From NCBI GenBank assembly GCA_028708035.1, contig JAQVZU010000003.1, forward strand, positions 1 to 58,639: a stretch of DNA of 58,639 nucleotides, written 5' to 3'. Positions within the stretch are counted from its first letter, which is position 1, and every line of letters starts with the position of its first letter. Of the stretch, positions 1-58,639 are shown one piece after another. This DNA comes from Alphaproteobacteria bacterium. Its GTDB lineage: Bacteria; Pseudomonadota; Alphaproteobacteria; UBA9219. A program made the position numbers and the translations under genes. Below the pieces are notes generated by a model. That model searched no databases. It was not told the origin of the DNA and worked only from the letters and a program-made list of their open reading frames with translations.

Positions 1-10222: not shown

Positions 10223-10948
10223 TTATTCTTCCGATTCAGCCTTCTTGGACTTTTTAGCTGTTTTTTTGGCTTTCGGAGTCTCTTCCTTCGCCTCGACTTT
10301 TTTAGCGCCGTCCGTCTTCTTGGCGTTTTTCGCCTTCTTGGGCTTCTCTTCCGCTACAGGGGCCGCATCGGCTGCTGGAGCATCGGCTTTAGCGGGAGCA
10401 GGAGCAGCGCCTAGCAAGGCGGCTTCTTCCTCGGCTGCTGCCTTCTTCGCGGCCTTGGTGGCGGCGGCAGCCGCCTTTTCAGCCTGAGCTACCGCTTCTT
10501 CGGGCGAGCGGGCGACGTTGACGATAACCTTTGTCGTCACTTCGGGATGAAGCTTGATCTTGACCGAGAACAGCCCGAGCGCCTTAATCGGCGTGTCGAT
10601 CTGAACCTGATTGCGATTCAGTGCGTGACCCGTCTCGTTTGCGACCTCTACGACATCGCGAGCTGTAACGGAGCCAAACAGTTGCCCCATTTCCGAGGCC
10701 TGACGAATGACGACGAGCTTGAGACCCTCCATCTTCGCGGCAACAGCTTCGGCCTTGGCGCGTTCGGCGGCGTTCTGGGCTTCGAGCTGGGCGCGTTGCT
10801 TCTCGAACATCTCGAGATTGGCCTTGGTCGCGCGCAAAGCCTTCTTGTTGGGCAACAGGAAGTTCCGCGCGAACCCTGGCCGCACCTTGACGGTTTGGCC
10901 CATATTGCCGAGACGCTCAATGCGCTCCAATAAAATAACTTCAATCAT
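10223..10948 (-). CDS. rplI: 50S ribosomal protein L9 with Ala/Lys/Glu-rich tail
   Basis: MIEVILLERIERLG..VKVRPGFARNFLLP, GQLFGSVT, LHPEV. Confidence 0.98.
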   Translation of the reverse strand: MIEVILLERIERLGNMGQTVKVRPGFARNFLLPNKKALRATKANLEMFEKQRAQLEAQNAAERAKAEAVAAKMEGLKLVVIRQASEMGQLFGSVTARDVVEVANETGHALNRNQVQIDTPIKALGLFSVKIKLHPEVTTKVIVNVARSPEEAVAQAEKAAAAATKAAKKAAAEEEAALLGAAPAPAKADAPAADAAPVAEEKPKKAKNAKKTDGAKKVEAKEETPKAKKTAKKSKKAESEE

Positions 10949-10969
10949 TTGAATTCTCCTTCATGTGCC

Positions 10970-11260
10970 TTAGTTCGCGTTGCCGCGCTTGTCAGCGTAA
11001 GGCAGTAAGGCGAGAAAACGCGCGCGCTTAATCGCCTGCGCAAGTTCGCGCTGCTTCTTGGCGCATACGGCCGTGATGCGGCTCGGCATGATCTTGCCGC
11101 GTTCAGAAATGAAGCGCTTCAAGGTCTGCGGGTCTTTGTAGTCGATCTTCGGCGCATTGGGGCTTGAGAAAGGGCAACTCTTGCGGCCACGGCGAAAACC
11201 GCCGAAACCGCCGGAAGCTCCGCCATCGCGCTGCGAACGCCCGGATGATTCATAGCTCAT
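10970..11260 (-). CDS. rpsR: 30S ribosomal protein S18
   Basis: [41 protein letters not shown]. Confidence 0.98.
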
Positions 11261-11679
11261 GCTTTTTCTCCTTCAGAAGAGGGAACTGGCGCTTCGGTGC
11301 GCGGAGCGCGCTGGGGTCTATCGCCTCGGTCGCCACGTTCAGGGCGGTCGCTGCGCTCATCCTTACGCAGGATAGCGGAAGGACCAGCCTCGTGTTCTTC
11401 GACCCTGATGGTCATGAAGCGCAAAACGTCTTCGTTGAGCTGCATATTGCGTTCCATCTCGGCGATAGCCGCCGGAGACGCGTCAATGTTCATTAGAACA
11501 TAGTGGCCCTTTTTGTTCTTGTTGATGCGATAGGCGAGGTTACGCAGCCCCCAAGGCTCGGTCTTGGCGACCTTGCCGCCGTCGGCAGTAATGATATCGG
11601 AAAACGTCTTTGTCAGAGCTTCGACCTGAGTGGTCGGCACGTCCTGACGCGCAATAAAAACAGACTCGTAGAGTGGCAT
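11257..11679 (-). CDS. rpsF: 30S ribosomal protein S6
   Basis: [40 protein letters not shown]; ATGA overlap with rpsR. Confidence 0.98.
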
Positions 11680-11844
11680 ATTCTGCACTCCCCATGGGTT
11701 AAAGCGACCGGAAGCCTGAGCCGAGCCAATCCCGGCACATCAGCCACTCCGATCAAACCCCTCCTGTAGAAGGGGCAAGGAGCAATAAGGTGGCGTTTAT
11801 AACGGTTTGTCGCCAGATTGCAAGGATAAGATAAAAAAAATCCA

Positions 11845-11865
11845 TCATTCCCGTGGGAATGTCCA
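11845..11865. repeat. collapsed copy of a GTCATTCCCGC..GCGGGAATCCA-type palindromic intergenic repeat
   Basis: TCATTCCCGTGGGAATGTCCA; related to the copy at 19139-19164. Confidence 0.4.
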
Positions 11866-11951
11866 GAGCTGAGCGCCTATTCGGCATAAAAACCTGCCCC
11901 CTTCCCGGTGCGAAAGAGGGGAGTAGAAAAAATGTAGCAATGTAGCTAAGA

Positions 11952-12431
11952 TCACATCTCGTAGCGCGAACAATTGCAGCAGCTGTTCTTCTTTGTGCTC
12001 CGGGCAGCCGTAAACCCGCCCAATTCCTTCTCTTTGGATAAGCTTGGAATTCGTTCAGGATGCAAGGCATTCTTCGAAACTTCTTTCGCCAAGAAAGCGG
12101 TCGTTTTTTTGTCGTAAATTCCCGGTCCAGTAAAATAGCCTTTTTCACCGTGTTCGATTTCTATGTTGGCGCCGGAGCGTCTAAAAACATCCTCAAGGCA
12201 GTTCATGACTAGCAGGTGGTTGCCTCGCTCAGGGGTCAATAGTTCCATCTCTGGGTCCCCCCAGTTTGTCTGCGCTATGAGACCACTACTGTCTAGCTTG
12301 TTTTGTGTCAAAATGGTCCGGCACAAATTAACAATGTTTTCCAATTCAGCGTTACGTTCGAAGCGGAGCCTCTCTTCTGCGCTCAGTTTCCTTGCTGTAT
12401 ATGAAGCGGCTGCGTGTTTAAGCAAATGCAT
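11952..12431 (-). CDS. hypothetical protein (no family recognised)
   Basis: 159-aa ORF with AAGGAG SD, filling the gap between carD and the rpsF promoter region. Confidence 0.7.
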   Translation of the reverse strand: MHLLKHAAASYTARKLSAEERLRFERNAELENIVNLCRTILTQNKLDSSGLIAQTNWGDPEMELLTPERGNHLLVMNCLEDVFRRSGANIEIEHGEKGYFTGPGIYDKKTTAFLAKEVSKNALHPERIPSLSKEKELGGFTAARSTKKNSCCNCSRYEM

Positions 12432-12460
12432 GGACTATCTCCTTGATTTAAGAATAAATC

Positions 12461-12485
12461 AGGGCGAGGCTAAAAGCCTCGCCCT
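12461..12485. terminator. hairpin downstream of carD
   Basis: AGGGCGAGGCT-AAA-AGCCTCGCCCT perfect 11-bp stem. Confidence 0.65.
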
Positions 12486-12510
12486 TTGTTTACACTCTAC
12501 CCAAAAATAC

Positions 12511-13026
12511 TTAGGCGGCTTTCTTTTCGCGTTCTTTGGTTAAAACCGTTTCCAGCTTCGTCGTGGCTTTTTCCTGATCGATCTTTTCGACCGCAGCCAA
12601 CTCGCGGGCCAGTCTTTCGAGAGCGGCTTGATAAATCTGGCGTTCGCTGTAAGATTGCTCGGGTTGGTCCGAACCGCGATGCAGGTCGCGAACGACTTCC
12701 GCGATCGAAACCGGATCGCCTGAGTTGATCTTCGATTCATATTCTTGAGCGCGGCGGCTCCACATCACGCGGCGAATCTTCGAGCGGCCCTGCAACGTGG
12801 ACAGCGCTTCCTTGATGCGATCGCGGGACGATAAGCGGCGCAGACCGGAGATCTTTGCCTTGGACACAGGGACCTTCAAGCGCATGCGGTCTTGCTCGAA
12901 CGAAATCGAGTACAGCATAACCTCTTGACCCGAAACGGAGAACGCATCGACACCTTCAATACGGCCAACGCCATGGGCGGGGTAAACAACAAAATCACCT
13001 TTTTTGAATTCTAGTTTCTCGGCCAT
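12511..13026 (-). CDS. carD: CarD/CdnL transcription factor
   Basis: FKKGDFVVYPAHGVGRI, LKVPV, WSRRAQEYESKINSGD, SYSERQIY. Confidence 0.95.
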   Translation of the reverse strand: MAEKLEFKKGDFVVYPAHGVGRIEGVDAFSVSGQEVMLYSISFEQDRMRLKVPVSKAKISGLRRLSSRDRIKEALSTLQGRSKIRRVMWSRRAQEYESKINSGDPVSIAEVVRDLHRGSDQPEQSYSERQIYQAALERLARELAAVEKIDQEKATTKLETVLTKEREKKAA

Positions 13027-13326
13027 GCTTATCCTCTCTTGTTGAACCTCAGTAGGCGTTTATGCCACGCCAACGTGACAAAATAGAGGCGAATGAAACC
13101 GGAGACGGAACGTTAACCATTTCCCGTTTTTTGCGTGAAAATACCCTCTATTCGGCTACGGCGGCTATCCAACGCCGAGTCGTATATACCATTTATTAGC
13201 AATTATTACAAAGGTTTCACGCTGAAACTTGATTTTACAATGATTATCAAGCGGTTAACTTTCAGTATAAACCATGATTTATTAACCATAAGAGCTCGTC
13301 GCACTTAAGCGTGACGCGCCTGAAGG

Positions 13327-13659
13327 TTATTCACCCGGCTTTTTGCTAAAGAACTTGGCGAACTTGTCAGGAACGCCTTTCCATTGGTCGGCGTCGGGTG
13401 CGACGTCTTTCTTGTGAGTGCTGTTTGGCCAAATCGCCGAATACTCGCGATTGACGGCGAGCCACTTTTCGGCGCGTGGATCAGTATCGGAAACGATAGC
13501 CGTAGCAGGGCACTCGGGTTCGCAAACGCCGCAGTCGATGCATTCGTCCGGATTGATGACAAGCATGTTTTCGCCTTCGTAGAAGCAATCTACGGGGCAG
13601 ACTTCCACGCAATCCATGTATTTGCAGCGGATGCAGGCTTCGGTGACGACATACGGCAT
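13327..13659 (-). CDS. fdxA: 7Fe ferredoxin
   Basis: [17 protein letters not shown] and [12 protein letters not shown]. Confidence 0.96.
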
Positions 13660-13932
13660 AGCTCGCGATTCTCCCTAATGCATTCTCTTCTGCGACCATA
13701 TAGGCAAGATTTCCTCTTCCTGCAACTCTATAAGAATGCGCATGGATTTTGCGTGGAATACTTCTTTTCGTTAGCGCTCCAGTCCAGTCCACTCAACGCA
13801 GAGTCGCATTTAAGCTTTCTATCCCTTGTATTTGTACGGTTTAGTTCAAAGATTACTCTTGCGTTAAAGATGTTACGGTGTCAGAAAAGTCAATCGTTGT
13901 GTGCGACAAATCTTTACGCTACAAGGTATTAG

Positions 13933-14976
<1,044 letters not shown>

Positions 14977-15007
14977 CTGAACCTGTTGGAAGAAAACCCG
15001 CTTCCTA

Positions 15008-16204
15008 TTATTTGCCGCCTTTAATAAAACTTTGCGGGGCCGGATCGATTACGGTTGCTCCGATTGCGGAGACTTGAGCAACGGCCATGCCGCGTTCCAC
15101 TTCGCCCGAAGAGATCAAACGGAAAATCCCATCGAGCCCGACAAAGCCATTGGGATTGGTAAGCGAGGCCTCGTCGTACCGTCCGCCGCGCTTGGCGAGA
15201 AAGGCAGCCAAAGCCGTCGCGTCGTAAGCCAGTGTGGCCAACCTTGGGGGCTCGATATTATAAAGCTCGGTATAGTTAGAAATAAACCGTCTCCGAAGCG
15301 CGGGATCGGGCGCGGCAAACCAGCCGCCGACAAGAAATGAATTCTGCCGCCCCAACTCCGGAACATCCCACAGGCCTGTTCCAAGCAACCGTGTCCGTTG
15401 CGTGTCAAATCCCGCTGCTGCAAGTTTTTGCGCGACCGAACCGAGAACCAAATCGCTCTCAGGCAAAAACAGCGCGTCAATTTCGTCCTTATGCGCCGCA
15501 AGCTCTTTGACTTTGTCGGCCAAATTTCCACTTTGATCGAAAATCTCGAGAGCCACAAGCTTCCCGCCAACTTGACCGACCGTTTCTTTGAAAACCTTTT
15601 CGACAAGCGCTCCATAAGGCGTTGCCGGGATCAATGCAGCGAAGTTCTTAAGCCCGTGCCGCGCAGCAAAGGTTGTTACGCGGGCGACTTGAGGCCCCGG
15701 CGCGAGCCCCATCACGAAAACGCCCTTGTCAGCCAAAGAGGTGTCTGTCGAAAGAGGCAGGACCATCAAGTCGTTGACTTGCGCCATAAGCTTGACGGAT
15801 GGAACCTCGGTTGCGAACATCGGCCCTATAATCAGCTTCGCGCCGCTGGTCACGGCCTGCCGCGCTGCCTCTTCCGCGCCTCCTTTTTGCCCGGTATCGC
15901 GGGGTTGAAGCTCGAAACCGTACTCTGCGGAATCGAAAAGCGCTTGTTGCGCGGCATTGAGCATTGCCTGCCCAAGCGACGCATGAGGCCCTGAAAGCGG
16001 AAGTAAAATGGCGACCCTGACTTTTTCCTCTTTAACCGCTATTTGCGGCGCCGGAATGGGGGGGGCTTTGATCTGCGGGGCGGGGGGAATAGGCCAGTCT
16101 TCTTTGGGTTTGGCAGAGGCTGAAGGTTTCGTTACTCTATCGGCGCAACCACCGACAGAGAGAGCAAGAACGAGACATGCCGCCAGAAAAACAGAAAGTT
16201 TCAT
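15008..16204 (-). CDS. penicillin-binding protein activator (LpoA-like) lipoprotein
   Basis: Lipobox ..SVGGC, VAILLPLSGPHASLGQAMLNAA, IIGPMF, LAYDA, GFVGLDGIFR; conserved divergent position next to rsmI. Confidence 0.85.
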   Translation of the reverse strand: MKLSVFLAACLVLALSVGGCADRVTKPSASAKPKEDWPIPPAPQIKAPPIPAPQIAVKEEKVRVAILLPLSGPHASLGQAMLNAAQQALFDSAEYGFELQPRDTGQKGGAEEAARQAVTSGAKLIIGPMFATEVPSVKLMAQVNDLMVLPLSTDTSLADKGVFVMGLAPGPQVARVTTFAARHGLKNFAALIPATPYGALVEKVFKETVGQVGGKLVALEIFDQSGNLADKVKELAAHKDEIDALFLPESDLVLGSVAQKLAAAGFDTQRTRLLGTGLWDVPELGRQNSFLVGGWFAAPDPALRRRFISNYTELYNIEPPRLATLAYDATALAAFLAKRGGRYDEASLTNPNGFVGLDGIFRLISSGEVERGMAVAQVSAIGATVIDPAPQSFIKGGK

Positions 16205-17097
16205 CGCCGGACTTCCCCCAGTTGGGCCGATTGATCGTCGAACGTAGCGTTAACGGATCCGCATGTAAACCATTGCCGGGCCTTTATGTCGTCGCGACGC
16301 CGATTGGAAATCTCGGTGACATTACTCTCCGAGCTTTGGCGGTTTTGGCGAACGCGGATGTCATCGCGTGCGAAGACACGCGCAACAGTGGCGCGATGCT
16401 GCAAGCGTTCGGCATTAGAAAGCCGCTTCTTTCCTACCACGATCACAACGCTGATAAGCGCCGTCCTGAAATATTGGAGAAGTTGGGCAGGGGGCAGTGC
16501 GTTGCGTTAATCAGCGATGCGGGGATGCCTGCGATTGCCGACCCCGGCTTCAAGCTCGTTCGTGACTGCCGCGATGCGGAAATTCCCGTCATCGTCATTC
16601 CCGGCCCGAACGCCGCAATCACGGCGTTGGCCTCCTCGGGGCTTGCAACCGACTGCTTTTGCTTTGGCGGCTTTCTCCCGGCGAAAAGCGTCGCAAGAAA
16701 GAAGGCCATCCTCGCTTACAAGCAGAGCGCCGGAACCGTTGTCTTTTATGAATCTCCTCAGCGCTTATCCGAAAGCCTTTCGGACCTCGCTGAAGCGCTT
16801 GGCCCCGAGAGGCCCGCCGCTGTGGCGCGCGAGCTGACGAAATTCTATGAAGAAGTCCGCCGCGACAAGCTCTTGGCACTTGCTTTGTACTACGCCGCTC
16901 ATGAGCCGAAAGGCGAGATTGTGATCCTGATCGGCAAGGGCGAAACCGAAGAAAGCCCTATGGACATCAAAAGCCTTTTGTCCGAGAGGCTAAAGAGCCT
17001 AACGCTGCGCGATGCTGTCGCTGAAGTCGCGGAAATGACAGGCCTCCCTAAAAAGGAGGTATATGCAACAGCCTTGGACCTTACGAAAAATCTATAA
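16177..17097 (+). CDS. rsmI: 16S rRNA C1402 2'-O-methyltransferase (true start probably a little downstream)
   Basis: LYVVATPIGNLGDITLRAL, ACEDTR, LISDAGMPAIADPG, FYESP, ARELTKFYEE. Confidence 0.96.
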   Translation: MPPEKQKVSSPDFPQLGRLIVERSVNGSACKPLPGLYVVATPIGNLGDITLRALAVLANADVIACEDTRNSGAMLQAFGIRKPLLSYHDHNADKRRPEILEKLGRGQCVALISDAGMPAIADPGFKLVRDCRDAEIPVIVIPGPNAAITALASSGLATDCFCFGGFLPAKSVARKKAILAYKQSAGTVVFYESPQRLSESLSDLAEALGPERPAAVARELTKFYEEVRRDKLLALALYYAAHEPKGEIVILIGKGETEESPMDIKSLLSERLKSLTLRDAVAEVAEMTGLPKKEVYATALDLTKNL

Positions 17098-17451
17098 ATG
17101 CCGCGTACCACTTATCAGACAGGCCTTGCCGCCGAAAGAAAATGCCGCTGGGCGTTGCGCCTCAAAATGTACCGTATCCTTGCGCAACGCTATAAAACCC
17201 CTGTTGGCGAGATCGACATCGTGGCGGCCCAAGGCAACACAATTGTTGCGGTCGAAGTCAAAGCGCGCGAAACCTACGAAACGGGGATCCAATCCATCAC
17301 TCCGCGCCAGCAAGCCCGCATCGCAAATGCACTTCATTATTTTATCATGAAAAACCCGCGCTATGCCACGGCGGACCTGCGCTTTGACGTTATGCTTGCG
17401 AAGCCATGGGCATGGCCCATGCACATCGAAAACGTGCGACTGGATGAATAG
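17098..17451 (+). CDS. yraN: YraN family PD-(D/E)xK protein
   Basis: GLAAE, GEIDIVA, VAVEVKAR, LRFDV; abuts the rsmI stop. Confidence 0.9.
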   Translation: MPRTTYQTGLAAERKCRWALRLKMYRILAQRYKTPVGEIDIVAAQGNTIVAVEVKARETYETGIQSITPRQQARIANALHYFIMKNPRYATADLRFDVMLAKPWAWPMHIENVRLDE

Positions 17452-17456
17452 TGTGA

Positions 17457-19043
17457 TTACGCTTTTCGCTCTCTCGCGAGTGTCCACGTAACGACGGTAT
17501 CGTCCGAACTTGTCACATCCGTCAGCTTAACCTGCATGGTGCGTCTCGGAACCGCGCCGCCGCAGTAAATACTGGATTCAAGTCCCAATTGTCCCTTCTC
17601 GACGCGAAGCTTCCACCCGGCTCCCGAAGGGGTGCGGAGCAGGGCGGTTTGCCCTCCTTGAGAGAGCGAAACCTGAACGGTCGGATGAAGATGCCAGCGC
17701 AAGGTATAAGGCCGCGCCTTCTTCCCCTGAAGCGCGTCGCGTCCCAAAAGCGTATCCCCGTCCGCCGACAGTTGAAACGCCCGCGTATGAGTCAATCCGA
17801 ACCGCGCATAGTACCCGTTGTGAGCCATCTCAAGATAGTGCGCCCCGTTTTGTTCGAACCTGTGAGTCGAAGTCATGACGCTCCCCGCGATGCTTCCGTC
17901 GCCGTCGATCTCGCAAGCATTGGTGTCGGCTACGGTTAGGGTCGAATGCGCAGCAGTGGCGGCGCAAGCCGACCGCCATTCCGCCGAGGCATGCGGCGCA
18001 GACCCACAATTTACAATCAACCTCTCGCGGCCCGAACTAAACTCAAAACTTAAAAGCCCTGCGTGTCCCTCGGTCCCATAGGCACGAGGTGGTGGCGACG
18101 CGGCATCTGCAATCAAAAGGCTGCGACCGGCTTGAAGCCTCTCATACCCTGTTTCCGGCAGCCTCCGCACTACACGCCCACGTATGACCGCTTGAGTTAA
18201 AATGGCGTCGATCATCAGCGGAACTTCCTCCGCTGATCCGTGAAAAAGCGCAAGTCCTCCATCACCATGCCTGAAGAGTTTAAGCCCCGGCACCAAGGAC
18301 GTCACGCTTGTTCCGATGGACGGCGGCGGAGCGATGCCCGCCATTGTCAGCACGTTCTGAATATCGACAAGGTGCGCAAGCATTCGCATTTGCGCTGATG
18401 GATTGCGCGAGACATGCCCTCCGTCCGCAAGAATTTCCGCTGCAAGTTGTCTCTGTAACAAATCGCAAGCGAACCCGAGCGCGTTGTCGCCTTCGGGAAA
18501 ATTAAGCCCCCCATAAATTAGCCCCCGGGCCGCCTGAACAGCTTCGACGCCTTTGAGCGAGGGCGACATAGTTCTTTCCAGATGCTTCCATTGCCGGTGA
18601 AGGCTGGTCACAAGCCTCTGGACAAAATCTGAAGACGCGACTGGCGCATAGAAATCGTAAAATCCGATCCAAGCCGCGATGCGCGCTCCGAGATGCTCCG
18701 GCAGCCATTCATCCTTATCCCAGCCGTCGAATTGTTCAAGCCATCTGTCGATTAACCGGGCGCACATTTCTCGCGCCGCATCGGTTCCGACGGCGCGGAG
18801 ATTGCGCAAAGTTGTGGATGTATTCCGCAGCGTTGCTTCTTCAACTACGGGGAACATCGAACGTTGTTCGGAAAGCAAGGCCATTCCGGCGCTTGCATCT
18901 CCCGGCCAGGGATCGGGGGGCGCAAAATGCAGCCTCATCGGCGTTTCTCCCGCCGCGAGGAATTTCTGGTAAAGCTTATTGCCATACGCGACGTTCTGAA
19001 CGCCCCGGCGCACCTTGCCTATGATCTTGGCAGCTTGATTCAT
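17457..19043 (-). CDS. heparinase II/III family protein
   Basis: EILADGGHVSRNPS, DGGLALFHG, HAGLLSFEFSSG..LIVNCG, RATAAHSTL-like block, HNGY, RWHLHP; downstream of rpe as usual in Alphaproteobacteria. Confidence 0.88.
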   Translation of the reverse strand: MNQAAKIIGKVRRGVQNVAYGNKLYQKFLAAGETPMRLHFAPPDPWPGDASAGMALLSEQRSMFPVVEEATLRNTSTTLRNLRAVGTDAAREMCARLIDRWLEQFDGWDKDEWLPEHLGARIAAWIGFYDFYAPVASSDFVQRLVTSLHRQWKHLERTMSPSLKGVEAVQAARGLIYGGLNFPEGDNALGFACDLLQRQLAAEILADGGHVSRNPSAQMRMLAHLVDIQNVLTMAGIAPPPSIGTSVTSLVPGLKLFRHGDGGLALFHGSAEEVPLMIDAILTQAVIRGRVVRRLPETGYERLQAGRSLLIADAASPPPRAYGTEGHAGLLSFEFSSGRERLIVNCGSAPHASAEWRSACAATAAHSTLTVADTNACEIDGDGSIAGSVMTSTHRFEQNGAHYLEMAHNGYYARFGLTHTRAFQLSADGDTLLGRDALQGKKARPYTLRWHLHPTVQVSLSQGGQTALLRTPSGAGWKLRVEKGQLGLESSIYCGGAVPRRTMQVKLTDVTSSDDTVVTWTLARERKA

Positions 19044-19138
19044 CTGCGCAAGTCCGGGCTCATGGGAGTGGAAAAACGATTAAAAGTCACAAACAGTTTT
19101 ATGCGGGCGCGAGTCATAGGCTCGCTATCGCTTGCAAA

Positions 19139-19164
19139 TGGATTCCCGATTTTGCGGGAATGAC
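19139..19164. repeat. palindromic REP-like intergenic repeat
   Basis: TGGATTCCCGATTTTGCGGGAATGAC, matching the TGGATTCCCGC..GCGGGAATGAC family common in proteobacterial intergenic regions. Confidence 0.6.
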
Positions 19165-19233
19165 AAAGGCTTTTATGGAAATCCATAGCTATGACTCGCA
19201 CCGACTGAGTTCAGGACCCAACGTTCTTTACGC

Positions 19234-19896
19234 TTAAGAATTTCCGCGTAAAGCCGCGATGTTGGAGGCATAACTCGCCTCGCCGTCTTTAAAACTAGCT
19301 GTGCCCGCCACAAGAACGTCGGCCCCTGCTGCAATCGCCTGCCTAGCGGTGGAGGGATCAATGCCGCCATCGACCTCAAGATCGATGGCGCGTCCTTGCG
19401 CGGAAATGCGTTGCCGAAGGGCGCGAATTTTATCAAGCTGGGGAGCGATAAACTTCTGTCCGCCGAATCCCGGATTGACGGTCATGACGAGAACGAGATC
19501 GATGTCGTTCCAAACGTAATCAAGCGAACTGACCGGCGTCGAAGGATTAAGCGCGACCCCCGCCTTTTTCCCCAAGGACTTTATCAGGGACAGCGTGCGA
19601 TGAAGATGCGGCCCCGCTTCGGGATGAACGGTAATGATGTCGGCACCTGCGTCCGCGAAGCTTTGCACATAAGGATCTACGGGCGAGATCATCAAGTGGA
19701 CATCGAAGGTTTTTTTGCTGCAAGGCCGCAAAGCTTTCACGATACACGGTCCGATGGTGATGTTCGGAACGAAATGCCCATCCATAACATCTATATGTAT
19801 ATAATCGGCGCCTGCGGCGTCGATGGCTTTGACTTCATCGCCAAGCCTGGCGAAATCTGCGGATAAAATCGAAGGAGCTATGCGGATCATGGACAC
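19234..19896 (-). CDS. rpe: ribulose-phosphate 3-epimerase
   Basis: [52 protein letters not shown]. Confidence 0.98.
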
Positions 19897-19974
19897 TTTT
19901 TAAGAAAGGCTTGAATGACTTAGTGGCCATTACCATAAGCCAAACGTGATAAACAAGACGTTAATGAATATTAT

Positions 19975-20212
19975 ATGACACTGCATCATCGAAAAAATGG
20001 AAAGACATCCCATGAACGTCTGCACTGGGGCTTGGACGTGACCTTCAAGGAAGATCTTTCTCGGCCCGAAAGGGATTCGGTGCCAAAAATATGGCCGTTC
20101 TTCGCCACTTCGCCATTAACCTCGTTCGCAACGCTCAGGACAAGAAAAACATCAAAGTCCAAAGGAAATTAGCCGGTTGGCCCCCGGACGACCTCGCCTC
20201 TTGTCGTTAACC
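19975..20212 (+). pseudogene. ISAs1-family transposase C-terminal remnant (deleted and frameshifted)
   Basis: RLHWGLDVTFKEDLSR, then in a shifted frame NMAVLRHFAINLVRNAQDKKNIKVQRKLAGW, a typical ISAs1 C-terminus. Confidence 0.8.
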
Positions 20213-20360
20213 GGGGTAACCCCTGAGAAAACTATCAAGTTACTCGACATGAACTACGAGTCTGCTATAAAAGCTCTCTTTCAATCAGTTCTGCATTAAG
20301 AGTGCAGAAGCATTTTTCGCTTGATCGCCTAAGGCGAAAAATGTTTATTTCCAAAGTATT

Positions 20361-20454
20361 GGAGACGTGGCCGAGTGGCTGAAGGCGGCGGTTTGCTAAA
20401 CCGCTATACGGGTGAAAACCTGTATCGAGGGTTCGAATCCCTCCGTCTCCGCCA
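20361..20454 (+). tRNA. tRNA-Ser(GCT), CCA encoded
   Basis: GGAGACG...CGTCTCC acceptor stem, GCGGT-TTGCTAA-ACCGC anticodon arm, long variable arm, GTTCGAATC T-loop, GCCA end. Confidence 0.98.
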
Positions 20455-20465
20455 AATTTATCCCA

Positions 20466-20530
20466 TAAGTTATTGATAGCAATAGAAAATGATTCTGGCG
20501 GCTATTGTAGCCCCACCATCTACCCCACCA
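20466..20530. mobile_element. putative att-arm region of a tRNA-integrated element
   Basis: TAAGTTATTGA 12 nt after the tRNA and direct repeats CCCCACCA at 20511 and 20523, resembling tyrosine-integrase arm sites. Confidence 0.45.
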
Positions 20531-20728
20531 ATAAAGCGCCAACGAAGGGGTACAAACGAGAACACTAAATCAGCCATTCGGCCCATTATTCAATAGCCCA
20601 TTGCCTATAGATCAACAATCAAACAGAGGATTTATTCTGCGCATGAGTGGGCAAGGGGTTCGAATATACGATGGACCGGCAACTTTTGATGCCCCACCGG
20701 TTCATTGTTAAGGATATTATTTCTCTAT

Positions 20729-21046
20729 TCAGTTTGCTCGATACAAACCGAAGAAAACCGCATCTAAATCAAGGTCATTCCACGCCATCGCCTCGGCCTG
20801 CTCCGAGGTCGTGCTGGCGTTCGTCATCAAGGCCGCGCGTTCATTCCATTCGACCATGCAGCGCATGATGCGCTCGTGCTCGTCTCTCAACAGGGCGTCA
20901 AGGATGGCGGGCTTCTGCGGGCGAAGAACGGGAAGCCAGCGCTCGACAACCTCCGGCTTGCCCGCAACCTTCAATCCCTCCGGCGCTGCGATCCGGAAGA
21001 CGACGCCATCGGCCTGCGCCTGCTTTATGACTTCTTCAATGTTCAT
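20729..21046 (-). CDS. small phage/satellite-type protein (TubC N-terminal-like fold plus EWNERAA motif)
   Basis: MNIEEVIKQAQADGVVFRI..GLKVAG..VLRPQKPAILDALL..WNERAA, a pattern seen in genes flanking satellite primase/rep genes. Confidence 0.55.
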   Translation of the reverse strand: MNIEEVIKQAQADGVVFRIAAPEGLKVAGKPEVVERWLPVLRPQKPAILDALLRDEHERIMRCMVEWNERAALMTNASTTSEQAEAMAWNDLDLDAVFFGLYRAN

Positions 21047-21087
21047 AGCGCCACCTCGGTTATATTCTCCCCAGCACCCCCCTTTTT

Positions 21088-21213
21088 ATCCGCAACAGCG
21101 CAACAAGCATTGTCTTGCAAAGGGTTAGGTGTTGCGGATTGGGTTTTGTATCCGCAACAGAAGAAGCCATTGGCGGCGTTGAACTTTTATTCATTTGTTG
21201 CGGTGTTGCGGAT
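21088..21213. repeat. iteron cluster, probable replication origin of the satellite-like element
   Basis: Six copies of (AT)CCGCAACA: forward 21088, 21098 (variant), 21150; reverse 21130, 21196, 21204. Confidence 0.7.
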
Positions 21214-21889
21214 TGGAGGGGGGATTGCTGGAAGACATAAGGTAGCGGGCAAAGACATCATCGAAATCAGTCCGCAAGAATCCTTTTGGCGTCGCCATCC
21301 CAATGCGAATCGTGCTCGTCTTTAGTCCATACTCGCCAAGGCGCTTAGCAAGCTGGCGTGGAGACATTGGCTTGCTCCTGTTGTACGTCGCCCATGGACC
21401 GAGTTCATCTTCATTAAGCTCCCGCAATAGATCGGCGGTCGAAATGCGATCCGCGCCACGTTTCTCGAAGACCTCCCGAATGTCGGCAAGCAGTTCCGCC
21501 GAAAGCGAGATTGCATCATCCACCCCGGAGATTTTTAAAGCAGTGTCGCGAGCAAGCTTCGGCCAATCACCTCCGGCTGCATCCGCAATCGCAAGAAGAG
21601 GCTCCCAATTATCCTGCGCCCGGTCGTTAAGAGCTTCCGGCAAAGAAGGACGCGCACACCTCACCTTTTGGCCATTGTCCCCTGCCCACCGCGCAAGCTT
21701 CGACGAAAGGTCTCTAAATAAACCCACCTCTGCATGGCGTAGCCTTTCAACTCTTTCATCCGGAAGCTTGCGGCGAAGCTCCAAAGGTATGCCCCGATCC
21801 ATTAATGTATCCGGCAATTTGCCGATGCCACAAAGGGCTTTGGCTGCCCATGTGCTGAATGATCCACAACGCCGAGTGGGTAGTAAAGC
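21191..21889 (-). pseudogene. 5'-truncated DUF3631-like replication protein
   Basis: FSTWAAKALCGIGKLPDTLMDRGIPLELRRK, DRAQDNWEPLLAIAD, ELLADIREVF, PWATYNRSKP..RQLAKRLGEYG; in-frame stop at 21890-21892 and no N-terminal half. Confidence 0.7.
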
Positions 21890-21974
21890 CTAGCCCTCAA
21901 AGCCGGATGTTTTACGCTATCCAGCAGGTTCAAAAAAACCTCGGATTGTTCCCCCTGAAGATCCGACGGAATCA

Positions 21975-22800
21975 TAGACCGACGCCCATCCAACACTATT
22001 GGCCCATCTCAATCAATTTGAAAGGATTTAATGATTCGCTCTTGTCGTAGAGTTAACGATGGAGGAAAGCATGACAATCAAAGTTCCGACAGTAAAGAAG
22101 TATATCGTCAGACTGAGCAAGGAGGAACGAAAAGAGCTTAACGAGCTCATACGGAAAGGGAAAAGTCAGGCGAAACAGCAATTGAAAGCGCGCATTTTGT
22201 TGAAAGCCGATGTGTCGAAGCAGGGCGAGGGCTGGAGCGACAGCAAAATTATTAAAGCCCTTAACACCAGCGCATCGATGGTCTATCGGGTGAGACAACA
22301 GCTTGTGGAAGAAGGTATTGAAGCAGTTCTCAGCCGAAAGCAACGCGCAACACCGGCCATTCCGCAGATTTTTGACGGCGAGAAAGAAGCTCGTTTGATA
22401 CAACTGGCCTGTTCTGAAGCACCTGCGGGACAAGCCCGCTGGACGTTGAACTTGCTGGCGAACAAAGTTGTGGCCTTAAAAATCGTCGATACTGCAAGTC
22501 CCAGTACGGTGGGGCGCGTTCTAAAAAAACACGCTCAAGCCCCACCTCAAACAGCAGTGGGTCATCCCGCCGGAGCAAAACAGCGCATTTGTAGCGGCGA
22601 TGGAAGATGTGCTGGCAATTTACATGCGTCCGCACGATCCTGATTGTCCACTGGTTTGTCTCGATGAAGCTACGAAGCAACTCATCAAGGAAACGCGCGT
22701 TCCGATCCCGATGAAGAAGGGCCGGGTCCGACGCGTCGATTATGAATATGAACGCAACGGAACCGCCAATATGTTCATGATGTTCGCACCGCTCGAAGGC
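21975..22800 (+). mobile_element. IS630-family element, 3'-truncated (orfA from 22059; orfB via -1 frameshift)
   Basis: KKYIVRLSKEER..KARILLKAD..LACSEAPAGQARWTL; A7C at 22523-22530; -1 frame gives PLVCLDEA..VDYEYERNGTAN; only the first D of DDE is present. Left end is a guess (TA at 21975). Confidence 0.9.
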
Positions 22801-23030
22801 TGCGGTTTGACGCCGTTTTCTAATCAGCTAAAATTTAGTGACATTCGTTTCTCCAGCACTTGTGTTGCGGTTTGACGCCGTTTTCTAATCAGCTAAAATG
22901 GTGGATCCTTCCTTGGCAATCTTGTATAGTTGCGGTTTGACGCCGTTTTCTAATCAGCTAAAATTGACCTGGACGCGCTTGCTGACCAAGCTTAGTTGCG
23001 GTTTGACGCCGTTTTCTAATCAGCTAAAAT
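22799..23030 (+). CRISPR. type II-C CRISPR array: 4 repeats (36 nt) and 3 spacers (29, 29, 30 nt)
   Basis: GTTGCGGTTTGACGCCGTTTTCTAATCAGCTAAAAT at 22864, 22929 and 22995; variant GCTGCGG.. at 22799. + orientation inferred from tracrRNA complementarity and the downstream terminator. Confidence 0.98.
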
Positions 23031-23037
23031 ACAAATT

Positions 23038-23077
23038 GAATAAGCCCATGGAAACATGGGCTTATTCTTTGTTTTTG
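23038..23077 (+). terminator. terminator between array and cas2
   Basis: GAATAAGCCCATG-GAAA-CATGGGCTTATTC perfect 13-bp stem followed by TTTGTTTTTG. Confidence 0.8.
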
Positions 23078-23101
23078 ACTGCCAAAAAACGTGGTTTTTC
23101 T

Positions 23102-23443
23102 TCATAATAAGACCAGTTGATCAGGATTTTCTGTGGGCGGCTGAGTCGCTCGATTCTGAATGTTGATAATATCAGAGAACTGCTTGTCCGTGAAAAAGAG
23201 GATGCTGATTCGACCACCGGAAGGGGCATTCTTTTTGATCGCCTTCACATAAGTCGAAGCATTGCTTCGTTCTCCGCAAAAACGAAAATACACTGAGAAC
23301 TGCGACATCTCAAACCCTTGGTCCAGCAGAAAATTTCTGAACTTGGTTGCTGTCCTTCGTTCAGCGGCGGTCATAACAGGCAAGTCAAACATCACCATCA
23401 TCCACATCAGGCGTAACCCGCTGTAAGGGACTAGGGGGGACAT
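23102..23443 (-). CDS. cas2: CRISPR-associated endonuclease Cas2
   Basis: MWMMVMFDLPV..TKFRNFLLDQGFEMSQFSVY..ILFFTDKQF; start 23443 (or 23407). Confidence 0.96.
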   Translation of the reverse strand: MSPLVPYSGLRLMWMMVMFDLPVMTAAERRTATKFRNFLLDQGFEMSQFSVYFRFCGERSNASTYVKAIKKNAPSGGRISILFFTDKQFSDIINIQNRATQPPTENPDQLVLL

Positions 23444-23444
23444 T

Positions 23445-24353
23445 TCACGAAGCTTCAAGCCAAAGAGGCAACGCCGGTTGGGGAAACAGCAGGAGATCAG
23501 CCTTTCCCAAATACACAAAGGCAAGACTTGTGGCTGAATCCTGTACCGAATTTGAAAGGGATGTCATTTCGGCTTCCGCTGCAATTTGCATGTCCAAGAT
23601 GCTGGCGAGCTTTCGCTTAACCTCTGTTGAGACCTCAATCTGTTGTTTTTGGACTAGATTCCATACTGTCCAATCGACAAAAGGGCGAAACGGTTCCATT
23701 AAGTCGTCGACCAACCGCATAGGGTTGTTCGAATTTAAATGATGAATGCCAATCGACGGATGAAGTCCGGCCCCCATAATTGCCCGCGCGACACAGGACC
23801 TCAAAACCGTATAGCCGTAATTCAGCATGCCATTGATGCCGCCAGCCTGCCTGTCGCGGCGAAAATCTTTCCCAAAAAGCAAAGGCCAGTATCTTCGCGC
23901 GGCCTGAGCTTCGATATTGTCAGGATCGCCAGAACGAACGGCCTTTTCCAAAGAGCGAACGGGAGTTGGATTCGCTCCTGTCGCCTCTAAGACCACAGCT
24001 TGCTGGGAAATTTTAGATTGTACGATCTGTTTCCATAGTTGTTTGCTTTTGGGCAGCGTTGCGGAAATCTGGGCATCCATGCGGGCCGATTGCTTATAAT
24101 TCCCATCAAGCGACCATAAGTATGCTACAGGCGTGAAGTTTGCGCCACAGACAACAAAAGGGACATTTCGTTGGGCGAGCTGGACAAGCAAGTTATTGCT
24201 GTACGTCAGGCCATGAGCACGGGCAATGACCGCGCCTATGTCATCCAGAGGTACTTTTGTAACCTCTTCTCCTTTTTCGCTTACGCTCATGAACCCGCGA
24301 TTTACGGAAAGATGCTTTCCGTCGGTCGTAATTTCGATGATGCGTGAAAGCAT
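23445..24353 (-). CDS. cas1: type II Cas1
   Basis: DNIEAQAARRYW, LNYGYTVLRS, GIHH, LVDDLMEPFRPFVD. Confidence 0.97.
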   Translation of the reverse strand: MLSRIIEITTDGKHLSVNRGFMSVSEKGEEVTKVPLDDIGAVIARAHGLTYSNNLLVQLAQRNVPFVVCGANFTPVAYLWSLDGNYKQSARMDAQISATLPKSKQLWKQIVQSKISQQAVVLEATGANPTPVRSLEKAVRSGDPDNIEAQAARRYWPLLFGKDFRRDRQAGGINGMLNYGYTVLRSCVARAIMGAGLHPSIGIHHLNSNNPMRLVDDLMEPFRPFVDWTVWNLVQKQQIEVSTEVKRKLASILDMQIAAEAEMTSLSNSVQDSATSLAFVYLGKADLLLFPQPALPLWLEAS

Positions 24354-24354
24354 T

Positions 24355-27300
24355 TCATCTCCTTGAGACGACTCCTAATGGGTCACGAACGCGCCCAATC
24401 ACATCCACAGAAATCTTTCTTAGCTTTGCTTCTTGCATTCCGGAAGGGACTGCACGCCAACTGAGTTTGTCCCCTTCTTCCTTTGCGATGGTATGAGGTC
24501 GAAAGCTGATTCTTCCGCCGGATTCTTTCGCGATTTTCTTCACCCGACAGACAACTGTTTTTCCATCCTTCTCGTAGGCAACCATGTCATCAATTTGGAG
24601 TCGCATAACAAGCTTTGCCGTCGGATTCTCTATTTTCCACTTTGGCTGAAAACCTTTTTGATGTGCGTCAAAATTCGATATGACTTCGCACTGCCATTTC
24701 CCGGCCCGCTTTCCCTTGTTGGGGCAATATATTTCCGCAGAGTAATTACCCCCTGTTGCATAAAATTTGTAAGGATTGTGAGGCTGGCTGTGGGAGGAAA
24801 TGCCTACAAGGGTATCCTTCTGCCGTGCAAAGTGTATGCGAACCCGGCGCGTCCCACTCCGTTCAATGAAAGAAGAAAGAGCTTGTTTCCATTCTTTGCT
24901 CTTTTCTTCGAACCCGTTTACAGCATCCAAAATTTGGTCCCTAATCACGGGGTCGGCAATTTCTCCAATGTTTTTCCGGGTCAGCATATCTTCAACCGCG
25001 ACACGTGTAGCAACTAGAATCTCGTTCTTTCCTTCTCCATCGGCAATGAAGCCAAGAGCTGTTTGGTCAAGCAATGCGGCAACGGTGTAGGGGATAGGGG
25101 CATGAATGGCTTTTTGAGCATCTCCATGGTCAGGTTTGAAAGAAATGATTGTATTTTCCAGTAAGGCCCGGATTTTTTCGCGGAAGCCTGGAAAAGGCGC
25201 ATCAACTTTGTCGATCAGTTTTCTCCGTTTTTCCCAAAGCCCTTCCGTCGTTTCCATGCGGTGAGCTGCTTTCGCCATCTGATTCAGAAGTCCTTGGTCG
25301 GACAGGCCTATCACGAAGGCGTCTATGGCATGATGCCTATGATCTGTGCGGTCTTTCTTGCCGTCTTCGTCACCGAGAAGATCATTAAGTCCGAGTTTAT
25401 CACGCAGCAAAGCGGTCAGTTGTCCCGTGGAGGCCCGCACCTTTTGCTTGCCTTTTTCGTTCTCAAAAACAGCAGCGAGATACTCTTTCGCTAATTTGGA
25501 CATGTAGCGCGTATCGTTAAGCAGACGGGAAATTACGCCATCTTTCCCATCGGCTATCGCCCAAGCGTCTTCTTTGAACCGCCATTGTTTGTTGCTTGGC
25601 AGGTTGTGGGCGCGCGCAAGAATTTCAGGCCAGAATGGTTCGTGTCCAAATGCTTCAAACGGAGAACGGTTTCCCTTTCTCCTGTTCCAGTCAATGTGCG
25701 ACAGAACTTTATTGGCTCGCTTGTCGTTAAAACTGCGCGAGAAGGGCAGGAGGTGTTCCTCCTCAAACTTTCCTGAAAAAATATCTGCGGCTGAAATCTG
25801 GATTCCGCTAAATGGGCAGCACCGCTTTTCTGGCTGCTTCGCCAAATCCTCCCACAGCTTAAACAGCATCCTGTTGCGATACGAGAGAGAAACCCCCAAC
25901 TTTTCTAACTCACCATTAATCCGCTTGTTTTCTCGCGTGTTATCGGCCTGTTGTTTGTTGATTTCATCGACGGGTTCTTTCAATTCTCTGGCAAGTTCGA
26001 TAACGACTTCATCTGGTTTGCCATAGGTTATTATGATCTCGTTCACTAACCGGCGAACCTGGTTTAAAGCAATGTGGACGGATGGGTTATTTATTTTACC
26101 GTAAAACTTTTCGGGATATTGCTTGTCTCCGTCATCGTGAGTTCCACCGATTACACTGCTTTCCAATACTTCCCCATAATAGGGAAGTGCGTCAAAGACT
26201 ACGCCAGTTCGAAAATCGGAGTGATGATAGCCCGCTTTCCTTGCCGCTTCTGCGTATCTGTCCCCAGCTTCCAAAAAAGGAAGCATTTTCATTATAGCCT
26301 TCTTGCTCAACCGTCCATATCCATCAGGAAGTTTGAGATCGGAAATGTTTTCAGCGCATTCTTGGTTAAGGCCATATTCGGCAATCAATTTTTGAACCAA
26401 AACTTGTGAATTCGGTTCCTCAAATAATTCAAAAATAATGGCTTCCTGTTGATCTTGTGTGAAAGAACGCCATCTTTTTCCGAAAGCTTTCTCATCGGAC
26501 AGTAGGTATGAAGTCTCGTCACCGCCTAAATCGGTTCTTTTGTCGGATTCCAGATTGAATTTTACATCTTGGCCTAAGCGCAAAAGGGTTCTGATTTGGC
26601 GAAAGGTTCTTTTTTTATTTGCCATTAAAGCTTGGATTATCTTCTTTCGATCTTCCGGGGTGATATTTCTGTCGGAATCCCCATAATTATCGATTTCGAG
26701 ATTGTTGACCTCCTGAAGAATTCTGAATTTTTGTACTATTGGCAATGCAAGCCTTGCTCTTGGTTCCGAGTTCTCAAAGAGGCATTTCCCGACTTCTTGC
26801 GGCTTGAGGAGTCGCTGGGAAAAAACGATCTCTTTAATTCTTGCACAGACTCTATCAATAAGCTCTGGGTGAAACCGCTTTTGCGAGTTCAATATTTTAT
26901 CTACCTCTGCCTCATACATTTCTCGGCCAGTATAGAAATTATAAGAGGCTTCCTTTCCAACAACGCTTCTCCGCACGCGAACCGGGGCGTATTTGTTTTC
27001 TTTCCTCAACTTCCAAAAATATTCGCCCAACGTGCGGCTCGTTGTTGTCAGTAACTTCGCGTCCAAGTCTTTTATTGCCGTCTTTAACGGGCCAAGGTCA
27101 TTTTCGCGCTTGTCTGCCTTGCGGTTACTTTTAAATCCCCGGCGCTGGTTTATGTGGAAGAGGACTCGACCCAAGTGGTGCAGCGGAATCTCTTTATCCA
27201 AGGCGTCGGCCCGTAGCTCGTAGGGGTCAAGTCCCTCAAGTTGTTTGCGGGCCTTGGGGTCTGAAGGAAACAGGCCTTGCTTCGTTAAGTAATCCAGAAG

Positions 27301-27516
27301 AAGTTCTCTGCGCCACTTGCGTCTATCCAGGTTTCTTCTTGCGCCTCTGGCATTTCTTCTGGATACCGCTAGCGGTTCCTTTGTCTTTCCGTCCCTTCCA
27401 TCTGAAAATATGCGGACGCCCAAAGCCGTAATATCCACCACGGTTTCTTTTTCAATTTTAAGCAGGCACCAACCCAAAGATGTAGAGCCGAGATCGAGCG
27501 AAAGACGAAAGGACAC
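24355..27516 (-). CDS. cas9: type II-C Cas9, ~1053 aa
   Basis: GTG start at 27516 after a GAGGT SD; RuvC-I SLDLGSTSLGW, Arg-rich bridge helix, RuvC-II VIELARE, HNH EEHLLPFSRSFNDKRANKVL..N, RuvC-III HHAIDA; no csn2 or cas4. Confidence 0.98.
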   Translation of the reverse strand: MSFRLSLDLGSTSLGWCLLKIEKETVVDITALGVRIFSDGRDGKTKEPLAVSRRNARGARRNLDRRKWRRELLLDYLTKQGLFPSDPKARKQLEGLDPYELRADALDKEIPLHHLGRVLFHINQRRGFKSNRKADKRENDLGPLKTAIKDLDAKLLTTTSRTLGEYFWKLRKENKYAPVRVRRSVVGKEASYNFYTGREMYEAEVDKILNSQKRFHPELIDRVCARIKEIVFSQRLLKPQEVGKCLFENSEPRARLALPIVQKFRILQEVNNLEIDNYGDSDRNITPEDRKKIIQALMANKKRTFRQIRTLLRLGQDVKFNLESDKRTDLGGDETSYLLSDEKAFGKRWRSFTQDQQEAIIFELFEEPNSQVLVQKLIAEYGLNQECAENISDLKLPDGYGRLSKKAIMKMLPFLEAGDRYAEAARKAGYHHSDFRTGVVFDALPYYGEVLESSVIGGTHDDGDKQYPEKFYGKINNPSVHIALNQVRRLVNEIIITYGKPDEVVIELARELKEPVDEINKQQADNTRENKRINGELEKLGVSLSYRNRMLFKLWEDLAKQPEKRCCPFSGIQISAADIFSGKFEEEHLLPFSRSFNDKRANKVLSHIDWNRRKGNRSPFEAFGHEPFWPEILARAHNLPSNKQWRFKEDAWAIADGKDGVISRLLNDTRYMSKLAKEYLAAVFENEKGKQKVRASTGQLTALLRDKLGLNDLLGDEDGKKDRTDHRHHAIDAFVIGLSDQGLLNQMAKAAHRMETTEGLWEKRRKLIDKVDAPFPGFREKIRALLENTIISFKPDHGDAQKAIHAPIPYTVAALLDQTALGFIADGEGKNEILVATRVAVEDMLTRKNIGEIADPVIRDQILDAVNGFEEKSKEWKQALSSFIERSGTRRVRIHFARQKDTLVGISSHSQPHNPYKFYATGGNYSAEIYCPNKGKRAGKWQCEVISNFDAHQKGFQPKWKIENPTAKLVMRLQIDDMVAYEKDGKTVVCRVKKIAKESGGRISFRPHTIAKEEGDKLSWRAVPSGMQEAKLRKISVDVIGRVRDPLGVVSRR

Positions 27517-27543
27517 ATTACACCTCATCAAGTAGAAGATTAC

Positions 27544-27578
27544 TTGACAAGTGTATGCCAGCAAAAGTAGTGTATCAA
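27544..27578. promoter_or_regulatory. interleaved divergent promoters for tracrRNA (+) and cas9 (-)
   Basis: + strand TTGACA (27544-49)-N18-TAGTGT (27568-73); - strand TTGATA (27573-78)-N17-TACACT (27550-55). Confidence 0.65.
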
Positions 27579-27662
27579 CCGCTGATTAGAAAACGGCGTC
27601 TTTCCGTTAACAAGATGTTGTTCACAAAATGAAACGGCAGGCTCCGGCCTGCCGTTATTTTT
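27579..27662 (+). ncRNA. tracrRNA
   Basis: GCTGATTAGAAAACGGCGTC (27581-27600) is the exact reverse complement of repeat nt 11-30, followed by TTTCCGTTAAC pairing with GTTGCGG, a nexus-like stem and terminator AACGGCAGGC-TCCG-GCCTGCCGTT-ATTTTT. Confidence 0.9.
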
Positions 27663-27744
27663 ATGACGGCATTTTTAATATCACGTCTCTACAAAGAGAA
27701 TTTGCAGCCTTGTGCCAGTGGCTGCGCATTTTGTTCGTGACAAA

Positions 27745-27778
27745 AAATGCCCGCTTCCGGTCAGGAAAGCGGGCATTT
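27745..27778 (-). terminator. terminator of the 27795-29660 gene (likely bidirectional)
   Basis: AAATGCCCGCTT...AAGCGGGCATTT stem flanked by A and T tracts. Confidence 0.75.
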
Positions 27779-27794
27779 ATTTTAGCGCAAAGAA

Positions 27795-29660
27795 TCAATC
27801 CCCCCAAATTGCCTTGCAGTCTTCTATCCCGGCCTTTAAGCCCGCAAGGATGCCGGAGTTGTTCGATGCATTCGTTGCGGTGTTGAAGTTATATCCCAAG
27901 ATATGCTTCGCACCTTGCTCGCACATATACTTGGTTTCGCTTTCAACTTGAGCAGCTGTTGGAACATCATATCCATAAAGGCCTCCGTAGGTCTGAGGAA
28001 TGCCGACCAATGGACGGGCACCCGGATCCCAGCCCACTGCTTTCAAGGCCTGGATGATATTCTTCAGGTTAGACATCGAAATGTTTTTGCCTCCGCCATA
28101 AGGATACATGTAAACGCCTACCATGTCGCATCCGGCGTCTGAATAGTTAAGCGTGTATTTCATATACCCGCTTACAGTATTGCCGTAAGAAGTATTGCCA
28201 GAGAACCCGCATATCGCCGGTATGTCAGGCGTGTACTTATGGATAAGCGTAGTCATTCTTTGGAGCGGCTCTCTTGCTTTTCCAAAGTCCGAATGCCAGT
28301 CGTCAATCATCCAATAACCGGCAATGGTGCTACGGAATCCGCTTTCAGAGAGCCATTGAAGATGAGCTTCCATGTCCCGCACTAACCGAGATTCATCACC
28401 ATCGCTATGCCAACGACGAATCAACTGATCGGGAACGTCGTCGATCACTTTCATGTTATTGTTAGCCCCCATACTGGCATATGCTGTCAGAGCGGTTTGA
28501 GCTCTGGACAACCCAAAGGTGAGGTTGAGGTAGGGGAGCATCGTGTTGCCTCCCGCTTTTTTTGCCGCTGAAATCGTTTCGGCATTGCGAACGCCAAATC
28601 CGCCAACCATATGTCCCTTAATTTGCGGGGCATCGCCGCCATCAATAGGATATTCATCGCCAGGTTCGTTTTGATCTGTGCTTGTCGAGGTTGTGGTTTT
28701 CGTCGAATTCGGACAACCTGAACCCAACAAATATACAGTCCCCACGGTCCATTTGGCGGTGTTGGTCGTTGCCCCATAGTTGTTTTCTGCCGAGGGTTGA
28801 GACATATCGGCTATATTGCATGAAGAGGCTCCTGTAGAAGGTGCGGGCGTATCTGAACAATTGCCTGTGCTGATTGTGCTTCCTTGATCCGCTCGGACTT
28901 CGTAAGAGATGTCATGAATTGTGTTATTACAATTATAAACCGTGTTCCCACTGCTTGCGGCATAGATGCCTGCGAAGCCTTTTGCATTGGCCTCGCTTGC
29001 GATATTGTTATTAATAACATAGACTGGCCCTGAGGCTCCGCCTACATGCACGCCAGATCCATTAGATGCGCGTAAACAGTTATTGGTGACATAGACGGTG
29101 TCTGAATGATAGGCGAAGACGCCATTATAGCCTGGATTACGGACGACGTTGTCATGAATATTCACTGCGCCGGATTTCTCAAGGAAGAAAGCGGTGTCTA
29201 GGTTATCGTGCAGATAAGAATGGTCAAATTCGACATTCAAGCATTTATAGCAGAAGAACTGGCGAAAATAGCCGCTATTTGCTGCAATGGACGCATTGCC
29301 GCCTCGGTTGCCGTCAACTTCAATACCAACAACGCGAATATTTTTAACGCTCGAACCGTGAATAATTGGGCGATATCGTTCCCATTTCAGATTATCTGCA
29401 AGTTTAATTATAACACTGCCAGAGCCTTTGAGAGTAGAATTGCTTCTCAAATTGATCGAACTGTTGATTACATAGGTTCCGGAACTGAGCGTAACGATGC
29501 CGCCCTGTTTAAGCGCGGCGTTGATTTGAACCTGATTCGTATCGCACGATGCGCAAGGGCTAAGCGTAGTGTCGGCAAGCGCCGGAGCCGTACCTATCAA
29601 CAAGCCCGCAAGAACGAGAAATAGTGAGCTTTGCGAATTCAGTAGATTTTTAAAGTACAT
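27795..29660 (-). CDS. secreted protein: right-handed beta-helix, Ser/Thr linker and TIM-barrel glycoside-hydrolase-like domain
   Basis: Signal peptide ..GTAPALA; Asn/Gly/Val beta-helix rungs (NVEFDHSYLHDN, VNIHDNVVRNPGYNGV); TTTSTST linker; C-terminal IAGYWMIDD, CDMVGVYMYPY, GIPQTYG. Confidence 0.6.
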   Translation of the reverse strand: MYFKNLLNSQSSLFLVLAGLLIGTAPALADTTLSPCASCDTNQVQINAALKQGGIVTLSSGTYVINSSINLRSNSTLKGSGSVIIKLADNLKWERYRPIIHGSSVKNIRVVGIEVDGNRGGNASIAANSGYFRQFFCYKCLNVEFDHSYLHDNLDTAFFLEKSGAVNIHDNVVRNPGYNGVFAYHSDTVYVTNNCLRASNGSGVHVGGASGPVYVINNNIASEANAKGFAGIYAASSGNTVYNCNNTIHDISYEVRADQGSTISTGNCSDTPAPSTGASSCNIADMSQPSAENNYGATTNTAKWTVGTVYLLGSGCPNSTKTTTSTSTDQNEPGDEYPIDGGDAPQIKGHMVGGFGVRNAETISAAKKAGGNTMLPYLNLTFGLSRAQTALTAYASMGANNNMKVIDDVPDQLIRRWHSDGDESRLVRDMEAHLQWLSESGFRSTIAGYWMIDDWHSDFGKAREPLQRMTTLIHKYTPDIPAICGFSGNTSYGNTVSGYMKYTLNYSDAGCDMVGVYMYPYGGGKNISMSNLKNIIQALKAVGWDPGARPLVGIPQTYGGLYGYDVPTAAQVESETKYMCEQGAKHILGYNFNTATNASNNSGILAGLKAGIEDCKAIWGD

Positions 29661-29743
29661 GTTTTATCTCCTATTATTAAACTGCACTTTCATGGATCAT
29701 CCGGCGCAGCTTATCATTTCAGATAAATTTTAAAGAAACGCGT

Positions 29744-29758
29744 TTAAAAATCTCTTAA
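29744..29758. promoter_or_regulatory. possible CtrA box
   Basis: TTAA-AAATCTC-TTAA (TTAA-N7-TTAA) ~85 nt upstream of the 29660 start, in AT-rich DNA. Confidence 0.3.
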
Positions 29759-29857
29759 TTTCGGATTTGTTGAGTGGTTATTGAGGAAGTTCTTTTTCAG
29801 CGCAAGAACTTGCCCGAAACAGGGATGCTGTAAGCGTTCGAAAGGCGAAATTATCTT

Positions 29858-31513
29858 TTAGACTGATAACAAGGACAGTACTTTTTTCCGGTCCACTGCC
29901 CATAAAAAGGTGGACAAACGCGGCCCGGCATCTTTGCCGATCAGGAGATTGTACACATCCTTGAAGAAGCTCCTCTGCGCAGCCTTCAGTTCCTTGTCCG
30001 CTAGTCCCGGCGCTTTCGGAATACTATACAGCATCTCGTCCAGCGCCGCGATGGAAATGACATCGCCTTCTAGAAATGCGTGCAATTTCCCGATCTGCTG
30101 GCGTCGTTTATCGTCCATTGAGGCGGCGTAATCCGCATTCGGGATGGAGCGAAGCGCAATGATTTCTTGAGGGTTGTAGGTGTCGAGCCAGTTCTTCGCC
30201 TTCAGCAGCCGCGCGGCGATGGATTCTGCGCTGCATGGGATTCCCGATTTATCGGCAAGTTCGCGCATCTTCTCGGCGTTCCATTGCGTGATCTGCCCCA
30301 AGGCGACTGCTTGCTTGAATGCGATCGGAGTAGGGAAATCTTTTTTGACTCCGCTGAAGTGAATGATCTTCTGTTGCGCAGGCGAAGCCTCACCCTTTTG
30401 GACCTTCGCCATTTCACGGTCGAACTCGTCATATTGGCGATAGACTTCCGTGTCAAAGGCAAGATTGAAGCTTTGCGTTGGCGGTCTGCGCATATAGAGC
30501 CACTTGAGCAGGGTAGGCTCATATATTTCAAGCAACTGACCCGGCGAAATGGCGCCGCCTTTGGATCCGGACATCTTGTCGCCCTTGACGCCCTGAATGC
30601 CGACGAACAGATACCCTTGAAATACCGGAGGCTTGCGCCCGAAAAGTTCCCTTGAAACAGTTGCCGCAACGTCATAGCTGCCGCCAGGTGTCGCGTGATC
30701 CTTGCCGCCCGGTTCGAAGTTTACGCCTTCCTCGCCCCAGCGCATCGGCCAGTCGAGTTTCCATGGCAGTTTGACGATGGGCGTTTCTTTGAAGTCGATC
30801 TGTTCAACCTTGCCTGTTGCTATATCCCGGTAGGTAAGCTTGGTGCCGCCGTCATAGGATAGCACCTGAACCTTATCAGTCCGTGAAAAGCGTGAGTATA
30901 CCGTCACGGGAAAATACGTTTCGCGATATTCCTCGGGATCGATGCCTTTTTCCTGGTTGCCTTTGTCGGTCTTGAACTGGAGTTGGATATCCGCGGCTTT
31001 CTTGCGGTTTGCGAGAACGAATGCGACTTTTTCGGCATAGCGTCCGGACTTATATTCTTTTGTTTGGTAGCGGTAGTCGAGCGGTATATCGAGTTCCTTG
31101 ATGGATCTTTCGAATTCGGCTTCGAACCGTTGCGCGTAGGAGCTGTATTCGCCTTTGGGATCGGGAACTTCCGTCAATGGCATCCCGATGTATTTTGCAT
31201 AAGACGGATCGATGCCGACGGGGACCTTGCGGAAACGGTCGTAATCGTCCCATGAAAACAGAAGCCGCGCTTTCTTTCCACGAGCGATCAACTCGTTCAT
31301 CACCGCGTGGGATGTGGCCACATCGCGAAAATTGCCGAAATGCACGATCCCCGAGGGGCTGATGCCTGCTGCGCAGGTGTAAACATCTTCATCCGGAAAT
31401 TCAGCCAGAACTCTGTCGGTTACCTTGCCGACCCAAAGCCCGTCCGGGGCCGCCTTCGCCGATTCGTCAAGTACCGAGGCCGACGAGGTTTTATAGTCAT
31501 TCTCTTGAGACAC
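29858..31513 (-). CDS. lysS: class I lysyl-tRNA synthetase
   Basis: GTG start at 31513 after AGGTGG; GISPSGIVHFGNFRD (HIGH-like), SWDDYDRFRKVP, WPMRW..FEPGGKDH, KMSGSKG. Confidence 0.95.
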   Translation of the reverse strand: MSQENDYKTSSASVLDESAKAAPDGLWVGKVTDRVLAEFPDEDVYTCAAGISPSGIVHFGNFRDVATSHAVMNELIARGKKARLLFSWDDYDRFRKVPVGIDPSYAKYIGMPLTEVPDPKGEYSSYAQRFEAEFERSIKELDIPLDYRYQTKEYKSGRYAEKVAFVLANRKKAADIQLQFKTDKGNQEKGIDPEEYRETYFPVTVYSRFSRTDKVQVLSYDGGTKLTYRDIATGKVEQIDFKETPIVKLPWKLDWPMRWGEEGVNFEPGGKDHATPGGSYDVAATVSRELFGRKPPVFQGYLFVGIQGVKGDKMSGSKGGAISPGQLLEIYEPTLLKWLYMRRPPTQSFNLAFDTEVYRQYDEFDREMAKVQKGEASPAQQKIIHFSGVKKDFPTPIAFKQAVALGQITQWNAEKMRELADKSGIPCSAESIAARLLKAKNWLDTYNPQEIIALRSIPNADYAASMDDKRRQQIGKLHAFLEGDVISIAALDEMLYSIPKAPGLADKELKAAQRSFFKDVYNLLIGKDAGPRLSTFLWAVDRKKVLSLLSV

Positions 31514-31694
31514 AATCCACCTGAATGCTTTGCGATGAAACCCCAATATAACTTGCGAAGTCAGGATTTGAAGCACATTCTGCCGCATCTGCGAAATTTT
31601 GCTGCATTCGCGAAAAAACCGCTGTTTTTCCCGGGGTTTTAGGCTAGAAGGACGTTGGCTTTTATCGAAAGTCGAGTTGCGAGAAGAAGTGGAA

Positions 31695-32720
31695 ATGGAA
31701 CATATATCGAGCTTGCTTGTTTGCGTTATCCTGGCCGGGTTGGCCTTCGATTTTATCAATGGTTTTCACGATGCTTCAAACTCGATTGCGACGGTGGTCG
31801 CAACGAAGGTACTTACTCCCCGGCAGGCTGTCATTATGGCGGCCTTTTTTAATGTCATTGCGGCATTTTTCTTTACGACTGGCGTCGCGAAAACAGTCGG
31901 ATCGGGGTTGGTATCGCTCGATGCCGTAACGCCCGTTGTCGTTCTTTGCGGGCTTATCGGCGCTACGGCTTGGGGAATTCTGACATGGCGTTTCGGCCTT
32001 CCAAGCAGTTCGTCCCACGCGCTGCTGGGGGGGTATGCCGGTTCCGCGATGGCAAATCATGTGCTGCACAATGGCTGGCAATCGTTTGGCGCGCCGATCA
32101 TTGTGAGCGGGTGGTTGAAGGTTTTGGCCTTCATCGTTATTGCTCCGCTGCTGGGACTTTTTATCGCGTTTGTCCTAAAGTCGGCTTTGAATTTGCTCAG
32201 GAAATACCGGGGCGAGAATGCGTGGGGTGAAAGCTTTTATAGAAAAGGTCAATTGCTTTCATCAGCTTTTCTGAGCCTTATGCATGGTAGCAATGACGCC
32301 CAAAAGACTGCCGGTATTATTACAGGAGCGCTTGTGGCCTCGGGCGCATTGACGTCGTTCGATATTCCACATTGGGTTCTGATCTTATCTTATTTGACAA
32401 TGGGGCTCGGGACTCTTTTTGGTGGTTGGCGTATCGTAAAAACGATGGGTCACCGCCTTACGCGCCTTGATGCGAAAAGCGGGGTTTGTGCTGAAAGCGC
32501 TGCGGCACTTTCGATTATGTGCGCAACGGTGTTTCATCTTCCAATCTCGACAACCCACGTTGTTACCGGGGCCATTCTCGGGGTGGGGGCTGCTAACGAC
32601 GCTAGCAAGGTCCGGTGGTCGACAGGCCGCCGCATTGCTTGGGCTTGGGCCTTTACTATTCCGGCTGCAGCGTTTACAAGTGGAGTAACGATGGCCTTGG
32701 TTAATTTTATCTACGGATAG
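31695..32720 (+). CDS. PiT-family inorganic phosphate transporter
   Basis: FINGFHDASNSIATVV, GLPSSSSHAL, HGSNDAQK, LPISTTH, W..TIP. Confidence 0.94.
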   Translation: MEHISSLLVCVILAGLAFDFINGFHDASNSIATVVATKVLTPRQAVIMAAFFNVIAAFFFTTGVAKTVGSGLVSLDAVTPVVVLCGLIGATAWGILTWRFGLPSSSSHALLGGYAGSAMANHVLHNGWQSFGAPIIVSGWLKVLAFIVIAPLLGLFIAFVLKSALNLLRKYRGENAWGESFYRKGQLLSSAFLSLMHGSNDAQKTAGIITGALVASGALTSFDIPHWVLILSYLTMGLGTLFGGWRIVKTMGHRLTRLDAKSGVCAESAAALSIMCATVFHLPISTTHVVTGAILGVGAANDASKVRWSTGRRIAWAWAFTIPAAAFTSGVTMALVNFIYG

Positions 32721-32723
32721 CAG

Positions 32724-33632
32724 ATGAAGTTTGCGCGGGCGCTTGTTTTAGGACTTTTAATAGCTGCTCTTCCTTTCGCATCTGCGGATGCGAAAAAGCG
32801 TGGTGGTGCATCAACCAAGACCACGGTCAAGCTTGCCCCATCCCTTATCCCCGCACTTCCGCCGATCGTTACCGCTTATGACGTGTATGTTGGTGGATTT
32901 CATTTGGTGACGTCAACGATTTGGTTCGAAGAGCAGGGAAATGCCTATCATGTCGTCGTAAAGGCGAATACACGTGGATTCTGGGGCAAGCTCTTTCCGT
33001 GGAATACTATTCTTGACGCGCGAGGCCTGATCGACGGCAAGCGCTTGCTGCCAAAAGAATTTTACACACGTGACGAATGGAAGAATAAGCCAAAAATCAC
33101 GAAGCTCCATTTTGACGGAAAAGGGAATACAACCCCTGAGTTTGATCCGCCGAGCCATGACGAAAATCGCGAGATTGTGACAGACGAACAGAAGCGTGGC
33201 GCGCTCGACCCCATTACGGCTCTGTTGCAGATGCTTGCAAGCGTGAATGTGGATAGGACCTGTGGCGTTCCTGTTCCGGTCTTTGACGGGAAGCGCCGTT
33301 TCGACATCACTGGCAAGGACAAGGGCGGCGACTTTACAGATCCAGACGAATACGGAGTTTTTAAAGGCAATGCGCGTTTGTGTTCGGCAGATTTCAAGAT
33401 GATCTCCGGTGAGTGGAAGGATCGTGAACATGCAAAATTTTGGCAAAAAACAGAAACAGAAGCGGGGCGCGAGCCCTTCCAGATCTGGCTCGCATCGCCT
33501 GGCAAAGGACTTCCTGAAATTCCTGTACGCCTTGAGTCCGGCAGTGTAGCCGGTTTGGTTGTTGTCCACTTATCCTCATGGCGCTATGCGACGCCCGAGG
33601 AGGTCAAGGCCCAGTCGGTTCCCCAATCTTAA
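32724..33632 (+). CDS. DUF3108-like secreted beta-rich protein
   Basis: Signal peptide; YDVYVGG, ALDPITALL, VFDGKRRFD, IPVRLE. Confidence 0.7.
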   Translation: MKFARALVLGLLIAALPFASADAKKRGGASTKTTVKLAPSLIPALPPIVTAYDVYVGGFHLVTSTIWFEEQGNAYHVVVKANTRGFWGKLFPWNTILDARGLIDGKRLLPKEFYTRDEWKNKPKITKLHFDGKGNTTPEFDPPSHDENREIVTDEQKRGALDPITALLQMLASVNVDRTCGVPVPVFDGKRRFDITGKDKGGDFTDPDEYGVFKGNARLCSADFKMISGEWKDREHAKFWQKTETEAGREPFQIWLASPGKGLPEIPVRLESGSVAGLVVVHLSSWRYATPEEVKAQSVPQS

Positions 33633-33736
33633 AAAGCTTCAGCCGCGGTTGATCGTCATCGTTTTTCTTGAGCACCCTTGACTCCCGCAAGGCGACAGGG
33701 GAAAAATGCCTTTCTGGCCCCATTTAAGGAGAAATC

Positions 33737-35020
33737 ATGACGAATTTCACATATTCTGCTGCTGCTTTAGAACGCCTGCAAAACTCCGATGATGAGATTT
33801 TCAATGCGTTAATGCGCGAGGAAGTACGCCAGAGCGAGGGCATTGAGCTTATTCCTTCCGAAAATTACTGCTTTCCGGAGGTTTACGCTCTGCTTGGGTC
33901 TGTTTTTAATAACAAGTATTCGGAAGGATATCCGGGCCGCAGATATTATGGCGGGCAGGAAAACACGGACGCGGTCGAGACGCTTGCGCGTGAACGGGCC
34001 AAGAAGGTTTTTCGGGCGGAACATGCCAATGTGCAGTGCCTTTCAGGCTGTCCGATGAACGAAGCCGTCTATTTCGCTCTTCTCCAGCCGGGCGATACCG
34101 TTATGGGCATGGATTTGACCCATGGCGGACATTTGTCGCATGGGCATCCGGTCACGAATATGTCGAAAATCTTTAAGTTCGTGCGCTATAAGACTGAAAT
34201 TCCAAGCGGATTGATCGACCTCGAGAAGGTCCGCCAAGTTGCTTTGGAGAATAAGCCGAAGCTTATTGTTTGTGGGCATTCGTCCTATCCGCGCGAATAC
34301 GATTACGCTGGCTTCAGAAAGATCGCGGACGAAGTGGGCGCGCTGCTGATGGCCGATATCAGCCATCTGGGAGGACTTGTCGCCGGAGGCGCTTTGGAAA
34401 ATCCGCTCGATTTCGGTTTTGACGTCGTAACGACGACGACACACAAGTCGCTTCGCGGACCTCGCGGCGGCATGATCCTTTGCAAAAAGAAATATGCATC
34501 GGCCATCGACAAGTCGGTTTTTCCGGGCATGCAGGGCGGGCCACACATGCATCAAGTGGCGGCTTTGGCCACGACGCTGAAGCTTGTTCAGACCGACATG
34601 TACAAGGCTTATGCAAAGCAAGTTCTTGCTAACGCGCAGGCGCTGGCGAAAGCCCTTCTTTCAGGCGGCGCGCATCTTGTCACGGGCGGCACCGAAAATC
34701 ATCTGATCGTCATCAACACGGCGACCGGCTTCGGCATTACCGGAGATATCGCTGAGAAGGCTCTGGACCGTGTTGGCATAACACTCAACAAGAACGTAAT
34801 TCCCGACGATCCAAATCCGCCGATGAAGCCGAGCGGCATCAGGTTCGGCACTCCCGCCGCCACATCGCGCGGCATGCGAGAATCCGACATGAAAGAATTG
34901 GCGGATATCATGATTCAAGTGTTGCGCGCGCCTGGCGACGATGCTCTCTTGACTAATTTGCACCAAAAGACTCGCGACCTGTGCAAGCGGTATCCCGTTC
35001 CGGGGCTTGAAGGAATTTAA
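33737..35020 (+). CDS. glyA: serine hydroxymethyltransferase
   Basis: LIPSENY, NKYSEGYPGRRYYGG, GGHLSHG, TTTTHKSLRGPRGG (PLP Lys), QGGP, SGIRFGTPA. Confidence 0.98.
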   Translation: MTNFTYSAAALERLQNSDDEIFNALMREEVRQSEGIELIPSENYCFPEVYALLGSVFNNKYSEGYPGRRYYGGQENTDAVETLARERAKKVFRAEHANVQCLSGCPMNEAVYFALLQPGDTVMGMDLTHGGHLSHGHPVTNMSKIFKFVRYKTEIPSGLIDLEKVRQVALENKPKLIVCGHSSYPREYDYAGFRKIADEVGALLMADISHLGGLVAGGALENPLDFGFDVVTTTTHKSLRGPRGGMILCKKKYASAIDKSVFPGMQGGPHMHQVAALATTLKLVQTDMYKAYAKQVLANAQALAKALLSGGAHLVTGGTENHLIVINTATGFGITGDIAEKALDRVGITLNKNVIPDDPNPPMKPSGIRFGTPAATSRGMRESDMKELADIMIQVLRAPGDDALLTNLHQKTRDLCKRYPVPGLEGI

Positions 35021-35109
35021 AGGCGGCCTGCGTGACGCTCGAGCCAGCCTTCGCGGATGACGGAGATTCAAGAGCTTAAATCTATGAGCATGAAGATCAT
35101 GAACAGGCT

Positions 35110-35586
35110 CTAAGGTACTTCGATAGGTACGCCGGGGGCGTATTTGGTGCGGCGCATGGCGGGCATTGATTTTATGTGGGCGACGTTGGGGGCCGCGCTG
35201 ATTTGCGTCGTCACAAACTTTTGGAACGCTTCCCAGTCTTCGGCGACAATCTTGAGAAGAAAATCGGTGTCGCCGGTCATTAAATAGGCCTCGCGGACGT
35301 GGGGCCAGCTTTCAAGCAGCTTCGAGAAATGCGCAATATCGGTTTCGCTGTGGTTGGTAAGTGAAATCATGGCGAATACGGTGATTCCGAATCCCATTTT
35401 ATCCGCCGCAATATCGGCGTGATAACCACGGATGTAGCCAGCTTCCTCAAGCGCGCGCACACGCCTGAGGCAGGGTGGGGGAGAGATTCCGACCTTCTTC
35501 GAGAGCGCGACGTTCGTAATGCTGCCGTCTTGCTGCAGCTCGCGCAGAATGCGAAGATCGATAGAGTCGAGTCTGACGAGCTTCAT
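35110..35586 (-). CDS. Lrp/AsnC family transcriptional regulator
   Basis: LDSIDLRILRELQQDG..LSKKVGISPPPCLRRVRALEEAGYIRGY; MTGDTDFLLK. Confidence 0.93.
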   Translation of the reverse strand: MKLVRLDSIDLRILRELQQDGSITNVALSKKVGISPPPCLRRVRALEEAGYIRGYHADIAADKMGFGITVFAMISLTNHSETDIAHFSKLLESWPHVREAYLMTGDTDFLLKIVAEDWEAFQKFVTTQISAAPNVAHIKSMPAMRRTKYAPGVPIEVP

Positions 35587-35674
35587 TACGGCGCTTCGGG
35601 ATGGAGTTACAATCGTGATCTTGATACCATAAAATGCGTTTCACTTCTATAACCAGAAAATACCTACAGGCGAG

Positions 35675-36688
35675 ATGAGAATTCCAAATCCAGATTTCAA
35701 GACTTCGACGCTGATTTCTTCTCAAAAGACTGCTTGTTGGGTGGTCACCGACGGAAAAGCGGGGATGGAAAACCAATGCATCGGGCTTGCCGAGGCGCTG
35801 GGTTTTTTGCCTATTGTCAAGCGTGTAAAGCTTAAAAGCCCGTGGAAACAGCTTGTTCCATTTTTGCGATGCGGGCTTTCCCATGCCTTCAGCGATACAG
35901 GGGACAGTCTTTCGCCCCCATGGCCGGATGTTTTGATTTCATGCGGTCGCGCAGGAATAGGCGGTTCTTTGTATGTGCGACGAGCTTCCAGAAAGAATGG
36001 CGCGCGCGGCGTTTTTACTGTGCATATTCAAAACCCTGTGATCGCACCTTCGCTCTTCGATCTCGTGATCGTTCCTCGCCACGACCGATTGATGGGGCCG
36101 AACATTATTGCAACCCGGGGCTCGCTGCACCGCATCACGCCGGAGATCCTGTCGCGCGAGGCGGAAAAGTTTTTGCCGAGAGTGGCGAATCTTCCTTCTC
36201 CGCGTATTGCGGTTCTGATCGGCGGGACAAGTGCCGTTTATTCCTTAACGCCACACGAAATGAAAGGCATTGCGGCGCAACTCGCAGATGTCGCAAAGCA
36301 GTATGGCCTGATGATCACTACCTCGCGGCGCACAGGCGAAGAAAACCTTGCCGTTTTGCAGCAGGCGCTTGAAGGCACAAAGTGCTTCATCTGGGACGGG
36401 AAAGGCGATAATCCATATTTCGGTATGCTCGGGCTGGCGGAAGCCGTTCTTGTGACCTGCGATAGCGTTAATATGGTTTGCGAGGCTTGCGTTACGGGGA
36501 AACCCGTCATGGTTATCAGCCTCCCGGGCGGGTCTGAGAAATTCCGGCGGTTTCATCAGGCGATGCGCGATGACGGGTTTACGCGGCCTTTCAACGGGTG
36601 CATTGAGACGTGGAGTTATCCGCCGCTTGATGAGATGTCTCTGGTTGCGGCGCGCATCAAGGCGGCGATGGAGGCGCGTGAACAATGA
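35675..36688 (+). CDS. ELM1/GtrOC1-like family protein
   Basis: WVVTDGKAGMENQCIGLAEALG, PWPDVLISCGR, FDLVIVPRHD, TTSRRT, NPYFGML, VTCDSVNMVCEA..GKPV. Confidence 0.88.
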   Translation: MRIPNPDFKTSTLISSQKTACWVVTDGKAGMENQCIGLAEALGFLPIVKRVKLKSPWKQLVPFLRCGLSHAFSDTGDSLSPPWPDVLISCGRAGIGGSLYVRRASRKNGARGVFTVHIQNPVIAPSLFDLVIVPRHDRLMGPNIIATRGSLHRITPEILSREAEKFLPRVANLPSPRIAVLIGGTSAVYSLTPHEMKGIAAQLADVAKQYGLMITTSRRTGEENLAVLQQALEGTKCFIWDGKGDNPYFGMLGLAEAVLVTCDSVNMVCEACVTGKPVMVISLPGGSEKFRRFHQAMRDDGFTRPFNGCIETWSYPPLDEMSLVAARIKAAMEAREQ

Positions 36689-37236
36689 GCAAGGCTTTCA
36701 CAAAAGACACGAACGGCGACGAGGATGACGGCATCGAAGCCGGGACGGCGCCTGTTCCGGTGAAAAATTATATGACTCCGCAGGGATTTACGGCCTTGCA
36801 GGCGGAGCTCAGGCAGCTCATGCGGGTCGAGCGCCCCAAGATCGTCGAGATTGTTTCATGGGCGGCGAGCAACGGCGATCGCTCGGAGAACGGCGATTAT
36901 ATATATGGAAAGAAGCGCCTGCGCGAAATAGACAAGCGTGTGCATTATCTGACCAAACGCATCGAAACGGCGGAGGTCGTTGATCCCAAAAACCAGAAAA
37001 ATCGCGATCAGGTTTTTTTCGGCGCGACAGTGACATATGTGCGGGACGATAACGTCGAACGGACAGTGACTCTTGTGGGTGTTGACGAAGCGGATTTGGC
37101 AAAAGGAAAAATTAGCTGGATTTCACCCATTGCCAAAGCGCTTCTTAAGGCCCGGGTAGGTGACGCTGTGGAGGTGAAGACTCCTGCGGGCGCAGAGACT
37201 TTGGAAGTGTTGAAGATTCGTTATAAGGACGAATGA
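36685..37236 (+). CDS. greB: transcription elongation factor GreB
   Basis: MSKAFTK, NYMTPQG, WAASNGDRSENGDYIYGKKRLREID, QVFFGATV, ISWISPIAKAL. Confidence 0.96.
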   Translation: MSKAFTKDTNGDEDDGIEAGTAPVPVKNYMTPQGFTALQAELRQLMRVERPKIVEIVSWAASNGDRSENGDYIYGKKRLREIDKRVHYLTKRIETAEVVDPKNQKNRDQVFFGATVTYVRDDNVERTVTLVGVDEADLAKGKISWISPIAKALLKARVGDAVEVKTPAGAETLEVLKIRYKDE

Positions 37237-37328
37237 TATGCATTCGCCGACTCTTCTATTCTTTGGCGGTGACATTCGGACCAGTTTGAGATAATTCTTA
37301 AATTTCTTTCCCACCCAAAGGTCGAGAC

Positions 37329-39101
37329 GTGTTCAGATTCCTCGTCAACTGTTTTGCGGTTATCGGATTTTTTATCGTCGCTCTTCTCGTCTGGGGCATG
37401 GTTACTGCTTTCCACGAGCAGAAGAGTTTGGTGCCGGAGCCACAAAACGTGGTTTTGACGATTGATTTCACGCAGCCGATTGTCGAGCAGAACGAATCGT
37501 CGCCGATTAGCTTCGCGATGGAGGACGAACCTGTCGTGCTGCTTGACCTGTTGACGGCTATCGACCATGCGGCGAAAGATCCCCATGTCAAGGGAATCGC
37601 GGCGAAATTCGGGGTTCATCAGCCTTCTATGGTTCACGCTCAAGAAATACGCGACGCCATCGCGAAGTTTAGGGAAAGCGGCAAATTCACTTATGCTTAC
37701 GGAACCGATTTCGGCGAATTCGGCCTTGGTAATCGGGCGTACTACCTGGCCAGCGCTTTCGAAAACATCTGGCTGCAGCCGGTAGGCTCCGTGAGCCTGA
37801 CGGGAGTTGGGCTTATGTCGCCGTTCGCCAAGGGGGCTTTGGACAAGATTGGAGTCACCGCCGACTATATGCAGCGCGAGGAATACAAGTCCTTCATGGA
37901 AATAGGGCAGCGCGAGGATTTTTCGCCCCCGGTGAAGGCCGAGATGCAGGCGATGGTGGATAACCTCTCGACGCAAATCGCTTTAGGAATTGCTTCCAGT
38001 CGCAAATGGGACATTGACCATGTAAAGGATCTTATGACGCGCGGGCCGTACACCGACGAAGAGGCCGTGCAGGAAGGACTTGTGACGAAGCTCGCCTATG
38101 CGGACGAGTTTGATGCGGAGATGGAGCGCAAGGCGGGAAAAGATTACGAAGAAGTCGATCCATTGGCGTATATGGCCTATCCCATCAACAAGGGCGATCC
38201 CTCGAAAGAAACCCAAGTCGCGCTGATCGTCGGAGCTGGCCTTATCATGGAAAAAGCGTTCGACGGCGGAGGCTTTGGCGAAGCGATCATGGGAGCCGAT
38301 ACGATCGCTGAAGCTTTTAATGACGCCGCAAGAAACGACGATGTGCGAGCGATTCTTTTTCGTGTCGATAGCGCCGGTGGGTCTCCGGCCGCGTCCGAAA
38401 CTATCCGGCGCGCGATGATCCATGCGCAATCAAAAGGCAAGCCCGTGATTGTTTCCATGGGCGAAACCGCCGCATCGGGCGGTTACTGGATTTCGATGAA
38501 CGGAGACAGAATCATCGCCGACAACGCGACGCTAACCGGCTCTATCGGCGTTGTGGCGGGGAAATTTGCCGCCGACGGGCTTTTGCAGAAGCTGGGTATC
38601 ACAACAGACAGCATTTCAACATCCCCTAACGCAGGGATGTGGAACGCCTATGCCCCGTTTTCGCCCGAGCAACGCGCCCGGGTCAATGCGCTTCTTGACG
38701 CGACATACAAGACTTTCGTCGGCAACGTATCTCAGGCGCGGAAGATTCCTCTTGAAAAAATGCCCGACATAGCCAAAGGGCGCGTATTTACAGGCGAGCA
38801 GGCATTGAAGGCTGGACTAGTCGATGCAGTTGGCGGCTATGACGTGGCGCTTAAGGAAATCAGGCAGGCGTTGAAGCTTGACGACAAGGCATTTTTGACT
38901 GTCGAATTATATCCCGTTCCTCCATCGCCGGTCGAACGAATCTTAAAGTTTCTGAAGAAGTTTGGGGCCGAGGGCGAGGCCGCTCTTTCGCTTGCCTCGA
39001 AGATGGGTAGAATAAACGCCTTTTTAGGAACTTACGTCGACTTTGCGTCGTTTACCGCGCCTCCGGTTTCGGCGCGCATGCAATTGGAGCGGGTTCAATG
39101 A
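37329..39101 (+). CDS. sppA: long-form signal peptide peptidase SppA
   Basis: Two S49 lobes; FRVDSAGGSPAASE, SMGETAASGGYWI, TGSIGV, AKGRVFTGEQA. Confidence 0.93.
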   Translation: MFRFLVNCFAVIGFFIVALLVWGMVTAFHEQKSLVPEPQNVVLTIDFTQPIVEQNESSPISFAMEDEPVVLLDLLTAIDHAAKDPHVKGIAAKFGVHQPSMVHAQEIRDAIAKFRESGKFTYAYGTDFGEFGLGNRAYYLASAFENIWLQPVGSVSLTGVGLMSPFAKGALDKIGVTADYMQREEYKSFMEIGQREDFSPPVKAEMQAMVDNLSTQIALGIASSRKWDIDHVKDLMTRGPYTDEEAVQEGLVTKLAYADEFDAEMERKAGKDYEEVDPLAYMAYPINKGDPSKETQVALIVGAGLIMEKAFDGGGFGEAIMGADTIAEAFNDAARNDDVRAILFRVDSAGGSPAASETIRRAMIHAQSKGKPVIVSMGETAASGGYWISMNGDRIIADNATLTGSIGVVAGKFAADGLLQKLGITTDSISTSPNAGMWNAYAPFSPEQRARVNALLDATYKTFVGNVSQARKIPLEKMPDIAKGRVFTGEQALKAGLVDAVGGYDVALKEIRQALKLDDKAFLTVELYPVPPSPVERILKFLKKFGAEGEAALSLASKMGRINAFLGTYVDFASFTAPPVSARMQLERVQ

Positions 39102-40210
39102 GCGATTCACTTCCCTGTATAGTCCTCGCTGCAGGCGGCACCGGCGGCCACATCTTTCCGGCGGAGGCTTTGGCCCGTGAGCTTCTCGGTCGTGGCTATC
39201 AGGTCGCCTTGATTACGGACAAACGTGGGGCGAGGTTTAGCGACGACTTGGACATTCCGGTCTATCGGGTCCGGGCCAGTTCCTTGGGGAAAGGGTTTAT
39301 CGGCAAGGTTATAAGCATTGCAGAAATGGGGATCGGCGTTTTACAGGCGCGATGGAAGCTTGCGAAGCTAAAGCCTGCCGCAGTCGTCGGGTTTGGGGGG
39401 TATCCTTCTGTCCCCGCGCTTTATGCGGCAACGCAGATGAACATCCCCATTGTGCTTCACGATCAAAACGCGCTTTTGGGGCGAGCCAATCTCGCCATGA
39501 TGGGCAAAGCGCGAGCCATCGCCACCTCGTTCCCTTCGGTCGGCGGCGTGAAAGCTTCGACGGACATGCAACTCGTTTATACGGGCAACCCGGTTCGCCC
39601 GGCCTTTGTCGCATTGCGGTCCCAGCCTTACCAGGCGCTTGGTGAAAGTGACCCTATGCGCATTCTCGTTTTGGGCGGAAGCCTTGGGGCGCGCGTGTTT
39701 AGCTATGTCGTGCCACAGGCCTTGGCTCTTTTGCCCCAAACGATGAAGCGCCGTATTGTCATCGCCCAGCAGTGCCGCAAGGAAGACCTGGAGGCCGCAC
39801 GTTCTGCCTATGCCGCCGCAGGGATCGATGCTGAACTTTCGACGTTCTTTTCGGACGTTCCTGACCGCATGGCCGAAGCCCATTTGGTGATTTGTCGCGC
39901 AGGCGGTTCGACTGTTGCCGAATTGACCGTTACAGGAAGACCGTCGATTCTGGTTCCTTATACGGGTGGGCATGCTGGCGAGCAAACCCGTAACGCCGAG
40001 GCAATTGCCGAAGCGGGCGGAGCATGGCTTATTCCCGAGTCTGCTTTCACGCCTGAGTCTTTAGCGGTAAGATTGGAGTCGGTTATGGCTTTGCCATCTT
40101 CTCTTACCAAAACAGCCGCTGCTGCGAGGGCCTTGGGAAAGGTATCGGCGGCAGATAACCTTGCGGACTGTGTTGAGGGGGCGATTAAGAGCTCAGCCAT
40201 AAAGGGTTAA
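39098..40210 (+). CDS. murG: MurG N-acetylglucosaminyltransferase
   Basis: AGGTGGHIFPA, GFGGYPS, HDQNA, TGNPVR, GGSLGA, RAGGSTVAE, QTRNA; ATGA overlap with sppA. Confidence 0.95.
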   Translation: MSDSLPCIVLAAGGTGGHIFPAEALARELLGRGYQVALITDKRGARFSDDLDIPVYRVRASSLGKGFIGKVISIAEMGIGVLQARWKLAKLKPAAVVGFGGYPSVPALYAATQMNIPIVLHDQNALLGRANLAMMGKARAIATSFPSVGGVKASTDMQLVYTGNPVRPAFVALRSQPYQALGESDPMRILVLGGSLGARVFSYVVPQALALLPQTMKRRIVIAQQCRKEDLEAARSAYAAAGIDAELSTFFSDVPDRMAEAHLVICRAGGSTVAELTVTGRPSILVPYTGGHAGEQTRNAEAIAEAGGAWLIPESAFTPESLAVRLESVMALPSSLTKTAAAARALGKVSAADNLADCVEGAIKSSAIKG

Positions 40211-40459
40211 GGGTAGGGGGGCGTCCTTCCCGCCTTTCGATAGCACTTAATATTTTTGAGATTTTTAAGGACAACTGCTGTCAAAGCGGAGGAGAAAATA
40301 CCGCCATTCGCGCTAATTTGGCCTATAAAAAGCCCATTCGGAAGGCAATTTCATTAACTCGTTTGGAGGTATTGCTTCTCATTGAAAAATACGGCATTTT
40401 CCGCAGCGCCGTATATAAAGGCGGCGTTCATAAAGCGAGAGCCAAAAAAGGACAATCCA

Positions 40460-42454
40460 ATGCCTATATCTGCTGCCGTTACTTGTGATCCCTCATTGAA
40501 AGACATGAGCAACGCTCTTCGCGCCTTGGCCATGGATGCCGTCGAGTGCGCAAAATCCGGTCATCCGGGCATGCCCATGGGAGTGGCAGACGTCGCGGCG
40601 GTTCTGTGGTCCAAATTTCTCCGCTTTGATTCCGAAAATCCGGCATGGCCCGACCGTGACCGCTTTATCATGTCTCCTGGCCACGCTTCCGCCCTTCTTT
40701 ATGCGCTGACGTACGTGACCGGCTTTAAAAAGATGACGATCGAGGCGATCAAGAATTTTCGCCAGCTCGGCAGCATCGCAGCGGGCCACCCCGAAGTCGA
40801 TCCCGAAATAGGCGTTGAGATTACCACAGGTCCATTAGGGCAGGGCGTTGCTCATGCGACCGGCTTTGCGCTGGCTGAGCGGATGTTAAACGCCCGCTTC
40901 GGAGACGATCTTGTCAACCACCGCACGTTTGTCATTACCTCCGATGGCGAAATGATGGAAGGCATTAGCCACGAAGCCGCGTCTCTCGCAGGCCACCTCA
41001 AGCTTGGCCGTCTTATCGTCTTCTACGACGACAATAAAATCTCCATCGACGGCCCCACATCGCTAACGTTTACCGAAGACGTTCAGGCCCGTTACCGTGC
41101 CTATGGTTGGCATGTGCAAACGGTCGATGGCCATGACTTTGCCGCTATCGAAGCTGCCACAAATGCCGCTTTAGCGGTGACGGATAAACCCTCGCTCATC
41201 GCCTGCCGCACGATCATCGGCTATGGCTCACCTAAAAAGCAGGGCACGTCCAGCTGTCACGGAGCCCCACTGGGCGCGGAAGAAGTCGCCGCTGCGCGCG
41301 CCCAACTCGGCTGGGCTCACGAGCCTTTCGTCGTCCCCGAGCCAATTTTGACCGCCTGGCGCAAAATCGGTGCGCGCGGCCATCAAGAGTACGTCGAATG
41401 GAAAAGACGGCTTGATGCGCATGAGAAGCGTGGTGCGTTCGAGATGATTCTGAAAGGCGACGTCACGGCAGAATGCGAAAAAGCACTCGCCGAAGTCAAA
41501 CGCAAGTTGGCCGAAGAAAAGCCGAAGCACGCGACCCGCAAATGCTCGGGCATTGTTTTGCAAGGGATCATGCCGACGCTTCCCGGCCTCATCGGAGGTA
41601 GCGCGGATCTTTCCGAGTCCAACAACACGCATGTTAAAGGCACGTCGGACATCGCTCCGTGCGACTACAGCGGGCGCTATGTTCACTGGGGCGTGCGCGA
41701 ACACGGCATGTGCGCGGCGATGGGCGGCTTGGCACTCCATGGCGGAATGATTCCTTACGGCGGTACGTTCTTCGTATTCACGGACTATTGTCGTCCGGCC
41801 ATTCGCCTTGCGGCCCTCATGCGGCAGCGAGTGATCTACATCATGACGCACGTCAGCATCGGCCTCGGCGAGGATGGTCCGACGCACCAGCCTGTCGAGC
41901 ATCTTGCTGCCATGCGCGCGATTCCCAATCTGTTGGTCATGCGCCCCTGCGACGGCATTGAAACCACTGAATGCTGGGAAATAGCCTTGAGGAGTAAGAC
42001 GCGCCCCAGCGTTATCGTCTTGTCGCGCCAGGGAGTCCCCACGATTCGTCAGAACACTGCCGAAAACATCTCGGTCAAGGGGGGCTATGTCCTAGCCGGA
42101 GAAGGCGAGAAGCGCGACATAACGATCATCTCGACCGGATCTGAAATATACCGCGCCATGGATGCGCGCAAACAACTGGCAGAGAAGGGCATCAAAGCTG
42201 CCGTGGTCTCGATGCCTTGTCTCGAACTTTTTGACGAGCAGTCAGAAGCCTACCGCGAAAACGTGTTAGGCTCGGTTCCGCGCATCGTGATTGAGGCGGG
42301 GATTCGCCAAGGTTGGGATCGCTATCTCGGTTGCAACGGAGCGTTCATCGGCATGACGGGCTTCGGCGCATCTGCGCCCGCCGAAAAGCTCTTTGAGCAT
42401 TTCGGAATCACCGCAGCGAAAGTCGTCGAGAAAGCACAGGAATTGCTGCGCTAA
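40460..42454 (+). CDS. tkt: transketolase
   Basis: SGHPGMPMG, DRDRF..GH, TTGPLGQG, GVREHGM, GEDGPTHQP; ATG at 40460. Confidence 0.98.
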   Translation: MPISAAVTCDPSLKDMSNALRALAMDAVECAKSGHPGMPMGVADVAAVLWSKFLRFDSENPAWPDRDRFIMSPGHASALLYALTYVTGFKKMTIEAIKNFRQLGSIAAGHPEVDPEIGVEITTGPLGQGVAHATGFALAERMLNARFGDDLVNHRTFVITSDGEMMEGISHEAASLAGHLKLGRLIVFYDDNKISIDGPTSLTFTEDVQARYRAYGWHVQTVDGHDFAAIEAATNAALAVTDKPSLIACRTIIGYGSPKKQGTSSCHGAPLGAEEVAAARAQLGWAHEPFVVPEPILTAWRKIGARGHQEYVEWKRRLDAHEKRGAFEMILKGDVTAECEKALAEVKRKLAEEKPKHATRKCSGIVLQGIMPTLPGLIGGSADLSESNNTHVKGTSDIAPCDYSGRYVHWGVREHGMCAAMGGLALHGGMIPYGGTFFVFTDYCRPAIRLAALMRQRVIYIMTHVSIGLGEDGPTHQPVEHLAAMRAIPNLLVMRPCDGIETTECWEIALRSKTRPSVIVLSRQGVPTIRQNTAENISVKGGYVLAGEGEKRDITIISTGSEIYRAMDARKQLAEKGIKAAVVSMPCLELFDEQSEAYRENVLGSVPRIVIEAGIRQGWDRYLGCNGAFIGMTGFGASAPAEKLFEHFGITAAKVVEKAQELLR

Positions 42455-42530
42455 GGCGTTAGAAATTTTTTTGTGCCGTTTGTGTCTTCCGGAGACACAC
42501 CCATAATGAATGTTAGCAGGAGGTTTTTCC

Positions 42531-43538
42531 ATGACCGTTCGCGTTTCCATCAATGGCTTTGGCCGCATAGGCAGGCTTGTTCTGCGAGCCATATTTGAAT
42601 CCAAGCGCAATGACATCGAAGTCGTCGCCATCAACGATTTGGCGCCTCCGGCGACAAACGCGCATCTGCTCAAGTACGACTCGGTGCACGGGCCATTTAA
42701 TGGAGACGTCTCAATCGACGGGGCGGACATGGTGGTCAACGGCAAGCGCATCAGGGTTCTTGAAAGCGCCGATCCGGGGAAGCTTCCATGGAAGGATCTT
42801 GGAATCGACGTGGCGATGGAATGTTCAGGCCGCTTTACCAAGCGCGATGACGCCTCCAAGCATCTGCTGGCGGGCGCAAAGAAAGTCCTCATCTCAGCTC
42901 CCGCGACGGACGAAGACATCACGGTGGTCTACGGTGTCAACCACAATGCGCTTAAGGCGTCGCACGTCGTCGTCTCCAACGCGTCGTGCACGACCAACTG
43001 CCTTGCCCCCGTTGCGTTCGTTCTTCATAACGCGATCGGAATCGAGCAGGGCTTCATGACGACGATCCACTCCTACACAGGCGACCAGCGCACGGTGGAT
43101 ACGGCGCACAAGGACCTGCATCGAGCACGCGCCGCAGCAATCAACATGATCCCCACCTCCACCGGAGCCGCCAAGGCTGTTGGCAAAGTGCTTCCAGATC
43201 TCAAGGGTAAACTCGACGGCGCGTCGATCCGCGTTCCCACGCCAAACGTCTCCGTCATCGACTTCAAGTTCACGGCAAAAAAGCCCACGACAGTCGAAGA
43301 GGTGAATAAGGCGATCTTGGCGGCTTCGACTGGGGCGCTTAAAGGCATCCTTGCGACGTACACCGATCCCTTGGTGTCGAGCGACTTCAATCACAACTTC
43401 CATTCGTCAGTCTTCGCTATCAATGAGACAAAAGTTATCGGCGGCACATTCGTCCGCGTGATGAGCTGGTACGACAATGAATGGGCCTTCTCGAACCGCA
43501 TGTCGGACACGGCTGTGGCGATGATGGAGGCGAAATAA
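42531..43538 (+). CDS. gap: type I glyceraldehyde-3-phosphate dehydrogenase
   Basis: [47 protein letters not shown]; AGGAGG SD before ATG 42531. Confidence 0.98.
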
Positions 43539-43611
43539 CGAGAGCGGTTTAAAGTCGCCGCATCCCACATCGACTTTTTAACAGGAAGCGCCAAACAGCG
43601 CTTCCGGTTTT

Positions 43612-45432
43612 TTATTTCCTGTTTTGTGCGCTGTCGATCTTGGCTGCCTTTGCCGTATCGACCCACCATGTCTCGACAACCGGAAGCCCATATTTGGGCG
43701 AGACCTTCGGCTGCCCGAACTTGTCCCAATAAGCAATGCGATACGACCCCATATACCAATGAGGAATGACATAGTATTGCCACAGCAAAACGCGATCCAG
43801 CGCGCGACAAGCGGTCACAAGATCCCCGCGGCTTTCCGCATGAACGAGCTTGTCGATTAAAGCATCGACGACGGGATCGCGAACGCCAATCAGGTTTCGG
43901 CTTCCTTTGACGTCCACTTTGCTCGATCCCCACATATCGTATTGCTCATTCCCCGGCGACAGAGATTGAGGAAATACGGAAGTAATCATGTCATAATCGA
44001 AGTCGTTGACACGGTTCTGATACTGGGCAGAGTCGATAACTCTAAACGTCGCCTTGATTCCAAGCCTTTCCAGATTCCGTAACATCGGCTGAATCCAGCG
44101 CTCGAACATCGGCTGATATTCGAGAATTTCGAACGTGAATGGCGCGCCCTTCGCATCGACCAGAACGCCGCTTTTCATCGTCCACCCTGCATCTTTTAAA
44201 AGCTCAGCCGCCTTGCGCAGGTTATTGCGGTTTTCGCCGCTGCCATCCGTTTTCGGAAGCTCGAATGGCTTGGTGAAAACCTCCTCGGGAATCTTGCCGC
44301 GATAAGGCTCCAAAAGCTTCAGTTCCGCGGGCGAGGGAAGCCCCTTCGCCGCCAGCTCCGAGTTTTCAAAGTAACTCGCGGTCCGAGCATAAAGCCCATA
44401 GGCCAAATTTTTATTCGACCATTCGAAGTCGAACGCATATCCCAAGGCCTCGCGCACACGCTTGTCCTGAAATATCGGACGACGGGTATTCAGCACAAAC
44501 GCCTGCATCCCGACCGGAAGCTCGTTCCTGATCTCTTGCTTTTTGATAAAGCCCTTTTGGACGGCGGGCGTGTTGTAGTTCAAAGCCCAATTCTTTGCGA
44601 CGTTCTCATACCGATAATCATAGCGTCCGGCGAAAAAAGCCTCGGTCGCCACCGAAGAGTCCCGGTAATAATCGTAAACAATGCGGTCGAAATTAAACCT
44701 ACCCTTATTGACCGGCAAATCGGCAGCCCAATAATCCTTAACGCGCGCAAAGGTGATGGTCCGCCCCTGCGTGAAACTCTCAATTTTATAAGGCCCGCTT
44801 CCCATAATCTTGTCAAGCGTCGTCGCCGAAAAGTTTCTTCCCTTCCAGTCGCGCTTCGAAAGGATAGGCAGCTCCCCGATAATCATCGGAAGTTCAGTAT
44901 TTTTCCCGTCTTTAAAGGTGAATTTAACTTCATGCGGCCCCGTTTTTTCTGCCTTTGTAATATCTTTATAGTAACTGCGATACATCGGATGCCCCTTATC
45001 CCGCAGCGTTTCGAACGAGAAGATGACATCTTCAGGCGTAATCGGCGATCCGTCATGAAATTTCGCCTGAGGCCTGAGCTTATAGGAAATCCAAGTCCTG
45101 TCAGACGCGATGGCAATGCTTTCGGCAACCCACCCATATTCGCTGAATGGCTCATCGAGTGACTTTGTCGTGAGCGTTTCGAATGTCAGCCCTAAACCAT
45201 CCGCCGCGACGCCCTTAAGGGTGAAGGGGTTCAACGTGTCAAACGTTCCGATAGCGTCCAAATGCAAATTCCCGCCCTTGGGCGCATCGGGGCTCACATA
45301 ATCGAAATGCCTAAAGTCTGGCCCATAATGGGGATCGCCATGCAATGCAAGCCCATGCTTTGCTGGTTGCGCCTGAGCGGAGAACGAGAACAGCAACAGG
45401 CAAAAAACCACAGCTATCCTGGACAGATGCAT
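43612..45432 (-). CDS. ABC transporter solute-binding protein (YejA-like, family 5)
   Basis: HGLALHGDPHY..FRHFDYVSPDAPKGG, TFDTLNPF, GSGPY, SPGNEQ, DRVLLW..YVIP; start MHLSRIAV at 45432. Confidence 0.9.
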   Translation of the reverse strand: MHLSRIAVVFCLLLFSFSAQAQPAKHGLALHGDPHYGPDFRHFDYVSPDAPKGGNLHLDAIGTFDTLNPFTLKGVAADGLGLTFETLTTKSLDEPFSEYGWVAESIAIASDRTWISYKLRPQAKFHDGSPITPEDVIFSFETLRDKGHPMYRSYYKDITKAEKTGPHEVKFTFKDGKNTELPMIIGELPILSKRDWKGRNFSATTLDKIMGSGPYKIESFTQGRTITFARVKDYWAADLPVNKGRFNFDRIVYDYYRDSSVATEAFFAGRYDYRYENVAKNWALNYNTPAVQKGFIKKQEIRNELPVGMQAFVLNTRRPIFQDKRVREALGYAFDFEWSNKNLAYGLYARTASYFENSELAAKGLPSPAELKLLEPYRGKIPEEVFTKPFELPKTDGSGENRNNLRKAAELLKDAGWTMKSGVLVDAKGAPFTFEILEYQPMFERWIQPMLRNLERLGIKATFRVIDSAQYQNRVNDFDYDMITSVFPQSLSPGNEQYDMWGSSKVDVKGSRNLIGVRDPVVDALIDKLVHAESRGDLVTACRALDRVLLWQYYVIPHWYMGSYRIAYWDKFGQPKVSPKYGLPVVETWWVDTAKAAKIDSAQNRK

Positions 45433-45455
45433 GACGCACCCCCTATGGCATGTTT

Positions 45456-46217
45456 CTATTTCTTGCGGGTTTGCGCAAGATCGACGAGGTTTTGCCATCT
45501 ATAGGAAGACAGCAGGTGGGCATAAATGAGCCCAAGCCAGCCCTTCTTGCGCCACTGCAGAACGACGCTATCGGGCAGAGCGTCGAACTTCTTCGGGTCG
45601 ATAATCAGAAAGCCGCTTAACATAAAACGTGTCCCGTCCGGAGCCGTGATTTCAGCATTGTTCGGAACAAGCAGATCATGCTGCTTTAAAGCCTTCACAA
45701 ACTCGTCTGTAGCGTCGCCCTGCTGACGCAAAGCGGCACAAAACTCCATCGCGCTTTTGGTGAACTTGCTTGGCTCTTCTTTTTCAAATAAAGCGAATTC
45801 ACCATCTTCCTTAAGAAGCCCGCAGTTCTCGTCGATGCAAAGAACAAACTGCTTGTTTTCGGGGTCATCCATCAAAATGAAAGGGTACCGCCTGATGTAA
45901 GCCGGAAGGTAAGCCCCAGGAAGCCAAGCTCCATCCGGTCCCACGAACAAATTATTGTCGTTCTTAAGTCCTACCACAACGGCTGGAACGGGCACTTCTC
46001 CCGCAGCGAAAACGATGGGATAAAATGCGGCGGCCATCGGAAATTCGTTGACGAGCAGCGGAATGGCGTTTGTCTTCGAAGCGAATTCGAAATTGGTGGG
46101 GCGGTTAAGCTTCATATTAGCATCGCGCACACGGTCCAGCGGCCTTGGAGACGAATAGAACATCGGTAACGAAGCTTGCTGTTGGGTAGAAGATTGCGGG
46201 GGAGTCTTGTCGTTCAT
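45456..46217 (-). CDS. SapC family protein
   Basis: PMFYSSPRPLD, NAIPL..EF..AA..YPIVF, YLPAYIRRYPF, GWLGLIYAHLLS. Confidence 0.85.
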   Translation of the reverse strand: MNDKTPPQSSTQQQASLPMFYSSPRPLDRVRDANMKLNRPTNFEFASKTNAIPLLVNEFPMAAAFYPIVFAAGEVPVPAVVVGLKNDNNLFVGPDGAWLPGAYLPAYIRRYPFILMDDPENKQFVLCIDENCGLLKEDGEFALFEKEEPSKFTKSAMEFCAALRQQGDATDEFVKALKQHDLLVPNNAEITAPDGTRFMLSGFLIIDPKKFDALPDSVVLQWRKKGWLGLIYAHLLSSYRWQNLVDLAQTRKK

Positions 46218-46382
46218 GAGCCAACCCTATGAAAATGAATGAGTTGGAAATATATGGCAACGTTAAAAGGGTTGCAAGGAAAGCGTTGAAGAGCGACCAT
46301 CAGACATTCAGAGGATACGATTCGCGTGAAGCCCGCAAAATCGCGCAATAGCGTCCTCTATAAACCTAGCCATAAAATTCCG

Positions 46383-47531
46383 ATGCTTGTTACAACGACA
46401 AAACAACTTACCGATTTTTGCGCTCGTGAACGCGAAACCAGATTCATTACCGTCGATACAGAATTCATGCGCGAAAGGACCTTTTGGCCGAAAGTCTGTT
46501 TGATTCAGATCGGCGGCGCTCACGAAGCCGTCGCCATAGATCCATTGGCCGAGAACATTGACCTAAAGCCCTTGTTCGATCTCATGAGCGACCCCATGGT
46601 GCTCAAGGTCTTCCACGCGGCTCGCCAAGACGTGGAGATTTTCTATAACATGACTGGCGTTGTTCCCGCGCCGATGTTTGACACGCAGGTTGCTGCGATG
46701 GTCTGCGGTTTCGGCGAAGCCGCGAGCTACGAAACGCTGGCGGCGTCTCTGGCCAACGCGAGAGTCGATAAATCGAGCCGCTTCACGGACTGGGCGCAAC
46801 GCCCACTTTCTGACAAGCAACTTGCTTATGCGTTAGGCGACGTTACGCACCTGCGCGAGGTCTATCTCAAACTACAGGCGCGCCTTGAAAAGAATGGCCG
46901 CGTTTCGTGGGTTCGCGAGGAAGTGGAAGTGCTGACAAGCCCGGCCACTTACGCCTCGGATCCTCGCCAAGCATGGCGTCGCCTGAAGCTTCGCGCTGAA
47001 AAACCCCGTCTTCGCGCATTGGTGCAAGAACTGGCCGCATGGCGCGAAATCGAGGCCCAGCGCCACAACATCCCTCGCAGCCGCATTCTTCGTGATGAAA
47101 CACTGCTTGAACTAGCCTACCACCCCCCGCGCGCTTCCTCAGACCTTTCGCGCATACGTGGCTTTAACGCAGGTTTTGTGGAAGGCCGCCAGGGAACAGA
47201 GATTTTGAAAGCCGTGGCGACTGCTATGGAAGTTCCCCTGGAACAATGTCCTAAAGGGCAGGAGCGCCGCCCCGTCCCTCCGGGCTTGGGCCCTTCAGTT
47301 GATTTATTGAAAGTCCTGCTCAAGCAGGTCAGTGAAGAACACGGCGTTGCCGCCAAGCTGATCGCGACGACAGACGACCTTGAAGATCTCATGATAAACG
47401 ACGAAGCCGATATTCCAATTCTTCGCGGATGGCGGCGCGAGCTTTTCGGAGATTTGGCTTTGTCCCTCAAACGTGGCGAACTCGTTCTCGGCCTCAACGG
47501 AAAAAAAGTCGTGACGACTAAGAAGACCTAA
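46383..47531 (+). CDS. rnd: ribonuclease D
   Basis: VDTEFMRERTFWPKVCLIQI, FHAARQD, FDTQVAAM, TDWAQRPLS..QLAYALGDV, HRDC, GWRRELFG. Confidence 0.96.
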   Translation: MLVTTTKQLTDFCARERETRFITVDTEFMRERTFWPKVCLIQIGGAHEAVAIDPLAENIDLKPLFDLMSDPMVLKVFHAARQDVEIFYNMTGVVPAPMFDTQVAAMVCGFGEAASYETLAASLANARVDKSSRFTDWAQRPLSDKQLAYALGDVTHLREVYLKLQARLEKNGRVSWVREEVEVLTSPATYASDPRQAWRRLKLRAEKPRLRALVQELAAWREIEAQRHNIPRSRILRDETLLELAYHPPRASSDLSRIRGFNAGFVEGRQGTEILKAVATAMEVPLEQCPKGQERRPVPPGLGPSVDLLKVLLKQVSEEHGVAAKLIATTDDLEDLMINDEADIPILRGWRRELFGDLALSLKRGELVLGLNGKKVVTTKKT

Positions 47532-47535
47532 AAAC

Positions 47536-47889
47536 TTATTCCTTCTCCATAACACACTGAAGCGGGTGCTGAGCCTGCCTTGCGGCAGACATGACTTGTG
47601 CAACCTTTGTTTCCGCTATTTCGAAGGTAAATACGCCGCAAAGCCCGATTCCGGTCTTATGCACCTGCAACATGATGTCCGTCGCGTCTTGCCGCGATTT
47701 ATTGAACACGATCTCGAGAATCTGCACAACGAAATCCATCGGCGTGTAATCGTCGTTCAACAAAAAGACTTTGTACATGGAGGGTTTCTTTGTCATCGGG
47801 CGCGTTTTGACCGAGACATTGCCGCATGGTGTGGCAATATCCGGATCGCCTGGTTCTGCCGAGCCTCGAGGAGCTAGAAATAATGACAT
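47536..47889 (-). CDS. clpS: ClpS adaptor
   Basis: [36 protein letters not shown]. Confidence 0.95.
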
Positions 47890-47931
47890 GCCCGAAGTAT
47901 AGCGTCCTAAAACCATAAGTCCAACGAGAGC

Positions 47932-49002
47932 CTAAGCTGCCGCTTTCAGCTTCGCCTTCATCGCGTCCTGATAGAGGGAGGATCTGTGCCAAGCCGCCGC
48001 ATCGTTGATAATATCGTGGATGGACCGCGTCGGCTTCCACCCAAGAATCCTGTCGGCCTTGGAATTGCTCGCGACCAGAACGGCGGGATCGCCCTCGCGC
48101 CTTTGTGCTATTTTGGGCATAAAATCGGGTCTTCCAAGAACTTTGCGTGCCGCTGCCACAATTTCGGAGACCGAATAACCTTTGCCAGTACCAAGGTTGA
48201 ATATAGCCGTTTCTCCACCATCGAGCAGATAAACCAAAGCGCGCACGTGCCCGTCGATCAGATCAAGCACATGAATGTAATCGCGAACGGCCGTTCCGTC
48301 CGGCGTTGAATAATCGCTGCCATAAATGGCAAAGTCTTTTTCCATCCCAAGTGCGGAGAGAAAACTTTGAGGCATATCGGTCAAGGGCATCACAAGCCGT
48401 GGAATGAGATGCGTTTCAGGTAGGTGGGCCTCGCCGATTTGCGCCTCAAGAGGGGCTGCTCCTGCGACGTTGAAATACCGCAGAGTAACCGACCGCAGCC
48501 CGTCCGCATCCATCATTCGAAGATACGCTTCGGCCTCGAGCTTGGATTGGCCATAAGGATTGATGGGTTTCGTCGGATAAAGTTCCGAAACCGGTCCGCT
48601 GCCGCCGACGGTACTGTAAACGGAAGCCGTCTCGCCATAAACCGCCGCCGTGCTGGAGAACACGATCTTTTTGACGCCGCAAGAATTCAACGTTTTAAAG
48701 AAAATGGCCGCTTTGTCCCGATTGTTTTCGATGTACTTTGCCGGATTCCGGACGGACTCCGCCACATCGATAAAAGCAGCGAAATGCAGCGCAGCCACCG
48801 GCTTGTACTTTTCGCAAACTGAACAAATAAATTCCCTATCCCCAATATCCCCCTGTTCCAAAGGCCCAAACGACGCAGCCCAAGCGTTGCCGGTGGATAG
48901 ATTATCGACAACGACAGGATCGTAACCCTGTTGGCGGAGGACATAAGCGGCGTGGCTGCCGATATACCCGGCTCCGCCTGAGATGAGAATATGAGACGGC
49001 AT
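47932..49002 (-). CDS. galE: UDP-glucose 4-epimerase
   Basis: GGAGYIGSH, FSSTAAVYG, PINPYGQSK, LRYFNVAGA, DGTAVRDYIHV, RREGDPA. Confidence 0.94.
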   Translation of the reverse strand: MPSHILISGGAGYIGSHAAYVLRQQGYDPVVVDNLSTGNAWAASFGPLEQGDIGDREFICSVCEKYKPVAALHFAAFIDVAESVRNPAKYIENNRDKAAIFFKTLNSCGVKKIVFSSTAAVYGETASVYSTVGGSGPVSELYPTKPINPYGQSKLEAEAYLRMMDADGLRSVTLRYFNVAGAAPLEAQIGEAHLPETHLIPRLVMPLTDMPQSFLSALGMEKDFAIYGSDYSTPDGTAVRDYIHVLDLIDGHVRALVYLLDGGETAIFNLGTGKGYSVSEIVAAARKVLGRPDFMPKIAQRREGDPAVLVASNSKADRILGWKPTRSIHDIINDAAAWHRSSLYQDAMKAKLKAAA

Positions 49003-49139
49003 ACTGCCTACATTATAAAAACTCCGATTCGACGTCAAATCCTAAGGCTGCTTAATAGCCTGCTAAAAACACTTTTGGCTTGTTTGGCGATGTTCATAAT
49101 CGTTAACTAATTGGCTCTATACTTCAACGGCATAGTGTT

Positions 49140-49802
49140 ATGAGGATAAAGATGAAGAGATGTTTGCCCCCATCATTGAGCAAGCGCGGGTTTACGCTGA
49201 CGGAACTCTGCATAGTAATCGGCGTAATCGGGCTTTGCATGAGCGCGGTCTGGACGGTTGCGCGAAATATGCAGGAAAACGCGAAGCAGGCGGCGTTTGC
49301 CGAGCTTCTTCTGAACATTTCTCGCAATATTCGCGGGTATGCCTCGGGATTGATAGCGGTTCCGACGACTAACACAAACACCATTATGAGCACCTTTATG
49401 TCAAAGGGAGTCTTTCCCTCCTATGCCGTGCAGCAGGTTGGAGCGACATGGGTTATCGTCAGTCCTTTTGGCCGTTTTACCAATCCGCACTTGTCGAGCA
49501 GCAACCATAAGGGGCTCTATGCCTGCGGGTGGCTGGTCGATGGAGCGGGGGCCAACACGCACTGCAATTTTTCAGGGACAGTGACGACCAATGTTCCTCT
49601 TTTCGCCATCGAGGCCCTCATGCCCAGAAAATACTGCATTCCTGCCGCTATGCGGAATTCTCTTTCTGCCAGTTTGCCTGGGCTGGTGGCTATTTATATC
49701 AACGGGATCAAGCAGACTATGCCTCTCAACCTCAATTCGGCAGCAGCGGCTTGCAATAGGAATGTGAACTATGTTGACTGGGTTTTTCGCCCTAATTCCT
49801 AA
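49140..49802 (+). CDS. type IV pilin/pseudopilin-like protein
   Basis: KRG|FTLTELCIVIGVIGL class III signal peptide (Glu at +5); four C-terminal-half Cys. Confidence 0.8.
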   Translation: MRIKMKRCLPPSLSKRGFTLTELCIVIGVIGLCMSAVWTVARNMQENAKQAAFAELLLNISRNIRGYASGLIAVPTTNTNTIMSTFMSKGVFPSYAVQQVGATWVIVSPFGRFTNPHLSSSNHKGLYACGWLVDGAGANTHCNFSGTVTTNVPLFAIEALMPRKYCIPAAMRNSLSASLPGLVAIYINGIKQTMPLNLNSAAAACNRNVNYVDWVFRPNS

Positions 49803-49892
49803 CCGAATTTGGTAGAGGAAATTCCTTCAAGGACTTTATAATCTCTCAGGCTCTTGATAAAAAACATTCCGAAGATTTGGGAAAGCCAGAAT

Positions 49893-51239
49893 ATGATGAT
49901 TACGCCGCGTACCGCGTCAGGAACCTTGGAACTCCTTCCGCGCGAACAAAGAATATTCCAGCATATGTTCGACATTATCCGCCGGGGCTATGAACGCTTC
50001 GGCTTCACCCAGATTGAGACGCCGGTTTTCGAACTCAAAGACGTCCTTCTAACCAAATCGGGCGGCGAAACCGAAAAGCAGGTGTATTTCGTCCAATCGA
50101 CCGGAGGGCTTCAGCAGGGGCATGAAGCCGATCTCGCGTTGCGGTTCGATCTTACCGTACCCTTGGCGCGCTATGTCGCCGAGCATGAACGCGAGCTTGC
50201 GTTTCCGTTCCGGCGGTATCAAATGCAGCGCGTTTACAGGGGCGAGCGCGCGCAAAAAGGCCGCTTCAGGGAATTTTATCAATGCGACATCGACATCATC
50301 GGCAAGGACAAGCTTAGCCCCGCCTATGATGCCGAGCTTCCCGCAATTATCGTCCAGATTTTCGAGGAACTGAAAATCGGAGATTTCACCATCCGATTCA
50401 ATAACCGCAAAATTCTGCGCGGGCTTCTTTCGGGCTGGGGCGTCGTCGACGAGGAGGCGCAGAAGCTGATCCTGCGCGAAATCGACAAGCTTGCCAAGAT
50501 CGGTGCGGCGAAAGTGAAAGAAAACGTTACAGCGCTTGGCCTGTCCGACAAAGCGGCGGATGACTTGCTTAGACTTACGGGGCATGAAGGGTCGAAAGAC
50601 GAGATTCTTTCTGAACTGAAGGTCCTTCCCATCGACAATCCGGCATTCAGGCAGGGTGTCGAAGAAGTCGGGGCCATGATCGAGTCTCTCAGAGCGCTTG
50701 AAGTGCCTGAGAAACGCACGAGGTTCGATCTCTCGATTGCGCGTGGGCTTGATTACTATACGGGGACCGTCTACGAGACGACCATTGACGCGCACCCCGA
50801 GTTCGGCAGCGTTTGTTCAGGCGGACGCTATGATGACTTGGCGAGCCATTATACGCGCTCAAAGCTGCCGGGGGTCGGGATTTCCATCGGGCTTACGCGG
50901 TTATTCGACGCGCTGCGCACAAACAGTCTTTTGCCGTTGGCCAAGCCGTCGGTGGAGGTTCTTATTGCCCAGCTCGATCCAAGCCTGAGCATGGATTACC
51001 TGGCGCTTGCAACCGAGCTCCGCGGCGCAGGCTTGCGCGTGGAAAACTGGCTGGAGCCATCGAAACTCGACAAGCAGATCAAATACGCCGACAAGGCGGG
51101 CATTCCCATTGTTCTTTTGCTTGGCGGGGATGAGAAAGCCAAAGGTGCCGTGGTGGTAAAGGATATGATTGCCAAAACTCAGGCTGGGGTGCCTCGCGGT
51201 GAGTTGGTTCCAACAGTGCGCAGCATTCTGGGGGCGTAG
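49893..51239 (+). CDS. hisS: histidyl-tRNA synthetase
   Basis: LRFDLTVPLARY, YRGERAQKGRFREFYQCDID, ARGLDYYTG, GGRYD, GISIGLTR. Confidence 0.97.
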   Translation: MMITPRTASGTLELLPREQRIFQHMFDIIRRGYERFGFTQIETPVFELKDVLLTKSGGETEKQVYFVQSTGGLQQGHEADLALRFDLTVPLARYVAEHERELAFPFRRYQMQRVYRGERAQKGRFREFYQCDIDIIGKDKLSPAYDAELPAIIVQIFEELKIGDFTIRFNNRKILRGLLSGWGVVDEEAQKLILREIDKLAKIGAAKVKENVTALGLSDKAADDLLRLTGHEGSKDEILSELKVLPIDNPAFRQGVEEVGAMIESLRALEVPEKRTRFDLSIARGLDYYTGTVYETTIDAHPEFGSVCSGGRYDDLASHYTRSKLPGVGISIGLTRLFDALRTNSLLPLAKPSVEVLIAQLDPSLSMDYLALATELRGAGLRVENWLEPSKLDKQIKYADKAGIPIVLLLGGDEKAKGAVVVKDMIAKTQAGVPRGELVPTVRSILGA

Positions 51240-51290
51240 CTTAGAATGCGCGCTCAACAACCGAGACTGCCCCATCGCCGCCGCGCCGTA

Positions 51291-54200
51291 ATGCCACGGT
51301 ACGTTCCACGAAAAAAGTCCGTCCGAAGGGCTTTTAAGCTTTGTTTCTGGGCCGCATTTTTAAGCTTTTGCGTTGTCGCGGCTCTCTTGGGCTATGGGGA
51401 AATGCAGACCTCGGCTTTGCAGGCGCAGGCGTTTTCGTGGTATGATAAACAAATTGCATTCGAAATGAAGTCGGGGATGAACGAGCGTATGCGTTATCCC
51501 AAGGCGGGGCCTTATAACGAGAGGCTCGGATATGCCTATCTCCCCTTTTACACCAAGACCTTGCTTGCAAGCGATTTTACCGTGATAGAGCAGGCAAGGG
51601 CGTCGAAGGCTTATACCGATCTTGTCAGGCGCGGAATTTATCCGATCTACCATCCTAAGGCCTCGGCGGGGCTTTCACTTTTCGATAGTTCGGGCGAGCA
51701 GATCTACGTTGCTTCCTATCCCAATCACATCTTTCAGGATTTCAACAGCATTCCACCGCTACTCGTAAAGACTTTGCTTTACATTGAAAACCGAGAGGTT
51801 CTTCAGGACGGTTTCGCGACGCGAAATCCCGTGATCGAATGGAACCGGTTGTTTGCGGCAGTGCTCGGACAGCTTACGGGGCAGAACGAAGGCGGAGGAA
51901 GCACGCTCGCGACCCAGATTGAGAAGTTTCGCTTTTCGCCGCAGGGAAAAACCGGTAGCGCGCTTGAAAAGCTGAGGCAAATCGCATCGGCGTCGTTCAG
52001 GGTTTATCTTGACGGGCCTGACACGCGGGCGGCGCGCAAGAAAATCGTTCTCGATTACCTCAACAACACGCCACTTCTGGCAAGGCCGGGGTTCGGCGAA
52101 ATCAACAGCATCGGCGACGGCCTTTGGGCTTGGTTCGGGCTTGATCTTAAGGACGCATCGGAGGCGCTGAACGCGGATGAGGCGAACCCCGAGTTCTTAG
52201 CCAAAAAGGCATCTGTATACAGATCGGTTCTAGGGCTTATTCTGGCGCAGCGCAGGCCGAGTTTTTATCTTCAGACAAACCATGCGGCGCTGGAAGAGCT
52301 AATCGACGCCACCTTGGACCGTCTGATGTGGGCGGGGGTGATCTCGCTGCCTCTTCGCGACACGGCGCGGGAGGCAAGGCTTCAGTTCCTTAAGGAGGCT
52401 CCCGAATATCCCCAGCCTCCTTATATCGAGCAAAAGGCGGTCAATGCATTTCGCACGCATCTGATGAATCTGCTGGGACTCAAGAATCTTTACGAGATCG
52501 ACCGGCTTGACCTTTCGGGCCATACGACCATTTTGCGCGAGGCTCAGGCGAAGCTTGTTGATTTTCTCAAGCATATGGGCGAGAGGGAATTTCTGGAGCA
52601 GAACGGGCTTTACGGATTCCGGCTTCTCAAGCCCGAAAACGATCCGGCCAAGATTAAGTGGAGCGTCGTCCTTTACGAGCGAGGCGAGCGCAGCAACAAG
52701 CTTCGGCTTCAGGCCGACAACATCGACGGTCCTTTTGACATGAACGAGGGAATGAAGCTCGATCTTGGCTCGACGGCAAAGCTTCGCACGCTTGTGACAT
52801 ATCTTGAAATCATCGCGGAGCTTCACAGGCGGTACGCTGGGCTTGATTCGGACGACATCGCCGATCTTAAGGAAGAGGCTCCGGACAGGCTAACCGCTTG
52901 GGCGCTCGATTATCTTGGCGCGCATCCGGAATCCGATCTCGACGCGATGCTCAAGGCGTCCTTGGACCGCAGGTATTCCGCAAGTCCCGCTGAAGTGTTC
53001 TTTACAGGCAGTGGCGAGCACACTTTCCATAATTTCGAAAAAGAAGAAGACTCTCGCGTCATGGATCTGCATGAAGGATTCCGTCATTCGGTCAACCTTG
53101 TTTTCATCCGGCTGATGCGCGACATCGTGACTTACACCATTGCGCAGGAGCCTTTGACCAAGGACGAACTTCTTAACGATGACGAGAACCCGGCGCGGCA
53201 GGACTATCTCGAACGCTTCGCCGACGAAGAGGGGAAGATCTACCTCAACCGCTACATCTCGGACTTCAACAATCTCACGCAAAATCAACGCATCGAGAAG
53301 CTTTTGGCTCACGCGCACAAGGGTGCGGTGGCAAGAACAGTCGTGTTCCGCTCGCTTGTTCCGGAGGCGGATTACGCCAATTATACCGCGTTTATGAATC
53401 AGCAGAATGCGCTGCCGCAAATTCCGGAAGCGCGGTTGCGCAAGCTTTACGACCAATACGCAGTCAACAAGTTTTCGCTTGAAGACCGAGCTTATCTTTC
53501 AGGCGTCAATCCCATGGAGCTTTGGCTTGTCGCTTACTGGCGCAAAAATCCAAAAGCCACGACGCGCCAACTTGTAGAGGCCAGTCGACCTGTTCGTATC
53601 GAAAGCTACGCGTGGCTCTATAAGTCCAGTACGCGCGCGCAAAACACGCGCATTCGCATTATTCTTGAAGAAGATGCGTTTGCGCGAATTCAGAAGCGCT
53701 GGAAGCGGCTTGGATATCCATTCGACAGGCTTGTGCCGAGCTTCGCCACGGCCATCGGCAGTTCCGCGGACAGACCGGGAGCGCTGGCGGAACTCGTGGG
53801 TATTATTCTTAATGACGGCAAGAGGTTGCCGGTACAGCGGTTTGAGTCGCTAGAGTTCGGCAAGGACACGCCTTACCAAACGCTTTTCAAGCTAGATCCT
53901 GACCGCCAGCCGCAGGAAGTTATGGCTCCCGAAGTGGCCCACGTCATGAAAGACATTATGGCCGAGGTGGTTCAAAACGGGACCGCGCAACGGCTAAAGG
54001 GCATATACAAGGATGAAACAGGCGGGGAAATTCCCGTGGGAGGAAAAACCGGAACCGGCGATCATCGCTATGATGAGTACGGAGCCGGGGGGCGGCTTAT
54101 TTCGTCGCGGGTCGTCAACCGGACGGGAACATTTGTGTTTTATATCGGCGATCGCTTTTTTGGCACAATCACCGCGCATGTTGCGGGCGAAGACGCCGAG

Positions 54201-54311
54201 AGCTATGTTTTCACCAGCGCTCTTTCCGCGCAAATGTTAAAAGCTTTGGCCCCCATTCTTAATCCAGTTGTCGCTGCGGCGACAGGAGTTGCACAAACGA
54301 CAAATCCATGA
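51291..54311 (+). CDS. large bifunctional transglycosylase/transpeptidase (atypical class A PBP)
   Basis: N-terminal TM; TG motifs IENRE and GGSTLATQIEK; TP motifs STAK, SVN, KTGTG; start 51291 or 51246. Confidence 0.85.
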   Translation: MPRYVPRKKSVRRAFKLCFWAAFLSFCVVAALLGYGEMQTSALQAQAFSWYDKQIAFEMKSGMNERMRYPKAGPYNERLGYAYLPFYTKTLLASDFTVIEQARASKAYTDLVRRGIYPIYHPKASAGLSLFDSSGEQIYVASYPNHIFQDFNSIPPLLVKTLLYIENREVLQDGFATRNPVIEWNRLFAAVLGQLTGQNEGGGSTLATQIEKFRFSPQGKTGSALEKLRQIASASFRVYLDGPDTRAARKKIVLDYLNNTPLLARPGFGEINSIGDGLWAWFGLDLKDASEALNADEANPEFLAKKASVYRSVLGLILAQRRPSFYLQTNHAALEELIDATLDRLMWAGVISLPLRDTAREARLQFLKEAPEYPQPPYIEQKAVNAFRTHLMNLLGLKNLYEIDRLDLSGHTTILREAQAKLVDFLKHMGEREFLEQNGLYGFRLLKPENDPAKIKWSVVLYERGERSNKLRLQADNIDGPFDMNEGMKLDLGSTAKLRTLVTYLEIIAELHRRYAGLDSDDIADLKEEAPDRLTAWALDYLGAHPESDLDAMLKASLDRRYSASPAEVFFTGSGEHTFHNFEKEEDSRVMDLHEGFRHSVNLVFIRLMRDIVTYTIAQEPLTKDELLNDDENPARQDYLERFADEEGKIYLNRYISDFNNLTQNQRIEKLLAHAHKGAVARTVVFRSLVPEADYANYTAFMNQQNALPQIPEARLRKLYDQYAVNKFSLEDRAYLSGVNPMELWLVAYWRKNPKATTRQLVEASRPVRIESYAWLYKSSTRAQNTRIRIILEEDAFARIQKRWKRLGYPFDRLVPSFATAIGSSADRPGALAELVGIILNDGKRLPVQRFESLEFGKDTPYQTLFKLDPDRQPQEVMAPEVAHVMKDIMAEVVQNGTAQRLKGIYKDETGGEIPVGGKTGTGDHRYDEYGAGGRLISSRVVNRTGTFVFYIGDRFFGTITAHVAGEDAESYVFTSALSAQMLKALAPILNPVVAAATGVAQTTNP

Positions 54312-55039
54312 CGTTACAACCTTTCATATATTCTCGCGGCCATTTGCGAGGGAGGGGGAGTTCCGCAATCCGCATTGCTGTAGCGCTTTTTCTTTTTGCA
54401 CCGTCCATTGCCATCGCCAAGGAGAAAGATCTTGGGACTTTTGGCGTTTGGCGCGCTTTCTCGAACGAAGAGGGCGGACAGAACATTTGTTACATGTCCA
54501 CAGTCAAGACGAAAGGCGTTGGAAAAAATCAACGCGTTCGCTATCTGATGGTCACTCATCGTCCCGTCGAAGGAAGCAGCGATGTTTTCAGCTTTGGCGC
54601 AGGAGTGCCTTTGGACTCCAAACATGGGGTTACGTTAAAGATCGGCAACGATAGCTTCGATCTTTTCGCCGCTCGCGATACCGCGTGGGCGCGCGAGGCC
54701 ATGACCGATCACAAAATTTCAGTAGCATTGAGGTCCGGCAAAGCCGCCGAGATTTCAGCCATTGCGGCCCAAAGCAAGATCACGACCCTGACAGAACAGT
54801 TTCCTTTAACCGGAGCGACGGAAGCTTATGCCGCAATCAACAAAGCTTGCGGGCTCCCAATTCTCGAGATCGCAAAGAAGCCGCCTAAAAAGACCGAGGC
54901 GAAAAAAATAGCCCCAAAAAAACCGAAAGCCGTTTTATCAAAAAAGAATGCCTCTGCATCCGCTAAAAAAGAATCCAAAACAACCGAGAAAAAAACCTTA
55001 TCCAAAAAGAAACTCCCCAAACCCTCAGCCGCCCGTTAA
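54308..55039 (+). CDS. invasion-associated locus B (IalB)-like protein with Lys-rich tail
   Basis: LGTFGVWRAF..ICYM, YLMVTHRP, F.LF...DTAW, F.L.G...AY..I..AC; start uncertain. Confidence 0.75.
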   Translation: MTLQPFIYSRGHLRGRGSSAIRIAVALFLFAPSIAIAKEKDLGTFGVWRAFSNEEGGQNICYMSTVKTKGVGKNQRVRYLMVTHRPVEGSSDVFSFGAGVPLDSKHGVTLKIGNDSFDLFAARDTAWAREAMTDHKISVALRSGKAAEISAIAAQSKITTLTEQFPLTGATEAYAAINKACGLPILEIAKKPPKKTEAKKIAPKKPKAVLSKKNASASAKKESKTTEKKTLSKKKLPKPSAAR

Positions 55040-55081
55040 AAACATCATCTTGTTCACATACGGGGGCATCCCGTTTGGTCC

Positions 55082-55765
55082 ATGCTCAGTTTAGAGGAAA
55101 TTATGCCTGAAGAATCTCCGATTAGTGTCCATGTTGTCCGCGTAACTCAGTTCGCACAGAATTGCATGTTGATTGTTTGTAATAAAACGAAGAAATGTGC
55201 GGTGGTTGATCCCGGCGGCGATGTGGAGCGCATCATGGACGAAGCCCGCAAGTACGGCGTAAGGATTGAAAAAATATGGATCTCGCATGGTCATCTCGAT
55301 CATGGCGGAGGAGCAAAAGAGCTTAAGGCCTTCACGGCGGCTCCTATAGAAGGTCCGGCTATCGAAGATGCGTTATGGGTCTCGTCCATTCCTCAAAACG
55401 CAAGGCAATGCGGTATGACGGGCATGGACAGCTTTGTTCCGGATCGATGGCTCAAGGATGGCGACACAGTCGAGATTGGCGAAACGACATGGCAAGTCAT
55501 TCATTGTCCCGGTCACACGCCAGGACATGTAGTTTTTTATAATAAAGAAGCCAACTTTGCTGCCGTGGGGGACGTATTGTTCAAGAACTCAATAGGCCGT
55601 GCCGACTTGATGGGCAGCGACCCTAAAGCGTTGATCCGTTCAATTACGCAGAAGCTATGGCCTCTTGGCGATGTCTCCTTTATCCCTGGCCATGGCTCAG
55701 CTTCGTCCTTTGGCGCCGAGCGCCAGCACAATCCTTACGTTTCCGATGCGGTTTTATCGCGCTGA
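55082..55765 (+). CDS. MBL-fold metallo-hydrolase (YcbL/GloB-like)
   Basis: VVDPGG, SHGHLDHGGG, HCPGHTPGH, GDVLF..SIGR, FIPGHG. Confidence 0.93.
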   Translation: MLSLEEIMPEESPISVHVVRVTQFAQNCMLIVCNKTKKCAVVDPGGDVERIMDEARKYGVRIEKIWISHGHLDHGGGAKELKAFTAAPIEGPAIEDALWVSSIPQNARQCGMTGMDSFVPDRWLKDGDTVEIGETTWQVIHCPGHTPGHVVFYNKEANFAAVGDVLFKNSIGRADLMGSDPKALIRSITQKLWPLGDVSFIPGHGSASSFGAERQHNPYVSDAVLSR

Positions 55766-57817
55766 TGAGGTTATGGGCTTATATCCCAAGTCGCTCGCAA
55801 TCATAAGGGGTGATCGACCGCCAGCCAGCTTTGCGCGATAGACCTGGATGCTTTCAATGATACGTTGAACATAATTGCGCGTTTCAGAAATAGGAATCAT
55901 TTCGATCCAGTCAATCGGATCCACATTAGAGGTGCGTGGATCGCCAAATTCTTCGATCCATTCTCGCACGCGTCCCGGTCCTGCATTATAACCCGCGAGA
56001 GCTAAAATGTACGATCCGTCAAACCGCTCAATCTGTTGCGAAGCGAAACCCGTCCCAAGTTGAAGATTATAGGATGGTTCACCAAGCCGCGCTTCGCTAT
56101 ACGTAAGGCCCACTTTCCGGCACATATCCTTGGCCGTGCGCGGCATAAGCTGCATCAGCCCGCGAGCCCCCGCGCTGCTCGTGGCATCCGGCTTGAACAT
56201 GCTTTCCTGGCGGATCATTGCATGAGTAAAGGCGGCCTCGGGGGGCGAGGGAACATGAATCGTAATCAGCGGGAATCCCCCATTATGCACGAGGAAGTTT
56301 TTTTGGTGCGCAGCCTTCACTGCTTGAATTCCCAGATCTGGCCTGCGAAGCTGTCCCGCGACCTCGGCCAGAAGAACAAACTCGGCGCGTTTCGAAGCGC
56401 GTTCTGCCGAAGCCCTGAAAAAAGCATTGGCGCGGTCATACTCGCCAATGGCATGCAAGCGAACGATGGCGCGGATCTGATCGCGCGCGAAAAATGACTT
56501 GCGCACGGCGTCGGGGATCGGCGGATCGGATTTGACAGCCAAAACTGGCGAAGCGAAAATCCGCGTTGCGGCCAATTGCCCATAAAACGTGGTGTTGAAG
56601 ACCGAAGCGTCTTCGTATGCCTGCTCGGCGTCAACCTTGTCTCCCAGAACCTCATATGTGCGCCCGAGCCAGTAAGCGCCGCGTGCCCTGGAAACAGGCG
56701 TTGACGCCGTGGTATAGAGAGCTTGGAAATGCCTGATCGCAGCTTCAGGCTTGTTAAGAAACCGCAGCGCCAGCCACCCGCTGAGAAATTCCGCCTGTGC
56801 GACGGTTTTCGGAGTGGCTTGTCCGTGCAGCGACGCAAGCCGATAGGCAAGGGCGAAGTCCTTTCGTTCAATCGCGCGGCGAACCACGATAGCGCGTTGC
56901 TCCCACCACGCCTCGGGGTGGCCGAGATCGGAAGGAGGGTTGAGGAGAAGCTCTTCGGCGTTATCGTCGCGATTGTTTTTGACGTCCCAGCGAAGACGTT
57001 GATAAAGAAGGCCCGGATCGTTGCGTGCGTCCGTTCCGATCCGGCTCGACCAAGCGGCTGCGTTGCCGTCGCCCGAGGCGAGCGAAATCCGGGCGTCCAA
57101 CAGGGTTTTATCGGTTTCTCCGAGATACGGAGCCATGCGCCGCGCTTCGGAAAAATCGTTGCGCCACAGAAGCCTGTCCGTGCGTTCCCACATGTCGCTT
57201 GCAGAAAGCCACCCGCCGAAACGCGCATAAAAGGCTGTTTGCTCGTCCACCGTCAGGTCGTCTTTGATCCAGCGCGCCCGCACGGCATTCTGAGCCTTCG
57301 TGGACATACCTAACTGATTCAGAGCGTCCACATAACGATAAAAACCGGCAAGCGTCAGAGGGGGATGCTCCGAAAAATATGCCAAAAGCTGCGATGCAGG
57401 CATGTTTGACGGAAGCTTCTGCTCCGCGATCATCTGAATGCCCTTAAGCCCCGGCCATGACGGATTTTCGGAAATGAAAATGTTAAGCTGATCGAAGCTA
57501 TAGTCGTTGCCCGGCAGAGCCATGATGTATCCGCGCAAAACTTTGTTTAAAACGCGATCAGGTCCCTTATCGACAAGAGCCTCGGCAAGGTCAGTCTTCC
57601 CCTCGTTTACAACGGCAAAAGCGCGCCGATACCATGCTGCGGTCCCGTCCTGAGGCTTGGTAATTTTTGCGGTTTTATGCTTTGCCGGGGAGGCCTTTCG
57701 GACAACTTTTGTGGCTTTAGCGGTGGCCTGACGGGCAGGGGAGGAATGCTTGGGCGCGGCAAAAGCAGGAGCGGCGGCAAAAAGCAAACAAATCAGCAAC
57801 AGGGCAAAACGGCGCAT
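55754..57817 (-). CDS. slt: soluble lytic murein transglycosylase (Slt-type)
   Basis: Signal peptide, superhelical region, RQES, GARGLMQLMP, AGYNAGPG, ETRNYVQR. Confidence 0.92.
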   Translation of the reverse strand: MRRFALLLICLLFAAAPAFAAPKHSSPARQATAKATKVVRKASPAKHKTAKITKPQDGTAAWYRRAFAVVNEGKTDLAEALVDKGPDRVLNKVLRGYIMALPGNDYSFDQLNIFISENPSWPGLKGIQMIAEQKLPSNMPASQLLAYFSEHPPLTLAGFYRYVDALNQLGMSTKAQNAVRARWIKDDLTVDEQTAFYARFGGWLSASDMWERTDRLLWRNDFSEARRMAPYLGETDKTLLDARISLASGDGNAAAWSSRIGTDARNDPGLLYQRLRWDVKNNRDDNAEELLLNPPSDLGHPEAWWEQRAIVVRRAIERKDFALAYRLASLHGQATPKTVAQAEFLSGWLALRFLNKPEAAIRHFQALYTTASTPVSRARGAYWLGRTYEVLGDKVDAEQAYEDASVFNTTFYGQLAATRIFASPVLAVKSDPPIPDAVRKSFFARDQIRAIVRLHAIGEYDRANAFFRASAERASKRAEFVLLAEVAGQLRRPDLGIQAVKAAHQKNFLVHNGGFPLITIHVPSPPEAAFTHAMIRQESMFKPDATSSAGARGLMQLMPRTAKDMCRKVGLTYSEARLGEPSYNLQLGTGFASQQIERFDGSYILALAGYNAGPGRVREWIEEFGDPRTSNVDPIDWIEMIPISETRNYVQRIIESIQVYRAKLAGGRSPLMIASDLGYKPITSSAR

Positions 57818-57924
57818 ATCGGCAGGTAACTCGGTTTAGATCTTGGTCAACAGCAACACCTTCACCTTTGCCTTAACAGATTCATCGATGGACGCCAACC
57901 CTTCTCTCGGGTAGATAAAGGCTT

Positions 57925-58410
57925 ATGGCTACGAAGGCAGAAGAACGCGCTCTGGCGCAGAAATACGTGTCGCTTAACCGGCGGGCGCGCCACGACTATT
58001 TTATCACCTCGACGGTCGAGGCGGGCCTTGTGCTGTCCGGGACCGAGGTCAAATCGCTGCGCACGGGACAGGCCAGCATCCAGGAATCCTTTGCAACGCC
58101 CAAGGACGGTGCGATTTATCTGCTTAATGCTTATATCCCGGAATACAAGCAAGCAGGAACGCACCTCCAACACGAAACGCGCCGTCCGCGCCAGCTCTTA
58201 CTGCATAAGAGAGAGATCAATAAAATGCTGGGCGCGGTCAAGCGCGAGGGCATGACCTTGGTGCCACTCGGGATCTACTTCAATAAGCGCGGCATTGCCA
58301 AAATCGAAATAGGCCTTGCAAAAGGCAAGCAGCAGCACGACAAGCGCGCAGCGATCAAGCAGCGCGAATGGGAACGCGACAAGGCGCGCATTATGAGAGA
58401 TAAGGGCTAA
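57925..58410 (+). CDS. smpB: SsrA-binding protein
   Basis: [41 protein letters not shown]. Confidence 0.98.
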
Positions 58411-58639
58411 CCCGGATCACCGCGCCATCAACAGTGGCTCCGCATGCATCCAGAATAAGCCACGGAACGGAAAAAAACGAAGCTCGCTTCATCTCCGATC
58501 CCTTTTATCCGCGAACCCTTCGATAAACGAAAGAACGATCCCGCCGATCCCTTGATGATCCGCTGCTTTGGGATTTATGGCCGCCTCGGCGCCATCCTTC
58601 AACTGCTTCATTTGCCACAAAGTGATGCCGAACAGCATC

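What the first reader, a model, noticed from the sequence alone, without database searches (positions are those of the whole stretch)
22775..22834. Hypothesis: a natural IS-derived guide RNA aimed at IS630 copies
In type II crRNAs the guide lies 5' of the repeat, so repeat 1 is flanked by IS630 sequence (TCATGATGTTCGCACCGCTCGAAG) in the guide position. Read-through from the co-oriented IS, processed with tracrRNA/RNase III, would load Cas9 with a guide against intact IS630 copies while this locus is protected by the repeat. That would be a route to transposon immunity or silencing without Cas1-Cas2 adaptation. The C at repeat position 2 mismatches the tracr lower stem and could attenuate it.
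Basis: inference. Interest (0 to 1): 0.7.

Follow-up and report, generated by a model that had tools for sequence, protein, structure and literature searches.

The report
Dead IS630 fused to CRISPR repeat
A broken IS630 transposase gene is joined by an old deletion to the first repeat of a small Cas9 (type II-C) CRISPR array, so any RNA read from it would be the array's already-described "extraneous crRNA" with a transposon-derived guide; nothing here shows that this RNA is made or used.

Summary
A 3'-truncated IS630-family element (21999-22800, +) abuts the first of four 36-nt repeats (22799-23030, +). These lie beside cas2-cas1-cas9 (-) and a + strand tracrRNA (about 27580-27664).

Three points change the reading:
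- **The C at repeat position 2 is not a repeat mutation.** It is the transposase's own base (Gly codon GGC of the conserved LEGW motif). Intact relatives continue GAAG|GCTGGCGG and the repeat starts GTTGCGG. The join is therefore a microhomology deletion scar, crossing over in TG 22801-22802.
- **Each repeat carries its own sigma-70 promoter** (TTGACG-16-TAAAAT), as in Neisseria and Campylobacter II-C arrays. Normal crRNAs start inside spacers. The IS-side "guide" has no such promoter, and no promoter-like site was found on the + strand for 2.4 kb upstream.
- **The proposed RNA is the known extraneous crRNA (ecrRNA)** of II-C arrays.

No RNA data exist and the PAM could not be determined. No second near-identical IS copy is in the contig or the source metagenome. 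Matching protospacers do exist in IS630 relatives of other Alphaproteobacteria. Most likely this is an inert scar; a functional anti-IS guide remains possible but unsupported.

The parts
20361..20454 (+). tRNA-Ser(GCT), followed up to 21998 by a remnant of an integrated mobile element. The remnant holds ORF 20729-21046 (-), five TGTTGCGGAT iteron-like motifs at 21088-21214, and a DUF3631 primase C-terminal fragment at 21191-21817 (-).
   Evidence: ARAGORN, Rfam, Pfam DUF3631 at 3e-51. The upstream frame is full of stops.
21999..22800 (+). 3'-truncated IS630-family element. The left end follows a CTA. The transposase ATG is at 22071 and the frameshift A-run at 22516-22522. Coding ends in the Gly codon GGC at 22798-22800. 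About 140 C-terminal residues are missing, including the second D and the E of the DDE triad, and so is the right inverted repeat.
   Evidence: tblastn aa 8-243 of about 382. Pfam HTH_32 plus DDE_3 positions 1-44 of 146. Left-end alignment with L002, L012, L015 and L084.
22775..22798 (+). The 24 nt in the guide position of the would-be extraneous crRNA. It encodes part of the conserved FMMFAPLEG motif.
   Evidence: The exact 24-mer occurs in intact IS630 relatives L001 and L002. It has one mismatch (position 11 from the 3' end) in 10 further loci.
22799..22802 (+). Deletion junction GCTG. G22799 and C22800 belong to the IS (codon GGC). TG 22801-22802 is shared by both parents. From C22803 onward the sequence is repeat only.
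   Evidence: In most of the 73 IS630 relatives aligned, the flank is GCTGGCGG. X3 metagenome contigs match up to 22802 and then continue GCGCCACGTC. The other repeats start GTTGCGG.
22799..22834 (+). Repeat 1, the extra and oldest repeat. It keeps the promoter TTGACG (22807-22812), 16 nt, TAAAAT (22829-22834), which would drive the spacer-1 crRNA.
22835..23030 (+). Spacers 1-3 (29, 29 and 30 nt) and repeats 2-4. Each repeat has the same embedded promoter.
23038..23067 (.). 13-bp hairpin with T-runs on both strands. It would terminate the array (+) and cas2 (-).
23102..23404 (-). cas2
   Evidence: Pfam CRISPR_Cas2 at 1e-15.
23445..24353 (-). cas1
   Evidence: Pfam Cas_Cas1 at 8e-33.
24355..27516 (-). 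cas9, 1053 aa, type II-C size, with a GTG start. The RuvC Asp (LDLGSTS), HNH His (EEEHLLPFS) and HHAIDA motifs are all present.
   Evidence: Pfam HNH_4, RuvC_III and Cas9_a. Identical protein P0001. Best PDB relatives are Nme and Geo-type Cas9.
27580..27664 (+). tracrRNA (ends inferred). The anti-repeat is at 27581-27611, with 20 perfect pairs, a 3-nt internal loop, and the lower stem CCGTTAAC. A conserved terminator hairpin lies at 27633-27656. A possible promoter is TTGACA at 27544-27549.
   Evidence: In L087 and L003 the anti-repeat and terminator change together with the repeat.

Best explanation
The stretch is the upstream, oldest end of a type II-C CRISPR array, fused to the interior of a dead IS630-family transposase gene by one illegitimate deletion.

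An IS630 copy sat upstream of, or within, the array in the same orientation. A deletion then joined the IS sequence ...GAAGGCTG|GCGG to a repeat start GTTG|CGG at a short patch of similarity (G-N-T-G-(G)-C-G-G). It removed four things:
- the IS 3' third;
- the rest of a neighbouring mobile element;
- the array's original upstream flank;
- an unknown number of old spacers.

Repeat 1 still works as what every repeat in this array is, a promoter (TTGACG-16-TAAAAT) for the next spacer's crRNA.

The 24 nt in front of it occupy the guide position of the array's extraneous crRNA (ecrRNA). That RNA can arise only if outside transcription reads into repeat 1. No promoter for this is visible, so it is most likely absent or rare, and the IS-derived guide is an accident without a selected function.

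Shown: the anatomy, the strand, the junction, the embedded promoter sequences, the tracr pairing, and the existence of matching targets in other genomes. Inferred: the order of events, the use of the promoters, and the lack of function.
For: - Array, cas genes and IS fragment.
- The crRNA strand is +. The anti-repeat is followed by a terminator on the + strand. Repeat, anti-repeat and terminator covary across L003 and L087.
- Promoter in each repeat, scoring 10 of 12. It is conserved as TTGACG-16-TATAAT, TAAAAT or TAAACT in relatives.
- No promoter-like or terminator-like site on the + strand between 20300 and 22798, apart from those inside repeats.
- Junction: both intact relatives with the exact 24-mer continue GCTGGCG, and most of 73 IS copies have GCTGGCGG. 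X3 contigs match to 22802 and then diverge.
- In relatives L003 and L087 the first repeat is an unmutated GTTGCGG next to ordinary flanks, a tRNA-Arg gene in L003. The C is therefore specific to this junction.
- The DUF3631 primase gene left of the IS is only a C-terminal fragment, which fits a large deletion.
- The junction sits in an independent contig at single-copy depth.
- Framework: PMC12080349. In II-C the first repeat is the extra and oldest repeat, spacers are added at the other end, repeats hold promoters, and ecrRNA arises only from upstream transcription.
Against: - Nothing positively blocks an ecrRNA here. There is no terminator upstream. Only one lower-stem mismatch is present, costing 2 kcal/mol. 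The seed end of the guide is predicted unpaired.
- Weak promoters cannot be excluded by a consensus scan.
- The guide falls in a conserved part of the transposase gene. Exact or one-mismatch targets with a conserved 3' flank exist in other Alphaproteobacteria.
- The source metagenome shows no near-identical second IS copy. That is also what working immunity would produce.
- That the junction falls within the first 4 nt of a repeat is about a 6% event if breakpoints were random. The microhomology explains it but does not prove it.
Confidence: 0.72

Rival explanations
1. Read-through transcripts from the IS fragment pair with tracrRNA at repeat 1, are cut by RNase III and trimmed. They load Cas9 with a 20-24-nt guide against IS630 relatives. 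This would give exclusion of incoming IS630-bearing DNA, or of re-invasion, without Cas1-Cas2 adaptation.
For: - The geometry is right.
- cas9 looks catalytically intact, and tracr, cas1 and cas2 are present.
- There is no terminator between the IS and repeat 1.
- Exact targets exist in intact IS630 elements of two other genomes, and one-mismatch targets in 10 more loci, all followed by GCTGGCG.
- The locus itself differs from those targets at flank positions 5, 6 and 8-10, so self and non-self could be told apart.
- No near-identical second IS copy is present in the source metagenome.
- One weak hint on the PAM: the only PAM-side flank obtained for a relative's spacer (L003 spacer 5, CGATGGCGAG) shares G at positions 5 and 8 with the IS flank and not with the repeat. 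This is a single datum.
Against: - No promoter-like site upstream, while all real spacers have a dedicated one.
- No RNA data.
- PAM unknown.
- The lower-stem mismatch lies in the Cas9-bound part of the repeat.
- The junction is seen in one sample only.
- ecrRNAs are generally counter-selected by-products (PMC12080349).
- A sense guide pairs with the template strand, which is poor for repression.
- The structure is fully explained as a deletion scar.
Confidence: 0.08
2. The 30 nt before repeat 1 were once a genuine Cas1-Cas2-acquired spacer against IS630. An IS630 copy later inserted upstream in direct orientation. Recombination between spacer and protospacer, possibly provoked by Cas9 self-cleavage, then deleted everything between them. 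The IS now runs seamlessly into the spacer.
For: - This would place the junction exactly at a spacer-repeat border without invoking chance.
- The product removes the PAM side of the target, which is a typical escape from self-targeting.
- The 24-mer's A at position 11 is shared with distant IS relatives (L001, L002, L085) rather than with the closest ones (L012, L015, L084), which could hint at a mosaic.
Against: - It predicts an intact GTTG repeat start, but the C at 22800 is the IS base.
- Single-strand annealing after a Cas9 cut would take the last 3 nt and the repeat from the array copy.
- It needs more events than a microhomology deletion.
- One wobble-position difference is not evidence of a mosaic.
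- No spacer of this or related arrays matches any IS630 locus.
Confidence: 0.1
3. The IS-repeat join is an assembly chimera.
For: CRISPR repeats and IS elements are classic places for misassembly. The spacers themselves are not covered by the Logan contigs.
Against: A separate k-mer contig crosses the join at the same depth as both flanks. Only 2 nt of shared sequence lie at the join, too little for a graph artefact.
Confidence: 0.02

Closest known systems
Extraneous crRNA (ecrRNA) of type II arrays. Feussner et al. 2025, Microlife, PMC12080349, covers II-C. It cites Liao et al. 2019 and 2022 for II-A.
   Same: It is the first repeat in the direction of transcription and has no acquired spacer in front. 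Whatever DNA lies upstream would serve as guide if outside transcription enters. In II-C this repeat is the oldest one and is often altered in its first 15 nt.
   Different: Here the upstream DNA is not an ordinary intergenic flank. It is the coding sequence of a multicopy mobile element, so the would-be guide has real targets in other genomes. The change in the extra repeat comes from the junction, not from drift. No upstream terminator is present.
Neisseria meningitidis and Campylobacter jejuni type II-C arrays with promoters inside each repeat. Dugar et al. 2013 and 2018 are cited in PMC12080349; Zhang et al. 2013 is from my own knowledge.
   Same: The gene set is cas9-cas1-cas2. The array lies after cas2 and is read towards it. 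The repeat starts GTTG and ends in a -10 box. The tracrRNA lies upstream of cas9.
   Different: This repeat carries a recognisable -35 (TTGACG) as well as a -10, rather than an extended -10. The Cas9 is only distantly related, and the nearest relative in the databases is 67% identical.
Natural non-canonical Cas9 guides: scaRNA of Francisella novicida and the long tracrRNA form of Streptococcus pyogenes, which repress own-genome promoters (my own knowledge, not checked here).
   Same: An RNA that was not made from an acquired spacer could direct Cas9 to a fixed sequence.
   Different: Those RNAs are conserved, have their own promoters, use partial complementarity for repression, and are shown experimentally. 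None of this is shown here.
IS insertions and deletions that erode CRISPR-Cas loci, and acquired spacers that match transposases (general knowledge).
   Same: A mobile element is physically associated with an array and part of the array has been lost.
   Different: The IS itself is truncated internally. The deletion is therefore not a transposase-made adjacent deletion. The IS sequence is also not bounded by two repeats as an acquired spacer would be.

Membership tests
Type II-C CRISPR-Cas | cas9, cas1 and cas2 only (no csn2 or cas4), with a compact Cas9 of about 1000-1100 aa | tested here: met
   The ORFs and Pfam hits give cas2, cas1 and a 1053-aa cas9 in a row, with no fourth cas gene between the array and tracr.
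Type II-C CRISPR-Cas | tracrRNA with an anti-repeat complementary to the repeat | tested here: met
   There are 20 perfect pairs plus a lower stem, at -45.5 kcal/mol, followed by a terminator. Compensatory changes appear in L087 and L003.
Type II-C CRISPR-Cas | Array read towards the cas operon from promoters inside the repeats | tested here: inconclusive
   The sequence motifs are present and conserved. Actual transcription starts could not be tested because no RNA runs exist.
Extraneous crRNA (ecrRNA) | Derived from the first repeat in the direction of transcription, which lacks an acquired spacer upstream | tested here: met
   Repeat 1 is first on the crRNA strand. Upstream there is no further repeat within 3 mismatches, only about 780 nt of continuous IS homology.
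Extraneous crRNA (ecrRNA) | The RNA is actually produced and bound by Cas9 | not testable with these tools
   No RNA run holds the locus. The organism is known only from metagenomes.
Extraneous crRNA (ecrRNA) | Suppression features named in PMC12080349: at least 2 changes in the extra repeat, an upstream terminator, or a helix over the guide | tested here: inconclusive
   There is one change only and no terminator-like site upstream. The 5' part of the guide is predicted paired and the seed end unpaired, with mean pairing probability 0.50.
IS630 family insertion sequence | Transposase with an N-terminal HTH and a DDE_3 catalytic domain | tested here: met
   HTH_32 scores 2e-14. DDE_3 is present only for positions 1-44 of 146 because of the truncation. 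The fragment is 71-80% identical to an intact relative over aa 8-243.
IS630 family insertion sequence | Two terminal inverted repeats flanked by a duplicated TA | tested here: not met
   The left end after CTA is present and aligns with relatives. The right end is absent. The element is a fragment, not a complete member.
Acquired CRISPR spacer | A segment of about 30 nt bounded by repeats on both sides | tested here: not met
   There is no repeat upstream of 22799, and IS homology continues upstream without a break.

The most novel reading that the evidence does not exclude
A deletion, not Cas1-Cas2, placed transposon sequence in the guide position of a Cas9 array. Low-level read-through yields an IS-derived extraneous crRNA that makes Cas9 exclude IS630-bearing DNA. 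This would be an adaptation-independent way of capturing a guide, and a beneficial use of an RNA otherwise seen as waste.
Probability: 0.07. Interest if true: 0.7.

Novelty: new member of a known kind. Interest (0 to 1): 0.3.

Why it matters
As it stands, this is a clear example of how CRISPR arrays lose their old end and how mobile elements leave scars there. It also shows that a 'mutated' first repeat can be a junction artefact rather than drift or selection.

If the minority reading were true, it would show that Cas9 guides can be gained by simple rearrangement next to the extra repeat. It would also show that an extraneous crRNA can be useful. Both are directly testable by rebuilding the 6-kb locus in a laboratory host.

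Tried and rejected
**PAM.** Every route failed.
- 21 spacers (3 from the window, 14 from L003, 3 from L004, 1 from L087) were searched.
- 20 of them (not the L087 spacer) gave no match in the phage collection and only a chance 22-nt match in the plasmid collection.
- All 21 gave no match among the fetched loci.
- The three window spacers, and two L003 targets, gave no exact hit in viral contigs.
- Two further patterns gave none in genome contigs.
- The landfill and wastewater contigs held no protospacers.
- Homology is no help. The nearest Cas9 is 67% identical and uncharacterised. PDB relatives match only the N-terminal two thirds.

**Ancestral locus.**
- The exact Cas1 is not on record.
- The exact repeat is absent from metagenome contigs. 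The repeat core gave one unrelated single hit there.

**RNA evidence.** No RNA run holds the locus.

**Junction in other samples.** Only X1 holds it. The wastewater strain X2 has no contig over 22678-23164.

**Rejected ideas.**
- That TGTTGCGGAT motifs at 21088-21214 are decayed repeats. A 10-of-11 match to the repeat start is expected about once by chance in 58 kb, and they look like iterons of the neighbouring primase fragment.
- That the array is read on the - strand. There is no terminator after the - strand anti-repeat, which runs into cas9, and the conserved promoter motifs are on the + strand only.

Full report
**What is there.** The window is a whole 58,639-nt metagenome contig. Positions 22799-23030 hold four 36-nt direct repeats (consensus GTTGCGGTTTGACGCCGTTTTCTAATCAGCTAAAAT) separated by spacers of 29, 29 and 30 nt. 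None is expected by chance. To the right, on the - strand, lie three genes:
- cas2 at 23102-23404;
- cas1 at 23445-24353;
- a 1053-aa cas9 at 24355-27516, with the RuvC, HNH and HHAIDA motifs present.

There is no fourth cas gene, so this is a type II-C layout. A 13-bp hairpin with T-runs on both strands separates the last repeat from cas2.

**Strand and tracrRNA.** Upstream of cas9, the + strand carries an anti-repeat at 27581-27611. It has 20 perfect pairs with the repeat, a 3-nt internal loop, and a lower stem CCGTTAAC. A strong terminator hairpin follows at 27633-27656. On the - strand the same sequence runs straight into cas9 with no terminator.

In two relatives (L003 and L087), changes in the repeat are matched by changes in the anti-repeat, and the terminator stem keeps pairing through double changes.

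**Promoters inside the repeats.** Each repeat contains TTGACG, 16 nt, then TAAAAT, a 10-of-12 match to the sigma-70 consensus. These four sites are the only promoter-like sites on the + strand between 20300 and 23030. The motif is kept in relatives as TTGACG-16-TATAAT (L003), TAAAAT (L004) and TAAACT (L087), while other repeat positions vary.

This is the arrangement described for Neisseria and Campylobacter II-C arrays. Each crRNA starts a few nucleotides into its spacer from the promoter in the preceding repeat. New spacers enter at the cas-proximal end. The first repeat is the oldest and the 'extra' one (PMC12080349).

**The IS fragment.** From 21999 (just after a CTA, aligned with the left ends of intact relatives) to 22800 the + strand is an IS630-family element. 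It has an HTH_32 domain, a frameshift A-run at 22516-22522, and the first 44 of 146 positions of DDE_3. It covers aa 8-243 of a transposase of about 382 aa. The second Asp and the Glu of the catalytic triad are missing, as is the right end, so the element is dead.

It is the only IS630 sequence in the contig. To its left lies the remnant of another mobile element next to a tRNA-Ser gene. That remnant has a primase (DUF3631) C-terminal fragment whose upstream frame is full of stops, and five iteron-like TGTTGCGGAT motifs.

**The junction.** Two intact IS630 elements in other genomes carry the exact 24-mer and continue ...CTCGAAG GCTGGCG.... Of 73 aligned copies from Alphaproteobacteria, most read GCTGGCGG at that place, which encodes the conserved LEGW motif. 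Contigs of IS630 relatives in a sister landfill sample match the window up to 22802 and then continue GCGCCACGTC.

The window reads ...CTCGAAG GCTG CGGTTTGACG, and the other repeats begin GTTG CGGTTTGACG. It follows that:
- G22799 and C22800 are the last two bases of the transposase Gly codon GGC;
- TG 22801-22802 is common to both parents;
- from C22803 on, only the repeat fits.

The 'C at repeat position 2' is therefore IS sequence, and the join is a deletion that crossed over in a patch of similarity (IS GCTGGCGG against repeat GTTG-CGG). In relatives L003 and L087 the first repeat is an unaltered GTTGCGG next to ordinary flanks, a tRNA-Arg gene in L003.

The join is real. A separate k-mer contig from landfill run X1 crosses it at depth 7.6, equal to the cas side at 7.5. 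It runs through the IS left end without branching, so no second near-identical IS copy is present at comparable abundance. At 80% likeness, only diverged IS630 relatives appear in that metagenome.

**What it probably does.** Repeat 1 keeps its promoter and should still drive the spacer-1 crRNA. The 24 nt before it are in the guide position of the array's extraneous crRNA. Such an RNA needs transcription from outside the array.
- The scan found no promoter-like site upstream on the + strand.
- The two ORFs called between the tRNA and the IS (20729-21046 and 21191-21817) point the other way.
- No RNA run holds the locus.

On the other side, nothing blocks it.
- There is no upstream terminator.
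- The C costs only 2 kcal/mol, although it removes the first three pairs of the lower stem in the predicted structure.
- The seed end of the guide is predicted open, while its 5' part pairs with upstream sequence.

In PMC12080349, one change in the extra repeat is below the authors' threshold of two for a suppression feature. A first-position change in C. jejuni made no difference in their assay.

**Could it hit anything?** Not in this contig, where the only match within 3 mismatches is the locus itself. In other genomes it could:
- 2 distinct loci have 0 mismatches;
- 10 have a single mismatch at position 11 from the 3' end;
- the rest have 2-6 mismatches, often in the seed.

The 3' flank in targets (GCTGGCGGCA) differs from the locus's own flank (GCTGCGGTTT) at positions 5, 6 and 8-10. 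Self and non-self discrimination is therefore possible in principle.

Whether the flank is a PAM is unknown, because every attempt to find protospacers failed. The nearest Cas9 is only 67% identical and uncharacterised. One datum exists. Two L003 spacers overlap by 11 nt, which gives CGATGGCGAG as the flank of one protospacer. It shares G5 and G8 with the IS flank, which proves nothing. From established knowledge of CRISPR interference, a guide with the sense of the mRNA pairs with the template strand and blocks transcription poorly. Only cleavage-based exclusion would be plausible.

**Alternatives.** One alternative is that a true IS630-derived spacer recombined with an IS copy inserted upstream. 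That would also put the IS flush against a repeat, but it predicts a GTTG start and needs more events, so I give it 0.1. A chimera is excluded by the independent contig, leaving 0.02. The inert scar with a potential but unselected ecrRNA gets 0.72.

**Comparison and novelty.** The system is a member of type II-C CRISPR-Cas. The RNA in question belongs to the known class of extraneous crRNAs. The element is a fragment of an IS630-family IS. No paper in the library links ecrRNA with transposons. The particular combination appears undescribed, but it is an accident of known processes rather than a new kind of system. Interest is modest. The hypothesis is cheap to test by reconstitution, and the next steps are listed.

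Noticed in passing
window 1-1351 (-): A bacterial 16S rRNA gene, cut at the contig end (Rfam 1420 bits). It could name the organism. Cas9 and IS relatives point to Alphaproteobacteria.
   Followed up: no
window 21088-21214: The 10-nt motif TGTTGCGGAT occurs five times in both orientations, between a 105-aa ORF and the DUF3631 primase fragment. It looks like the iterons of a replication origin. It resembles the CRISPR repeat start (10 of 11), but about one such match is expected by chance in 58 kb.
   Followed up: partly
window 22516-22522: The transposase frameshift A-run is A7 in the window and in landfill run X1, but A8 in a wastewater strain (X2, about 0.5% diverged). A8 gives the -1 register seen in intact relatives, whereas A7 would need a +1 shift.
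   Followed up: partly
window 22864-22895 in run X1: The repeat k-mer contig has depth 42.5 against 7.6 for single-copy flanks, or about 5.6 copies. The window has three repeats with that start. The array may be longer or heterogeneous in the population, or collapsed in the assembly. The spacers are not covered by Logan contigs.
   Followed up: no
L003 7485-7514 and 6957-6986: Spacers 5 and 13 of the related array overlap by 11 nt (GCGTTGTTTGG). They are two acquisitions from the same strand of one target, 19 nt apart. The overlap gives the 3' flank CGATGGCGAG for spacer 5.
   Followed up: partly
L003 7820-7925: In the closest related locus, the array's upstream end lies 30 nt after a co-oriented tRNA-Arg(ACG) gene. 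Its ecrRNA guide position would be tRNA-trailer sequence.
   Followed up: no
window 22600-22875 (+): The truncated transposase reading frame runs on through repeat 1 and spacer 1 and stops in repeat 2, ending ...FAPLEGCGLTPFSNQLKFSDIRFSSTCVAV. If it is translated, ribosomes would cover the ecrRNA region.
   Followed up: no
L002 (CAVUHI010000008.1) and L006: Intact IS630 copies of this alphaproteobacterial subgroup sit in contigs binned as Bathyarchaeota or 'uncultured archaeon' MAGs. This is probably mis-binning or recent transfer.
   Followed up: no

What the first reader, a model, noticed from the sequence alone, without database searches (positions are those of the whole stretch)
22799..23030. 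Every CRISPR repeat contains a complete sigma70-like promoter
Repeat nt 9-14 are TTGACG and nt 31-36 are TAAAAT, 16 nt apart, each a 5/6 match to consensus (e.g. 22872-22877 and 22894-22899). Neisseria II-C repeats are known to carry an extended -10 only; here both hexamers are present. Each spacer would get its own TSS ~6-7 nt in, yielding ~22-24-nt guides with no 5' processing, and each newly acquired spacer would bring its own promoter.
Basis: partly seen in the sequence, partly recalled or inferred. Interest (0 to 1): 0.68.

Follow-up and report, generated by a model that had tools for sequence, protein, structure and literature searches.

The report
CRISPR repeats that carry their own promoter
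Each repeat of this small type II-C (Cas9) CRISPR array contains a near-consensus bacterial promoter, so every spacer is probably transcribed on its own; this mechanism is already known for Neisseria and Campylobacter, and the only new detail is an added, conserved but untested -35 box.

Summary
Four 36-nt repeats (22799-23030) each contain TTGACG-N16-TAAAAT, with the -10 box at the repeat's 3' end. The locus is a complete type II-C system: cas9-cas1-cas2 on the minus strand, a convergent array, and a tracrRNA upstream of cas9.

Promoters embedded in II-C repeats are established, but as -10 or extended -10 elements only. I found no paper describing a -35 box.

All 12 sampled repeats in this Cas9 clade (at least 52% identity) keep TTGAC at nt 9-13. 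They also keep T, A and (11 of 12) T at the informative -10 positions. The flanking positions nt 8 and nt 14 vary, and 11 of 12 lack the TGn extension. The tracrRNA promoters of the same loci also have an invariant TTGAC, and the host genome shows a spacing-dependent intergenic enrichment of this motif.

TTGAC also lies in the crRNA:tracrRNA duplex, and its tracrRNA partner is equally invariant, so Cas9/RNA constraint could explain its conservation. A Cas9 tree showed no trade-off between TTGAC and TGn. No RNA data exist for this metagenome-assembled genome.

Verdict: probably a real repeat promoter of -35/-10 architecture, a modest variant of a known mechanism. The -35 contribution is unproven.

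The parts
22799..22834 (+). Repeat 1, the cas-distal and oldest 'extra' repeat. It has T>C at nt 2, with -35 at 22807-22812 and -10 at 22829-22834.
22864..22899 (+). Repeat 2, with -35 TTGACG at 22872-22877 and -10 TAAAAT at 22894-22899.
22929..22964 (+). Repeat 3, with -35 at 22937-22942 and -10 at 22959-22964.
22995..23030 (+). Repeat 4, the cas-proximal repeat and the expected site of spacer integration. It has -35 at 23003-23008 and -10 at 23025-23030.
22835..22994 (+). The stretch that holds the three spacers (22835-22863, 22900-22928, 22965-22994; 29, 29 and 30 nt) with repeats 2 and 3 between them. The predicted TSS is about 6-7 nt into each spacer. None of the spacers matches elsewhere in the genome.
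   Evidence: the TSS position is inferred from Nme and Cje
23038..23077 (+). Intrinsic terminator: a 13-bp hairpin plus the tail TTTGTTTTTG, starting 8 nt after the last repeat. It would stop array transcripts and the last repeat's transcript before they reach cas2. The same arrangement is present in 14 of 14 related loci.
23102..23524 (-). cas2. The Pfam CRISPR_Cas2 match covers residues 40-118 of this ORF, so the true start is probably downstream of the TTG listed.
23445..24353 (-). cas1
24355..27564 (-). cas9 (HNH, RuvC_III, Cas9_a and REC domains). The public gene call is 1053 aa, which implies a start at about 27516.
27544..27663 (+). tracrRNA gene. Its parts are: promoter TTGACA (27544-27549), N18, TAGTGT (27568-27573); anti-repeat 27581-27600; UUU loop 27601-27603; CCG and UUAAC lower stem 27604-27611; terminator hairpin 27633-27656 plus a T run.
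22059..22798 (+). Truncated IS630-like transposase remnant (HTH domains plus the first third of DDE_3). It abuts repeat 1 and reads in the same direction as the crRNA.

Best explanation
This is the array of a complete type II-C CRISPR-Cas9 locus in an uncultured alphaproteobacterium. Each 36-nt repeat doubles as a sigma70-type promoter.

Its last six bases (TAAAAT) act as the -10 box, and TTGACG at nt 9-14 acts as the -35 box 16 nt upstream. RNA polymerase would start about 6-7 nt into the following spacer and read through the next repeat. That repeat pairs with tracrRNA over nt 1-7 and 11-30, and RNase III or Cas9 binding then defines the 3' end. The result is a crRNA with a guide of about 22-24 nt and an unprocessed triphosphate 5' end.

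The repeat lacks the TGn extension that lets the Neisseria promoter work without a -35 box, so here the -35 box probably supplies the missing affinity. The last repeat's promoter fires into a terminator that begins 8 nt downstream, which insulates cas2.

Shown here: the sequence elements, the locus anatomy, the strand, the conservation pattern, and the host's use of such promoters. Inferred: promoter activity, TSS position, and the contribution of the -35 box.
For: 1. All four repeats have TTGACG-N16-TAAAAT.

2. The locus is type II-C: cas9-cas1-cas2, a convergent array, and a tracrRNA whose duplex with the repeat has an energy of -45 kcal/mol.

3. Repeat promoters are experimentally established for II-C systems, and a 3' gnTAnaaT box is general among II-C repeats.

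4. In my survey of 57 related repeats, 51 have TAnnnT at nt 31-36.

5. In the 12-member Cas9 clade (52-100% identity), the invariant positions include exactly TTGAC (nt 9-13) and the TA of the -10 box. The last T is kept in 11 of 12. Nt 8, nt 14 and the -10 positions 3-5 vary, which mirrors the information content of sigma70 elements. Eleven of the 12 lack TGn.

6. The tracrRNA promoters of the same loci have an invariant TTGAC at fixed distance and loose -10 boxes, so the -35 box is the dominant element in these hosts.

7. Across the host genome, TTGACn-N-TAnnnT is enriched in intergenic DNA in a spacing-dependent way: 8.2-fold at N17, 3.5-fold at N18, 2.8-fold at N16, and 1.2-1.8-fold at N15 and N19.

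8. TTGAC at this position arose or was lost at least 5 times on the Cas9 tree.

9. Degenerate first repeats of TGn-less TTGAC arrays are altered only at nt 1-7. Some TGn-type arrays keep only an extended -10 remnant.

10. A terminator directly follows the last repeat in 14 of 14 loci.
Against: - There is no transcript evidence at all. Only DNA metagenome runs hold this sequence, and the runs found for relatives were uninformative.
- TTGAC overlaps the crRNA:tracrRNA duplex. T9 and T10 lie in a U.U internal loop, and GAC forms the first 3 bp of the long stem. The tracrRNA partner GUC-UUU-CCG-UUAAC is equally invariant. Cas9/RNA recognition could therefore explain the conservation without any promoter role.
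- Phylogenetically independent pairs show no anticorrelation between TTGAC and TGn, though there are only 5 pairs.
- Twenty-one of the 57 repeats have neither TTGAC nor TGn yet keep TAnnnT, so a -10 box alone, or 4-of-6 -35 variants, may suffice.
- Two such arrays (L077, L088) have first repeats degenerate well past nt 9.
- The 16-nt spacer is suboptimal in this genome.
Confidence: 0.55

Rival explanations
1. The repeats are promoters of the ordinary II-C kind, in which only the 3' -10 box matters. TTGACG is a by-product: these bases are fixed because they form the U.U internal loop and the first base pairs of the crRNA:tracrRNA stem that this Cas9 clade recognises. They only happen to resemble a -35 box.
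For: - The tracrRNA partner sequence GUC-UUU-CCG-UUAAC is invariant across the clade although it is not part of any repeat promoter.
- Repeat nt 1-7 are almost as conserved as nt 9-13.
- No TTGAC/TGn compensation is seen on the tree.
- Twenty-one of the 57 repeats have neither element.
- Sister lineages have TGGAC or TTGGCC, one substitution away, so TTGAC is easily reached by drift.
Against: - A TGn-less TAAAAT alone is a poor sigma70 promoter (established knowledge of E. coli-type promoters).
- The hosts' own tracrRNA promoters rely on an invariant TTGAC with weak -10 boxes.
- The invariant block stops exactly at the -35 limits: nt 8 and nt 14 each show three different bases.
- Other paired positions (nt 14, 17-24) change freely, with compensation or mismatch in the tracrRNA, whereas nt 11-13 never change.
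Confidence: 0.3
2. The repeats are not active promoters in this organism. The array is transcribed as one precursor by read-through from upstream, here from the IS630-like transposase remnant on the same strand, and the hexamers are conserved for integration or RNA reasons.
For: - The transposase remnant reads into repeat 1 on the same strand.
- At least one II-C study (Riemerella) reported no promoters in its repeats.
Against: - The upstream flanks of 14 related arrays share no sequence, so no conserved external promoter exists.
- TAnnnT at the repeat's 3' end is almost universal and has been shown functional in two II-C systems.
- In II-C systems spacers enter at the transcriptionally distal end. 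That leaves the newest spacers furthest from any external promoter.
Confidence: 0.1
3. The match to a promoter is coincidental and has no biological meaning.
For: Short hexamer matches are common in AT-containing DNA.
Against: - The motif occurs only 42 times in 4.2 Mb of two-strand sequence.
- It is conserved in register in all 12 clade members and in 20 of 57 wider relatives.
Confidence: 0.02

Closest known systems
Repeat-embedded crRNA promoters of Neisseria meningitidis type II-C (Zhang et al. 2013, as summarised in PMC5965381 and PMC12477760)
   Same: Both have a cas9-cas1-cas2 locus and 36-nt repeats of the GTTG... type. Both arrays are convergent with the cas genes, and both have a tracrRNA upstream of cas9. 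The -10 box occupies the last bases of each repeat. The TSS is a few nucleotides into the spacer (nt 6 in Nme), giving guides of about 24 nt without 5' processing.
   Different: The Nme promoter is an extended -10 box (TGnTACAAT) with no -35 box. Here the TGn is absent (AGC precedes TAAAAT), and a 5-of-6 -35 box sits 16 nt upstream. Activity here is untested.
Campylobacter jejuni type II-C repeat promoters (Dugar et al. 2013, PMC3656092; Pearson et al. 2015, PMC4607530)
   Same: The -10 hexamer TAAAAT at the repeat's 3' end is identical. The convergent array and the degenerate first repeat are also shared.
   Different: The C. jejuni repeat ends in GGTAAAAT, which the authors describe as resembling an extended -10 box, and no -35 box is described. 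Here a TTGAC box is present and conserved across the clade.
Clostridium cellulolyticum II-C repeats (Fedorova et al. 2020, PMC7038990)
   Same: The array is transcribed opposite to the cas genes, and a promoter-like sequence occupies the last nine bases of the repeat.
   Different: It is again of the extended -10 type. It was inferred from heterologous small-RNA sequencing, and no -35 box was reported.

Membership tests
Type II-C CRISPR-Cas | A cas9, cas1 and cas2 operon with no csn2 or cas4 | tested here: met
   Pfam hits show Cas9 domains, Cas1 and Cas2 in contiguous minus-strand ORFs at 23102-27564. There is no further cas ORF between them or next to them.
Type II-C CRISPR-Cas | A tracrRNA with an anti-repeat complementary to the repeat | tested here: met
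   A perfect 20-nt anti-repeat lies at 27581-27600, followed by a lower stem, a nexus-like region and a terminator. The duplex energy is -45.3 kcal/mol. The tracrRNA is conserved in 12 relatives.
Type II-C CRISPR-Cas | An array downstream of cas2, transcribed convergently with the cas operon | tested here: met
   The crRNA sense strand, fixed by the anti-repeat, is +. The cas genes are on the minus strand.
Repeat-embedded crRNA promoters (Nme/Cje kind) | A sigma70 -10 box (TAnnnT) at the extreme 3' end of each repeat | tested here: met
   TAAAAT occupies nt 31-36 in all four copies. TAnnnT is present in 51 of 57 related repeats.
Repeat-embedded crRNA promoters (Nme/Cje kind) | The TGn extension of the -10 box (Nme, C. 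cellulolyticum) | tested here: not met
   Nt 28-30 are AGC. The scan reports TG_before_second = no. Eleven of 12 clade members also lack it.
Repeat-embedded crRNA promoters (Nme/Cje kind) | Primary (5'-triphosphate) transcript starts inside each spacer | not testable with these tools
   No RNA run holds this sequence. The runs for relatives were uninformative.
Repeat-embedded crRNA promoters (Nme/Cje kind) | A single repeat is enough to drive a reporter, and -10 mutations abolish the activity | not testable with these tools
   This needs a bench experiment.
Canonical sigma70 -35/-10 promoter | Two hexamers close to TTGACA and TATAAT, separated by 17 +/- 1 bp | tested here: met
   TTGACG (5 of 6), a 16-bp spacer and TAAAAT (5 of 6).
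Canonical sigma70 -35/-10 promoter | The host polymerase uses this promoter class | tested here: met
   The motif shows spacing-dependent intergenic enrichment in the host genome. The tracrRNA promoters have an invariant TTGAC across the clade.
Canonical sigma70 -35/-10 promoter | The -35 box contributes to activity | tested here: inconclusive
   Clade-wide invariance of exactly nt 9-13 speaks for a contribution. Against it are the confound with tracrRNA pairing and the absence of TTGAC/TGn compensation on the tree. First-repeat decay patterns are suggestive but few.

The most novel reading that the evidence does not exclude
In this alphaproteobacterial Cas9 clade the repeat does three jobs. 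The same five bases (TTGAC) act in DNA as the -35 box of a full sigma70 promoter. In RNA they form the U.U loop and the stem entry of the guide scaffold that Cas9 recognises. Promoter selection would then have shaped the guide-RNA scaffold, or the scaffold the promoter.

Two further features would complete the design. The oldest repeat can decay to a promoter-only element (nt 8-36) that still fires the first spacer but cannot form an extraneous crRNA. The spare promoter in the newest repeat is insulated by a terminator conserved 8-12 nt downstream, which makes up most of the 'leader'.
Probability: 0.35. Interest if true: 0.5.

Novelty: new variant of a known kind. Interest (0 to 1): 0.33.

Why it matters
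If the -35 box is functional, II-C repeat promoters come in at least two architectures: extended -10, and -35/-10. In the second kind the promoter reaches into the part of the repeat that becomes the guide-RNA scaffold. That would couple transcription signals, tracrRNA pairing and Cas9 recognition in one 36-nt unit. It would also help explain why the 5' half of these repeats is so conserved.

In practice it predicts that arrays from this clade express each guide autonomously in proteobacterial hosts. It also warns that sgRNA or array designs altering nt 9-13 may change expression as well as Cas9 binding.

The basic principle, one promoter per repeat in II-C systems, has been known since 2013, so the advance is incremental.

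Tried and rejected
- **RNA evidence.** The look-up of sequencing runs returned only DNA metagenome runs for the window and no RNA run for relative L074. For relative L082, the metatranscriptome contigs cover only the cas2 side of a different strain. Four further runs held assembled contigs with other spacers. No TSS information was obtainable.
- **Metagenome scan.** I scanned metagenome contigs with the 16-mer CCGTTTYCTAATCAGC, chosen from the repeat middle to avoid biasing towards the hexamers. The scan was wasted because the pattern was too short for that collection.
- **TGn/-35 compensation.** I tested it on a Cas9 tree with independent pairs. There were only 5 informative pairs and no trend, so I dropped this as an argument.
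- **Repeat hairpin as a terminator.** The repeat has a small hairpin (nt 4-8 with nt 14-18, loop nt 9-13) followed by TTTTCT, which the scan flagged as terminator-like. Its energy is -5.1 kcal/mol against -2.5 +/- 1.7 for shuffles. That is too weak to call, and the region pairs with tracrRNA instead.
- **rRNA promoter as a yardstick.** I looked for one upstream of the 16S gene and found nothing clear.
- **Literature.** The searches and the papers read contain no description of a -35 box in II-C repeats. The original Zhang et al. 2013 text is not held, so I cannot exclude a remark there.

Full report
**What is there**

The window holds a four-repeat CRISPR array at 22799-23030. The 36-nt repeat is GTTGCGGTTTGACGCCGTTTTCTAATCAGCTAAAAT, and the spacers are 29, 29 and 30 nt.

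Immediately to the right, on the minus strand, lie cas2 (23102-23524), cas1 (23445-24353) and a 1053-1069-aa cas9 (24355-27516 or 27564). The cas9 product has HNH, RuvC_III, Cas9_a and REC domains. There is no csn2 or cas4, so the locus is type II-C.

Upstream of cas9, on the + strand, a 20-nt stretch at 27581-27600 is a perfect complement of repeat nt 11-30. It is followed by UUU, CCG, UUAAC, a nexus-like stretch and a strong terminator at 27633-27656. Cofolding gives a crRNA:tracrRNA duplex of -45.3 kcal/mol. In it, repeat nt 1-7 and 11-30 are paired, and nt 8-10 face UUU in a 3x3 internal loop.

This fixes the crRNA sense as the + strand, convergent with the cas operon, as in Neisseria and Campylobacter. 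The genome is a 2.09-Mb, 132-contig assembly, 96% complete. Only landfill and wastewater DNA runs hold the sequence. Close Cas9 relatives are labelled Alphaproteobacteria or Rhodospirillaceae.

**The observation**

In the whole genome, TTGACn-N16-TAnnnT occurs 42 times on both strands. A chance occurrence inside an arbitrary 36-mer is therefore of the order of 5e-4.

**What is already known**

Promoters inside type II-C repeats are established:
- N. meningitidis has repeat-embedded promoters, with initiation at the 6th spacer nucleotide; its element is described as an extended -10.
- C. jejuni repeats end in GGTAAAAT, with the TSS at spacer position 5, confirmed by dRNA-seq, primer extension and 5'-RACE.
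- C. cellulolyticum has an extended -10 box.
- Pearson et al. showed that II-C repeats from many classes end in gnTAnaaT. They also showed that the arrays are convergent with the cas genes and that the first repeat tends to be degenerate.
- In II-C systems new spacers enter at the last, cas-proximal repeat.

None of the texts I could read describes a -35 box in a repeat. The original 2013 Molecular Cell paper is not in the library.

**Comparative survey**

I collected 57 related arrays in three ways:
- a scan of genome contigs;
- Cas9 searches across the window's order and class, with the flanks fetched;
- contigs encoding Cas9 homologues of 47-63% identity.

Repeats were extracted and oriented.

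Across all 57 repeats:
- TAnnnT occupies nt 31-36 in 51 of 57.
- Three of the six exceptions read TATAAC, and all three of those have TGn.
- TTGAC occupies nt 9-13 in 20 of 57.
- TGn is present in 21 of 57.
- Five repeats have both, and 21 have neither.

Within the well-supported Cas9 clade that holds the window (12 members, 52-100% identity):
- Every repeat has TTGAC followed by G, A or C.
- The -10 hexamers are TAAAAT, TATAAT, TATTAT, TAAACT, TACAAT and TATAAC.
- The invariant positions are nt 1-4, 7, 9-13, 15, 16, 25, 26, 31 and 32.
- Nt 8 and nt 14, on either side of TTGAC, each show three different bases.

The pattern of constant and free positions thus matches the information content of both sigma70 elements. 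Eleven of the 12 lack TGn. The next relative out, Sneathiella chinensis (47% identity), has TTGGCG together with TGcTATAAT.

**Does the host use such promoters?**

Genome-wide, I compared the density of TTGACn-N-TAnnnT in crude intergenic DNA with its density in coding DNA.

| Spacer (nt) | Intergenic/coding density ratio |
|---|---|
| 15 | 1.2 |
| 16 | 2.8 |
| 17 | 8.2 |
| 18 | 3.5 |
| 19 | 1.8 |

The N16 value includes the four repeats and is about 2 without them. This is the profile expected for real -35/-10 promoters with an optimum at 17.

As an internal control I looked at the tracrRNA promoters of the clade. A TTGAC(A/G/T/C) box sits at a fixed distance upstream of the anti-repeat in the clade loci where the tracrRNA motif was found; the one exception, L226, has a repeat-like copy carrying TTGACC there instead. 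It is followed after 17-18 nt by loose -10 boxes such as TAGTGT, TAATGT, TATAGA and TATGTA. The window's own is TTGACA-N18-TAGTGT at 27544-27573.

In these organisms the -35 box is therefore the dependable promoter element. The repeat's pair of hexamers is at least as good as the promoter of the partner RNA.

**The confound**

The same bases also work in RNA. In all clade members the tracrRNA reads ...GGCGUC-UUU-CCG-UUAAC-AAGA..., and this sequence is invariant. T9 and T10 of the -35 box lie in the U.U loop, and G11-A12-C13 open the long stem.

Because the tracrRNA side is equally fixed, recognition of this module by Cas9 could by itself explain why TTGAC never changes. Other paired positions do change (nt 14, nt 17-24), with compensation or tolerated mismatches. 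That makes the invariance of nt 11-13 notable, but not decisive.

In other clades the same region is fully paired or has different loops. I therefore cannot separate the two constraints by sequence alone.

**Test of compensation**

If -35 and TGn were alternative ways to reach promoter strength, they should be anticorrelated. On a Cas9 tree, TTGAC needs at least 5 changes and TGn at least 6. Only 5 independent contrasts exist, and they show no trend. Basal members of the window's clade (L063, L228) carry both elements. I take this as no support, with low power.

**A natural experiment: the first repeat**

The cas-distal repeat must fire the oldest spacer but need not form a crRNA. A 2025 study argues that it decays to avoid an extraneous crRNA while keeping promoter function.

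In arrays of the TTGAC class, degenerate first repeats are changed only at nt 1-7:
- window: nt 2
- L082: nt 1
- L225: nt 1 and 7
- L228: nt 2, 3, 5 and 7

Sneathiella (L229), which is TGn-type with TTGGCG rather than TTGAC, likewise changes only nt 1, 3, 5, 6 and 7. Their upstream flanks are unrelated, so these are independent events.

In TGn-type arrays, by contrast, some first repeats survive only as an extended -10 remnant. L081 keeps nt 24-36. L063 keeps roughly nt 15-36, with TGcTATATT but no -35 box.

This fits the idea that what must be kept is the promoter, and that in TGn-less arrays the promoter starts at nt 9. But the numbers are small. Two arrays with neither element (L077, L088) have first repeats altered up to nt 22 and nt 11. 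Changes at nt 1-7 might also be selected for, to break the Cas9 handle, rather than the rest being protected.

**The end of the array**

In the window a 13-bp hairpin plus TTTGTTTTTG starts 8 nt after the last repeat. The same layout, 5-12 nt and then a GC-rich hairpin and a T run on the crRNA-sense strand, is present in all 14 related loci whose array end I could read.

A start about 7 nt after the last -10 box would produce only this hairpin RNA. The arrangement looks like an insulator for transcription leaving the array, including the spare promoter of the newest repeat.

**Context**

Repeat 1 abuts a truncated IS630-like transposase (HTH domains plus the first third of the DDE domain) on the same strand. 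An independently assembled 1853-nt contig from a landfill run spans the junction. No other copy of this element and no self-targeting spacer is in the assembly.

**Verdict**

The sequence observation is right and far from chance. By homology with tested systems, and given near-universal conservation, the repeats very probably act as promoters; I put this at about 0.85 (0.55 for -35/-10 plus 0.30 for -10 only). That the -35 box contributes is the best single reading, at about 0.55. It rests on clade-wide invariance bounded exactly by the hexamer, the lack of TGn, the host's reliance on TTGAC, and the first-repeat pattern. It remains unproven because the same bases are constrained in the guide-RNA duplex.

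The finding is a modest architectural variant of a mechanism known since 2013, not a new mechanism.

Noticed in passing
window 23038-23077; L022, L219, L220, L223-L226, L228, L229, L063, L064, L082, L085 just after the last repeat: An intrinsic terminator (GC-rich hairpin plus a T run on the crRNA-sense strand) starts 5-12 nt after the cas-proximal repeat in 14 of 14 loci. The hairpin core AAGCCCCTG...CAGGGGCTT is itself conserved in many of them. The 'leader' of this II-C clade is therefore essentially a terminator. It may insulate cas2 from array transcription and from the last repeat's promoter.
   Followed up: partly
first repeats of window (22799), L225, L228, L229, L082, L081, L063, L077, L088: The cas-distal repeat is often degenerate. 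In TTGAC-type arrays only nt 1-7 are changed. In some TGn-type arrays only an extended -10 remnant survives (L081 keeps nt 24-36). These look like 'promoter-only' repeats that can fire the oldest spacer but cannot form an extraneous crRNA.
   Followed up: partly
window 22059-22798: A truncated IS630-like transposase (HTH_32/HTH_23 plus DDE_3 profile positions 1-46 of 146) ends exactly at repeat 1 and reads in the same direction. Read-through would make an extraneous crRNA whose guide is IS sequence. The junction is spanned by an independently assembled contig. No other copy of the IS is in the assembly.
   Followed up: partly
window 27544-27573 and the equivalent regions of 12 related loci: The tracrRNA promoters keep an invariant TTGAC box at fixed distance, while their -10 boxes drift (TAGTGT, TAATGT, TATAGA, and so on). 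In L226 a degenerate full repeat copy sits directly upstream of the anti-repeat, as if the tracrRNA promoter there were repeat-derived.
   Followed up: partly
L071, L081, L228 repeats: The only three repeats whose -10 box ends in C (TATAAC) all carry the TGn extension. This may be a case of compensation within the -10 region.
   Followed up: no
L220 2317-4339, L228 3162-4340, L219 315-3998, L222 10402-11826: Several close Cas9 loci sit next to tyrosine integrases, toxin-antitoxin genes or phage-like genes (terminase, Phage_CRI, AlpA). This suggests that this Cas9 clade travels on integrative elements. In the window, a tRNA gene lies 2.3 kb from the array (20361-20451).
   Followed up: no
L227 4501-7839: A Cas9 homologue (51% identity, seen on 24 or more contigs) has no cas1, cas2 or array within 4.5 kb on either side.
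   Followed up: no
window repeats, nt 4-18: A small hairpin (GCGGU/GCCGU, with loop UUGAC equal to the -35 bases) followed by UUUUCU is flagged as terminator-like. Its energy is -5.1 kcal/mol against -2.5 +/- 1.7 for shuffles, which is too weak to interpret.
   Followed up: yes
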